A DNA stretch of 43,350 nucleotides from Nanobdellota archaeon (GTDB taxonomy: Archaea; Nanobdellota; Nanobdellia; Pacearchaeales; GW2011-AR1): NCBI GenBank assembly GCA_017610405.1, contig JAFCCD010000004.1:1-43350 (forward strand), written 5' to 3'. A model generated the notes under the pieces. The model was not told the DNA's origin and did not search any database. It worked only from the letters and a program-made list of their open reading frames with translations. Shown here piece by piece: positions 1 to 43,350 of this stretch (the stretch's first letter is position 1; each line of letters begins with the position of its first letter). The position numbers were made by a program, and so were the translations under genes.

Positions 1-2
1 AA

Positions 3-569
3 GACACATCTGGAGGAACATCAGAAGAAATTTGTTTAACTAATAAAGAATGCCAGCAATATCTTGGAGAAAGAGTAGTTGAATTAGTAAAAACTAAAAA
101 AGGAGCAATAAATGATGCGGATGTTAAAGCAGATACAGGAGCAAAATCTTTTGAATGTTTGGTTTTGCAGGTCGCTGCTGTAGAAAGTGACATAAGACAT
201 TGTGATCAATATAAAGATTCAAATGGAAATCCATTATATTGTGATGAGAATAAAGATGAACTTGTAGGGGGAGATGGTGGTAATAGTCTGGGAATAATGC
301 AGATAAATACATTAGAACATCCAAATGTAGATGTTGAAAATTTTGAGGAAAATGTAGAATACGGGATTAATTTATTGATTAATGGATATTCTTTAACATC
401 TAAAGAGTATATTTGCAATGGAAAAACCTATCAAGGATGGGCTCGTGCTTTAAGAAGTTATAATGGATGGAATACTAATTGTAGTAAAGGAAATATAAAT
501 TATGTCGAAGATGTTATTTCTCATAAAAATGAGATAGAAAAATTGTTTCCTGAATTATGCGGAGACTAG
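3..569 (+). CDS. Lytic transglycosylase (SLT-domain) protein, 5' end outside the window
   Basis: Frame 3 is open from the window edge to TAG at 567-569; the track shows it only from the internal Met at 159. The translation carries SLT family signatures: catalytic Glu-Ser in AAVESDIRHC, GIMQIN, YGINLL and ALRSYNGW. Confidence 0.7.
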   Translation, partial: DTSGGTSEEICLTNKECQQYLGERVVELVKTKKGAINDADVKADTGAKSFECLVLQVAAVESDIRHCDQYKDSNGNPLYCDENKDELVGGDGGNSLGIMQINTLEHPNVDVENFEENVEYGINLLINGYSLTSKEYICNGKTYQGWARALRSYNGWNTNCSKGNINYVEDVISHKNEIEKLFPELCGD

Positions 570-641
570 GATTCGAACCTAGGTAAGCACTAAGCTAACA
601 GGTCCTAAACCTGTCCCGTTTGACCACTCCGGCATCTCCGC
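558..641 (-). tRNA. tRNA-Leu (anticodon UAG), class II with long variable arm
   Basis: Hand-folded cloverleaf on the minus strand. Acceptor GCGGAGA/TCTCCGC; anticodon stem ACAGG/CCTGT with loop TTTAGGA; 15-nt variable arm; T arm CTAGG-TTCGAAT-CCTAG; discriminator A. No encoded CCA. Its 3' end overlaps the last 12 nt of the SLT CDS on the opposite strand. Confidence 0.85.
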
Positions 642-682
642 TTAAACTATAATTATTCTGAGAAAAATCAATATAAAAAGAT

Positions 683-1609
683 TTACTTCTTGGTTTTCAT
701 CTCTGCTTCTTTTTGTTTTATCTTCTCTTCAAGATTAAGTTTTTCTATTAATTCTTTATAACGATTTCTAATTGTTACTTCTGTTATTCCTGCAATATCT
801 GCAACTTCTCTTTGAGTTTTCTTTTCATCATTTATCAAGGCTGCTACATAAAGTGCTGCAGCCGCAATTCCTGCAGGACCTCTACCTGAAGTTAATTCAA
901 CCTCTTCTGCTCTTTTTAAAACTTTTAGAGCATCATTTTGCGTTTTTGGAGAGAGTTTTAGAACAGAAGAAAATCTTGAAATATAATCTTTAGGAGCACT
1001 CTGTTTTACTTTTATTCCAAGTCTTCTTATTATAAATCTGTAAGTTCTTCCTATTTCTTTTCTTTCTATATCAGATGCAGTAGCCATTTCGTCAAGGGTT
1101 CTTGGTATATTATAAGATCTACAAGCAGCATAAAGGCATGCAGCTATTACAGATTCCATACTTCTTCCACGCACAAGCCCTCTTTGCAGAACAAAATTAT
1201 AAATTCTTGCAGCATCATCTTTAACAACGTTTGGAAGATTTAAGTAAGAAGCTATAACTCTTAATTCAGCCATAGCAAGCCTGAGATTTCTTTCAATGCT
1301 TGTTGAAACTCTTTCTTGCCATTTTTTTAATCTTAAGAATTTTCTGGTTTGTTTTGGCTCAAGTCTATATATATCTGAAATTTCTCCAACATTAGTTGTA
1401 AGACCCTTGTCGAATTTCTGAATACTACTAGGTGCTCCCCCTCTTCCTTTTTTCCCTCTTTTGTCAAATTTTCCAGAAAGATCTATTCCAGAGTCAACCA
1501 TTTTTTCCTCTACAACAAGACCACAATCATTACAGATAATTTCACCTAAATGAGAGTCATAAGTAAGATGTATACTGTTGCATTCAGGGCATTTCTTTAT
1601 AAATGGCAT
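683..1609 (-). CDS. tfb: Transcription initiation factor TFB (TFIIB homologue)
   Basis: 308 aa. N-terminal zinc ribbon (CPECNS...CNDCG) followed by two cyclin-like repeats with a typical TFIIB sequence (RNLRLAMAELRVIASYLNLP, GRSMESVIAACLYAACR, EVADIAGITEVTIRNRYKEL). Confidence 0.95.
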   Translation of the reverse strand: MPFIKKCPECNSIHLTYDSHLGEIICNDCGLVVEEKMVDSGIDLSGKFDKRGKKGRGGAPSSIQKFDKGLTTNVGEISDIYRLEPKQTRKFLRLKKWQERVSTSIERNLRLAMAELRVIASYLNLPNVVKDDAARIYNFVLQRGLVRGRSMESVIAACLYAACRSYNIPRTLDEMATASDIERKEIGRTYRFIIRRLGIKVKQSAPKDYISRFSSVLKLSPKTQNDALKVLKRAEEVELTSGRGPAGIAAAALYVAALINDEKKTQREVADIAGITEVTIRNRYKELIEKLNLEEKIKQKEAEMKTKK

Positions 1610-1683
1610 TTTAAAAAATTAAGGATATAATTTTATTACTTTTCGGTTGAACAATAAGTTTTAAAAGGTTTCGACCCATAAGC

Positions 1684-1715
1684 TTTATAAACCTTTCGAC
1701 TTTTATAAACCTTTC
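1684..1715 (-). promoter_or_regulatory. Tandem 14-nt direct repeat TTTATAAACCTTTC (x2, period 18), read on the minus strand as GAAAGGTTTATAAA (BRE/TATA-like)
   Basis: Exact copies at 1684-1697 and 1702-1715, between the S8e stop and the tfb start. A third degenerate copy (GTCGAAACCTTTTAAAA on the minus strand) lies at about 1661-1677. A further TATA-like AAAATTATAT lies about 17-28 nt upstream of the tfb ATG. Confidence 0.35.
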
Positions 1716-2089
1716 TATTTAATAATGGCTTTTTCTATAAGAATTCCGTTAACTATTCCATCTTGACTTGGTCGATTTGTTATTTTGACTTTTCCAAGAT
1801 CTGTTTCCACAATAGTTCCTTTTGTTAGAATATTTTGTCTTGCTAGAAATCGATTTGAAGGAGTTTCGACAACATTTTTTATTTCAGATTTTTTCATACT
1901 ATCTCCAAATTTTACATTGATTGTTTTACTTTTTAATAAAAAAGTTTTTTTATTTCCGCCCCTTATTCTAATTGTTTTTCTTTTTTCTTCACCAAGTTTA
2001 ATTCTTCTTATTTGTCCTGGCAATCCAAAAAGTTTTTTCTTTTTTGACTTTTTGTATCTACCCCCTGTTATTTTTTTACCTTGTTTCAT
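1715..2089 (-). CDS. rps8e: 30S ribosomal protein S8e
   Basis: 124 aa. Matches S8e throughout (GGRYKKSKKKK, IRIRGGNKK, NRFLARQNILTKGTIVETDLGKVKITNRPSQDGIVNGILI). Confidence 0.9.
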   Translation of the reverse strand: MKQGKKITGGRYKKSKKKKLFGLPGQIRRIKLGEEKRKTIRIRGGNKKTFLLKSKTINVKFGDSMKKSEIKNVVETPSNRFLARQNILTKGTIVETDLGKVKITNRPSQDGIVNGILIEKAIIK

Positions 2090-2234
2090 AATAAGGAAAA
2101 TTTGATTTTTATTTAAATACCTTTCTGTTTAATTATGTTATATTTGTGCAATAATCAAAAAGTAGATAAGAAGGTTAATTATTTAGTGGTAACAACATGG
2201 AAGGTTTTATAAACTTTAAATTTGTGAAAAATAC

Positions 2235-3074
2235 ATGATAAAAAGCACATTCCCTGTAAATAAAGCAAATCCCTTAAAGATTCCTTTAGATATTCCAATA
2301 ATTGGTTTCTTAGGGGGGGAAGGAGGAAAAGAAATAAATAATTCTATAAAAAAAGATTATCCTGATAATAAAGTTTTACATATGGGGAATTATTTTGATA
2401 ATCTTGTTAAAAATTCTAATCCTTTTTATGCTGTTGCTGTTCAAAGTAGACTTCCTTCAGGGGTTAACCTTTCAACACAAGCAAATTTAGAAACAGCTAT
2501 GAGAATCGGGTCAATGGATTTTAAAGGAACTTATGAAGATACTGGTCTTGTTTTAAGAAATGGTGGTAATCCTAATATTTATTTAGCTGATTATTTAATG
2601 AAGCAGATTAAAGAAAGAGGAAAGAAAAGAATGCCTGTTATGATCCCTTTAAAAGGATTAAAACTTGAAAAAGATTCAAATTCTTCATATGGTTTAGCAT
2701 TTAAATTAAAGGATGATGCTGAATTAATATCTGCTCCTATATTAAATAGAGATGGAAAATTTAATTCAGAAGATATTGATGAAAAAACAGGACTACCAAA
2801 AAAATTTTCTAGTTTAGGAAATAGGTTTCTTTATACAAGTGACCTAGGTCTTTCGAGGTTGCTCCTGGACTGGGATCTTGATTTGGACTCCGATTGGGTC
2901 AACTTGGCTGACTCTGACTCATATGGCAGGGTGGTTCTTACCTCAATTGATAAAAGCGGTTCGCAAGATTTTTTAGCACAGAAATTAACAAACCTTAACG
3001 CTCAAAGAGATGCTCAAATTGAAAAAATGAATAAAAATTATCAAGAAGAAAAAAGAATTTTAAAAGAAAAATAA
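2235..3074 (+). CDS. Hypothetical protein, paralogue A of a tandem pair
   Basis: 279-aa ORF. Shares YGL...GLP...GNR..Y...GLSRL.L...LDL....LA.S.S.GRVV with the next ORF. It also has a C-terminal coiled-coil extension. I recognise no family. Confidence 0.6.
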   Translation: MIKSTFPVNKANPLKIPLDIPIIGFLGGEGGKEINNSIKKDYPDNKVLHMGNYFDNLVKNSNPFYAVAVQSRLPSGVNLSTQANLETAMRIGSMDFKGTYEDTGLVLRNGGNPNIYLADYLMKQIKERGKKRMPVMIPLKGLKLEKDSNSSYGLAFKLKDDAELISAPILNRDGKFNSEDIDEKTGLPKKFSSLGNRFLYTSDLGLSRLLLDWDLDLDSDWVNLADSDSYGRVVLTSIDKSGSQDFLAQKLTNLNAQRDAQIEKMNKNYQEEKRILKEK

Positions 3075-3075
3075 A

Positions 3076-3771
3076 ATGGTTAAAACATTAAATCTTGAGT
3101 GGCAAGTGCGAGAATTGACTCCTACTTTACTTATTGGAAAAGATGCAAAAAAGATGTATGATATACTTCCAGAGCAAGCAAGAGTTGGTTTAAAATATAA
3201 TGAAGTTTCTAAATCAGTTATTGGTTCTACACCTTTAGCTTCTGTTGTTTTAGATGTTGAAGCACAAAAGTATGGAGCAAGAACCCCTAATTTAAGAGAT
3301 TTGTCTAGACCAGAAGTTATAGAGATTGCAAAGAACAAATTTTATATTGATTCAAGAAATTTAATTATAAGGTCAAATACAGACCCTGATTATCCTAAAA
3401 ATGACTCTTTACTCAAACAAATTTATGAGTTAGCAGAGCAAAAAGAAGGAAAAGTTAAAAATGGTTTTATGATTGAAGGATTTACTTTTGTTCCAGATGA
3501 AAATGATAAAATTGGTTATGGATTAAAAATTCTCCCCCAATCTGATTTTAAAGTAACTCAAGATAGTAGACTTATTGGACACAATGGAGATAGTTTTTCA
3601 GAAGTGGATGAATTAGGCCTACCTTTATTTAATAAAAAAGGAAACAGAAATTGGTATGCTAAAGATAAAGGTTTGTCCAGGTTGTGTCTGTTCAGTGGCC
3701 TTGATTTGTACGCTGGCGACGACTATCTTGCGAACTCGAGCTCTAGTGGTAGGGTGGTTTTTTTGAGATAA
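3076..3771 (+). CDS. Hypothetical protein, paralogue B of a tandem pair
   Basis: 231-aa ORF starting 1 nt after the stop of paralogue A. It has the same conserved C-terminal module (GLSRLCLFSGLDLYAGDDYLANSSSSGRVVFLR). Confidence 0.6.
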   Translation: MVKTLNLEWQVRELTPTLLIGKDAKKMYDILPEQARVGLKYNEVSKSVIGSTPLASVVLDVEAQKYGARTPNLRDLSRPEVIEIAKNKFYIDSRNLIIRSNTDPDYPKNDSLLKQIYELAEQKEGKVKNGFMIEGFTFVPDENDKIGYGLKILPQSDFKVTQDSRLIGHNGDSFSEVDELGLPLFNKKGNRNWYAKDKGLSRLCLFSGLDLYAGDDYLANSSSSGRVVFLR

Positions 3772-3798
3772 GTGCCAAAGGCACGCAAAACTTTTTTA
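3772..3798 (+). terminator. Stem-loop GTGCC-AAA-GGCAC followed by a T6 run
   Basis: Perfect 5-bp hairpin at 3772-3784, immediately after the TAA at 3769-3771. T-run at 3792-3797. Oligo-T is the usual archaeal termination signal. Confidence 0.3.
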
Positions 3799-4014
3799 AA
3801 TCATTAGGTTCTATTATAATTAATTTTAAAAGCATATAATTTTTTCTAAGATTCCCAGCCATACTTTAAAGATGAATCAACTTAATTTCGATTTAACTTG
3901 ATTGAGTGTTGCTAAAAAATTCTCTTAAATATATAGAAAGTTTTGTTTAATTATATTTAAGATAATAGCGAAATATTTATAAACAAATTCAACAGGAAAT
4001 AAATATAATATAAA

Positions 4015-4252
4015 ATGGTTAACGGAATTGAAAGGCCACTCGATCTTTTGAATAATTATCTTAGTACATTTAAAAGGAGATAAGCAATTTGTAGGAACCC
4101 TGCTAGCTTTTGATATTCATATAAATCTTGTTCTTGATAATATAAAAGAAATAGAAAAAAATGAGGTAAAAAGAAACCTTGGTTTGACTTTCTTAAGAGG
4201 AGATACTATTATCTTTATTTCTCCTGCTTCAACAGCCTTGAAGAAAGAATAA
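4015..4252 (+). pseudogene. Sm-like (LSm/SmAP) protein gene, reading frame broken
   Basis: ATG 4015 gives MVNGIERPLDLLNNYLSTFKRR then a stop at 4081-4083. The +1 frame from 4061 gives LVHLKGDKQFVGTLLAFDIHINLVLDNIKEIEKNEVKRNLGLTFLRGDTIIFISPASTALKKE with a stop at 4250-4252. Together these form a canonical Sm fold sequence (PLD helix, Sm1 motif LKG..F.G.L..FD.H.NLVL, Sm2 motif RGD.I..IS). Neither piece reaches the track's size or start criteria. Confidence 0.65.
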
Positions 4253-4310
4253 TTGTTTAATTTTTTTGTTGTTAAGTTAAATTATTAAATCATCTTTACT
4301 TATATTTTTT

Positions 4311-5213
4311 ATGCCAGCAAAAATAAAAATTACTTTTCTTGGAACTTCTGATTCTGTTCCTAGTGCTAGTAGAAACCATCCAGCAATGCTTTTAACATAT
4401 AATGGAGAAAATATCCTTTTTGATTGTGGTGAGGGGACCCAGAGACAAATTAGAAAAGCAAAGTTAAATCCCTGTAAGATAACCAGGATTTTAATTACTC
4501 ATTGGCACGCAGACCATATTTTAGGTTTGCCTGGTTTATTGAAAACCCTTGCTCTTAGTGGTTATAAGAAAACACTTTATATTTATGGACCAAAAGGAAC
4601 TAAATTATTAATTAAAAATCTTTTGAAAGTATTTGCAGTTAGAGAAGAATATCCAATAAAAATAGAAGAAGTAAATGGAAAGTTTTTTGAGACAAGTGAT
4701 TTTTACCTTGCTGCTGAAAAAATGACTCATACAGTGGATTGTAATGCATATTCTTTTGTTAAAAAAGGAAATTTAAGAATTGATAAAAAGAAATTGCAAA
4801 AGTTAAAAATTCCTTCTGGACCACATTTACAAAGATTAAAACAAGGAAAAAATATTAGTTATAAGGGGAAAAAGTATTTTTCTAAATTATTAACTTATTC
4901 TGAAGAAGAGAAGAAAATTTCTTTTGTTTTAGATACATCCTTTAATAATAAGATAAGTCCTTTTGTTAGAAATTCAGATATTTTTATTTGTGAATCAAGT
5001 TTTTCTCATGAACTTAAGGATAAGGCAAAAGAAAAGTACCATATGACTGCAAAAAAAGTGGCAGAAATAGCGAATAAATCAAAAGTAAAAAAGCTTTTTT
5101 TAATGCATATAAGTCAGAGATATTCAGGAAAATTGAAAAAGATTCTCACAGAGGCAAAGAAAATATTTAAGAATTCTTTTTTAGCAAATGATTTGGATGT
5201 TATTAATCTATAA
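4311..5213 (+). CDS. rnz: Ribonuclease Z (tRNA 3' endonuclease, metallo-beta-lactamase fold)
   Basis: 300 aa. ITFLGTSDSVPS...RNHPAMLL, DCGEGTQRQ, and the His motif ITHWHADHILGLPGLL. Length and layout are typical of short-form RNase Z. Confidence 0.9.
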   Translation: MPAKIKITFLGTSDSVPSASRNHPAMLLTYNGENILFDCGEGTQRQIRKAKLNPCKITRILITHWHADHILGLPGLLKTLALSGYKKTLYIYGPKGTKLLIKNLLKVFAVREEYPIKIEEVNGKFFETSDFYLAAEKMTHTVDCNAYSFVKKGNLRIDKKKLQKLKIPSGPHLQRLKQGKNISYKGKKYFSKLLTYSEEEKKISFVLDTSFNNKISPFVRNSDIFICESSFSHELKDKAKEKYHMTAKKVAEIANKSKVKKLFLMHISQRYSGKLKKILTEAKKIFKNSFLANDLDVINL

Positions 5214-5221
5214 TCTAAAAC

Positions 5222-5240
5222 AGAAAGATTTTAAATATAA
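5222..5240 (+). promoter_or_regulatory. Archaeal BRE/TATA-like promoter for the tRNA-Arg/tRNA-Cys pair
   Basis: AGAAAGATTTTAAATATAA. The TATA element TTTAAATA is centred about 26 nt upstream of tRNA position 1 (5261). Confidence 0.4.
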
Positions 5241-5260
5241 CTTTTTCTTCAAAATTATAT

Positions 5261-5381
5261 GCCCCTGTAGCTCAGCCTGGATAGAGCGACTGCCTTCTAG
5301 GGAGTGTTTCCATTAGGGAACAGAGATGTTTCGGAATCCGAAGCAAGCAGTAGGTCGCAGGTTCAAATCCTGTCGGGGGCA
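5261..5381 (+). tRNA. tRNA-Arg (anticodon UCU) with a 46-nt intron at the canonical 37/38 position
   Basis: Acceptor GCCCCTG/CGGGGGC; D arm GCTC/GAGC; anticodon stem ACTGC ... GCAGT; loop CTTCTA|intron|A; T arm GCAGG-TTCAAAT-CCTGT. Total 121 nt, exons 75 nt. Confidence 0.85.
5300..5345 (+). other. tRNA intron (46 nt)
   Basis: Sequence between A37 (5299) and A38 (5346) of tRNA-Arg(UCU). It contains the internal palindrome TTCGGA-A-TCCGAA. I see no C/D box motifs. Confidence 0.75.
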
Positions 5382-5383
5382 TT

Positions 5384-5456
5384 GCGGGGATGGCGAAGTG
5401 GTTAACGCGTTCGGCTGCAACCCGGATATTCCTGGGTTCGAACCCCAGTCCCCGCT
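5384..5456 (+). tRNA. tRNA-Cys (anticodon GCA)
   Basis: Acceptor GCGGGGA/TCCCCGC; anticodon stem TTCGG/CCGGA with loop CTGCAAC; T arm CTGGG-TTCGAAC-CCCAG. Starts only 2 nt after tRNA-Arg. Confidence 0.9.
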
Positions 5457-5460
5457 TTTT
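5456..5460 (+). terminator. Oligo-T tract after the tRNA pair
   Basis: TTTTT starts at the discriminator of tRNA-Cys. Confidence 0.35.
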
Positions 5461-5465
5461 ATAAA

Positions 5466-5723
5466 ATGAAGATTATCAAAAAAATAAATAAAGAGATGTT
5501 TGATGTAATTAACTCTGGCAAAAAGAAATTTGAAGTCAGAATAGAAGATGATTGTAAATTTAATGAAGGTGATATTCTAATTTTAAAGGAATTTGAAGAT
5601 AATAAATTTACAGGAAGAGAGTTAAGAAAAGAAATTACTTTTATATTGAGAACTAAAGAATGTGGTTTTTTGAAGGAGGATGATATAAATAAATATGGTT
5701 TTTCAATTTTAAGTTTGAAATGA
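5466..5723 (+). CDS. DUF3850 / ASCH-like (PUA-fold) small protein
   Basis: 85 aa. F.VINSGKKKFEVR..D..F.EGDILILKEF......TGRE matches my memory of the DUF3850 consensus. A 4-nt ATGA overlap with the next gene supports co-translation. Confidence 0.6.
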   Translation: MKIIKKINKEMFDVINSGKKKFEVRIEDDCKFNEGDILILKEFEDNKFTGRELRKEITFILRTKECGFLKEDDINKYGFSILSLK

Positions 5724-6268
5724 AAAAAGTATATCTTATTCATGGATGGGGTGGAAGTTCTGAAGGAGGATGGTTTGATTGGTTAAAGTCAGAACTTAAA
5801 TCTAAAGGATATGAGGTAGAAGCGTTTGATATGCCTAATACGGATGAGCCTAAAATTGAAGAATGGGTAGGGTATCTTAGAGATAATATTAAAGATGTTG
5901 ATGAAGAAACTTATTTTGTAGGACATAGTATTGGTTGTCAGACAATAATTAGATTTTTGGAAAAATTACACAAACATAAAAAAATTGGTGGTTGTGTTTT
6001 TGTGGCTGGTTGGTTTGATATTATTAATTTAGAACCAGAAGAACTTATTATTGCACACCCATGGGTAGATTCTAAAATACATTTTGAAAGGGTTCTTGAT
6101 CATTGTAATAATTTTTTAGCAATCTTTTCAGATAACGATCCATATGTTCATCTAGATGAAGCTAAAAAATTTAAAGAAGATCTTGGAGCTAAAATTATCC
6201 TTAAAAAAGGTTTGAATCATTTTAATACTGTCGGAAAAATACCAGAAATTTTAAAATTTCTAAAATAA
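5720..6268 (+). CDS. Alpha/beta serine hydrolase, YdeN/RBBP9-like
   Basis: 182 aa. N-terminal VYLIHGWGGS, nucleophile elbow GHSIG, later NDPYV and GLNHF as candidate Asp and His. Confidence 0.7.
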   Translation: MKKVYLIHGWGGSSEGGWFDWLKSELKSKGYEVEAFDMPNTDEPKIEEWVGYLRDNIKDVDEETYFVGHSIGCQTIIRFLEKLHKHKKIGGCVFVAGWFDIINLEPEELIIAHPWVDSKIHFERVLDHCNNFLAIFSDNDPYVHLDEAKKFKEDLGAKIILKKGLNHFNTVGKIPEILKFLK

Positions 6269-6355
6269 ATAATTAAAATTATAATGAAATAAAATAGGAA
6301 AGTATATACTCTATTTTGAAAAAGTTTTTAAACTAAAAAAACATAAATTAATTTA

Positions 6356-7699
6356 ATGAGAAAAGAGACATCTTATATAATTATGCTGGTTTTGGTTGCA
6401 GCAATCTTAGTTTTGTTGTATTCTTCAGGTCCAAAAATGACTGGGTATGTTGTTGAAGTTGAAGGAGATTTAAATCAGACAGCTTGTGGAGAAGTTGAAG
6501 GATATGTTTGGTATGATGAAATTTGTTATGATGGGCAACCTGTTTGTGGTGCTGATTTTTTGGAATTATGTTTAGATGAAACAAATTGTACAGATGTTAA
6601 TATTGGTGGAGGATATTGGTATAATGATATTTGTAATGCAGAAGTAGAACCTTCTTGTAGTAATGATTTAACTTTATGTTTAGATGAAACAAATTGTACA
6701 GATGTTAATATTGGGGGGGGATACTGGTATGATGCTAATGAAGATGGTAATTCAACTTGTAATGCAGAAGTAGAACCTTCTTGTAGTAATGATTTAACCT
6801 TATGTTTAGATGAGGTAAATTGTACTGATGCAGAAATAGGTGGTGGTTATTGGTATGATGCTAATGAAGATGGTAATTCAACTTGTAATGCAGAAGTAGA
6901 ACCTTCTTGTAGTAATGATTTAACTTTGTGTGTTGAAGCAAATTGTGTTAGTGATGGTGGTGGTTATTGGTATAATGATATTTGTAATGCAGAAGTAGAA
7001 CCTTCTTGTAGTAATGATTTAACTTTATGTTTAGATGAAACCGATTGTGTAGGTGATGGTGGTGGTTATTGGTATAATGATATTTGTAATGCAGACGCAG
7101 AAGTAATTAGTGTTGATGATTCTAGTGATTCCTCTGCAAGTTCTACACAGGTTACTGTTATTCCTTCATTTAGATTAGAGGCTGAAGATATTTCTGGTAT
7201 TTCATTAGATTCTGGAGATTCTCAAAATATTATGTGGTCTATACTTAATACAGGAAAAAATGTTGTAAGTGTATGTTCTGTTAAATCATTAGGAGATTAT
7301 GCCTCCTGGATTGGTGCATCAGAAGATGTATTAGATATTAATGCTGGAGAAGTAGGTGTTTTTGCTTTCAGTGTTACTGTTCCAGAAGAAACAGTAGAAG
7401 GTTCTTATCTTCTTAGTGTTTCTATTAAATGTGCTGAAACTAATGTTGTAAAGGATTTTAATGTGGAAGTTTCTGTTACTGGTGAAGGGGAGGTTGAAGA
7501 TGATAAAAGAGCACCTATTGGAGGATTTACTATCTTTGAAGGTGTTGGCGCAGGAGGAATAATTGCCTTTATCATTGTTCTATTAGCTCTTGTGTTTGTA
7601 TTCATCTTTGCTAGAAGAATGAGAAAAACTGGAAAAACAATGAGAGATGTAATTAATAGTCTTAAGGTAAAAGTTCTAAGTAAACCTAATAAGTCTTAA
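6356..7699 (+). CDS. Envelope protein: signal anchor, five Cys-rich repeats, beta-sandwich-like domain, C-terminal TM plus basic tail
   Basis: 447 aa. N-terminal hydrophobic segment, then KMTGYVV. Repeated C..DLTLCLDE.NC.D...GGGYWY.(D)ICNAEVEPSCSN module. C-terminal IIAFIIVLLALVFVFIFARRMRK. Confidence 0.75.
   Translation: MRKETSYIIMLVLVAAILVLLYSSGPKMTGYVVEVEGDLNQTACGEVEGYVWYDEICYDGQPVCGADFLELCLDETNCTDVNIGGGYWYNDICNAEVEPSCSNDLTLCLDETNCTDVNIGGGYWYDANEDGNSTCNAEVEPSCSNDLTLCLDEVNCTDAEIGGGYWYDANEDGNSTCNAEVEPSCSNDLTLCVEANCVSDGGGYWYNDICNAEVEPSCSNDLTLCLDETDCVGDGGGYWYNDICNADAEVISVDDSSDSSASSTQVTVIPSFRLEAEDISGISLDSGDSQNIMWSILNTGKNVVSVCSVKSLGDYASWIGASEDVLDINAGEVGVFAFSVTVPEETVEGSYLLSVSIKCAETNVVKDFNVEVSVTGEGEVEDDKRAPIGGFTIFEGVGAGGIIAFIIVLLALVFVFIFARRMRKTGKTMRDVINSLKVKVLSKPNKS
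6566..7104 (+). repeat. In-frame tandem repeat, five units of 99-126 bp
   Basis: Unit starts (TTATG/TTGTG) at 6566, 6674, 6800, 6926 and 7025. The block TGTAATGCAGAAGTAGAACCTTCTTGTAGTAATGATTTAAC recurs exactly at 6632, 6758, 6884 and 6983. Confidence 0.9.
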
Positions 7700-7702
7700 T
7701 AA

Positions 7703-7915
7703 TTATTTTTTCTTTCTTGAAGAACGCAATCTTTTTGCTCTGTTCACAAAAGAAATTGCTTCTTTTTCTTTTCTTATTTTTTCTCTTAGTTTTTTTTCTT
7801 TATCTTTGATTTTAGAAAGTTCTCCTTCAATATAATTTTTAGATTTTTCAGTTACTTTAAGTTTTTCCTCTAATTTTTTTAAACGATTGCTTTTCACTTC
7901 TTTTCTTTTTTTCAT
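7703..7915 (-). CDS. Small Lys-rich coiled-coil protein (hypothetical)
   Basis: 70-aa ORF, 16 nt downstream of and co-directional with the 575-aa gene. Low-complexity composition makes the coding status uncertain. Confidence 0.4.
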   Translation of the reverse strand: MKKRKEVKSNRLKKLEEKLKVTEKSKNYIEGELSKIKDKEKKLREKIRKEKEAISFVNRAKRLRSSRKKK

Positions 7916-7931
7916 ACTATTAAGTACTCTT

Positions 7932-9659
7932 TTACTTTTTATGTTTTTCTATTTTTTCTTTTAATCTTTTTTTATAATATTTGAAACTTTCCTTGATTTT
8001 CTTTCCTTCTTTTCTTATTTTCTTCTTTTTCTTGAATTTATATAATATAATTATTAAGATTATAAACACTAGGACAATGAGTATTCCTATAATCATAAAC
8101 AAAATCTGTTCTGTCCAGGTTAGAGGAGCAGCACCCACATTAAACTGCGAGGAAGCGCTTGCTACCAGTCCATCATAAGTTGTTCTTATATAAAGGAAAT
8201 ATTTTCCAGTGTGTGCATCTTTAGGAATCCTAAATGATTTGACAAAGCTTTTAGAAGTTTCAACTGCAATTGTTTCCTGCTCACGAAATATTTCATCTGC
8301 GTTTTTGTTTAAGATAGAATATTCTACGAGAACATCAACTTTTTTTGTACCTGCTAGATTGTAAAGGTTTATTTCTGCAGAAACTTCTTTTCCAGGAGAC
8401 ACATATAAGGATTTTTTTGGAATTTTCAGATTAACATCAAACAAAGGAGATTTTGACTCAACTTCTACTAAGACAAAAATCTCTTTTTTTAATCCTTTTG
8501 CACTAATTATTAAATTTCCCATATACAATGCAGAAGCATAACTTTCATTAGCAGTAATATCTAAAGCAACTACTTTTGTTTCTCCAACAACAAGTGTGAA
8601 ATTTGTTTCAGATATCTTTATGAAATCTTTTAATTTAGGATTTTCTATATTTACTTTTAAATTTTGTTTTCCTTCATTTATAATAATAATATTTTTAGTG
8701 ATTTTTTCTCCTTGGTTTATTTTAATTCCTATGAATTCTGGGCTTATACTTAAGGGAATAGTAGATATAATTGCTGTTCCACTGCCCCCACCACCATTGG
8801 TCTGTTGTGTGGGTGTTGAAGGAGTTTCCTCTGTAGAATAGGTTGTAAAATGAGGGACGCTGAATATTAAAGTTCCTTCAGAATAGCTTATTTCTGTGCA
8901 TACTGTGTCAGAACAGACAGAGCTGTCTCTTAATATTCTTGGATTTAAAAATGTTAAATTATAAAGGTAAAGGGTTGCTGAAGTGTTGAAATTCGGAAGA
9001 GCAGTCGAGTTTATTTCAATATAATTTGAAGAAATATTTGTATAAGAGTCAAGATCACATTCATTATCATAATTACTATTCTCTGTTAAATTAATTGCTC
9101 CACTGAATTCTATTTTTCCTTGATTAGGAATTTCGAGAATTATTTCTTCTAAATTATGCAGGTTTTCATAAGAAGAGCTGTCGAAATTTGTAGAGTTGCC
9201 CTGATTTTTGTATTTATCATAATAAACTCTGAATTTACTGGAGTCTACTATAAAAGTTATATTATCTGAAGTTATGTTCCCATTAGTGTTATTAGCGTAG
9301 ATGTAAAGAGTATGGATTCCTTCAGAAACATCAAATGTTGTATTTCCTGTTATTGTGGTATTTGCAGTGTTATCTAGATTATACCATATACTATATACGT
9401 TAGTTGCAGAATAATCAAGCTGAAGATTTTCACCCCTTATGTAGGTTTCATTTTCTGGGGAGATTATTGTTAAACTTGGGGCACTAACCATTACAGAAAC
9501 AGAAATAGCTAGGCTCTCTCCTGTCGCTTCTCCTGTAACTGCTTCTCCTGTTATTTTCTCTTTTGTGTAGTTTGAATATGCTATAAAAGCAACCAACACG
9601 ATCAAAATTAATACTGCTATAATCCCCACCACTTTCTTTTTCATATATAGAGATGTCAT
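7932..9659 (-). CDS. Envelope protein with N-terminal signal anchor, sequon-rich ectodomain and C-terminal TM plus Lys tail
   Basis: 575 aa. VVGIIAVLILIVLVAFIAY then KITGEAVTGEA. Many N-x-S/T sites. A GGGGSG linker. Beta-sandwich-like region (KINQGEKITKNIIIINEGKQNLKV). C-terminal ILFMIIGILIVLVFIILIIILYKFKKKKK. Confidence 0.75.
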   Translation of the reverse strand: MTSLYMKKKVVGIIAVLILIVLVAFIAYSNYTKEKITGEAVTGEATGESLAISVSVMVSAPSLTIISPENETYIRGENLQLDYSATNVYSIWYNLDNTANTTITGNTTFDVSEGIHTLYIYANNTNGNITSDNITFIVDSSKFRVYYDKYKNQGNSTNFDSSSYENLHNLEEIILEIPNQGKIEFSGAINLTENSNYDNECDLDSYTNISSNYIEINSTALPNFNTSATLYLYNLTFLNPRILRDSSVCSDTVCTEISYSEGTLIFSVPHFTTYSTEETPSTPTQQTNGGGGSGTAIISTIPLSISPEFIGIKINQGEKITKNIIIINEGKQNLKVNIENPKLKDFIKISETNFTLVVGETKVVALDITANESYASALYMGNLIISAKGLKKEIFVLVEVESKSPLFDVNLKIPKKSLYVSPGKEVSAEINLYNLAGTKKVDVLVEYSILNKNADEIFREQETIAVETSKSFVKSFRIPKDAHTGKYFLYIRTTYDGLVASASSQFNVGAAPLTWTEQILFMIIGILIVLVFIILIIILYKFKKKKKIRKEGKKIKESFKYYKKRLKEKIEKHKK

Positions 9660-9690
9660 AGAGATTATTTAAAATTTGTTGAGAAGAGTT

Positions 9691-10242
9691 TTATTTTTTG
9701 GAAGGAGTTTTTCTTTTTATAATGAAAAATATTATTCCCAACACAATTACTCCGAGAATTAAATATAAAAGAGGATTTACCTCTTCAGATGTTCCATACA
9801 ATTCACTTTCTTCTTCTCCAACTATTTCGACAGGAACTTTGCCTGTAATCCCCTGAGATAATTGAAGCATTCCTCCTTCTTTAGATGATACTTGTTTAAA
9901 AGAAACTAAAATTATATATTCTGTTCCTATTTCAACATCTTTTGGTATTTCAACATCTATGTATACAGGCACACTTACTCTATCAGGAGGAACATCATAT
10001 TCATTGCCACCAGCTAATGATGCTATTTGACTATTAATAGAGGTCATCATTGTAATTTGTTCTTTTTCTTCGTTCTGCAGTCTTAATGAAATTGTTGCAG
10101 ATTCTCCTGGAGCTAATTTTAAAGGATTATCATCCCAGTATGAATTCGCAACTCCTACTGATGAAATTAATGGAATAATAAACAAAGATAAAAGTGTAAC
10201 TACTATGACCTTTTTTCCCATCTTATTATATCTTTTTTTCAT
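9691..10242 (-). CDS. Small envelope protein (signal peptide, one beta-sandwich-like domain, C-terminal TM)
   Basis: 183 aa. N-terminal VIVVTLLSLFIIPLISS. C-terminal LLYLILGVIVLGIIFFIIKRKTPSKK. Confidence 0.7.
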   Translation of the reverse strand: MKKRYNKMGKKVIVVTLLSLFIIPLISSVGVANSYWDDNPLKLAPGESATISLRLQNEEKEQITMMTSINSQIASLAGGNEYDVPPDRVSVPVYIDVEIPKDVEIGTEYIILVSFKQVSSKEGGMLQLSQGITGKVPVEIVGEEESELYGTSEEVNPLLYLILGVIVLGIIFFIIKRKTPSKK

Positions 10243-10251
10243 TTTTAATTT

Positions 10252-11172
10252 TTATGTTACAATTTCAACTGTCCATGGACCATAAGCAGATGATGAATAT
10301 GATTGTGCACTGATATCTTGTGGAACTCCTTTTAGACAGAAAAATATCTGTTCTTGCCCTGATGTTGCATTGTTATAATTCAAAGAATTATTTCCTCTTT
10401 GTAATATTGCAGAAGTTACATTTGTCGAAGTTGCATTAACCATTACTGTTCCTGAACATCCTTCTGTAGCATCTTCAACTGTAAAGTTATTTGCATAAAT
10501 GTATTGGGTGGTTGTTTCCTCTCCCTGCAAATCAAGTGCTGTTACATTTATATTTAAATTCACATCGTTTCCAGAATTATTTGCTGTTATAGGGTCTTCA
10601 TCTGAGCCAGTGTCTGTATCTGTCAAGCCAATTGTAGGCCACCCTAATGATGTAGGAGACATGGTCATTGCTGTCTGTAAATTGTAAGTGAAAGTTTCAG
10701 ATTCATTATATCCTACTGCACTGTTTATATCTTCTATTGTTACGTTTATTGTCCATGCACCGTTTTCATCCCAATACCACATATCTATTGTACATGTAAA
10801 GTTCATACTATTTCCAGAATTAGGAGTAAACGTACTTATACATGATGTATTACTTCTGGTAGATTCTCCTGCTTTTGTGAAATATGCTTTAGCAGTATCT
10901 ATGTCGATATTTGCATAACCATCAGTATCTGTTACATTAAAGTAGAATGTTATTGATTTTGTGGTCCCAATAGAAGGGTCTGTTGCAGCAATTGGATCAA
11001 CTATAGTTATTGTCGGTACAGAGTTTCCAACTGTAATATTTAAAGCAGTAGTATCAGATGTTGCTTTTCCTGTAATCTTATCATAGAAATTAGAGAAGAA
11101 CCCTGCAGATGTTAAAGATACTGATAAAATTACCATCACGCTAACAATTAGTAATAATTTTCCTCTTTTCAT
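10252..11172 (-). CDS. Secreted paralogue of the membrane-proximal ectodomain of the giant protein, without anchor
   Basis: 306 aa. Signal peptide, then KITGKA. From VPTITIVDP to GPW it aligns residue by residue with the giant protein's APTIEWVQT...GAW, including identical TCTIDMWYWDENGAWTIN and LQGEETTTQYIYANNFTV. It ends 6 aa after the Trp, with no hydrophobic anchor. Confidence 0.8.
   Translation of the reverse strand: MKRGKLLLIVSVMVILSVSLTSAGFFSNFYDKITGKATSDTTALNITVGNSVPTITIVDPIAATDPSIGTTKSITFYFNVTDTDGYANIDIDTAKAYFTKAGESTRSNTSCISTFTPNSGNSMNFTCTIDMWYWDENGAWTINVTIEDINSAVGYNESETFTYNLQTAMTMSPTSLGWPTIGLTDTDTGSDEDPITANNSGNDVNLNINVTALDLQGEETTTQYIYANNFTVEDATEGCSGTVMVNATSTNVTSAILQRGNNSLNYNNATSGQEQIFFCLKGVPQDISAQSYSSSAYGPWTVEIVT
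10255..11019 (-). repeat. Copy 1 of a ~765-bp dispersed direct repeat (paralogous domain)
   Basis: Collinear with 12377-13141 at a constant offset of 2122 nt. Perfect blocks: 10486-10527 = 12608-12649 (42 nt) and 10745-10801 = 12867-12923 (57 nt). Confidence 0.85.
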
Positions 11173-11206
11173 TCTTTAGATATTAGTTTATAGGAGTTTT
11201 TAAAGA

Positions 11207-14200
11207 TTATTCTCTTTTATTAGGTCTGTCTAATTTCTTCTTTGCTCTTGAATAAATTGTCCAAATATTTCTCTGGTCTCTTTCAAGTAATTTTGCAATT
11301 TCGCTGTATTTCATCCCTTTTTCTTTTAGATATTTAATTAATGATTCTAAAATTGTTAGGTTTTTATTCCTTAATTTAGAAAGGGGGATAGATGCCTCTG
11401 TTTTTTTGATTTTTATTGGCTCTTTCATTTTCTTTGTGGCTTTAGAATAAGATGTCCACACTGTTCTTTCATTTCTTCCTAATTTTTCCGCAATTTCTTT
11501 GTAATTCATATTCAGATTTTCTTTCATATACTTGACAAGGGATTCTAATGCTCCAGGTTTATTTGAGAAAATTGTGATTGGGATGTTGTTCTCTTTTTCT
11601 CTGATTAACTTCAAAACCTCTTTTTTTGAAGTTCTATATTCTTTTCTAATAACTCTGATTAAGAGGGTACTTGCTATTTCTTTTTCTTTTGAGTATCCTT
11701 TCTTTAATTCTGCTGAAACTAATTTTAATACCCGCATAATTTTACTATTTTCTACTGGAACCATTTTTCTCTTTTCTTTTTTAACTGATTTTATCTGGGG
11801 ATGTTGGAGTTTTTGATTAACAGCCCGCGAATAAATTGCCCATATGTTCCTTTGGTCTCTGTTGAGAAGTTCTGCTATTTCACTGAATTTCATAGACTTC
11901 TTTTTTAGATACATTATAACTGATGCGAGGGCTGTTAATCTTCTGTTTCTAAATATTGAAACAGGCAGCAAGACATCTGTTTTCTTAATTCTCATTTTTT
12001 TCTTTTCTTTTTCAGTTGCTTTGAAATATGCTGTCCAAATAGTTCTCTGATCCCTGTTGAATAATTTAGCAATTCTGGAATAATTTCTGTTTAGATTTTC
12101 TTTCGTATACTTGACTAATGCTTCAAGAACCCCGAGTTTTTCTGAAAAGATTGTAATTGGTATTTCTATTTCTTTCTTTATTTCTAATTTGTCTATCTCT
12201 TTCTTGCCTAATTTGTGTTCTTTTCTTAATTCTTTAATTAGAATTTGAAGTATTTTTTCTTTTTCTTCAGAATATCTTTCTCTTATGTCTTCTGCAAGTA
12301 TCTCTGCAGCTCTTAGTAATAAGCCTTTTTTCTTCTTCCTCTTCTTCTTTCTCCTTCCTGCATATATTACTGCAACCAGAAGAATTTTTATTTCCCAGGC
12401 ACCATACGCTGTGGATGAATATGACTGCGAAGAGATATCTTGAGGAACTCCTTTCAGACAGAAATATATCTGCTCTTGTCCTGATGTTGCATTGTTATAA
12501 TTCAGAGAATGGTTTCCTTTGTGTAGAACAACTGAAGTGACATTTGTTGAGGTTGCATTTACCATAGCTGTTCCACTGCATCCTTGGTCTGTATCACCAA
12601 CTGTGAAGTTATTTGCATAAATGTATTGGGTGGTTGTTTCCTCTCCCTGAAGATTATATGCTGTTATGTTGATATTTAGGGGTTCAGCGTTTCCAGAATT
12701 ATTGATTGTTATTGGATCGTCGTTTGAACCAGTATCTGTATCAGGAAGATTTATCTCTGGCCAGTTTATTTCTGTAGGAGATATTACCATTGCAGTTAGA
12801 ATATTATAAGTGAATGTCTCAGAGGAATTTTTAGCATATTCTGCTGAATTATCTTGAATTGTGGCATTTATTGTCCATGCACCGTTTTCATCCCAATACC
12901 ACATATCTATTGTACATGTAAAGGTAATGCTGTTTGTGCTGGCATTTCTTGGAAGACATGAATTATTGCTTCTTGTTATCTCTCCAGCCCTTTGGAAATA
13001 GGCTGCTGCTGTGCTGTTGTCAATATCATTTATTCCATTTATATCTGTTGCAGTAAAGTTGAATATTATGGATTTTGTGGTTCCAATAGAAGGATCTTGT
13101 GCAGATATTGTCTGAACCCATTCTATTGTTGGTGCGACATTTGAAACTTCTGTAACATTTAAACTCCATAAACTCCAGTTTAGATTTCCAACAGTATCAT
13201 TAATACTTACATTCACAACATAATAATATTCAACAAGTGTGGTGATGTTTGTAATAACTCCTGTTGATGGATTGATTGAAAAATTAGTTGTATCATCTAT
13301 CGAAAAACTGTCTAAACCAACCCCATCATCTGTGGCATTTATATCATAGTTTAAATTTTCATTATCATAAGAAGTTTGGTTAACAAGTGTTGTGAAATAG
13401 GGTGGGGTTGTATCATCTCCTACTGTAGTTATATTTAAACAAGCATTTTTTGTAAAATAATCTGAAAAAGAATTACTTCCAAGTAGGTCTTTTGCCCTTA
13501 CTCTTAAATCAATACATGTTTGAGCATCAACATCAGTCGTATTCCATTCAAAAGTTTGTCCTGTCCCATTTGTATGATTTCCTATTACTGTCCATATTGT
13601 GCCATTAATATTAATCCAAACTTCTGTCCAATTTATTTCATCAATATTATTTGAACTGTTATAATCAAAATTAACTCCCCTAATTTTTAAGTTTGTATTA
13701 TCTGCAGTTTGCCAGCCTGTTAGAACTGTTGAATCTGTTACTGTTAAATTAAAATTTCCTGTTTGGTCAACTGAGAAATTTCCTATTTCTACAAAATCAG
13801 AACCATTATACATTTGTAATTGCAAGTCAGGATTATTATTGTTATTGTTTAAAGAACCAGAATTATTATAAACAGAAACACTTACATTTACATTAAGACT
13901 TGTTAGATTTTTCCAATCAGATGAGAAAACATTATTATAGGTTGTCCAATTTTTTATTGCTTCTATATCAGTAGTTTCTTCGCCAACTGTAGTATCTCCT
14001 TTTTCAATAGCAAACCATCTCACATCTTCAGCATTATGAGAATTACACATATCTACCGTATCAGCTTCACAATATTTTATGTCTGCGCCAGAGGAAGTAA
14101 CTAGTCTTGCCATAGGATATTGAGGGTCTTGTCCTCCACTTTCACTGTTCTGAGTAACCATAATCATTGGGTCTGTGTATGTAGGACTGAAACTAACTCC

Positions 14201-17200
14201 GGTCCATAAACTATCGTCTATACTTTCTGTTCCTATTTGAAGACTGTCAATTTGATGGTTTGTTGGATCTATTGCAACCCAACCAACTGATTCTGCTGGC
14301 AATCCTGAATCACAATCATCTACATGTTTACCAAGGGCAGGAGCCTGGTGTGTACAAGCATACAAATCAGTTTCTGAAGTTGTAGTGCCAACTACCCATT
14401 GGTGCTGAGAAATATTTCCGCCTTGATTATAAGTTTGTGCAGTTGTAAATAAATAAGGAATGTCTGAAAAAGTTATGCTAAAACTTATATCTGCAGATTT
14501 AGCATCAACTTGGCTTGCAGCACTGATTGTACCTGCGTCAATCCAATCATATTCTTCAACTTTATCAACATCAAAAACAAAATAATGTATTGTTTCTTCA
14601 TTTGTTGTGCCAGTACAATATTGTGTAGCATTATCCATACAAAGAGTTATGTTAAAGTGAGTTGTATTTACTAAACTTATTGCTGGTACAAGTGGACTGT
14701 AGTCTTGATTACTTGGTTCATTAGAGGTGGCTGGTGTTGCTATAACAATTGGTGTAGATGTGTATGTATTATCAAAAGCTATTAGATGCCATTCAGCACC
14801 AGATACATTTAATTCTCCTTGTTCTCCAAGAATTACACCCTCTCCCATACTTATTGCTTGGCTTGTTCCTGATTCTTGGTCATTTGAAATTGTTGTGTTT
14901 AATAAAGAAGCTTCAATAGTATAATCAAAATCATCTCCATCTGGGTCATTTGAACCAGTTCCTGTTAAATTAATAATATCCCTTTGATTAACTGAGACAT
15001 TGCAATTATTTGAGCCATCACAAGTTATGTTTGTTGGAGTTGTTGGAGGATTATTTCCTAAATCAGATTCAAAAACCATCCACATAATAGGTTCATCAGC
15101 ATGAGTTTGCTCTCCATCTGTTCTTGATTCAGTCATTCTTAAGTCAACACTGCTTGTTCCTAAATTTCTAGTTCCCCCTGTTGTTGGGTCTGTTCCACTC
15201 CCTTGTTGTACTAAAGCAAAAAATAAGGCAGTGGTATATGTATTACTAAATGATTGCGTTTCCCAATTTGTATCAGTAGGGTCAGCAGTAACAGTTGGAT
15301 CAATGCCTCCTTCCATATCAGTTGCACTTGTTTGATTCATTGTTATCCAACCAATATTATAATTTGAAGAAGCTGTTAGAGGAGTAGATCCCTCTAACTC
15401 ATCTCTTTCCATTGAAAGAATAACTTGCGTAGTACTTACACTATCATATCTTGCAGCAATCCAATCACTTTCAGTGTTGTTCTGCACATTTGCAATAACA
15501 CTTGGAGCTGAGCTATATGCTGTGTGAAATGTTACTGTTCTAGCTGCAGTTCCAGAACCACCTGCACAATCATATACATTTACATCCTCAACTAATCCTG
15601 CTTGTAATAACATTCCATTATCTAATACATGACTTCCATTTTCAACAACAATATAACTTGCATTTCCAGAAACTTCATTAGCATAATCATCATAAAAGTT
15701 TATTTTAAAACTGTCTGAAGATACATTTTCAATAATTGCTGTTATTAATTCTTGTGCAGCATCAATTTCAGCACCTTCTCTTCTATATGCAACTACTACT
15801 GGAACATCATATGAACTTTTTAAATCAACAATAGTCCATCCATTTACTTCTACAACTCCTGTTTCATAAAATGAAGAAGGGTCAATAACATGATCTAATT
15901 CTATCTCTCCATTAATAATTTTTAAATCAAAGGTGTCTTGTGTTCCATTTAACCCTGTTAAGAAAACTTTATTATACTGATTATCATTTATAGTTGTAAA
16001 TTCTGCAATTAATTCATTACTGTCAATTTCATAAACTTCTATTTTTGGAGTTCCACTTGTGATTCTTGGATAAATAGTTATGTCTCTTGAAGGATCCAAA
16101 GGTATTTCAAAGGTTACACGAACATATTCATCATCTGAAATAGTTTCTGACCAGACATCATCTAATTCTTTAACTTCATCATAAATATTTGAAATAAAAT
16201 TTCTTTCAGAATTCAAATGTTCTGCTTTTGTAATCACAATTATTTCAAAAGTTTGGTTGCTTAAACGAGGGGCAACCCATTCTATGTAATCATAGATGCC
16301 GTTGTTGTCTAAGTCAGCAATATTTTCTATAGGAATATAACTATTATCTTCTACCCAATAAATTTTAACACGAGAAGGATTTTTTATGTTTAGGTTTTCG
16401 TTAAGTTCTGTGAATGCAAGAACATTTTGATAATGGGTGTCTCCTGGTCCGATGATTTTAACTCTTTTTCCCTTCTCTATATCTTCTTCAATAGCGTAAG
16501 GTGCAGGTGTTTCATATTCAACTTCATATTCTGTCGCAGTATTATCAATTTCAATTTCCTGAAGTTCTGCTCCAGCATCTATTGCTCTTCCTGTTATTTT
16601 TCCAAGATTTCTAAAGAATCTTGATAAAAATCCTTCGCCTTCTGCAGAAGAAATCATAGCTCCTGTTATACTAAAGCTTGTTTCAGAAGAAGAAGGCTCT
16701 TCTTGGGAAGGACTCGAATCTTCTTTTGGAAGAACCTCTTCTGTTTCTTCTGAATATGATTCTTTGATTTTAGTCACAAAGATGTTTGTAGCTTCTCTTG
16801 GCAATCTTATTCTTGCTGTTGCTGGTTGGTCTAAAGATATTGTTTTTGTCCATTTAACAGGCTGACCAAGAATAGCTTGTTGCTGCGTTGTGATTATTGT
16901 TGCATTTGCATATGTTATAACTCCAGGAGCTTCCTGAACAAGAAATCCTGTAAGTTCTGGTCGAATATAAATAGATGCCATGAACACAACGAAAATAATC
17001 AGGGCAGAAAAGAAAAAAACAGACAAATACTCTCCAACAAGATTTCTCTTGTGCTTTCCTAAATGTTTTTCACATTCCTTTATATAATGTTTATAATAAT
17101 CAATCCATTCTTTTAGAGTTTTGCCATCAAAATGCCTATGTGCTGTTTCAACATAAAAATCGCGGGAAACTAGACCTTTTTGATAATTATTCCAAAGCTT

Positions 17201-17299
17201 GTGCAAATACTCTTCAAAATATTTTTTTCTGTGTTCAGCAATCTCTATACTTTTTTTGAGTTCAACTATTATGGCTTTCGCTTCTCGAGTCCTTCCCAT
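11207..17299 (-). CDS. Giant (2030 aa) envelope protein with a cytoplasmic-type C-terminal tail of four HTH modules
   Basis: Uninterrupted ORF. Charged head (aa 1-90); TM YLSVFFFSALIIFVVFMASIYI (nt 16964-17029), then ELTGFLV. About 1520 aa of N/T/S-rich ectodomain with dense N-x-S/T sites, a DPDGDD motif and Ig/cadherin-like stretches. Then ILLVAVIYAG + RRKKKRKKKK, followed by a ~370-aa tail. Confidence 0.85.
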   Translation of the reverse strand: MGRTREAKAIIVELKKSIEIAEHRKKYFEEYLHKLWNNYQKGLVSRDFYVETAHRHFDGKTLKEWIDYYKHYIKECEKHLGKHKRNLVGEYLSVFFFSALIIFVVFMASIYIRPELTGFLVQEAPGVITYANATIITTQQQAILGQPVKWTKTISLDQPATARIRLPREATNIFVTKIKESYSEETEEVLPKEDSSPSQEEPSSSETSFSITGAMISSAEGEGFLSRFFRNLGKITGRAIDAGAELQEIEIDNTATEYEVEYETPAPYAIEEDIEKGKRVKIIGPGDTHYQNVLAFTELNENLNIKNPSRVKIYWVEDNSYIPIENIADLDNNGIYDYIEWVAPRLSNQTFEIIVITKAEHLNSERNFISNIYDEVKELDDVWSETISDDEYVRVTFEIPLDPSRDITIYPRITSGTPKIEVYEIDSNELIAEFTTINDNQYNKVFLTGLNGTQDTFDLKIINGEIELDHVIDPSSFYETGVVEVNGWTIVDLKSSYDVPVVVAYRREGAEIDAAQELITAIIENVSSDSFKINFYDDYANEVSGNASYIVVENGSHVLDNGMLLQAGLVEDVNVYDCAGGSGTAARTVTFHTAYSSAPSVIANVQNNTESDWIAARYDSVSTTQVILSMERDELEGSTPLTASSNYNIGWITMNQTSATDMEGGIDPTVTADPTDTNWETQSFSNTYTTALFFALVQQGSGTDPTTGGTRNLGTSSVDLRMTESRTDGEQTHADEPIMWMVFESDLGNNPPTTPTNITCDGSNNCNVSVNQRDIINLTGTGSNDPDGDDFDYTIEASLLNTTISNDQESGTSQAISMGEGVILGEQGELNVSGAEWHLIAFDNTYTSTPIVIATPATSNEPSNQDYSPLVPAISLVNTTHFNITLCMDNATQYCTGTTNEETIHYFVFDVDKVEEYDWIDAGTISAASQVDAKSADISFSITFSDIPYLFTTAQTYNQGGNISQHQWVVGTTTSETDLYACTHQAPALGKHVDDCDSGLPAESVGWVAIDPTNHQIDSLQIGTESIDDSLWTGVSFSPTYTDPMIMVTQNSESGGQDPQYPMARLVTSSGADIKYCEADTVDMCNSHNAEDVRWFAIEKGDTTVGEETTDIEAIKNWTTYNNVFSSDWKNLTSLNVNVSVSVYNNSGSLNNNNNNPDLQLQMYNGSDFVEIGNFSVDQTGNFNLTVTDSTVLTGWQTADNTNLKIRGVNFDYNSSNNIDEINWTEVWININGTIWTVIGNHTNGTGQTFEWNTTDVDAQTCIDLRVRAKDLLGSNSFSDYFTKNACLNITTVGDDTTPPYFTTLVNQTSYDNENLNYDINATDDGVGLDSFSIDDTTNFSINPSTGVITNITTLVEYYYVVNVSINDTVGNLNWSLWSLNVTEVSNVAPTIEWVQTISAQDPSIGTTKSIIFNFTATDINGINDIDNSTAAAYFQRAGEITRSNNSCLPRNASTNSITFTCTIDMWYWDENGAWTINATIQDNSAEYAKNSSETFTYNILTAMVISPTEINWPEINLPDTDTGSNDDPITINNSGNAEPLNINITAYNLQGEETTTQYIYANNFTVGDTDQGCSGTAMVNATSTNVTSVVLHKGNHSLNYNNATSGQEQIYFCLKGVPQDISSQSYSSTAYGAWEIKILLVAVIYAGRRKKKRKKKKGLLLRAAEILAEDIRERYSEEKEKILQILIKELRKEHKLGKKEIDKLEIKKEIEIPITIFSEKLGVLEALVKYTKENLNRNYSRIAKLFNRDQRTIWTAYFKATEKEKKKMRIKKTDVLLPVSIFRNRRLTALASVIMYLKKKSMKFSEIAELLNRDQRNIWAIYSRAVNQKLQHPQIKSVKKEKRKMVPVENSKIMRVLKLVSAELKKGYSKEKEIASTLLIRVIRKEYRTSKKEVLKLIREKENNIPITIFSNKPGALESLVKYMKENLNMNYKEIAEKLGRNERTVWTSYSKATKKMKEPIKIKKTEASIPLSKLRNKNLTILESLIKYLKEKGMKYSEIAKLLERDQRNIWTIYSRAKKKLDRPNKRE
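11210..12355 (-). other. C-terminal tail of the giant ORF: duplicated ~115-aa unit giving four sigma-70-region-4/LuxR-like HTH modules
   Basis: Modules at nt 12008-12163, 11807-11968, 11429-11584 and 11231-11389. Example: IPLSKLRNKNLTILESLIKYLKEKGMKYSEIAKLLERDQRNIWTIYSRAKKKL. The pattern L..LE.L..YL.E.....(Y)SEIA.LL.R..R.IW..YSRA.KKL resembles ECF sigma region 4. Confidence 0.6.
12377..13141 (-). repeat. Copy 2 of the ~765-bp dispersed direct repeat, inside the giant ORF
   Basis: See copy 1. Same strand, offset 2122 nt, with 42-nt and 57-nt perfect identity blocks. Confidence 0.85.
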
Positions 17300-17369
17300 T
17301 ACTTATTATTTATGTATTATTCCTTAAAAATATATGTATTTTTATTAAAAATACTTATTATTTATGTAT
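17300..17369. promoter_or_regulatory. 18-nt direct repeat TACTTATTATTTATGTAT x2 in the divergent giant-gene/glyS intergenic region
   Basis: Exact copies at 17300-17317 (abutting the giant gene's start codon at 17297-17299) and at 17352-17369. Confidence 0.4.
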
Positions 17370-17386
17370 AATATAAACAGCTAAAA

Positions 17387-17452
17387 GTAGTGCCTACCAA
17401 AAGATTTAAATATTTATATGTAGTGCCTAATAAGAACTTTCAAAAAGTTCTT
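17387..17452. promoter_or_regulatory. 10-nt direct repeat GTAGTGCCTA x2 plus a perfect 9-bp inverted repeat
   Basis: GTAGTGCCTA at 17387-17396 and 17420-17429 (33-bp spacing). AAGAACTTT-caa-AAAGTTCTT at 17432-17452, 27-47 nt upstream of the glyS ATG. Confidence 0.4.
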
Positions 17453-17478
17453 AGATTCAAACTAGTATTTAAAATAAA

Positions 17479-19137
17479 ATGTGTGCATTTATAGTAAAAA
17501 AAGAGATTCATGGTAAAGAGTATTATTATCTTAATGAAAATAAAAGAGTAGATGGAAAAGTAAAAACTAAAACAATTGCTTATCTTGGAAAGATAAAGAA
17601 AGATGCTGAAAAGAAGGCAAAAGAAATTCTAAAGACAGGAAAACTAGAGAAAGAAGGGAAAATTCCGGCCAAAAAAGTTAAAATAGAGCAAAAAAAGATT
17701 TCAATAGAAGAATTAACTAATTTTTGCAAGGAAAAAGGATTTGTTTTTAGGAGTTCCGATATTTATAGGGGTTTTGCTGGTTTTTGGGATTTTGGGCCTT
17801 TAGGAACTGAATTATTTAATAATATTAAGAAAGATTGGTGGAGTTATTTTGTGCAACAAAAAGAGAATATGGTAGGAATAGATGCTAGCATTATTTCTCA
17901 TCCAAGAACTTGGAAAGCCTCTGGACACATTACTGGATTTAAAGACGTCGCTGTTGTTTGTAAAAAATGTAAAAAATCTACAAAACTTGAATTAAATGAA
18001 TTTGGAAAAATAAAATGTGATTGTGGAGGAGAATTTGAAAAAACAGGTATTTTTGATATGTTATTTAAAACAAATGTTGGTGCATTAGATAAAGAAGAAG
18101 CTTATCTTAGAGGAGAAACAGCCCAAGCAATGTTTATGGATTTCAAATTAGTGCAAAAAACTTCTAGAATACATCTTCCTTTTGGTATTGCTCAGATTGG
18201 CCGTTGTTTTAGAAATGAGATTTCTCCTAGAGATTTTTTATTTAGATCAAGGGAATTCCATATTGCAGAATTTGAGTTTTTTATTCATCCTGAAGAAAAA
18301 AAATGTAATTTATTAACAAAAAAACACCTTCTGCTTAAATTAAAGTTGTTAGATGCTGAAACTCAAAAGAAAGCTAAAAAAGAATTGAAAGAGACAACTA
18401 TTAATAAAATGTTAAATGAGAAGAAATTTGATGAGTGGCAGGCATATTGGTTGGCAGAGCAAATTTTATGGTTTTATTCTTTGGGATTAAATGAAATTAA
18501 AATCAGGGAGCATATGGCTAGTGAAAGGGCATTTTATTCTTCTGCAACTTTTGATATTGATTATGATTATTCTTTTGGAAGTGAAGAAGTGGCGGGAAAT
18601 GCTAATAGGGGACAATATGATTTAACCCAACATATAAAAGAAAGTAAGGAAAAAATAGAAATTTTTGATGAGAAGACTGGAAAAAAAGTTATTCCAAAAG
18701 TTATTGAGCCAACATTTGGAATGGAAAGAATTTTTTTAGCAATATTAACAAAAGCTTATTCCCAAAACCAGAAAAATGAAGTTGTTTTAAAACTTCCTTC
18801 AAAACTTGCACCAATAAAAGTCGCTATTTTTCCAATTGTTAAGAAGCCTAGATTTGAAAAAATAGCAAAAGAAGTTTTTAATGAGTTAAAAAAAGAATGG
18901 AATGTTATTTATGATAAAAGTGGAAGTATTGGAAGGAGATATGCAAGGAATGATGAGATTGGAACTCCTTTTTGTATAACAATTGATAAGGATTCTTTGA
19001 AAAATAAAGATGTTACTGTAAGGTGGAGAGATACGACAAAACAAATTCGTATAAAAATTTCAGAATTAAAAAATATTTTAAAAAAATTAATAGAAAAAGA
19101 AATAAATTTTAATGAAGCAGGTAAGAAATTTTCTTAG
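17479..19137 (+). CDS. glyS: Glycyl-tRNA synthetase (archaeal/eukaryotic alpha2 type) with an N-terminal ~72-aa extension
   Basis: 552 aa. Core starts near KISIEELTNFCKEKGFVFRSSDIYRGFAGFWDFGPLG. Motif 2 is FRNEISPRDFLFRSREFHIAEFEFF. Anticodon-binding C-terminus has IGRRYARNDEIGTPFCITID. The only in-frame ATG is at 17479. Confidence 0.9.
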   Translation: MCAFIVKKEIHGKEYYYLNENKRVDGKVKTKTIAYLGKIKKDAEKKAKEILKTGKLEKEGKIPAKKVKIEQKKISIEELTNFCKEKGFVFRSSDIYRGFAGFWDFGPLGTELFNNIKKDWWSYFVQQKENMVGIDASIISHPRTWKASGHITGFKDVAVVCKKCKKSTKLELNEFGKIKCDCGGEFEKTGIFDMLFKTNVGALDKEEAYLRGETAQAMFMDFKLVQKTSRIHLPFGIAQIGRCFRNEISPRDFLFRSREFHIAEFEFFIHPEEKKCNLLTKKHLLLKLKLLDAETQKKAKKELKETTINKMLNEKKFDEWQAYWLAEQILWFYSLGLNEIKIREHMASERAFYSSATFDIDYDYSFGSEEVAGNANRGQYDLTQHIKESKEKIEIFDEKTGKKVIPKVIEPTFGMERIFLAILTKAYSQNQKNEVVLKLPSKLAPIKVAIFPIVKKPRFEKIAKEVFNELKKEWNVIYDKSGSIGRRYARNDEIGTPFCITIDKDSLKNKDVTVRWRDTTKQIRIKISELKNILKKLIEKEINFNEAGKKFS

Positions 19138-19232
19138 AATTTTTTATCGACGGTAAAAATTAAATTTTTTTCATAAAAAAGTTTATAAACAATTAATTCT
19201 TAATATGATTAATTAAAAGAGGGGTGTTTAAT

Positions 19233-19457
19233 ATGCCAAAGAAAAAAAAGACAACAAAAAAGAAAGTAGCTAAAAGAAAACCAGTGAAGAAGAAGAAAGT
19301 AGTGAAGAAGAAGAAACCAGTGAAGAAGAAGAAAGTAGTGAAGAAGAAGAAACCAGTGAAGAGAAAAGTAGTGAAAAGGAAACCTGTGAAAAAGAAAGTA
19401 GCTAAAAGAAAACCAGTGAAGAAGAAAGCAGCCGCAAAAAAGAGAAAGAAAAGGTAG
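19233..19457 (+). CDS. Highly basic Lys-rich repeat protein (histone H1-like composition)
   Basis: MPKKKKTTKKKVAKRKPVKKKKVVKKKKPVKKKK... I prefer ATG 19233 over the track's GTG 19224, because GAGGGGTG (Shine-Dalgarno-like) lies 6 nt upstream of it. Confidence 0.55.
   Translation: MPKKKKTTKKKVAKRKPVKKKKVVKKKKPVKKKKVVKKKKPVKRKVVKRKPVKKKVAKRKPVKKKAAAKKRKKR
19281..19352 (+). repeat. 36-bp exact tandem duplication inside the Lys-rich gene
   Basis: CCAGTGAAGAAGAAGAAAGTAGTGAAGAAGAAGAAA at 19281-19316 and 19317-19352, flanked by degenerate copies. Confidence 0.8.
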
Positions 19458-19510
19458 TTTCTTTTGAGTTTTATTTTTTAATTTTTTATTAAAATTTAAA
19501 ATAATTTAAT

Positions 19511-19903
19511 TTATTCGGTGGAAAAGTGATTCTTTCTTTTAGAAGAATAAATATAAATTAAGGTAGATGTAAATATCCCTATGCTATCTATTAAAATATC
19601 ATTTAAACTAGGATTTCTTAATGGAACAAAGGATTGGTGTATTTCATCAAGGATTGCATAAAGGATTGAGATTGTTAATGCTATTAAAATTGTTTTGACG
19701 TTTATTTTTTTGTTTTTGTTTAAAAAAATTAATAAGAAGAAATTAAATAGGAAAAATGCAATCATGTGATATACTGAAGATAAATTAATTCCTTTTGAGG
19801 TTAAATCCTCTCCTGGAAGAGAAGAAACTAAAAAAATTTCTATTGCTATTATTAGTAAGAAGATAACAGATAATTTTCTATTATTTTTAAGTAAATCTAT
19901 CAT
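19511..19903 (-). CDS. VanZ-like membrane protein
   Basis: 130 aa, four hydrophobic segments, with the VanZ signature DEIHQSFVPLRNPSLNDILIDSIG. Confidence 0.7.
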   Translation of the reverse strand: MIDLLKNNRKLSVIFLLIIAIEIFLVSSLPGEDLTSKGINLSSVYHMIAFFLFNFFLLIFLNKNKKINVKTILIALTISILYAILDEIHQSFVPLRNPSLNDILIDSIGIFTSTLIYIYSSKRKNHFSTE

Positions 19904-19949
19904 GATTATTTGATTGGTGGTTTATTTAAAAGAATTATTGTATTAGAAA

Positions 19950-20021
19950 TGGCTGCACTGGGAGTTGAACCCAGGACCTCTTGCTCATGAGACAAGCGTT
20001 CTGCCACTGAACTATGCAGCC
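19950..20021 (-). tRNA. tRNA with anticodon CAU (elongator Met or Ile2), not initiator-like
   Basis: Acceptor GGCTGCA/TGCAGCC (G1:C72); D arm GTTC/GAAC; anticodon stem CTTGT/GCAAG with loop CTCATGA; T arm CTGGG-TTCAACT-CCCAG. 72 nt. Confidence 0.85.
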
Positions 20022-20085
20022 AAAATTATAAAATATAAACTGTTTAAAAGTTTTGAGGTTGGTCCTATAAGAAAAAGAGAGTTCT

Positions 20086-20262
20086 TTATTTATCCTTTTT
20101 TAGCCTTGCTAAAAAACCAGCTGTTTGATTTCTTATTTTCTTGCTTGGCATAGTTTTTCCCAAAATTTTTTTATTTTGTTCAAAGCTTTCGTTGAATTTT
20201 ATACCTTTTTTTATCAATTCATTAGATGTTCTTCTTACTAGTTTTGATTTTATTTTTCCCAT
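20086..20262 (-). CDS. rps17e: 30S ribosomal protein S17e
   Basis: 58-aa ORF, below the track cutoff, translated by hand: MGKIKSKLVRRTSNELIKKGIKFNESFEQNKKILGKTMPSKKIRNQTAGFLARLKKDK. Matches the S17e pattern MG.(I/V)(K/R)...VKR.A.EL......F...F..NK......... SK..RN.IAGY..RL. Confidence 0.8.
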   Translation of the reverse strand: MGKIKSKLVRRTSNELIKKGIKFNESFEQNKKILGKTMPSKKIRNQTAGFLARLKKDK

Positions 20263-20320
20263 TTTGTCTTTTTTATACTTTCCACTTTTATTTTACTTAT
20301 TTGTAAGTTTTTAAATTTGT

Positions 20321-21166
20321 TTATTTTATTTTTCCCATAAACGAAAGATTATTTAGGGCTCTAAGTAAATCCTGAATTTTTTTCATAGGTTCTCCTCTGC
20401 TTAAGATTATGTAAGGACTTCCAAATTGTGAAGCTTTTTTTGAAGCTTTAATTATCTCATTTTCCCCTATTCTTTTTTTATCATAAGCAATTAGAATCTT
20501 TTCTTTTTCGTTTTGTTTTATTTTTAATAGAATCTCCTTTTTATTAAAGCTGATTATATCAACTATTTTTAAGGATTTTTCTAGTAAAAATTTTTTAATC
20601 TCTTCAAAAAATTTATTTTCTTTTTGAACCCCTCTTTTTTTTGAAATTTTCTTTATCTTAATTTTTTTTGGTTTGTCAAAAATATTAAGTCCTTCTTCTA
20701 TTTTTTCTTCTTTTTTGATAATTGGTTTTTCCTCTTTTTTATCAATTCCAAATTCTTCTTCAGGAACAGAGAAGAATCTCCAGATTATTTTATTGTCTTT
20801 TTTAAAAGGTATTGCAAAATCTTTTATCTCTCTTAACGCTACACGAATTGCAGGATCTTGTTCGTGATCTCTTAAAAATTTCTTTTCTTTTAAAATCATA
20901 AACGCATCTTTTTCTTTACTCTTTAAATGAAATGAAGATTTTTCAAGAAGGGGTTTTTGCTCTGGTAAATAATATAATGGAGAATTACCAATTTTTATAT
21001 TACTTATTCTTATTCTTTTTTCAGAAGCAAGTTCAGAAAGAAAAGCTGAAGTGAAAAGTATACTAAATTCTATTTCTTTTGCAATATGAACTGGAAGGCA
21101 TGGTCCATTCCTCCTTAAAAAAGAGATTATTTTTTCTTTTATTTCAGAAGTATCTTTTATTGGCAT
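20321..21166 (-). CDS. Hypothetical protein with winged-helix-like N-terminal domain(s)
   Basis: 281 aa. LPVHIAKEIEFSILFTSAFLSELASEKRIRISNIKIGNSPLYYL looks like a wHTH. A second wH-like stretch occurs around AIRVALREIKDFAIPF. There is a Lys/Glu linker. The C-terminal ~80 aa have alternating beta/alpha character. No family recognised. Confidence 0.6.
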   Translation of the reverse strand: MPIKDTSEIKEKIISFLRRNGPCLPVHIAKEIEFSILFTSAFLSELASEKRIRISNIKIGNSPLYYLPEQKPLLEKSSFHLKSKEKDAFMILKEKKFLRDHEQDPAIRVALREIKDFAIPFKKDNKIIWRFFSVPEEEFGIDKKEEKPIIKKEEKIEEGLNIFDKPKKIKIKKISKKRGVQKENKFFEEIKKFLLEKSLKIVDIISFNKKEILLKIKQNEKEKILIAYDKKRIGENEIIKASKKASQFGSPYIILSRGEPMKKIQDLLRALNNLSFMGKIK

Positions 21167-21209
21167 AATTTAAAGAAATACTTATAGGTTATAAAGATTT
21201 TTATGATTT

Positions 21210-21749
21210 TCATGGTTTAATCCATTTTATTTCATAATAACTTACATCTCCTTCTTCATCGAGGATAGCTAAAAGCAAATTTTTTTTTGTGCTATGAGCT
21301 ACACGATTTTTTGCAGAAAACTCTTGCCATGTTATTTTTTTTGATTCGTGATCTGTAAAAACTATCCATTTAGCATGTTTTTTCCCTGGTTTTGTGCCTT
21401 TTTCATAAACTCTGAAATCTGCACCGAATTTAAGGGCTGTTTTTACAATGTATCCTTTTTCTCTTAAATCCTTGAATACAGGATATTTAACATTGATTCT
21501 TTTATCTGCTCTCTGTGCCTTTTTCATAAGATCTTTTCCGGAAATTTTTTTCTTTCCATAAAAAATATTTATTTTTCCTTTTTCAGATAAAAAAAGAGCT
21601 TCTGATAATGAATATTGGATTTTTTCTCCAATAGGTTCCCCAAAAGAACTTTTTTTGTAAAGAGAAAATGCTTCTATGGAATTACTTGAGATATTTTCTC
21701 CGATAATATAAGATGAAATTTTATTCATTCTTTTTAGAACTAAGAACAA
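21210..21749 (-). CDS. endA: tRNA-splicing endonuclease
   Basis: 179 aa. C-terminal catalytic domain GYIVKTALKFGADFRVYEKG...HAKWIVF. The start may be the second Met at 21728, since only 33 bp separate 21749 from the divergent leuS start. Confidence 0.85.
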   Translation of the reverse strand: MFLVLKRMNKISSYIIGENISSNSIEAFSLYKKSSFGEPIGEKIQYSLSEALFLSEKGKINIFYGKKKISGKDLMKKAQRADKRINVKYPVFKDLREKGYIVKTALKFGADFRVYEKGTKPGKKHAKWIVFTDHESKKITWQEFSAKNRVAHSTKKNLLLAILDEEGDVSYYEIKWIKP

Positions 21750-21782
21750 TATTTAAAAGTTGCTGAACTGTTCTTTAATATC

Positions 21783-24311
21783 ATGGTTAAAAAGAGTATT
21801 AAGAATAAGATAGAATCAAAATATGATTTTGAAAAGATTGAAAAAAAATGGCAGAAGAAATGGGAAACTTCAAAGATTTTTCAGGTAAAAGAAAATAAAA
21901 AAAAGAAATTTTATGTTCTTGAAATGTATCCTTATCCTTCTGGTTCTGGATTGCATATAGGTCATGCTTTTAATTATTCAATAGGAGACATTTATGCTAG
22001 ATTTAAGAGAATGCAGGGATTTAACGTCTTGTATCCGATGGGATTTGATTCTTTTGGATTACCAGCAGAAAATGCGGCAATTCAGAAAAACAAACATCCG
22101 AAAAAATTTACAGAAGAAGTAATTCAAAATTTCATAAAACAACAAAAAGAACTGGGGTTGAGTTATGATTGGTTAAGAATTCTTAGAACACATACTCCTG
22201 AGTATTATAAATGGAATCAGTTTTTCTTTTTGAAATTTTTAGAAAAAGGACTTGTTTATAGAAAAAAAGCATCTGTTAATTGGTGTTCTAAATGTAATAC
22301 TGTTTTAGCTAATGAACAAGTTCACCAAGGAAAATGCTGGAGACATGAAAATGTAGGGGTTGAAGTGAAGCAGCTAGATCAATGGTTTATTAAAACTACA
22401 GAATATGCAGATGAACTTCTGAGAGATATTGATAAATTAGATTGGCCAGAGAGAATTAAAATCATGCAGAAAAATTGGATTGGTAAGAGTTATGGGACAG
22501 AGATTAATTTTGAGATCGAGACTCCTGCCCATGAAGGTTGTTCACCCGAACCTTCAAAAAAAGTTTGGCCCATTTTTACAACTAGGCCTGATACAATTTA
22601 TGGGGTTACATTCATGGTTGTTAGTACCCAGCATTATGATTTAGATCAATTAGTTAGTGCTGATCAAGAAAAAGATGTTGAAAAATTCCTAAAAAAAATA
22701 AAATCTGTGGGTAAGAAAAATTTAGAAGGTTTAGAAAAAGAAGGAGTTTTTACAGGAAGTTATGCAATTAATCCTGTGAATGGAGAAAAAATTCCTGTTT
22801 ATGTAGGTAATTTTGTCGTTGCTGATTATGGTTCTGGAATGGTTATGGGTGTCCCTGCTCATGATCAACGTGATTTTGAATTTGCAGAAAAATATAGTAT
22901 TCCTATGAAAATTGTTATTGAGCCAAAAGATTATGAGATTTATGAGAGAAAAGGACAATTAGCTAAAGCTTATACAGGAGAAGGATTTCTTGTTAATTCA
23001 GAAGAATTTAATGGCACTGAAAGCAAAACAGCAAGGGAAAAAATAACAAAATACCTTGAAAGGAAAAAACAAGGAAGGAAAACAATTCAGTATAAATTAA
23101 AAGATTGGCTGATTTCTCGTCAGAGATATTGGGGGACACCTATTCCTATCATATATTGTGAAAAATGTGGCATTGTACCTGTTGATGAAAAAGATTTACC
23201 TATAAAATTACCAGCAGATGTTAAATTTGGAAAAGGAAATCCATTAACAACTAATGAAAAATTCCTAAATACAAAATGTCCAAAATGTAATGGAAAAGCA
23301 AGGAGAGAAACAGATACTATGGATACTTTCTTTGATAGTTCTTGGTATTATTTGAGATATTGTGATAACTTAAACAATAAAAAACCGTTTGGCAAAAAAA
23401 AGATTGATTACTGGATGCCTGTTGACCAATATATTGGTGGTGCAGAACATGCTACGATGCATTTAATTTACGCAAGATTTTTTTCAAAAGTTCTTCGGGA
23501 TTTAGGATTTTTGAAATTTGATGAGCCATTTACAAAATTATTTAATCAAGGGATGCTTCATGGAGAAGACGGTTATGTTATGTCAAAATCTAGGGGAAAT
23601 GTTGTTCTTCCTGAAGAAGTTTCTAAAAAATATGGAATTGATACTGCTAGATTATTTTTAGTTTCAATAGCTTCTCCTGATACAGATATCCAATGGAGTT
23701 CAAAAGGAATTGAAGGAAGTTATAGGTTTGTTAAGAAAGTTATGAAGCATTTTGGAAATATAAAAATAGGAAAAACAGATGCACGAATAGAGAGTAAACT
23801 TAATAAGACAATTAAAGGGGTTACAGATGATATAAACAATTTTAGATATAATCTAGCGATTATTAAAATTAGAAATTTATTTGATAGAATTCCAGAAAAA
23901 ACTTCTAAAGAAGTTCTAGAAAAATTTTTGTTATTACTACATCCATTCTGCCCTCATTTCACAGAAGAACTTTGGCAGAATCTTGGGAATAAAAGTTTCT
24001 TAAGTTTACATAAATGGCCTATTACTAATGAAAAAAAGATAGATGAAAAATTAGAGAAACAAGAAGAACAGGTTGATAATTTAGTACAAGACATCAATAA
24101 TATTTTGAGAATTGTCAAGACAAAACCTAAGAGTGCAATAATTTATGTAATTCCAAATGAACAAGATATTTATGAAGATTATTTGGATAAAATTCAAAAA
24201 AGAACAAATCTTAATATTAGGATCTATTCGGCAAGTGATAAAAATAAATATGATCCTGAGAACAAATCAAAAAAAGTTAAGCAAGGTAGACCAGGAATTT
24301 ATTTAGAATAA
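21783..24311 (+). CDS. leuS: Leucyl-tRNA synthetase, bacterial type
   Basis: 842 aa. YPYPSGSGLHIGH, YPMGFDSFGLPAENAA, TTRPDTIYGVTFMVVS, GSGMVMGVPAHDQRDFEFAEKY, RYWGTPIPI, DTMDTFFDSSWYYLRY, VDQYIGGAEHATMHLIYARFF, and VMSKSRGN (the KMSKS motif). Each block parallels E. coli-type LeuRS rather than the archaeal type (which has FPMAWHITG). Confidence 0.9.
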   Translation: MVKKSIKNKIESKYDFEKIEKKWQKKWETSKIFQVKENKKKKFYVLEMYPYPSGSGLHIGHAFNYSIGDIYARFKRMQGFNVLYPMGFDSFGLPAENAAIQKNKHPKKFTEEVIQNFIKQQKELGLSYDWLRILRTHTPEYYKWNQFFFLKFLEKGLVYRKKASVNWCSKCNTVLANEQVHQGKCWRHENVGVEVKQLDQWFIKTTEYADELLRDIDKLDWPERIKIMQKNWIGKSYGTEINFEIETPAHEGCSPEPSKKVWPIFTTRPDTIYGVTFMVVSTQHYDLDQLVSADQEKDVEKFLKKIKSVGKKNLEGLEKEGVFTGSYAINPVNGEKIPVYVGNFVVADYGSGMVMGVPAHDQRDFEFAEKYSIPMKIVIEPKDYEIYERKGQLAKAYTGEGFLVNSEEFNGTESKTAREKITKYLERKKQGRKTIQYKLKDWLISRQRYWGTPIPIIYCEKCGIVPVDEKDLPIKLPADVKFGKGNPLTTNEKFLNTKCPKCNGKARRETDTMDTFFDSSWYYLRYCDNLNNKKPFGKKKIDYWMPVDQYIGGAEHATMHLIYARFFSKVLRDLGFLKFDEPFTKLFNQGMLHGEDGYVMSKSRGNVVLPEEVSKKYGIDTARLFLVSIASPDTDIQWSSKGIEGSYRFVKKVMKHFGNIKIGKTDARIESKLNKTIKGVTDDINNFRYNLAIIKIRNLFDRIPEKTSKEVLEKFLLLLHPFCPHFTEELWQNLGNKSFLSLHKWPITNEKKIDEKLEKQEEQVDNLVQDINNILRIVKTKPKSAIIYVIPNEQDIYEDYLDKIQKRTNLNIRIYSASDKNKYDPENKSKKVKQGRPGIYLE

Positions 24312-24313
24312 AA

Positions 24314-25336
24314 ATGAAAATAAAAAAAAAGGTAAGATATTCCTTGATAATATTTCTTGTGGTTGCTCTATTAACTTTTGTTATAATTTATGTTGTCTAT
24401 AAATCTGTAGAAATTAAGGTATGTAATGATGGGACTTTTTATGAGGATTGTTCTTTGATAAAGCCTTATTATTGTGATAATGGTATTTTAATAGAGAAGG
24501 CTTCTCTTTGCAAATGCAGTAATATAACTACAAAATTCGAAGAGTCATGTATTTCAAAGTATCAAACAAATCCTAAGAATATATCTTTAGACTATATTCT
24601 TCGAGGAGAAAAAGGAGAAATTTTTTTAACTGTTTATGAAAAAGCGTATGATTATGTTTCAAATGTTCCAAGATCTATTTATTATTCTGATGGAGAAATT
24701 CCCTCTAGAGCTGATTTTAAACTTAAAAATATGAATGAGGAAGAACAGAGAGAACTATTACTACCCTTACTTATAAAAATACAAGAAATTACTGAAAATA
24801 AAAATGATCAGGCAAGAATTGCAATAAGTCTTATCCAAAATATTGATTATGGTTCTTCAAATAAAATTGGTTTGTTTATGGGAAAAGAAATAAATCATTC
24901 AAGATATAATTATGAGGTGTTATATGATGAACAAGGAATTTGTGGAGAAAAAACAACTCTTTTGGCTTTTCTTTTAAGAGAAATGGGTTATAAACTTTCT
25001 CTCTTTTATTATGCACAAGAAAATCATGAAGTATTAGGAATTGGATGTCCTATTAGTAAGAGTTTTAATAGAACTGGTTATTGTTTTGTTGAAACAACAG
25101 GTCCTGCAATACTAAGCGATGATTCAATTGAATATGTGGGAGGAATAACCCTTAATTCAGAACCAGGGGTTATGCCCCTTTCTGAAGGAAATTCTCTTGG
25201 GAGAAATTTGTATGAATATTATGATGCAAAAATAATGAAGCGACTTCGAAAAGGGAAATTTGTTTTGTTCCCAAATTTAAAACTAGAAAAACTTCAAACA
25301 AAATATGGTTTGATTGAAGAATATCATGTTGGGTGA
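24314..25336 (+). CDS. Membrane-anchored protein with Cys-rich stalk and transglutaminase-like Cys-protease core (tentative)
   Basis: 340 aa. N-terminal TM. CNDGTFYEDCSLIKPYYCDNG...CKC. GICGEKTTLLAFLLREMGY ... NHEVLGI ... CFVETT is a candidate Cys-His-acid arrangement. Confidence 0.5.
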   Translation: MKIKKKVRYSLIIFLVVALLTFVIIYVVYKSVEIKVCNDGTFYEDCSLIKPYYCDNGILIEKASLCKCSNITTKFEESCISKYQTNPKNISLDYILRGEKGEIFLTVYEKAYDYVSNVPRSIYYSDGEIPSRADFKLKNMNEEEQRELLLPLLIKIQEITENKNDQARIAISLIQNIDYGSSNKIGLFMGKEINHSRYNYEVLYDEQGICGEKTTLLAFLLREMGYKLSLFYYAQENHEVLGIGCPISKSFNRTGYCFVETTGPAILSDDSIEYVGGITLNSEPGVMPLSEGNSLGRNLYEYYDAKIMKRLRKGKFVLFPNLKLEKLQTKYGLIEEYHVG

Positions 25337-27031
25337 TTATTCTATAACAGCCTTGATTCTTCTTATGCCAGCAGCAGAGGATTCTTCTTTTAGAATTTTG
25401 AATTTTCCAATTTCTTTTGTGTTTTTTACATGGGGGCCTGTACAGATTTCTCTTGAAAAATTTCCAATATTATAAACACTGACTTTATTAGGATATTTTG
25501 AACCGAATTCTGATTGTATTCCTGAAGCTAGAGCTTTTTTCAAAGGCATTTCTTCTCTTTTGATAGTAAGGGCATTTGAGATTTTTTTATTAACTAAATT
25601 CTCAACTTTTTTTATTTCTTGTTCTGTAAGTTTTCTTGGAAAATTAAAATCAAATCTCAATCTTTCAGAAGTTATGTTTGAACCTCTTTGGTTGATGTTT
25701 TTATTTAAAACACTTCTTAGGGCTTCATTTAATAAGTGTGTGGCTGTGTGGAGTTTTGTTGTTTTTTCAGAATGATCTGCCAATCCTGATTTGAATTTCC
25801 CTGCCGACGCTGTTTGTGAAAGTTTTTGATGTTGAACTTGTTCTTTTTGGAAATCTTTTGCAGAGAACCTGATTTTATTTTCCTTACAAAGATCTTCAAT
25901 TATCTCTAAAGGAAAACCATATGACTGAAAAAGTAAAAATGAATTTTTTCCTGAAAGTTGCTTTTTATTTTTTGTTAATTTTTCAAAGATTCTCAATCCT
26001 TTATCTAAAGTTAATTCGAATTTATTTTCTTCTTCTTTTATAATTTTGTAAATACTATCCTTTTGTGAGTGTAAATGCTTATAGTCAGGATATATTTCAA
26101 ATATTGTACCTATTAATGGTACTATTAAATTTCTATAGTGACCAATCTTGTTTAAGTGTGTATATGCTCTTCTAATTAGTTTTCTTAGAATATACCCTTG
26201 TTCTTTATTAGAAGGAATTATACCTTCTGCTGCAATGAAAACAGCAGCCTTGGTGTGATCTGCAATAATTCTCATAATTCTTTTATTTTTTTCAGAATTA
26301 TATGAAATCCCAAATAAATGTTCTATTTCGTCAAGTATTGGTTTCCAAACTTCTGTGAGATAATTATCATCTAAATTATTTAGAATAGCAAGAGTTCTTT
26401 CAACCCCCATTCCTGTGTCCACATTTTTTTGTTTTAATGAATTATAATTACCTTTTGAATCTTTATCATATTGCATAAAAACATTGTTCCAGATTTCAAA
26501 CCCTTTAACAAACATTTCTGAATCTGGCCCACAAGGCCCTGTTTCTCCTGCAGGTCCCCACCAATTATCTTTTTTCCCTAAAAATTTTATTTTTTTTATT
26601 CCAAGAGATTTCCAAATTTTTTCTGATTCAATATCTTTTTTAGCATTTTTATCTCCTTTAAAACAAGTTATAATTATTTTTTCTTTAGGGATATTAAGAT
26701 TCTTAGTTAAAAATTCAAAACTCATTTCTATAGCTTCTTTTTTCCAATAATCTCCAAGAGACCAGTTTCCAAGCATTTCAAAAAAAGTATGATGAGTTGC
26801 ATCTCCAACTTCTTCAATATCTGTGGTTCTTATGCATTTTTGGATATTTACAAGTTTTTTTCCAAGAGGATGTTTTTGACCAAGCAAATATGGGACTAAT
26901 GGGTGCATTCCAGCAGTTGTGAAAAGAACAGTTGGGTCATCTTTTGGAATCAACGAGGCATTTGGAATTATTTTATGTCCTTTTGATTCAAAGAATTTTA
27001 GATATTTTTTAATAAGCTGTTTCCTCTCCAT
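25337..27031 (-). CDS. alaS: Alanyl-tRNA synthetase, bacterial type, short form (no C-Ala domain)
   Basis: 564 aa. FF..KGH...P.ASLIPKDDPTVLFTTAGM, QKCIRT.DIEEVGD..HHTFFEMLGNWSLGDYWK, DTGMGVERT. Editing-domain motifs HTATHLLNEAL and CTGPHV. Ends at GIRRIKAVIE, where longer AlaRS proteins continue into a coiled coil and the C-Ala domain. Confidence 0.85.
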   Translation of the reverse strand: MERKQLIKKYLKFFESKGHKIIPNASLIPKDDPTVLFTTAGMHPLVPYLLGQKHPLGKKLVNIQKCIRTTDIEEVGDATHHTFFEMLGNWSLGDYWKKEAIEMSFEFLTKNLNIPKEKIIITCFKGDKNAKKDIESEKIWKSLGIKKIKFLGKKDNWWGPAGETGPCGPDSEMFVKGFEIWNNVFMQYDKDSKGNYNSLKQKNVDTGMGVERTLAILNNLDDNYLTEVWKPILDEIEHLFGISYNSEKNKRIMRIIADHTKAAVFIAAEGIIPSNKEQGYILRKLIRRAYTHLNKIGHYRNLIVPLIGTIFEIYPDYKHLHSQKDSIYKIIKEEENKFELTLDKGLRIFEKLTKNKKQLSGKNSFLLFQSYGFPLEIIEDLCKENKIRFSAKDFQKEQVQHQKLSQTASAGKFKSGLADHSEKTTKLHTATHLLNEALRSVLNKNINQRGSNITSERLRFDFNFPRKLTEQEIKKVENLVNKKISNALTIKREEMPLKKALASGIQSEFGSKYPNKVSVYNIGNFSREICTGPHVKNTKEIGKFKILKEESSAAGIRRIKAVIE

Positions 27032-27068
27032 TATTTAAGATAGAATCAGAGTTTTAAAAATTGTTTGA

Positions 27069-27437
27069 TTAAACTCCTCTTTGCTGTAGATCGTTAAGTC
27101 TATTTTGAATTTCTTGTAACTGTGCCTCTAGATTTTTTTCAACAGGTTTTGTTTTCTTAGATGAGAATCTTGTTTTTTCTCCAAATTCTTCCCGGAGTAT
27201 ATCTGGAATTTTTGGTTTTGGAAGTAGTTTTTGTAATCTTCCTAAAAATATTTTTAGTTCTTTTAATTCTTTGTAAAGTTTTGATTTTAATTCAAGTTCT
27301 TGAGACCGATAAAAACCATACCCCTTCATAGTTTTGGCAATTTTTAACAGGGTCATTTGTAATGATAGAATCTCTCTTTTTGTTTGAAAAGCTTCTTGAT
27401 ATTTAAGCCTTACATGTATAGGGTTTTCATTAGTCAT
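27069..27437 (-). CDS. Hypothetical coiled-coil protein
   Basis: 122-aa ORF, 1 nt downstream of the preceding ORF and co-directional with it. Heptad-like Leu/Lys/Glu pattern. Confidence 0.55.
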   Translation of the reverse strand: MTNENPIHVRLKYQEAFQTKREILSLQMTLLKIAKTMKGYGFYRSQELELKSKLYKELKELKIFLGRLQKLLPKPKIPDILREEFGEKTRFSSKKTKPVEKNLEAQLQEIQNRLNDLQQRGV

Positions 27438-27438
27438 T

Positions 27439-27969
27439 TTATATCTTAGAAAAAATATCTCTATCTACTTTTTCTATTTGTTCTTTCATAGACCTTACTT
27501 CATTTTCCCAAGTTTTTAATTCACTTTCTTCCTTTTCTTTTATTTCTTTGACATCTTCTAAAATTCTTTCAATGTGAGACATTTTCTTTTTTGTTTCATT
27601 GAATATTTTTAATGCTTCTTCAAATCGATCAATTCTTATGAATATTGGTTCTGCAATATTCTTTCCTTGTCCAAATCTTGTTTCTTTTATTTCTTTAATA
27701 AGAGGTTTTCTTGCTGGCCCTTGCATCATTCTTATTTCATCCTTATCCAAAAAATCATTTGCAAAAGACCCATTCTCTTTTTCCCCAGCAACAGCATCTT
27801 TTATTGTGTCATTAGAAAATTTTGTTCCTAAAGAATTAGAAGGAAAACTAGGTAATTTATGTATTTGGTTTGGTTCATCTGGTAATTCTGAAAGTTCAGG
27901 GAGTTTTGGAAGGGGGGGTAATGAAGAAACTTCTTTTTTTACACTTTTCTTTTTATTAAATAAACTCAT
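27439..27969 (-). CDS. Hypothetical protein: Pro-rich N-terminus plus C-terminal coiled coil
   Basis: 176 aa. LPPLPKLPELSELPDEP, then EPIFIRIDRFEEALKIFNETKKKM...ELKTWENEV...IEKVDRDIF. Confidence 0.55.
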   Translation of the reverse strand: MSLFNKKKSVKKEVSSLPPLPKLPELSELPDEPNQIHKLPSFPSNSLGTKFSNDTIKDAVAGEKENGSFANDFLDKDEIRMMQGPARKPLIKEIKETRFGQGKNIAEPIFIRIDRFEEALKIFNETKKKMSHIERILEDVKEIKEKEESELKTWENEVRSMKEQIEKVDRDIFSKI

Positions 27970-28109
27970 TTTATCATTTGAATATAGATTTTCTAATATA
28001 TATAAAATACCCCTCAGGTTTAAAAACTTTTATTTTTTTATAAAAGTTGTAAATTAATCGAAAGTTATTTAATCTCTTTCGTTTTGTTTTAGAATTCAGG
28101 ATAAATTTC

Positions 28110-28976
28110 ATGACTATTCAAAAAACAAAAATAAAGGAAAAAACTGAAAATGAAAAATCTAGTCTTCCTTCTAATAATCAAGATAATACTTTAAAAAAAA
28201 TTCTTAGAGAAGTTATTACACTTGTTGTTGGAAAACAAGCAGAAGAGATAGTTGATTTGTTAGATACAAAAAAGCATGTAAATGAATTTCTTTTAGCTAA
28301 AAAATTAGATCTTACAATTAATCAAACAAGAAATATTTTATATAAAATTTCTGATCATGGCCTTGTTTCTTACATAAGAAAGAAGGATAAAAAGAAGGGT
28401 TGGTATACTTATTTTTGGAAAATTGAAGTTTTGAAATCTCTTAAATTTATGAAGAATGTTTTAATTAAAAAAATAGGCCAATTGAAACATAAAATAAAGA
28501 GTAGAGAAACTAAGAGATTTTATGTGTGTGATAGGTGTGCCATAGAAATTACAGAAGAACATGCTTTAATTTGTAATTTTACCTGTAATGAATGTGGAGA
28601 TATTCTTTCTTTGAAAGATAATGTTAAACTTATAAGAGATATGAAAAAGAATTTTGAAAAATTAAAGAAAGAATTGGAATTTTTAGAAGAAGAAATAATA
28701 AAGGAGACTGAAAAAGTTGAGAAAATTAAATTAAAAGAAATAAAAAAAGAAAAAGCAAAAACTCAAAAAAAATCAGGCAAAAAAAAGATTGTCAAAGTAA
28801 AAAAATCTATTAAAAAACCAACAAAGAAATCAATAAAGAAAAAACTAATAAAGAAACCTGTTAAAAAAAAGTCTCTTAAGAAAACTGTTAAAATAAAAAA
28901 GAAACCAATAAAGAAAAAATTAGTTAAGAAAAAACCTATTAAGAAAAAAATAACAAAAAAGAAATCTAAAAAATAA
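28110..28976 (+). CDS. tfe: Transcription factor E alpha (TFIIE-alpha homologue) with a long Lys-rich C-terminal tail
   Basis: 288 aa. wH domain (EEIVDLL....NEFLLAKKLDLTINQTRNILYKISDHGLVSYIRKKDKKKGWYTYFWKI). Zinc ribbon (CDRC....CNECG). About 80 aa of KKP(I/V/T)KKK repeats from about nt 28737. Confidence 0.85.
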   Translation: MTIQKTKIKEKTENEKSSLPSNNQDNTLKKILREVITLVVGKQAEEIVDLLDTKKHVNEFLLAKKLDLTINQTRNILYKISDHGLVSYIRKKDKKKGWYTYFWKIEVLKSLKFMKNVLIKKIGQLKHKIKSRETKRFYVCDRCAIEITEEHALICNFTCNECGDILSLKDNVKLIRDMKKNFEKLKKELEFLEEEIIKETEKVEKIKLKEIKKEKAKTQKKSGKKKIVKVKKSIKKPTKKSIKKKLIKKPVKKKSLKKTVKIKKKPIKKKLVKKKPIKKKITKKKSKK

Positions 28977-28984
28977 TCTTAGAA

Positions 28985-29653
28985 ATGAAAAAAATTTATA
29001 ATATTTCTCCAAAAAGAAAAAAGAATTTATTTGGTTCACTTAGTTTAACATTTATTATCATCTTGATTAATATTTTTGCTTTTATACTCTTCACGATTTT
29101 GATAGGATTGAAGGTTCCTTTAGATTATATTGCTATTAAACCTTTGAATATTACCCAAGGGAAATATCTATGGACATTTGTTACAAGCATGTTTATGCAT
29201 GGCTCATTTTTCCATATTTTTGCAAATATGTTTTCACTTTTCTTTGTTGGTTCATTAGTTGAAAAAATTCTTGGGAAGAAAAGATTTTTTTCTTTTTATA
29301 TGCTAGCTGGTCTTCTTGCAGGAGTGTTTTTTGTTTTTTTCTCCTTATTTTTCCCTGCTGATTTCAATACTTTTGCTGTGGGAGCGTCAGGAGCCTTATT
29401 TGGATTGATTGGTTTGCTAGTTCTTTTAACTCCTAATCTTCCTGTTTTTCTAATGTTTATCCCAATTCCAATAAAAATGAAATACGCTGGTCCAGGAATT
29501 TTGATTGTTTTATGGTTTATTTCAATTGCAGGAAATATTCCAATAGGGAATACAGCTCATTTTGGTGGACTTATCGCAGGGTTAGCATATGGATTATACC
29601 TAAAAAAGAAATATAAGAAAAAAACAAAATATATTAGTAAATATTTTAGTTAG
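28985..29653 (+). CDS. Rhomboid-family intramembrane serine protease
   Basis: 222 aa. HGSFFHIFANMFSLFFVG, catalytic GASGALFGLIG, and AHFGGLIAG. Confidence 0.85.
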   Translation: MKKIYNISPKRKKNLFGSLSLTFIIILINIFAFILFTILIGLKVPLDYIAIKPLNITQGKYLWTFVTSMFMHGSFFHIFANMFSLFFVGSLVEKILGKKRFFSFYMLAGLLAGVFFVFFSLFFPADFNTFAVGASGALFGLIGLLVLLTPNLPVFLMFIPIPIKMKYAGPGILIVLWFISIAGNIPIGNTAHFGGLIAGLAYGLYLKKKYKKKTKYISKYFS

Positions 29654-29675
29654 AAATTAAAAATTTGTTTTAAAA

Positions 29676-30380
29676 ATGCAAAACAAAAAAACAGAAAATT
29701 TTTTTACTGAGAATTATAGAAAAAGTTGGGAATATATTAAAGAATCTAAAAATTTTATCTACTCTATTTTGGTTATTTTCTTCTTATTTGTTCTCATAGG
29801 GGCTTTTGTTCCTGCTCCAGAACTTCTTGAGAAGAAAATTTTAGAATATATTCAGAAATTGTTAGAAATGACTTCTGGAATGTCTAGTGGAGAATTAATT
29901 AGCTTTATTTTTTTAAATAACATCCAGAGTAGTTTTTTTGGAATGATATTTGGAATTGTTTTTGGAATTTTTTCAATAATAACCTCCTCTTTGAATGGAT
30001 ATCTTTTGGGATTTGTTTCTTCAAGGGTAGTTTCTGAAAGAGGAATTTTTGTTTTGTTGAAACTTTTTCCCCATGGAATTTTTGAATTACCTGCATTATT
30101 TCTTTCAGCAGGACTTGGTTTAAGATTAGGTATATCTTTTATTTCCAAATATTTTAAATATTATTGGAAAAGAAAAAATACTCTTGCTCTATTGACAGGG
30201 ATATTGCTTTTACCTTTTTCTATAATATTTACTCTTATATTTAATAAAAAATTGAGAAAATATCAGTTTGAAGATTTTATTTTTAAGCTTAACAACTCTC
30301 TTCGAATATTTCTTTTTGTAGTATTTCCTCTTTTATTGATTGCAGCAATTATAGAAGGAATTCTCATCTATCTTTTGTGA
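29676..30380 (+). CDS. SpoIIM-like (stage II sporulation protein M family) membrane protein
   Basis: 234 aa, multi-TM. Signature PHGIFELPALFLSAGLGLRLG. Confidence 0.75.
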   Translation: MQNKKTENFFTENYRKSWEYIKESKNFIYSILVIFFLFVLIGAFVPAPELLEKKILEYIQKLLEMTSGMSSGELISFIFLNNIQSSFFGMIFGIVFGIFSIITSSLNGYLLGFVSSRVVSERGIFVLLKLFPHGIFELPALFLSAGLGLRLGISFISKYFKYYWKRKNTLALLTGILLLPFSIIFTLIFNKKLRKYQFEDFIFKLNNSLRIFLFVVFPLLLIAAIIEGILIYLL

Positions 30381-30423
30381 TAGGTTTTTTATATAATCTA
30401 GTATCTGTTTTCTGGATAAGATT

Positions 30424-30639
30424 TTATGCTTTCAAATCATTCATGCCCAAGATAATTAACAAAAAAGCAATCATAATACCTGCCCAGAAAATTCCTCCTT
30501 TAAGAAGAATCCATGCCGCATGTAGAAAATTAAAATCTTTTCCAAACAACATCCAAGAGTATGTGGATGAAGCCCATCCTACCAAAATTATTCCTATAAG
30601 AAGAATCAATCCCAAGATTAGTTCAAGCCATTTATTCAT
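30424..30639 (-). CDS. Small two-TM membrane protein (hypothetical)
   Basis: 71 aa with two clean hydrophobic helices (LILGLILLIGIILVGWA; GGIFWAGIMIAFLLIILG). Preferred over the overlapping GTG-started plus-strand ORF at 30377-30649. Confidence 0.5.
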   Translation of the reverse strand: MNKWLELILGLILLIGIILVGWASSTYSWMLFGKDFNFLHAAWILLKGGIFWAGIMIAFLLIILGMNDLKA

Positions 30640-30853
30640 GATTTTATAATAAGTTTTTCATTTAAAAAGATTTTTGTGATGCAATATTTGTTTTTTTAGA
30701 TAACTTTATAAGTTAATTCTTTTTTATTTTCCTATGGATTCAAATATAGGGTTTCTTGAAAGTTTGGCTATTCCTATTTATCAATCCTTCTAGTTTAGAC
30801 CAAATTAAATTTTAAGTTTTTTACTATTAATTTCAAACAAATTTAATATAAAA

Positions 30854-31771
30854 ATGAAAAAAATAAAACCTATAAAAATAAAAAAGGAAATGAAAGTTTC
30901 TGAGCTACTTGAAGAGATGAGTATGGCTGGTTTTGGTGCTAGGAAAATAGGGGGTGCTCTTAAAATAATGAAAAAAATGTTGTCTGATGACCAATGTAAG
31001 GTTTTTTTAGGTCTTGCAGGAGCAATGGTGCCTGCAGGAATGAAGGAAATTATTATAGATATGTTAAAACAGGAAAAAATCTCTATTTTTGTGACTACTG
31101 GGGCAAATTTAACTCATGATTTAATAGAGGCATTAGGAGGAGCACATTATTCTTGTGATGTTTGGAATGATGTTGATTTTTCTAAAAAAGGATTTGATCG
31201 AATTCATAATGTTTTTATGAAGAATGAAGTCTATGAAAAACTTGAAGAATTTTTTGAAGAAAATTGGGAAAAATTTCAAAATTCAAAAAATATAAGGGAT
31301 TTTTTAGAAAAAATAGGAAAATCTCTTCCAGAAGGAAGTAATAGCATTTTAAGAACTTGTTATGAGAAAAAAATTCCTTTATTTTGTCCCGGAATTTCTG
31401 ATTCTGGAATCGGACTTATGGTTTGGGGGAGAACTATTGCTGGGAAGAAAATTCAGATAGATGTTTTTGATGATATGAAGGAAATTATTGATATTGCGTG
31501 GAGTTCAAAAAAAAGTGGAGTTATTTACATTGGTGGCGGGTTTCCAAAAAATTTTATCCAACAAAGTTTACAATTTTCCAAAGGAGCAACTTATGGTATT
31601 CAAATAACTACTGACAGGCCTGAACCTGGGGGAAGTTCTGGGGCCCCTCTTGAAGAAGGAATTTCTTGGGGAAAGATGAAGCAAGAAGCAAAAAAAGAAG
31701 AAGATTATATAGATGTTTTTTGTGACGCAACAATTGCTCTTCCGTTGCTCTGGGCAGGTGTTAAATCCTAA
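30854..31771 (+). CDS. dys: Deoxyhypusine synthase
   Basis: 305 aa. GLAGAMVPAGMK, FVTTGANLTHDLIEALGG.HY, IYIGGGFPKNF, GGSSGAPLEEGISWGK. Confidence 0.9.
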   Translation: MKKIKPIKIKKEMKVSELLEEMSMAGFGARKIGGALKIMKKMLSDDQCKVFLGLAGAMVPAGMKEIIIDMLKQEKISIFVTTGANLTHDLIEALGGAHYSCDVWNDVDFSKKGFDRIHNVFMKNEVYEKLEEFFEENWEKFQNSKNIRDFLEKIGKSLPEGSNSILRTCYEKKIPLFCPGISDSGIGLMVWGRTIAGKKIQIDVFDDMKEIIDIAWSSKKSGVIYIGGGFPKNFIQQSLQFSKGATYGIQITTDRPEPGGSSGAPLEEGISWGKMKQEAKKEEDYIDVFCDATIALPLLWAGVKS

Positions 31772-31824
31772 TTTTCATTATTTTTTAGATAAAAGTTTAT
31801 ATAGATTTGATATTTTTTATTTTT

Positions 31825-32955
31825 ATGAATGAGCAAAATCCGATACAAAATATAGAACAAAAGACAAAAGAAATTTCTCAGAACAGATCTGATTTAAAGA
31901 AAAAAAAAGAAATTAAAGAAAAATTTGAAAATAAAAAAATATTAGATGTTTTGAAAATTCTTTCTCCTGGAACAGCAATAAGAACAGCTCTTAATGATAT
32001 TCTTAGGACGAAAATGGGTGCCTTAATTGCCGTGGAGAAAGAAGGACTTTTGAATGTTATTGAAGGTGGTTTTAAGATTAATTGCAAGTTTACTTCACAA
32101 AAATTAGTGGAATTAGCAAAAATGGATGGCGCAATAATTCTTTCAGAAGATTTAAGAAAAATTTTATATGCAAATATTTTGTTAACTCCAGACACAAAGA
32201 TACAAACTAAAGAAACAGGTACACGGCATAAAGCGGCAGAACGAACAGCAAAGCAAATAGGAACAATTGTTATTGCCGTCTCTGAAAGAAAAAATAAAAT
32301 TATGCTATATTTTAAGAATGAAAATCATTTTTTAGAAGAAACATCTGAAATTTTAAGAAGAGCGTCAGAGACCCTGCAAATTTTAGAAAAGCAGAAAGAT
32401 GTTTTCGATGATCTTTTTTCTCATTTGAATGTTCTTGAAATAACAAATCTTACAACTATGGATGATGTTTGTAATGTTTTACAAACTCTTGAAATAATAA
32501 GAAGAATCTCAGAGAATGTTAAAAAAGATTTAGTTGAGCTTGGAAAAGGAGGGATTATTGTAAGTATGAGACTAAAGGAACTTACTAAAGGTTTGAATAA
32601 GGAAAGAGAGAGTATTCTTAAAGATTATTTTAATCAAAAGTATTCAAAAATAGATGAGATTTTGAGAAGCATGAATTTTGATTTTCTTATTGAAACTTCA
32701 AATGTGTTGAGGGTGCTTTTTGGAGAACTTCATGATAATTCTATATCTTCTAAAGGTACAAGAATTTTAAATAAGACAAATCTACTTCCAAAAGACATAA
32801 AAATTCTTTCCAAAAATTTCAAAACTCTTGATGATATATTTAATCTTGATAAGGAATCCTTAAAACCGCTTTTTAAAAATGAGGGTTTTATTGATTCTCT
32901 TTTGGATGAAATAAAAAAGTTAAAAGAAAAAATACTCATGGGTAAAAAAATTTGA
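31825..32955 (+). CDS. disA: DisA-type diadenylate cyclase (DNA integrity scanning protein homologue)
   Basis: DAC domain: LSPGTAIRTALNDIL....GALIAV, MDGAIILSEDL.KILYANILL.P, ETGTRHKAAERTAKQIGTIVIAVSERKN. Helical linker and a C-terminal HhH-like region (GTRILNKTNLLPKDI..LSKNFKTLDDIF). ATG 31825 is preferred over the track's TTG 31807. Confidence 0.8.
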   Translation: MNEQNPIQNIEQKTKEISQNRSDLKKKKEIKEKFENKKILDVLKILSPGTAIRTALNDILRTKMGALIAVEKEGLLNVIEGGFKINCKFTSQKLVELAKMDGAIILSEDLRKILYANILLTPDTKIQTKETGTRHKAAERTAKQIGTIVIAVSERKNKIMLYFKNENHFLEETSEILRRASETLQILEKQKDVFDDLFSHLNVLEITNLTTMDDVCNVLQTLEIIRRISENVKKDLVELGKGGIIVSMRLKELTKGLNKERESILKDYFNQKYSKIDEILRSMNFDFLIETSNVLRVLFGELHDNSISSKGTRILNKTNLLPKDIKILSKNFKTLDDIFNLDKESLKPLFKNEGFIDSLLDEIKKLKEKILMGKKI

Positions 32956-33015
32956 TTTTGAAGATTATGATATAATACAATAATCTTTATATTTATTCTA
33001 ATGATTTAAAATTCC

Positions 33016-33487
33016 ATGAATAACGAAAAAAAAAGCTATACAAGAAAAAGTAAGACAATTAACAGAAGTTATAAAAGGTACATTATCGACTCAAGAATTA
33101 TCCAATATAATAACTCAAAGGAGAGTAAATTGGGTCAGGGAACATTTACCTAAAATTTTATCCAAATATAAAGGATTGTCTTTAGAAGAGATGGCTTATA
33201 GAATAATCTTTCTTGATCATATGAAAATTAATCCAGAACATTCTTTAGTTAAGAGGGTTTCTCCGAAGAAAATAAGAATTGATTCTTATAATTTTTGTCC
33301 TTATTTAGAGGCTTGCGTACAATTAGGACTAGAAACAAAATTTGTATGCAAACAGATAAATGAACAATCAATTCAAAAAATGGTAGAAATGATTCATCCT
33401 AATTTAAAGTTTAGTAGAAATTATTCTAATATTAGACCATTTAACAAACATTTTTGTGAGGAATATATAGAATTAGTGGATTCCTAA
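33016..33487 (+). CDS. ATC-hydrolase-like small Cys-containing protein; apparent +1 frame break in an A9 tract near the 5' end
   Basis: The track ORF (33176-33487) starts at TTG, but its frame is open back to 33020. ATG 33016 is one frame off and joins it if the A9 run at 33026-33034 were A8. C-terminal FCPYLEACVQLGLETKFVCKQ...FCEEYIEL resembles the L-2-amino-thiazoline-4-carboxylate hydrolase family. Confidence 0.45.
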
Positions 33488-33531
33488 ATTATTTAATCAA
33501 AATTTAAATACTTTATTTCTTATTTTAAATA

Positions 33532-34578
33532 ATGCTAACAAAAAAACAAGTAAAAGAAATTAAAGTCCATTTGAATAAGGCTCAAAATCCTATATTCTTT
33601 TTTGATAACGATCAAGATGGACTTTGCTCATTTCTTTTGCTTCAGAGATATTTAGGAAGAGGTAAGGGGGTTCCAATAAAATCTTATCCAGAATTACTTA
33701 AAGATTATTTTAGAAAAGTTAATGAACTTAAAGCAGATTATATTTTTATTTTGGATAAACCTCTTGTTTCTGAAGAATTTTTTAAAGAAGCAGAAAAAAT
33801 AAATATTCCTGTAGTATGGATAGACCATCATATTAATGATAAAAAACCAGTTCCTTCTTTTGTTAATTATTATAACCCCCTGAAAAACAGATCAAAAAGC
33901 TCAGAACCAGTTACAGCACTTTGTTACCAAATAACAAATAAGAAAGAAGATATGTGGATGGCAGTTATAGGATGTATCTCTGATAAATTTACTCCTTTGT
34001 TTTATGATGAGTTTATGAAAAAATATCCTGATCTTTCTGGTGAATCAAAACAAGCACTTGATATTTATTACAAATCCCAAATAGGAAAAATTGCGCAAAT
34101 TTTTAGCTTTGCACTGAAAGATAGGATAACTAATGTAATAAATATGATAAAATTTTTAATGAAGGTTAGAACCCCTTATGAAATTTTAGAAGAAAATAGT
34201 AAAAATTATTCTTTACACCATAGATTTAGACAGATAGAATCAAAATATCAGAAATTATTTCAAAAAGCAGTTTCTATAGAAAAGAAACAAGAAAAAATAC
34301 TTTTTTTTCAGTACGGTGGAGATTTGAGTATAAGTTCAGATCTTGCAAACAAATTAAGTTACTTTTTTCCTGAAAAGATTGTGGTTGTGGCTTATATTAA
34401 AGGAGCAAAAGTAAATATTTCTATGAGGGGGACAAAATCCCGAGACCTACTTTTAAAATCAATTAAGGATTTTGATGATGCTTTTGGGGGAGGTCATGAA
34501 AATGCTGCTGGAAGCCAAATTAAGATTGAAGATTTAGAGATTTTTAAAAAGAATCTAAAGAAATTTAATAGCTCTTAG
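33532..34578 (+). CDS. DHH/DHHA1 family phosphoesterase (NrnA/RecJ-like)
   Basis: 348 aa. Motif I FDNDQDGLCS, motif III VWIDHHIND, DHHA1 motif GGGHENAAGSQI. Confidence 0.8.
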   Translation: MLTKKQVKEIKVHLNKAQNPIFFFDNDQDGLCSFLLLQRYLGRGKGVPIKSYPELLKDYFRKVNELKADYIFILDKPLVSEEFFKEAEKINIPVVWIDHHINDKKPVPSFVNYYNPLKNRSKSSEPVTALCYQITNKKEDMWMAVIGCISDKFTPLFYDEFMKKYPDLSGESKQALDIYYKSQIGKIAQIFSFALKDRITNVINMIKFLMKVRTPYEILEENSKNYSLHHRFRQIESKYQKLFQKAVSIEKKQEKILFFQYGGDLSISSDLANKLSYFFPEKIVVVAYIKGAKVNISMRGTKSRDLLLKSIKDFDDAFGGGHENAAGSQIKIEDLEIFKKNLKKFNSS

Positions 34579-36019
34579 CTATATATACAACTGCTGTAGC
34601 AGGTTTATTACAAATAACACATTTTCCTGTTGGCTTTTCTTTTTTGTTTACAAAAGTTCCCCTAATTTCTGCATTGGTTACCTTTTCTACATATTCTGCA
34701 CATTTTAATCCATTTTTATCTAATGAACACCAATTTGTCTTTGCTATTTTTCTTTCCTTAATTGTTTTTTTGATTTGTTCTTTTGTTTTGCAAATTACAA
34801 TGTTTTTTTTAAGAAAATTCTCTGCATTTTTTTTCAATCTATTATCAAATTCTTTTCCAAGTTTTGGAATGTTCTTTAATTGATTAAATTTTATTTTTTG
34901 TTTTTTATGAGTATCCCTAATATAAATTGTAAGTTCTTTATTGTTAAGCTCTTCTTTTCCAATTTCTAATCTAAAAGGAACTCCTTTTAGTTCCCATTTG
35001 TAATATTTTTCTCCAGGTCTTTTTTCAGTTTCATCAATTTTAATTCTTAGGTCTTTTAGTTTTTCTTTAATTTCTTGAGAATATTTTAAAATTTTGTTTT
35101 TATCCTTTGCTGTAAATATTGGAATAATAATTATCTGAATAGGAGAAATTGAAAAAGGAAGAACCAATCCACGATTATCTCCATGTGTTGAGATTATTGA
35201 TACTAAAATTCTTGACATTGCAGGACCGTAGGCAGTTGTCCATAAATATTTTTCTTGCCCTTTCTCGTTTTTGAATTTTGCATTGAATGCTTTTGAGAAT
35301 TTTTGACCCATTAAATGGGTAGATGGTTGTTGAATGACTTTTCCATCAGGCATTAAAACATCAGAACCAATAGTATATTCTGCACCGGCAAATTTATCCC
35401 ACTCTGGTCTTTTTAATGGGAGAAAAGGTATGCAAAATTTTTGATGCATAATATTCTCTGTAGTTTGAATATCTTCTTGAACTTGAGATTCTGCCTCTTT
35501 TTTCGTTGCAAATGCATTATGAGTTTCTATCCAATAAAATTCTCTGCCACGGATTAAAGGTCTTGTTGCTTTTGTATCATATCTAAAAACAGAACCTCTT
35601 TGATACAATTTCATTGGAAGATCTCTGTGGCTTCTTATCCATAATTTAAACATAGGTGTGTAAAGTGTTTCACTTGTAGGGCGTAAGGCAAGTTTTTCTT
35701 CTTCTTTTCCTTTTTCAAGCCAAAAAACTTCTGGTGTAAATCCTTTGATGTGGCCTGATTCTTTTTTTAGATTTGCTTCAGGAATAACAGAGGGCATAAT
35801 TGTTGGTTCATGACCTTTTTTTTGAAGTTCTTCTTCATAGAATTCATACATCTTTTCAATTAATTTTGTTCCCCAGGGTCTTATAACAACAAATCCTTTA
35901 ATTCCTAGTCTTGTGTCTAAAATTTCTGTTTTCTCAATAATTTGACTATACCATTCACTGAAATTTTTTTCTTTATTTACTGTTAGTCCTCGGTTAGATT
36001 CTTTTTCTTTTTTTTGCAT
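34565..36019 (-). CDS. proS: Prolyl-tRNA synthetase, archaeal/eukaryotic type
   Basis: 484 aa. Class II motifs (FRYDTKATRPLIRGREFYWIETH, GQKFSKAFN). C-terminal Zn-binding domain ends in Tyr (CVICNKPATAVVYIAKSY). Has a 14-nt convergent overlap with the DHH gene. Confidence 0.9.
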   Translation of the reverse strand: MQKKEKESNRGLTVNKEKNFSEWYSQIIEKTEILDTRLGIKGFVVIRPWGTKLIEKMYEFYEEELQKKGHEPTIMPSVIPEANLKKESGHIKGFTPEVFWLEKGKEEEKLALRPTSETLYTPMFKLWIRSHRDLPMKLYQRGSVFRYDTKATRPLIRGREFYWIETHNAFATKKEAESQVQEDIQTTENIMHQKFCIPFLPLKRPEWDKFAGAEYTIGSDVLMPDGKVIQQPSTHLMGQKFSKAFNAKFKNEKGQEKYLWTTAYGPAMSRILVSIISTHGDNRGLVLPFSISPIQIIIIPIFTAKDKNKILKYSQEIKEKLKDLRIKIDETEKRPGEKYYKWELKGVPFRLEIGKEELNNKELTIYIRDTHKKQKIKFNQLKNIPKLGKEFDNRLKKNAENFLKKNIVICKTKEQIKKTIKERKIAKTNWCSLDKNGLKCAEYVEKVTNAEIRGTFVNKKEKPTGKCVICNKPATAVVYIAKSY

Positions 36020-36037
36020 TTTTATTTTTAGATGTTT

Positions 36038-36454
36038 TTATATTTTATTATTTATCTTTTTTAGTTTATTTATAAGTAAAGGAATTTCTCTTAGCGCTTC
36101 TTTTACAGTTGATATTTCAATATCATTTCCATAATAATTTATTCCATTTCTTAATTTTCTATATCTATCAAACTTTAAAGAGATTTCTCTTTTCTCTAAA
36201 ATCTCATTTAAAAAAGAAGTAATTGATTCATGATTAAGAAACTTGTATCTTTTTGAGTATCCTAATGCCTCACAATATTGTCTCAAAGATTCATAAAGTT
36301 CCCGAAAAATAGTTTTAAGTGTTTCTTCTTTAATAGGAATTATTTTTGCAGTGTTTAATGCTTGTTCAGACGATTTTATCAAACTTTTGGCTCTGATTAT
36401 ATCTATTGGTACTTTCTTAACAAATCCTGCTTTTATCAAATTTTTAAAAATCAT
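36038..36454 (-). CDS. HEPN-domain protein (putative toxin of a HEPN/MNT pair)
   Basis: 138 aa, all-helical. ...YESLRQYCEALGY... and FDRYRKLRNGINYYG near the C-terminus. A 4-nt overlap with the upstream nucleotidyltransferase gene. Confidence 0.6.
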   Translation of the reverse strand: MIFKNLIKAGFVKKVPIDIIRAKSLIKSSEQALNTAKIIPIKEETLKTIFRELYESLRQYCEALGYSKRYKFLNHESITSFLNEILEKREISLKFDRYRKLRNGINYYGNDIEISTVKEALREIPLLINKLKKINNKI

Positions 36455-36984
36455 TTAAAAACCTCTAATTTTCCAGATAGGGTAATTCCATTTATGATGT
36501 TATTTAACAAATTAGGATTTTTATTCTTTGCAAAATCAAATCTTTTTCGAGAAAAGAGATGAAAAGTTATTTTTCTATTTAATTTTTTTTCAAATTCTGG
36601 ATAATTAATATTCTTTTTTATTTCTGTTAGAATAAATAAATCAATATCACTATTTGAATCATCTGTTGCATTAGCATAACTTCCAAATAAAATAATCACA
36701 GGATAATCATAATCTTTTTCAATTTGCTCTATTATTTTTGATTTTCTTAATTTTTCAAGATTAAAAAATAACTTTAAATTTAGAAATTTTTTATTTATTT
36801 GTGCTTTAAAATAATTGTATGGCTTTCCTTTTTCTACTTCAATTAAATTCTCTTTAACTAATCTTAATAGATATTGCCTTATAGTTGTGTGATTTATCTT
36901 TAACAACCTTGAAAGCTCTCTTATCTGAAAGTTGTCGTTAGGATTTTCAAAAAAAGATTTTAATATTTTATATTTTGTTTCCAT
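36451..36984 (-). CDS. Minimal nucleotidyltransferase (MNT) fused to an N-terminal wHTH
   Basis: 177 aa. FQIRELSRLLKINHTTIRQYLLRLVKENLIEV, then the NTase signature ILFGSYANATDDSNSDIDLFIL. Confidence 0.75.
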   Translation of the reverse strand: METKYKILKSFFENPNDNFQIRELSRLLKINHTTIRQYLLRLVKENLIEVEKGKPYNYFKAQINKKFLNLKLFFNLEKLRKSKIIEQIEKDYDYPVIILFGSYANATDDSNSDIDLFILTEIKKNINYPEFEKKLNRKITFHLFSRKRFDFAKNKNPNLLNNIINGITLSGKLEVFK

Positions 36985-37072
36985 CTGTTTATAATAATTT
37001 ACAGATGTTTATAAATATTTCCATGTAGGAAGAAGTGTTAAATTTTTTTGTTCTTTTACTTTGTTTTCTATT

Positions 37073-37927
37073 TTAAATTAAATCTTCTCCTTCAATCTGA
37101 TGATAAATAGTATTCACAGCTTGTTTTATATATTTTGCTTCAAGGGCAAAACCAAGACTTTCACTATCACCCCCAATTTTGAAATTGTTTATTCCTATGA
37201 CTTCTCCATTAGTGTTAATTAAGGGGCCTCCTGAATTCCCTGGATTTAATGCAGCATCTGTCTGAATATAAAAAGGGAGGTTGTTTAGACCTGTTCTGTG
37301 AACACCTGAGATAATACCTTGTGTAACTGAAAATTGCAATCCTAAAGGATTTCCTATAGCAATTACTCTCTCTCCCACCTGAACATGATTAGAATTTCCA
37401 AGTTCGAGATCTTCATAAGTTCCAGAAATTTTTAATAAGGCAATATCAAGTTCAGAATCATATCCTACTAAACCCACTTCATGGTTTTTATCGTCAGATG
37501 TTATTATTACTGCTGTTTGGGCGTTTTTCATAACATGGTAATTTGTTACAACATATCCTTTTTTATCAATTATAAATCCTGTTCCTTGACTTATATCTGT
37601 CCTGATGTTTACAATAGATAAGACAGAATTTTCTATTATTCCTGAAAAATCTTCTCCTGATGAAGCCTGTAATAAGCTAAATTCTTCTTGAAAAATTCCT
37701 AATTTAGTTTCGATTTCATGTCTGGTATTTATTATACTATCTGATAGAGAATTTATGTTTGATTGGGTTTCCATTTTAAAATAAGTTATTTCTTTATTAA
37801 GAGAACTATAATTAATCTCTTGTCTTATAAAGAGCATATAGGTGAATATACTTATGGTTATCATGAAAATTAAAACTAAGGATGTAAAACTCCCAATTAA
37901 CCATTTATGATGCCTTTTTAATGCCAT
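37073..37927 (-). CDS. Membrane-anchored HtrA/DegP-like trypsin-fold serine protease without a PDZ domain
   Basis: 284 aa. N-terminal TM. Triad contexts GTGFIIDKKGYVVTNYHV, DIALLKI and GNSGGPLIN. The ORF ends about 50 aa after the Ser. Confidence 0.8.
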   Translation of the reverse strand: MALKRHHKWLIGSFTSLVLIFMITISIFTYMLFIRQEINYSSLNKEITYFKMETQSNINSLSDSIINTRHEIETKLGIFQEEFSLLQASSGEDFSGIIENSVLSIVNIRTDISQGTGFIIDKKGYVVTNYHVMKNAQTAVIITSDDKNHEVGLVGYDSELDIALLKISGTYEDLELGNSNHVQVGERVIAIGNPLGLQFSVTQGIISGVHRTGLNNLPFYIQTDAALNPGNSGGPLINTNGEVIGINNFKIGGDSESLGFALEAKYIKQAVNTIYHQIEGEDLI

Positions 37928-38000
37928 TTTATATTATTAAAATATCAATACATAAAAATCTTTTCATTGATATTTTTTAACATATAAATTGCAAATTATT

Positions 38001-38012
38001 AAAATATAAAAA
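38001..38012 (+). promoter_or_regulatory. TATA-like element upstream of tRNA-Arg(UCG)
   Basis: AAAATATAAAAA centred about 30 nt upstream of tRNA position 1. Confidence 0.3.
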
Positions 38013-38035
38013 CTTAACTTCCCCCTTAAATTTAT

Positions 38036-38107
38036 AGGCCTGTGATGTAATGGATAACATAAACGGTTTCGGCCCGTTTTATGGGGGTTCGAATCCCTCC
38101 GGGCCTA
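38036..38107 (+). tRNA. tRNA-Arg (anticodon UCG)
   Basis: Acceptor AGGCCTG/CGGGCCT (A1:U72, one G:U); D arm ATGT/ACAT; anticodon stem AACGG/CCGTT with loop TTTCGGC; 4-nt variable loop; T arm GGGGG-TTCGAAT-CCCTC. 72 nt. Confidence 0.75.
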
Positions 38108-38144
38108 TTTTTATCCATATTTGGAATAAAAAATAAAAAAGAAG

Positions 38145-39269
38145 ATGAATAAAACAAAGAAATTTTTATCCACAGCATTTACACTTACAGGGGCGATTAT
38201 TGGTGCAGGAATATTGGGGCTTCCATATGTTTTTGCAAAATCTGGTTTTTTTATGGGTTTATTTTGGCTTGTCTTTTTAGGGATTATAGTTATTTTAGTA
38301 AATCTTTATGTTGGAGAAATTACATTAAGAACAAAGGATACCCATCAGTTACCAGGATATGCGGAAAAATATTTAGGTTTGTGGGGGAAAAGAATAATGT
38401 TCCTTGCAGTTATCTTTGGAATTTATACTGCTCTTTTGGCATATCTTATAGGAGAAGGACAAAGCCTTTCAAAACTTTTTACAGGAGGAATTGAATATTC
38501 TCTCTTGTTTGGTCTTGGTTTTTGGATTATTATGACTGTTCTTTTACAGGGCGGTTTAAAGAGGTTAAAAAATGTAGGATATTGGGGGGTTATTGCAATT
38601 ACAGTTATAATTTTCCTTGTTTTCTTTTTACTTTTACCTCAAGTAAGATTGAATAATATCACAAATGTAGATTTACCAAAAATGTTCCTTCCCTATGGAA
38701 TTGTTCTTTTTGCTTTGCTTGGTTTTAGTTCTATACCTGAATTAAGAAGAGAGGTGGGACGAGATAAAAAATTATTAAAAAAATCAATTCTTCTTGGAGC
38801 TTCGATTCCAATTGTTTTGTATTTGATATTTAGTTTTGTTTTTGTAGGTGTTTTAGGAAAAAATGTATTGGAAGTTGCAACTCTTTCTTTTGGAGGAGTA
38901 TTAGGGAACATATTGGTATTACTTGGAATATTTACTATGATGACAAGTTTTTTTGCACTTAGTTTTGCTCTTAAAGATTATTTTATATTTGATTTGAAGA
39001 AGAAAAATATTTTAGTTTTTTTTGTTTCGATTATCCCACTAATATTATATCTTTTTATCCATTTCTTTAATCTTGCAGGATTTGTGAATATTTTGGGAAT
39101 AGGAGGGGCAATTTCAGGGGGCATTACAGGAATTCTAATCCTTCTTATGAATATTAAAGCTAAGAAAAAAACAGAAAGAAAGCCAGAATATTCTATTCCT
39201 ATTAATTGGTTTATTGTGGCAATATTAAGTTTGATATTTTTAGCAGGAATCTTTTTGCAGTTATCATAA
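38145..39269 (+). CDS. Amino acid transporter (Aa_trans / aromatic amino acid permease-like)
   Basis: 374 aa, about 11 hydrophobic segments. N-terminal signature TGAIIGAGILGLPYVFAKSGF. Confidence 0.75.
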   Translation: MNKTKKFLSTAFTLTGAIIGAGILGLPYVFAKSGFFMGLFWLVFLGIIVILVNLYVGEITLRTKDTHQLPGYAEKYLGLWGKRIMFLAVIFGIYTALLAYLIGEGQSLSKLFTGGIEYSLLFGLGFWIIMTVLLQGGLKRLKNVGYWGVIAITVIIFLVFFLLLPQVRLNNITNVDLPKMFLPYGIVLFALLGFSSIPELRREVGRDKKLLKKSILLGASIPIVLYLIFSFVFVGVLGKNVLEVATLSFGGVLGNILVLLGIFTMMTSFFALSFALKDYFIFDLKKKNILVFFVSIIPLILYLFIHFFNLAGFVNILGIGGAISGGITGILILLMNIKAKKKTERKPEYSIPINWFIVAILSLIFLAGIFLQLS

Positions 39270-39312
39270 TTTTATCAAATAGATTTTTATATTCTAATCT
39301 TTTTAATTTTAT

Positions 39313-40587
39313 ATGGTAAAAACTAAAGCAGAACCAGGAGATTATGTTGAAGTTTTTTTGATGAAGAAGAATTATAAAGGATTTTTATTAGAATCTCCAG
39401 AATCAAGCAAAGGAATTGTTTTAATAAAATTAGATACTGGTTATAATATAGGATTTAATAAAAAAGATATTTTAGAAATTAAAGTTTTAAAAAAATCTTT
39501 AGAAAAAGAAGAAGAAATTGAACTTAAGAAAGATAAAGAAAAACCAAATATAGGAATGATTATTACAGGAGGAACAATTGCTGCGCGTTTAAATCCTCGT
39601 AAAGGAGGTGTTGATTGGCTAACAAGCCCTGAGAGTTTGTTTAAGTTTTATCCTGAACTTTTTGAAAAAGTTAATGTTTCGAAGATTGAAGTTCCTTTTA
39701 TGAAAGCATCTGAAGATATGGATTTTAAAGATTGGCAGAAGATTGCACGTACTGCTAAAGAATTATTAAATGATGTAAATATTAAAGGGGTTATAATAAC
39801 ACATGGAACTGATTTTTTGCATTATACTTCTGCTGCTTTGAGTTTTTTCTTGAGGGATTTGAATAAACCTGTTGTTTTAACATATAGTCAGAGAAGCATT
39901 GATAGAGCTTCCTCTGATGCTAATTTAAATCTTCAGTGCAGTGCTTTGGCAGCAATTTCAGATATCGCAGAGGTTATGCTTGTTGGACATGCAACAATGA
40001 ACGATGATTATTGCTATGCAATGCCTGGAGCAAAAGTTAGGAAACTTCATAGTTCTAGAAGAAATGCTTTTAAGGTTGTAAATGGAAAACCTTTTGCAAA
40101 AATATATCCTGATAGAATTGAAAAAATTTCTGATTATAATTCTAGAAAAAAAGGAAAAGTTAAAATAGATATTAAATTTGAAGAAAAAGTTGCACTTGTT
40201 AAAATTTATCCTGGGCAAGATCCAGATGTTTTAGATTATTATGTAAGGAAAAAATACAAAGGACTTGTTTTAGAGATGAGTGGATTAGGACATGTTCCAA
40301 CTAAAAGAGCCAGAAAACCATGGACATCTAAATTAAAAGAAATACAAAAAAAAGGAATTGTTGTTTGTGCAGCTGCACAAACTATTTATGGAAGATTAGA
40401 TCCTTTAGTTTATTCTAATGGAAGAGAGATTATGGAAACAGGGGTTATTTATCTCAAAGATATGTTGGCTGAAACAGCTTTAGTCAAGCTTGGTTATGTA
40501 TTGGCTAAAACCACAAATAAAGAAGAAGTAAAAAAATTTATGTTAACTAATATGGCACATGAACTAAATGATAGGTTAGAAGAATGA
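39313..40587 (+). CDS. gatD: Glu-tRNA(Gln) amidotransferase subunit D
   Basis: 424 aa. N-terminal GatD-specific domain, then an asparaginase fold (ITGGTIAARLN, ITHGTDFLHYTSAAL, LEMSGLGHVP). Confidence 0.9.
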   Translation: MVKTKAEPGDYVEVFLMKKNYKGFLLESPESSKGIVLIKLDTGYNIGFNKKDILEIKVLKKSLEKEEEIELKKDKEKPNIGMIITGGTIAARLNPRKGGVDWLTSPESLFKFYPELFEKVNVSKIEVPFMKASEDMDFKDWQKIARTAKELLNDVNIKGVIITHGTDFLHYTSAALSFFLRDLNKPVVLTYSQRSIDRASSDANLNLQCSALAAISDIAEVMLVGHATMNDDYCYAMPGAKVRKLHSSRRNAFKVVNGKPFAKIYPDRIEKISDYNSRKKGKVKIDIKFEEKVALVKIYPGQDPDVLDYYVRKKYKGLVLEMSGLGHVPTKRARKPWTSKLKEIQKKGIVVCAAAQTIYGRLDPLVYSNGREIMETGVIYLKDMLAETALVKLGYVLAKTTNKEEVKKFMLTNMAHELNDRLEE

Positions 40588-40661
40588 AATATACCTATTT
40601 TTATTAACTTTAAAGGAGTTACAATGAGAAGATTTATAAAGTAAAAAGTGATCTTTTTTCC

Positions 40662-41387
40662 ATGAAACAATATACATCTGAAGAATTTGATTGTTTTATG
40701 AAATCTATGAAAAAGGCTTCTGATTATTTACATAGCAAAAAGCCTGATTTTATTTTTGCTCCAATAATAGGTTCTATTCCTTTGATAGATATATTATCAA
40801 TAATTGATAGACATTTTCCTTTGGAAACTGTAGAATATCCTCCGAACTCTAGCAGATTTATTAATAGGGGAGAAATAATTGATAAATGGTTTTCCAATTT
40901 TTTAGAGGATAATTATATAGGGACTCCAATGTCAATAATTTGTGTAGATGAGGTAATTTCAGGATCTTCTGCAACTAAGGGTTATAAGGAATTTTATAAA
41001 ATTCTACATAAACTTAGTGAAAAAAAAGGAAAGTCTTTAGAAAAAAAAATTAAATATAAAATTTTAGGGATAGGGGAACAACCAAAAAATAATAATAGAA
41101 ATCATAGTTTTAAAAAAATGATAAATCAAAAAAGGGCAAAAGTATTTGAAACAAATAAAATAATAACTGCAGATAATATAGATTTAAATCCTATAAGATT
41201 AAAATTAGGAGAACTTAATAGACAAGGAAGACAAACATATTTACCAGAAATCAAATCTATGAATTATTCCCAGAATTATCTTAATCTACTGTATGAAACA
41301 GCGAATTATTTTGGCGCTGATCCAGATCAAGTTACTCTTGCAAATCTTTTGAAGATGCAGGGAAGCCTTGAAAAATATTTAGTATAA
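40662..41387 (+). CDS. Hypothetical protein with a phosphoribosyltransferase-like core (tentative)
   Basis: 241 aa. PDFIFAPIIGSIPLIDIL and SIICVDEVISGSSATKGY resemble the PRTase fold's hood and PRPP-loop layout. Confidence 0.45.
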   Translation: MKQYTSEEFDCFMKSMKKASDYLHSKKPDFIFAPIIGSIPLIDILSIIDRHFPLETVEYPPNSSRFINRGEIIDKWFSNFLEDNYIGTPMSIICVDEVISGSSATKGYKEFYKILHKLSEKKGKSLEKKIKYKILGIGEQPKNNNRNHSFKKMINQKRAKVFETNKIITADNIDLNPIRLKLGELNRQGRQTYLPEIKSMNYSQNYLNLLYETANYFGADPDQVTLANLLKMQGSLEKYLV

Positions 41388-41401
41388 ACTTTAGTAGAAT
41401 A

Positions 41402-41836
41402 ATGAAAATGGAAAAAGAAAAAATAGCAAAAAAAACACTTGATATTTTATTAGGAAATATAGACAATGTTGGAGATTTGAAGAGGCTAGAATGTGCTATT
41501 CAAGATTATCAAACTGAGGGAATTAATATAGATTTTTATAAAGGTAAAGTAAAAAAGTTAAGAAAAACTTTTAATAAAATTTGTAATGGTAAGGAATTCT
41601 TAACAAGTACAGTAGTACCAAGGTCAATTAGGTATTCGATAAATGAAATAGATAATATTGAAGATTTGAAGAGGTTAGAAAGGGCTATTCAATATTTCAA
41701 AGGATCTTCTGAATTCAATGTGGATCCACATATAGATAGAATAAGAGATTTAATAGAATTTTATGAAGAAAATTATGATGATTTCAAACAAAAGTTGAAA
41801 ATGAATAGTATCTATAAATTCAACACCAAGATTTAA
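41402..41836 (+). CDS. Hypothetical protein with an internal duplication
   Basis: 144 aa. NIDNVGDLKRLECAIQDYQTEGINIDFY and EIDNIEDLKRLERAIQYFKGSSEFNVDPH are two copies of one ~55-aa unit. Confidence 0.5.
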   Translation: MKMEKEKIAKKTLDILLGNIDNVGDLKRLECAIQDYQTEGINIDFYKGKVKKLRKTFNKICNGKEFLTSTVVPRSIRYSINEIDNIEDLKRLERAIQYFKGSSEFNVDPHIDRIRDLIEFYEENYDDFKQKLKMNSIYKFNTKI

Positions 41837-41913
41837 GAAAGAAATTCTTGAATTAATTATGCTTGGAATAAGTTTTGAATAAATTTAATAAACTCTTGTT
41901 TCTTTTTTTGATT

Positions 41914-43350
41914 ATGGAATTAGATTATGAAGGATTGGGTTTTAAAGCTGGTTTGGAAATTCATCAGCAGCTAAACACTAAAAAACTTTTTTGTAATTGC
42001 CCAAGTGTTTTGAGGAAAGATGAGTCTGATTTTGAAGTTATGCGAAAGCTTCATGCAATTGCAGGAGAATCTGGGGAAATTGATATTGCTGCCCAACATC
42101 AAGCAAAACTTAAAAAAGAATTTGTTTATCAGGGTTATGATACAACTTGTTTAGTTGAATTAGATGAAGAGCCAGCTCATGAGATTAATAAAGAAGCACT
42201 GGGGATTTCCTTACATATTGCTCTTTTAATGAATATGAAACCAGTTCCTATTACACAAATTATGAGGAAAACTGTTATTGATGGTTCAAATACATCTGGT
42301 TTTCAAAGAACTGTTTTAATTGCGCAAAATGGATATATTGAAACTAGTTTTGGTAAGGTTGAGATTGATTATCTTTATTTAGAAGAAGATGCTGCAAGAA
42401 TTGTTGAAAAAGGAGAGAAAAAAGATATTTATAAATTAGATAGATTAGGTATTCCTTTGGTTGAGATTGTAACTGCTCCTGATGTTAAAACTCCTGAACA
42501 AGCAAAAGAAGTGGCTTTACATATAGGGAAAATTCTAAGAGCTTGCAAAGTTCGAAGAGGAATTGGAACAATTAGGCAAGATGTTAATATTTCTATTCGT
42601 GAAGAAAAACGGGTTGAGATTAAGGGAATGCAAGATATGAAAATTTTTGTGAAAGTTATTGAAAATGAAATTTTGAGGCAAAAAAAATTGTCAGATAAAA
42701 AAACACCTACTAAAATGGAAGTTCGTAATGCTCAAAAAGATGGTACTACAAAATATATGCGTCCTTTACCTGGTTCTGCGCGAATGTATCCTGAGACAGA
42801 TTTACCTTTACTTAGAATTTCACGACAAATGATTGATCAAGCTAAAAAAACTCTTCCTAAAATGAGTAAAGATATTGAAAGAGATCTTAAAGAACAAGGA
42901 CTTAACAAAGAAATGATTTCCCTATTGTTAAAGCAAAATAAAATTGAAGAATTTAAAGAATTATCAAATGTTATTTCAAAACCAATGGTTATCGCGAAAA
43001 CTCTTTTAATTTTTCCAAAAGAAATTGCAAAGCATAAAAAAATTCCTTTGAATAAAATAGATAAAATTTTTAGTAAGGATGTTTTAGTTTATGTTTTAGA
43101 GAACCTGAAAAAAGGAAAAATTTCTGAGAACCAGATTAAACATGTTCTTGAAAACATTGCAAAAGGAGAGGATTATCAAAAAGCTCTTAAAATAAAGAAA
43201 GAAGATTTATATGGAAAAGAGGGAGAAATTATGAAGTTGATAAAAGAAAAACCAGGACTTTCGGTAAATGCTTATATGGGATTAATTATGAAAGAATTTC
43301 AGGGAAAAATTTCTGGAAAAGAAGTTTCAGAAATCATTAAAAAGTATGTT
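41914..43350 (+). CDS. gatE: Glu-tRNA(Gln) amidotransferase subunit E, 3' end outside the window
   Basis: Not in the track because there is no stop in the window. ATG 41914, open for 479 codons to the window edge: MELDYEGLGFKAGLEIHQQLNTKKLFCNCPS..., TCLVELDEEPAHE, GSNTSGFQRTVLIA, LEEDAARI, GIPLVEIVTAPD, GTIRQDVNISI. Confidence 0.9.
   Translation, partial: MELDYEGLGFKAGLEIHQQLNTKKLFCNCPSVLRKDESDFEVMRKLHAIAGESGEIDIAAQHQAKLKKEFVYQGYDTTCLVELDEEPAHEINKEALGISLHIALLMNMKPVPITQIMRKTVIDGSNTSGFQRTVLIAQNGYIETSFGKVEIDYLYLEEDAARIVEKGEKKDIYKLDRLGIPLVEIVTAPDVKTPEQAKEVALHIGKILRACKVRRGIGTIRQDVNISIREEKRVEIKGMQDMKIFVKVIENEILRQKKLSDKKTPTKMEVRNAQKDGTTKYMRPLPGSARMYPETDLPLLRISRQMIDQAKKTLPKMSKDIERDLKEQGLNKEMISLLLKQNKIEEFKELSNVISKPMVIAKTLLIFPKEIAKHKKIPLNKIDKIFSKDVLVYVLENLKKGKISENQIKHVLENIAKGEDYQKALKIKKEDLYGKEGEIMKLIKEKPGLSVNAYMGLIMKEFQGKISGKEVSEIIKKYV

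What the first reader, a model, noticed from the sequence alone, without database searches (positions are those of the whole stretch)
11207..17299. Giant envelope protein whose ORF continues past its membrane anchor into four sigma-70-region-4/LuxR-like HTH modules
One uninterrupted 2030-codon ORF. Parsed by hand, in order:
- A charged 90-aa head.
- A 22-aa TM segment (nt 16964-17029).
- About 1520 aa of N/T/S-rich ectodomain, dense in glycosylation sequons.
- ILLVAVIYAG followed by RRKKKRKKKK (nt 12326-12385).
A hydrophobic stretch followed by a basic cluster is exactly how the neighbouring surface proteins end (…IILYKFKKKKK, …FIIKRKTPSKK, …FIFARRMRK). Here, however, translation continues for about 370 aa. 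That tail is a duplicated ~115-aa unit giving four copies of IP.(T/S)(I/K)(F/L)....(L/G).(L/I)(E/A)(A/S)(L/V)(V/I)(K/M)Y(L/M/T)K(E/K)......(Y/F)(S/K)(E/R)IA(E/K)(L/K)(L/F).R(D/N)(Q/E)R(T/N)(I/V)W(T/A).Y(S/F)(R/K)A.(K/E)K. This reads like region 4 of ECF sigma factors or a LuxR-type HTH (compare L.Y.EGLSY.EIA..LG.S.GTVKSRL.RA.KKL). I do not know of a described architecture that tethers DNA-binding-type modules to a cell-surface giant. It could be a membrane-tethered regulator, possibly released by proteolysis (rhomboid and HtrA-like proteases are encoded at 28985 and 37073), coupling surface or host contact to transcription. Caveat: the second hydrophobic stretch has only about 10-14 uncharged residues, so the topology is uncertain.
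Basis: partly seen in the sequence, partly recalled or inferred. Interest (0 to 1): 0.8.

Follow-up and report, generated by a model that had tools for sequence, protein, structure and literature searches.

The report
Giant archaeal surface protein with DNA-binding tail
A 2030-residue surface glycoprotein of a tiny DPANN archaeon really does end in four DNA-binding-type modules, and the same design, with a conserved candidate DNA target at its own promoter, recurs in dozens of related species, suggesting a direct link from cell surface to gene control.

Summary
ORF 11207-17299(-) is one 2030-codon frame. The join is a mixed purine tract with no run longer than A6.

The layout is conserved in at least 80 Nanoarchaeota (Woesearchaeota/Pacearchaeota) species, two of them single-cell genomes:
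- a charged head and a strong TM;
- a sequon-rich ectodomain ending in two Ig-like domains;
- a hydrophobic stretch, then a polybasic cluster;
- helical linkers and sigma-70-region-4-type HTH modules.

A profile of the tail finds about 2,000 protein clusters. So the fusion is not an artefact.

The tail passes Pfam Sigma70_r4_2 (61 bits, cutoff 25.7). It lacks region 2 and sits in an archaeon, so it is not a sigma factor. It consists of two ~190-aa units, each a linker plus two ~65-aa HTHs, not ~115-aa units.

New findings:
- The gene heads a conserved four-gene surface-protein cluster.
- Its promoter carries two copies of an 18-nt motif, ATACATNNATAATAAGTA, 52 nt apart and flanking a TATA box. 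In ~1 Mb of related loci the motif is found almost only there.
- Related lineages encode the HTH module as a soluble protein at the head of surface-protein operons.

Best reading: a membrane-anchored, probably autoregulatory one-component regulator.

Weak points: the second membrane span is short, and DNA binding and proteolytic release are untested.

The parts
17352..17369 (-). Distal copy of the 18-nt motif ATACATAAATAATAAGTA, upstream of the TATA box; candidate operator
   Evidence: Exact match. There are only two matches at <=3 mismatches in the 43-kb window. The same position (ending at about -52) recurs in ~28 species loci.
17322..17339 (-). Degenerate middle repeat ATACATATATTTTTAAGG holding the TATA-like box (TTTTTAA, centred ~28 nt before the ATG), which implies a near-leaderless transcript
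   Evidence: Sequence. The aligned intervening sequences of 29 loci all show (A)TACATA..TTTATAAG at this position. The TATA-to-TSS distance comes from general knowledge of archaeal promoters.
17300..17317 (-). Proximal copy of the 18-nt motif, directly abutting the start codon, between the TATA box and the presumed TSS; candidate repressor-type operator
   Evidence: ends at -1/0 in 31 loci; C4 and G16 are 100% invariant.
17030..17299 (-). Cytoplasmic N-terminal head (aa 1-90), basic and probably helical, conserved as MGRTRLAKA.I.EL.KRI...KK..YL..L...Y..G.IS
   Evidence: (matched in 44 loci). No Pfam hit.
16964..17029 (-). TM1 (aa 91-112), oriented N-in/C-out
   Evidence: KD 2.68. An equivalent peak of 2.2-3.1 occurs in nearly all complete orthologues.
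12386..16963 (-). Ectodomain (aa 113-1638): acidic, N/S/T-rich and sequon-enriched
   Evidence: 52 sequons against 28 expected. Across 49 loci, 3261 observed against 1438 expected.
12377..13129 (-). Membrane-proximal pair of Ig-like beta-sandwich domains (aa ~1391-1641). This is the conserved core of the ectodomain and a paralogue of the next gene.
   Evidence: AF2 pLDDT mostly >90. Foldseek finds generic tandem-Ig hits. It is 68% identical to the product of 10252-11172.
12356..12385 (-). Short hydrophobic stretch ILLVAVIYAG (aa 1639-1648); presumed stop-transfer or short TM2
   Evidence: The span from W to the polybasic cluster is 12-19 aa, median 13, in 49 loci. AF2 gives no helix and low confidence.
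12326..12355 (-). Polybasic cluster RRKKKRKKKK (aa 1649-1658); positive-inside determinant
   Evidence: Conserved in about 55 of 76 homologues.
11756..12325 (-). Tail unit 1 (aa 1659-1848): three-helix linker + HTH-A1 (aa 1713-1777) + HTH-B1 (aa 1778-1840)
11210..11755 (-). Tail unit 2 (aa 1849-2030): linker + HTH-A2 (aa 1906-1970) + HTH-B2 (aa 1971-2030)
   Evidence: It is 53% identical to unit 1.
10252..11172 (-). Second gene of the conserved cluster: a 306-aa secreted paralogue of the Ig-like pair. It ends at the last beta-strand (WTVEIVT*) with no anchor or tail.
   Evidence: Present downstream on the same strand in 60 loci.
9691..10242 (-). Third gene: a 183-aa protein with a signal/TM at the N-terminus and a C-terminal TM + basic anchor
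   Evidence: Conserved in position in 46 loci.
7932..9659 (-). Fourth gene: a 575-aa sequon-rich surface protein with a C-terminal 23-aa TM and a basic tail
   Evidence: Conserved in position in 56 loci.

Best explanation
The gene encodes a two-anchor envelope glycoprotein. Its N-terminal head and C-terminal tail are both cytoplasmic, and about 1500 aa loop outside the cell. The tail carries two tandem pairs of sigma-region-4-type helix-turn-helix modules that bind DNA. The protein therefore acts as a transmembrane one-component regulator.

Its most likely target is its own promoter. Two 18-bp ATACATNNATAATAAGTA sites lie five helical turns apart. One is upstream of the TATA box. The other lies between the TATA box and the start of a near-leaderless mRNA for a four-gene surface-protein operon.

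Occupancy of the proximal site would block RNA polymerase recruitment, giving autorepression and dosage control. The state of the ectodomain (assembly, or contact with a host or partner) would modulate this.

Shown:
- the single conserved ORF;
- the HTH identity of the tail;
- the compartment-like contrast in composition and sequons;
- the conserved operon and the promoter-specific motif;
- split versions with the HTH gene first in surface-protein operons.

Inferred:
- the cytoplasmic location of the tail;
- DNA binding;
- the motif being the target;
- the sign of regulation;
- the nature of the signal.
For: Real protein:
- One ORF.
- The fusion is present in most of 76 homologues.
- It is present in 80 of the 80 best genomic loci, including SAGs SCGC AAA011-D5 and AM-311-I10.
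- Complete orthologues are 1194-3120 aa with the same head and TM1.
- The tail profile finds 2244 cluster representatives. 48 of the top 150 are >=1000 aa with the module at the C-terminal end.

HTH identity:
- PF08281 at 61 bits against a cutoff of 25.7, and HTH_23 at 42 bits.
- AF2 pLDDT >90 for all four modules.
- Foldseek top hits are mainly sigma factors, sigma4/anti-sigma complexes and RcsB, but the E-values are weak.

Topology:
- The polybasic cluster after the hydrophobic stretch is conserved.
- Sequons are 2.27-fold enriched in ectodomains but 1.04-fold in tails across 49 loci.
- The tail is +47 with no Cys, against -153 and 15 Cys for the ectodomain.
- Soluble homologues lack any signal peptide.

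Target:
- The motif occurs only twice in the window, both times at this promoter.
- In ~1 Mb of related loci, 75 of 81 matches lie upstream of the giant gene, at ends -1/0 and about -52.
- Spacing is 51-52 nt in 27 of 29 loci, and the only C and G of the motif are invariant.
- The 4 loci with no match and 1 with only a distant match (-152) include the three divergent-subfamily members whose tails could be read (L041, L077, L080), and these have altered HTH-A recognition helices.

Functional linkage:
- Soluble P0073 overlaps by 4 nt the start of a 2360-aa head+TM giant, and TACATAC-type repeats plus a TATA box precede it.
- P0057 and P0034 head operons of secreted proteins.
Against: - The second span is very short: 10 uncharged residues, or 12-14 counted from the conserved Trp, with KD 1.28.
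- AF2 makes 'WEIKILL' the last strand of the Ig-like domain and leaves the rest unstructured at pLDDT <50. Membrane crossing is therefore not demonstrated.
- Fold search of the whole tail gave no hit below E 0.09. PDB sequence search gave only E >=0.04.
- Nothing shows that the tail, rather than another factor, binds the motif.
- Most orthologues carry one HTH pair but still have two motif copies.
- The regulon could not be defined, because only ~1 Mb around the gene was available and the metagenome motif scan was dominated by chance singletons.
Confidence: 0.55

Rival explanations
1. The tail is cytoplasmic but is not a classical regulator. It could tether the nucleoid, or its own gene, to the envelope, in the manner of transertion or a chromosome anchor. 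Alternatively it could be a protein-interaction module. For example, the conserved N-terminal head could sequester it the way an anti-sigma domain holds sigma region 4.
For: - The gene sits in a conserved housekeeping neighbourhood and heads a near-universal four-gene envelope cluster, which suggests an abundant structural protein.
- The recognition helices are almost invariant across species.
- Head + TM + ectodomain has the same layout as a membrane anti-sigma factor.
- The split version is ordered like an ECF sigma/anti-sigma operon: the HTH gene first, overlapping the head+TM giant.
- Castelle et al. noted 'sigma-70' genes in Woesearchaeota without anti-sigma factors (PMC8204110).
Against: - The head has no Pfam hit and no zinc anti-sigma motif.
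- A promoter-specific, position-fixed motif argues for sequence-specific regulation rather than generic tethering.
- Head-tail contact was not tested.
Confidence: 0.2
2. The tail is a latent transcription factor released by regulated proteolysis (rhomboid, S2P or HtrA-type) after a surface signal, as in SREBP/Notch or anti-sigma cascades.
For: - A short hydrophobic span, carrying a helix-breaking Pro in roughly half of the homologues (…VIPA/…LIP), is the kind of substrate that intramembrane proteases cut.
- A rhomboid and a trypsin-like protease are encoded in the window.
- Soluble versions of the module exist.
Against: - The protease genes are more than 11 kb away, and the rhomboid matched only 1 of 80 related loci; synteny of the trypsin-like gene was not tested.
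- This protein has Tyr-Ala-Gly instead of the Pro.
- In very small cells a tethered factor can reach DNA without release, and TTRs such as ToxR and CadC act from the membrane (PMC10269533).
- There is no data on fragments.
Confidence: 0.15
3. There is no second membrane span, and the basic HTH-like tail is extracellular. It would bind polyanions such as extracellular DNA or host envelope polymers.
For: - The hydrophobic stretch is below usual TM thresholds.
- AF2 folds half of it into the Ig-like domain.
- From general knowledge, DPANN archaea depend on scavenged nucleotides.
Against: - A run of 8-10 consecutive Lys/Arg immediately after a conserved uncharged stretch is a classical stop-transfer/positive-inside signal.
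- Tails show no sequon enrichment while ectodomains show 2.27-fold enrichment.
- Soluble paralogues have no signal peptide.
- A conserved promoter motif fits an intracellular DNA target.
Confidence: 0.08
4. The fusion is an assembly, frameshift or chimeric artefact at the purine tract.
For: The exact protein is not on record in the assembly collection. Reads could not be mapped.
Against: - The tract has no homopolymer longer than A6.
- The same in-frame junction, W.I(R/K)ILLVA.IP-RRKKK-linker-HTH, occurs in dozens of independent assemblies and two single-cell genomes.
Confidence: 0.01

Closest known systems
Transmembrane transcription regulators (TTRs: ToxR, CadC, TcpP; archaeal ArnR/ArnR1)
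   Same: One polypeptide combines membrane span(s), an extracytoplasmic part and a cytoplasmic HTH DNA-binding domain, and acts at or from the membrane. The class is reported as widespread in bacteria and archaea (PMC10269533; ArnR in PMC6396743).
   Different: - ToxR/CadC have an N-terminal OmpR-type winged helix and a small periplasmic sensor. ArnR has an N-terminal HTH and C-terminal TMs.
- Here the DNA-binding part is C-terminal and made of 2-4 tandem region-4-type HTHs.
- It follows a 1000-3000-aa glycosylated ectodomain and a very short span, and a second cytoplasmic domain (the head) sits at the N-terminus.
- The words DPANN, Nanoarchaeota and sigma do not occur in the main text of the TTR survey.
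ECF sigma factor / membrane anti-sigma factor pairs
   Same: - Region-4-type HTH (PF08281).
- A partner with a cytoplasmic N-terminal domain, one TM and an extracytoplasmic sensor.
- Autoregulated operon logic.
- The split version has the HTH gene immediately before the head+TM giant.
   Different: - There is no region 2.
- The organism uses TBP/TFB/TFE-type transcription (TFB and TFE are in the window), so the module cannot act as a sigma subunit.
- Here the 'sigma-like' and 'anti-sigma-like' parts are usually one polypeptide.
- The head has no detectable anti-sigma homology.
'Sigma-70' genes reported in DPANN (fam00359, prevalent in Woesearchaeota; Castelle et al. 2021, PMC8204110)
   Same: Probably the same or overlapping proteins. 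JGI annotates several homologues as 'sigma24 family protein'. The authors noted that no anti-sigma factors were found and that the control mechanism was unclear.
   Different: That paper treats them as sigma factors of bacterial origin. Here they turn out to be tandem region-4-only modules, mostly at the C-terminus of giant envelope proteins or leading surface-protein operons. Identity with fam00359 was not checked.
Giant 'SPEARE' surface proteins of Nanohaloarchaeota
   Same: DPANN giant protein with a huge Ig-like-rich ectodomain, a membrane span and a functional cytosolic C-terminal domain (PMC10266531).
   Different: The cytosolic domain there is a VirB4/TraG-like ATPase and the proteins are 8,000-9,400 aa. 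No HTH is reported there. No ATPase domain was found here.
Archaeal region-4/LuxR-like and tandem-HTH DNA binders (Tfx, EnfR, CRISPR-repeat-binding protein 2LVS)
   Same: Small three-helix HTH modules that bind DNA in archaea. There are weak sequence or fold matches: Tfx TIGR00721 E 0.02, EnfR NF053597 E 1.7e-5 (both far below their cutoffs), 8hnp E 0.08, and 2lvs at Foldseek rank 2.
   Different: All of these are soluble. All scores are far below family cutoffs, so this is a resemblance rather than membership.

Membership tests
Sigma-70 family (ECF) sigma factor | Region 4 (-35-binding HTH) | tested here: met
   PF08281 Sigma70_r4_2 at 61.2 bits against cutoff 25.7 on the tail; PF04545 at 24.6 against 24.1.
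Sigma-70 family (ECF) sigma factor | Region 2 (core binding / -10 recognition) and a full-length match to the sigma70-ECF model | tested here: not met
   No Sigma70_r2 hit. TIGR02937 gives 34.3 bits against cutoff 42.9 and matches only model positions 126-162 of 165.
Sigma-70 family (ECF) sigma factor | Bacterial-type RNA polymerase as partner | tested here: not met
   The window encodes archaeal TFB, TFE-alpha, ribosomal protein S8e and tRNA-splicing endonuclease. Related loci are Nanoarchaeota/Woesearchaeota/Pacearchaeota.
LuxR/GerE-type HTH | Match to PF00196 above the gathering score | tested here: not met
   GerE at 13.8 bits against cutoff 23.5. RcsB appears only as a weak sequence or fold hit.
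Transmembrane transcription regulator (operational definition of Demey et al. 2023: at least one predicted TM plus a predicted DNA-binding domain) | Predicted TM region | tested here: met
   TM1 has KD 2.68 and is conserved in orthologues. The second span is doubtful.
Transmembrane transcription regulator (operational definition of Demey et al. 2023: at least one predicted TM plus a predicted DNA-binding domain) | Predicted DNA-binding domain in the same polypeptide | tested here: met
   Pfam HTH families score above cutoff. The fusion is conserved.
Transmembrane transcription regulator (operational definition of Demey et al. 2023: at least one predicted TM plus a predicted DNA-binding domain) | DNA-binding domain on the cytoplasmic side, and actual regulation of transcription | not testable with these tools
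   Only indirect support is available: the polybasic cluster, the sequon contrast and the promoter-specific conserved motif.
ToxR/CadC-like regulators | N-terminal OmpR-type winged-helix (Trans_reg_C) DNA-binding domain | tested here: not met
   No such Pfam hit. The DNA-binding modules are C-terminal and region-4-type.
Proteolytically released membrane-tethered factors (RIP substrates) | Dedicated site-1/site-2 protease linked to the substrate, and cleavage in or near the span | tested here: inconclusive
   Rhomboid and trypsin-like protease genes are present. Neither is adjacent, and the rhomboid matched only 1 of 80 related loci; synteny of the trypsin-like gene was not tested. Cleavage itself is not testable here.
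C-terminal sorting signals (PGF-CTERM/archaeosortase, LPXTG-like) | Motif + hydrophobic span + basic residues at the extreme C-terminus | tested here: not met
   The hydrophobic + basic element is followed by 372 more residues. No sorting-signal model appeared among the NCBIfam hits.
SPEARE-type DPANN giant proteins | Cytosolic VirB4/TraG-like ATPase after the membrane span | tested here: not met
   No ATPase domain in the Pfam or NCBIfam scans.

The most novel reading that the evidence does not exclude
The protein is a self-contained surface-to-promoter link in an archaeon with a very small genome. The conserved cytoplasmic head plays the part of an anti-sigma domain and holds the C-terminal region-4-like HTH pairs. 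A change in the giant ectodomain, such as host contact or envelope assembly, frees them. They then clamp the two 18-bp sites that flank the TATA box of the protein's own leaderless operon. This both sets transcription and physically docks the gene at the membrane where its giant product is inserted. It would be an archaeal, single-polypeptide counterpart of ECF sigma/anti-sigma signalling. It would also be the main envelope-sensing system of the Woesearchaeota/Pacearchaeota.
Probability: 0.2. Interest if true: 0.9.

Novelty: new variant of a known kind. Interest (0 to 1): 0.72.

Why it matters
DPANN archaea of the Woesearchaeota/Pacearchaeota group are abundant and uncultured, and are thought to live attached to other cells. 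How they sense contact and control genes with so few regulators is an open question.

This analysis gives that question a concrete, testable form:
- a large family (about 2,000 clusters at 50% identity);
- a giant surface glycoprotein physically joined to DNA-binding modules;
- a defined 18-bp candidate target at the gene's own promoter;
- a conserved four-gene envelope operon.

It also reinterprets the 'sigma factors without anti-sigma factors' reported in DPANN. They appear to be region-4-only HTH modules tied to envelope proteins. A synthetic tail and a 60-bp promoter fragment would be enough for a first experiment, with no cultivation needed.

Tried and rejected
- Exact-sequence lookup of the 2030-aa protein: not on record, so there was no independent assembly of this very sequence. 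Homologues were used instead.
- Fold search of the 476-aa model: only generic tandem-Ig hits, so no specific function for the ectodomain.
- Fold search of the whole tail: no hit below E 0.09. I treat it as consistent with sigma4/LuxR-type folds but not as proof.
- PDB sequence search with the tail profile: only E >=0.04.
Only the paired hits led to head-type ORFs, so it is useless for defining a regulon.
- Internal-repeat BLAST of the tail against itself returned only the self hit. Splitting the tail into halves was needed.
- Rejected: assembly artefact, true sigma factor, LuxR/GerE membership, C-terminal sorting signal, SPEARE-type ATPase protein. Reasons are in the membership table.
- Literature searches found no description of this architecture. 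The library is limited to open-access papers and preprints.

Full report

The minus-strand ORF 11207..17299 is a single 2030-codon frame. It is parsed as follows.

| Segment | Residues | Properties |
|---|---|---|
| Head | 1-90 | Basic, net +6 |
| TM1 | ~91-112 | Strongest hydrophobic peak, Kyte-Doolittle 2.68 |
| Ectodomain | 113-1638 | 29.7% N+S+T, net charge -153, 15 Cys, 52 sequons against 28 expected from shuffling |
| Hydrophobic stretch | 1639-1648 | ILLVAVIYAG |
| Polybasic cluster | 1649-1658 | RRKKKRKKKK |
| Tail | 1659-2030 | 372 aa, net +47, no Cys, 2 sequons against 2 expected |

- The DNA at the junction is a mixed purine tract (AGG AGA AAG AAG AAG AGG AAG AAG AAA AAA) whose longest homopolymer is A6. 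It is not a homopolymer.
- The other two frames around the junction are full of stop codons.
- The window is archaeal. It encodes TFB, TFE-alpha, ribosomal protein S8e and tRNA-splicing endonuclease.

**2. Anatomy of the tail**

- The tail passes Pfam Sigma70_r4_2 (61.2 bits, cutoff 25.7) and HTH_23.
- GerE/LuxR is below its cutoff. No sigma region 2 is found. The sigma70-ECF model is matched only over its last ~37 positions and below its cutoff.
- The tail consists of two ~190-aa units that are 53% identical (E 5e-61). Each unit is a ~54-aa helical linker followed by two ~65-aa HTH modules.
- The modules start at aa 1713, 1778, 1906 and 1971. Four copies is right. '~115 aa' is not.
- AF2 models, built on alignments of homologues, show each module as a short strand plus three helices at pLDDT >90. 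The linkers are helices of lower confidence.
- Foldseek with the whole tail gives only weak E-values (>=0.09). The hits are mainly sigma factors, sigma4/anti-sigma complexes, RcsB and an archaeal tandem-HTH CRISPR-repeat-binding protein.
- PDB sequence search is similarly weak.
- The profile evidence is therefore the solid part. The fold evidence is merely consistent with it.

**3. Is the fusion an artefact? No.**

- A search with the junction plus tail found 76 homologues in Pacearchaeota, Woesearchaeota and Nanoarchaeota assemblies.
- About 55 of them carry the same in-frame junction: YS(S/T)..G(A/S)W(T/E)I(R/K), then 8-14 uncharged residues, a polybasic run, the linker and the HTHs.
- A scan of one genome per species found at least 357 encoding stretches.
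- In the best 80 loci the match nearly always spans the Ig-like module and the HTH region in one frame. Two of these loci are single-cell genomes.
- Most complete ORFs in these loci are 1194-3120 aa. They begin with the same conserved head (MGRTRLAKA.I.EL.KRI...KK..YL..L...Y..G.IS) and nearly all show a strong TM1.
- Two loci are interrupted. In L035 the break lies within the ectodomain, upstream of the junction; in L010 its position was not resolved.
- A profile of the tail against 1.84 billion cluster representatives gave 2244 hits (2050 at E <=1e-10).
- 48 of the best 150 are >=1000 aa, up to 5919 aa, with the module at the C-terminal end.
- The giant with its HTH tail is thus the normal form of a large family that has no informative annotation.

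**4. Topology**

The weak point is the second span.

Against a membrane crossing:
- From the invariant Trp to the basic run there are only 12-19 residues, median 13.
- The KD score is 1.28.
- AF2 folds WEIKILL as the last strand of the second Ig-like domain and leaves VAVIYAG-RRKKK... at pLDDT <50.
- The tail-less paralogue next door ends exactly after that strand (WTVEIVT*).

For a cytoplasmic tail:
- The strictly uncharged stretch and the 8-10-residue Lys/Arg run are conserved throughout the family.
- Some members have longer hydrophobic segments (P0042, P0036, P0051, P0072).
- Across 49 loci, sequons are 2.27-fold enriched over composition in ectodomains (3261 against 1438). In tails they are not enriched (62 against 59.8).
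- The composition switches from very acidic to very basic at the junction.
- Soluble homologues without any signal peptide exist.

From general knowledge, very short hydrophobic segments flanked by basic residues can act as stop-transfer anchors. I put the cytoplasmic location at about 0.75.

**5. Context**

- The three genes downstream are separated by 34, 9 and 31 nt.
- They encode a 306-aa secreted paralogue of the Ig-like pair (68% identity), a 183-aa protein and a 575-aa protein. The last two have C-terminal anchors.
- These genes follow the giant gene on the same strand in 60, 46 and 56 related loci. That is nearly every locus with enough downstream DNA.
- GlyRS lies divergently upstream in 24 loci.
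- The AF2 model and Foldseek identify the membrane-proximal module only as a generic tandem Ig-like pair.
- The rhomboid (28985) and trypsin-like protease (37073) are real. They are more than 11 kb from the gene. The rhomboid matched only 1 of 80 related loci; synteny of the trypsin-like gene was not tested.

**6. A conserved, gene-specific cis element**

- The 21-nt direct repeat upstream of the ATG contains an 18-nt motif, ATACATAAATAATAAGTA.
- With up to 3 mismatches the motif occurs only twice in the 43-kb window. One copy is at 17300-17317, abutting the ATG. The other is at 17352-17369.
- I aligned 42 upstream regions from different species, whose proteins are only 35-66% identical. 34 have two or more copies, 4 have one and 4 have none.
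- In ~1 Mb of related loci, 75 of 81 matches lie just upstream of the giant gene. They sit at two fixed positions, ending at -1/0 and at about -52.
- Spacing is 52 or 51 nt in 27 of 29 loci. The only C and the only G of the motif are 100% invariant.
- Between the copies lies a degenerate third repeat that holds a TTTATAAG box. Its centre is ~28 nt before the ATG.
- By the usual archaeal TATA-to-start distance (general knowledge), this implies a near-leaderless mRNA.
- One operator-like site therefore sits upstream of the TATA box. The other sits between the TATA box and the start. They are five helical turns apart.
- The 4 loci with no match and the 1 with only a distant match include the three divergent-subfamily members whose tails could be read (L041, L077, L080). 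Their HTH-A recognition helix is altered (W[IN]NY or ALNY instead of WT[AS]Y). This is suggestive co-variation, but it rests on very few independent events.

**7. Split versions**

- In a Woesearchaeota contig, the soluble two-HTH protein P0073 is encoded with a 4-nt overlap immediately upstream of a 2360-aa protein.
- That protein has a head-like N-terminus, a TM and Laminin_G_3 domains, and no region-4 hit on record.
- TACATAC-type repeats and a TATA box precede the HTH gene.
- Soluble four-HTH proteins P0057 and P0034 likewise head operons of secreted, sequon-rich proteins (Big_7, Cadherin-like, CARDB).
- Fusion in most lineages and adjacency in others is classical evidence of a functional link between the HTH module and the envelope-protein operon.

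**8. Mechanism**

- The best-supported reading is a transmembrane one-component regulator. Its cytoplasmic tandem HTH pairs bind the motif pair at its own promoter.
- The proximal site is placed where archaeal repressors block polymerase recruitment (general knowledge). Autorepression tuned by the state of the ectodomain is therefore the simplest model.
- Each 18-bp site has two conserved blocks (TACA and TAAGTA) about one helical turn apart. That would fit one HTH-A/HTH-B pair per site. This is an inference.
- Proteolytic release, a structural DNA-membrane tether and an anti-sigma-like role for the head are not excluded. They are listed as rivals or as the novel case.

**9. What is known**

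- Membrane-bound DNA-binding regulators are an established class in bacteria and archaea (PMC10269533; ArnR in PMC6396743).
- DPANN giants with cytosolic C-terminal domains are known from nanohaloarchaea (PMC10266531).
- 'Sigma-70' genes without anti-sigma factors were noted in Woesearchaeota (PMC8204110).
- In the searchable literature I found no description of region-4-type HTH arrays on giant envelope proteins, of the conserved four-gene cluster, or of the promoter motif.
- I therefore rate it a new variant of a known kind, with high interest. It yields an immediately testable protein-DNA pair in an uncultured clade.

Noticed in passing
window 17431-17453: A perfect 10-nt inverted repeat, TAAGAACTTT-caa-AAAGTTCTTA, lies in the divergent intergenic region about 25 nt upstream of the glycyl-tRNA synthetase start (17479). 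It could be an operator or a terminator-like hairpin.
   Followed up: no
window 17479-19137: The glycyl-tRNA synthetase carries a Lys-rich N-terminal region of roughly 200 aa before the first Pfam-matched catalytic stretch, which starts at residue 205. The first ~100 residues look like an appended basic domain.
   Followed up: no
L001, L005, L014, L075 (record titles): Four loci that carry this archaeal cluster come from MAGs labelled Bacillota, Patescibacteria or 'bacterium'. L001 ('Bacillota') is the closest relative of the window, with GlyRS 80% and the 306-aa protein 78% identical. These labels look like mis-binning or mislabelling.
   Followed up: partly
L041 and L077, ~90 nt upstream of the giant ORF: In the divergent subfamily that lacks the 18-nt motif, the upstream region instead holds a GC-rich inverted repeat, GGTTGTCTCTGCACACC...GAGACAACC, conserved between the two loci. 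It may be a structured RNA or a different operator.
   Followed up: no
window 683-1609: The TFB gene gives a weak Sigma70_r4 hit in its second cyclin repeat (E 4e-4, below cutoff). TFB, an RNase Z-like metallo-beta-lactamase-fold gene (4311-5213) and S8e recur downstream of the giant cluster in 17-24 loci. The whole neighbourhood is therefore syntenic.
   Followed up: partly
L021 and L055 (same contig JAHIWS010000011.1): Two giant+HTH genes lie about 19 kb apart on one contig (3120 aa, cut at the locus edge, and 1634 aa). Some genomes therefore carry more than one copy of the system.
   Followed up: no
P0012, P0069, P0025, P0043, P0072: 'Mini' members of 440-555 aa consist of a signal peptide, the Ig-like pair, the hydrophobic and basic junction, the linker and two HTHs. 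Their N-termini resemble the 306-aa tail-less neighbour in the window. That neighbour may be a derivative that lost its tail.
   Followed up: partly
P0065 and P0064: Two homologues have odd N-terminal parts: P0065 a DUF523-like part and P0064 an adenylate-kinase-like part. These may be chimeric gene calls or real fusions.
   Followed up: no
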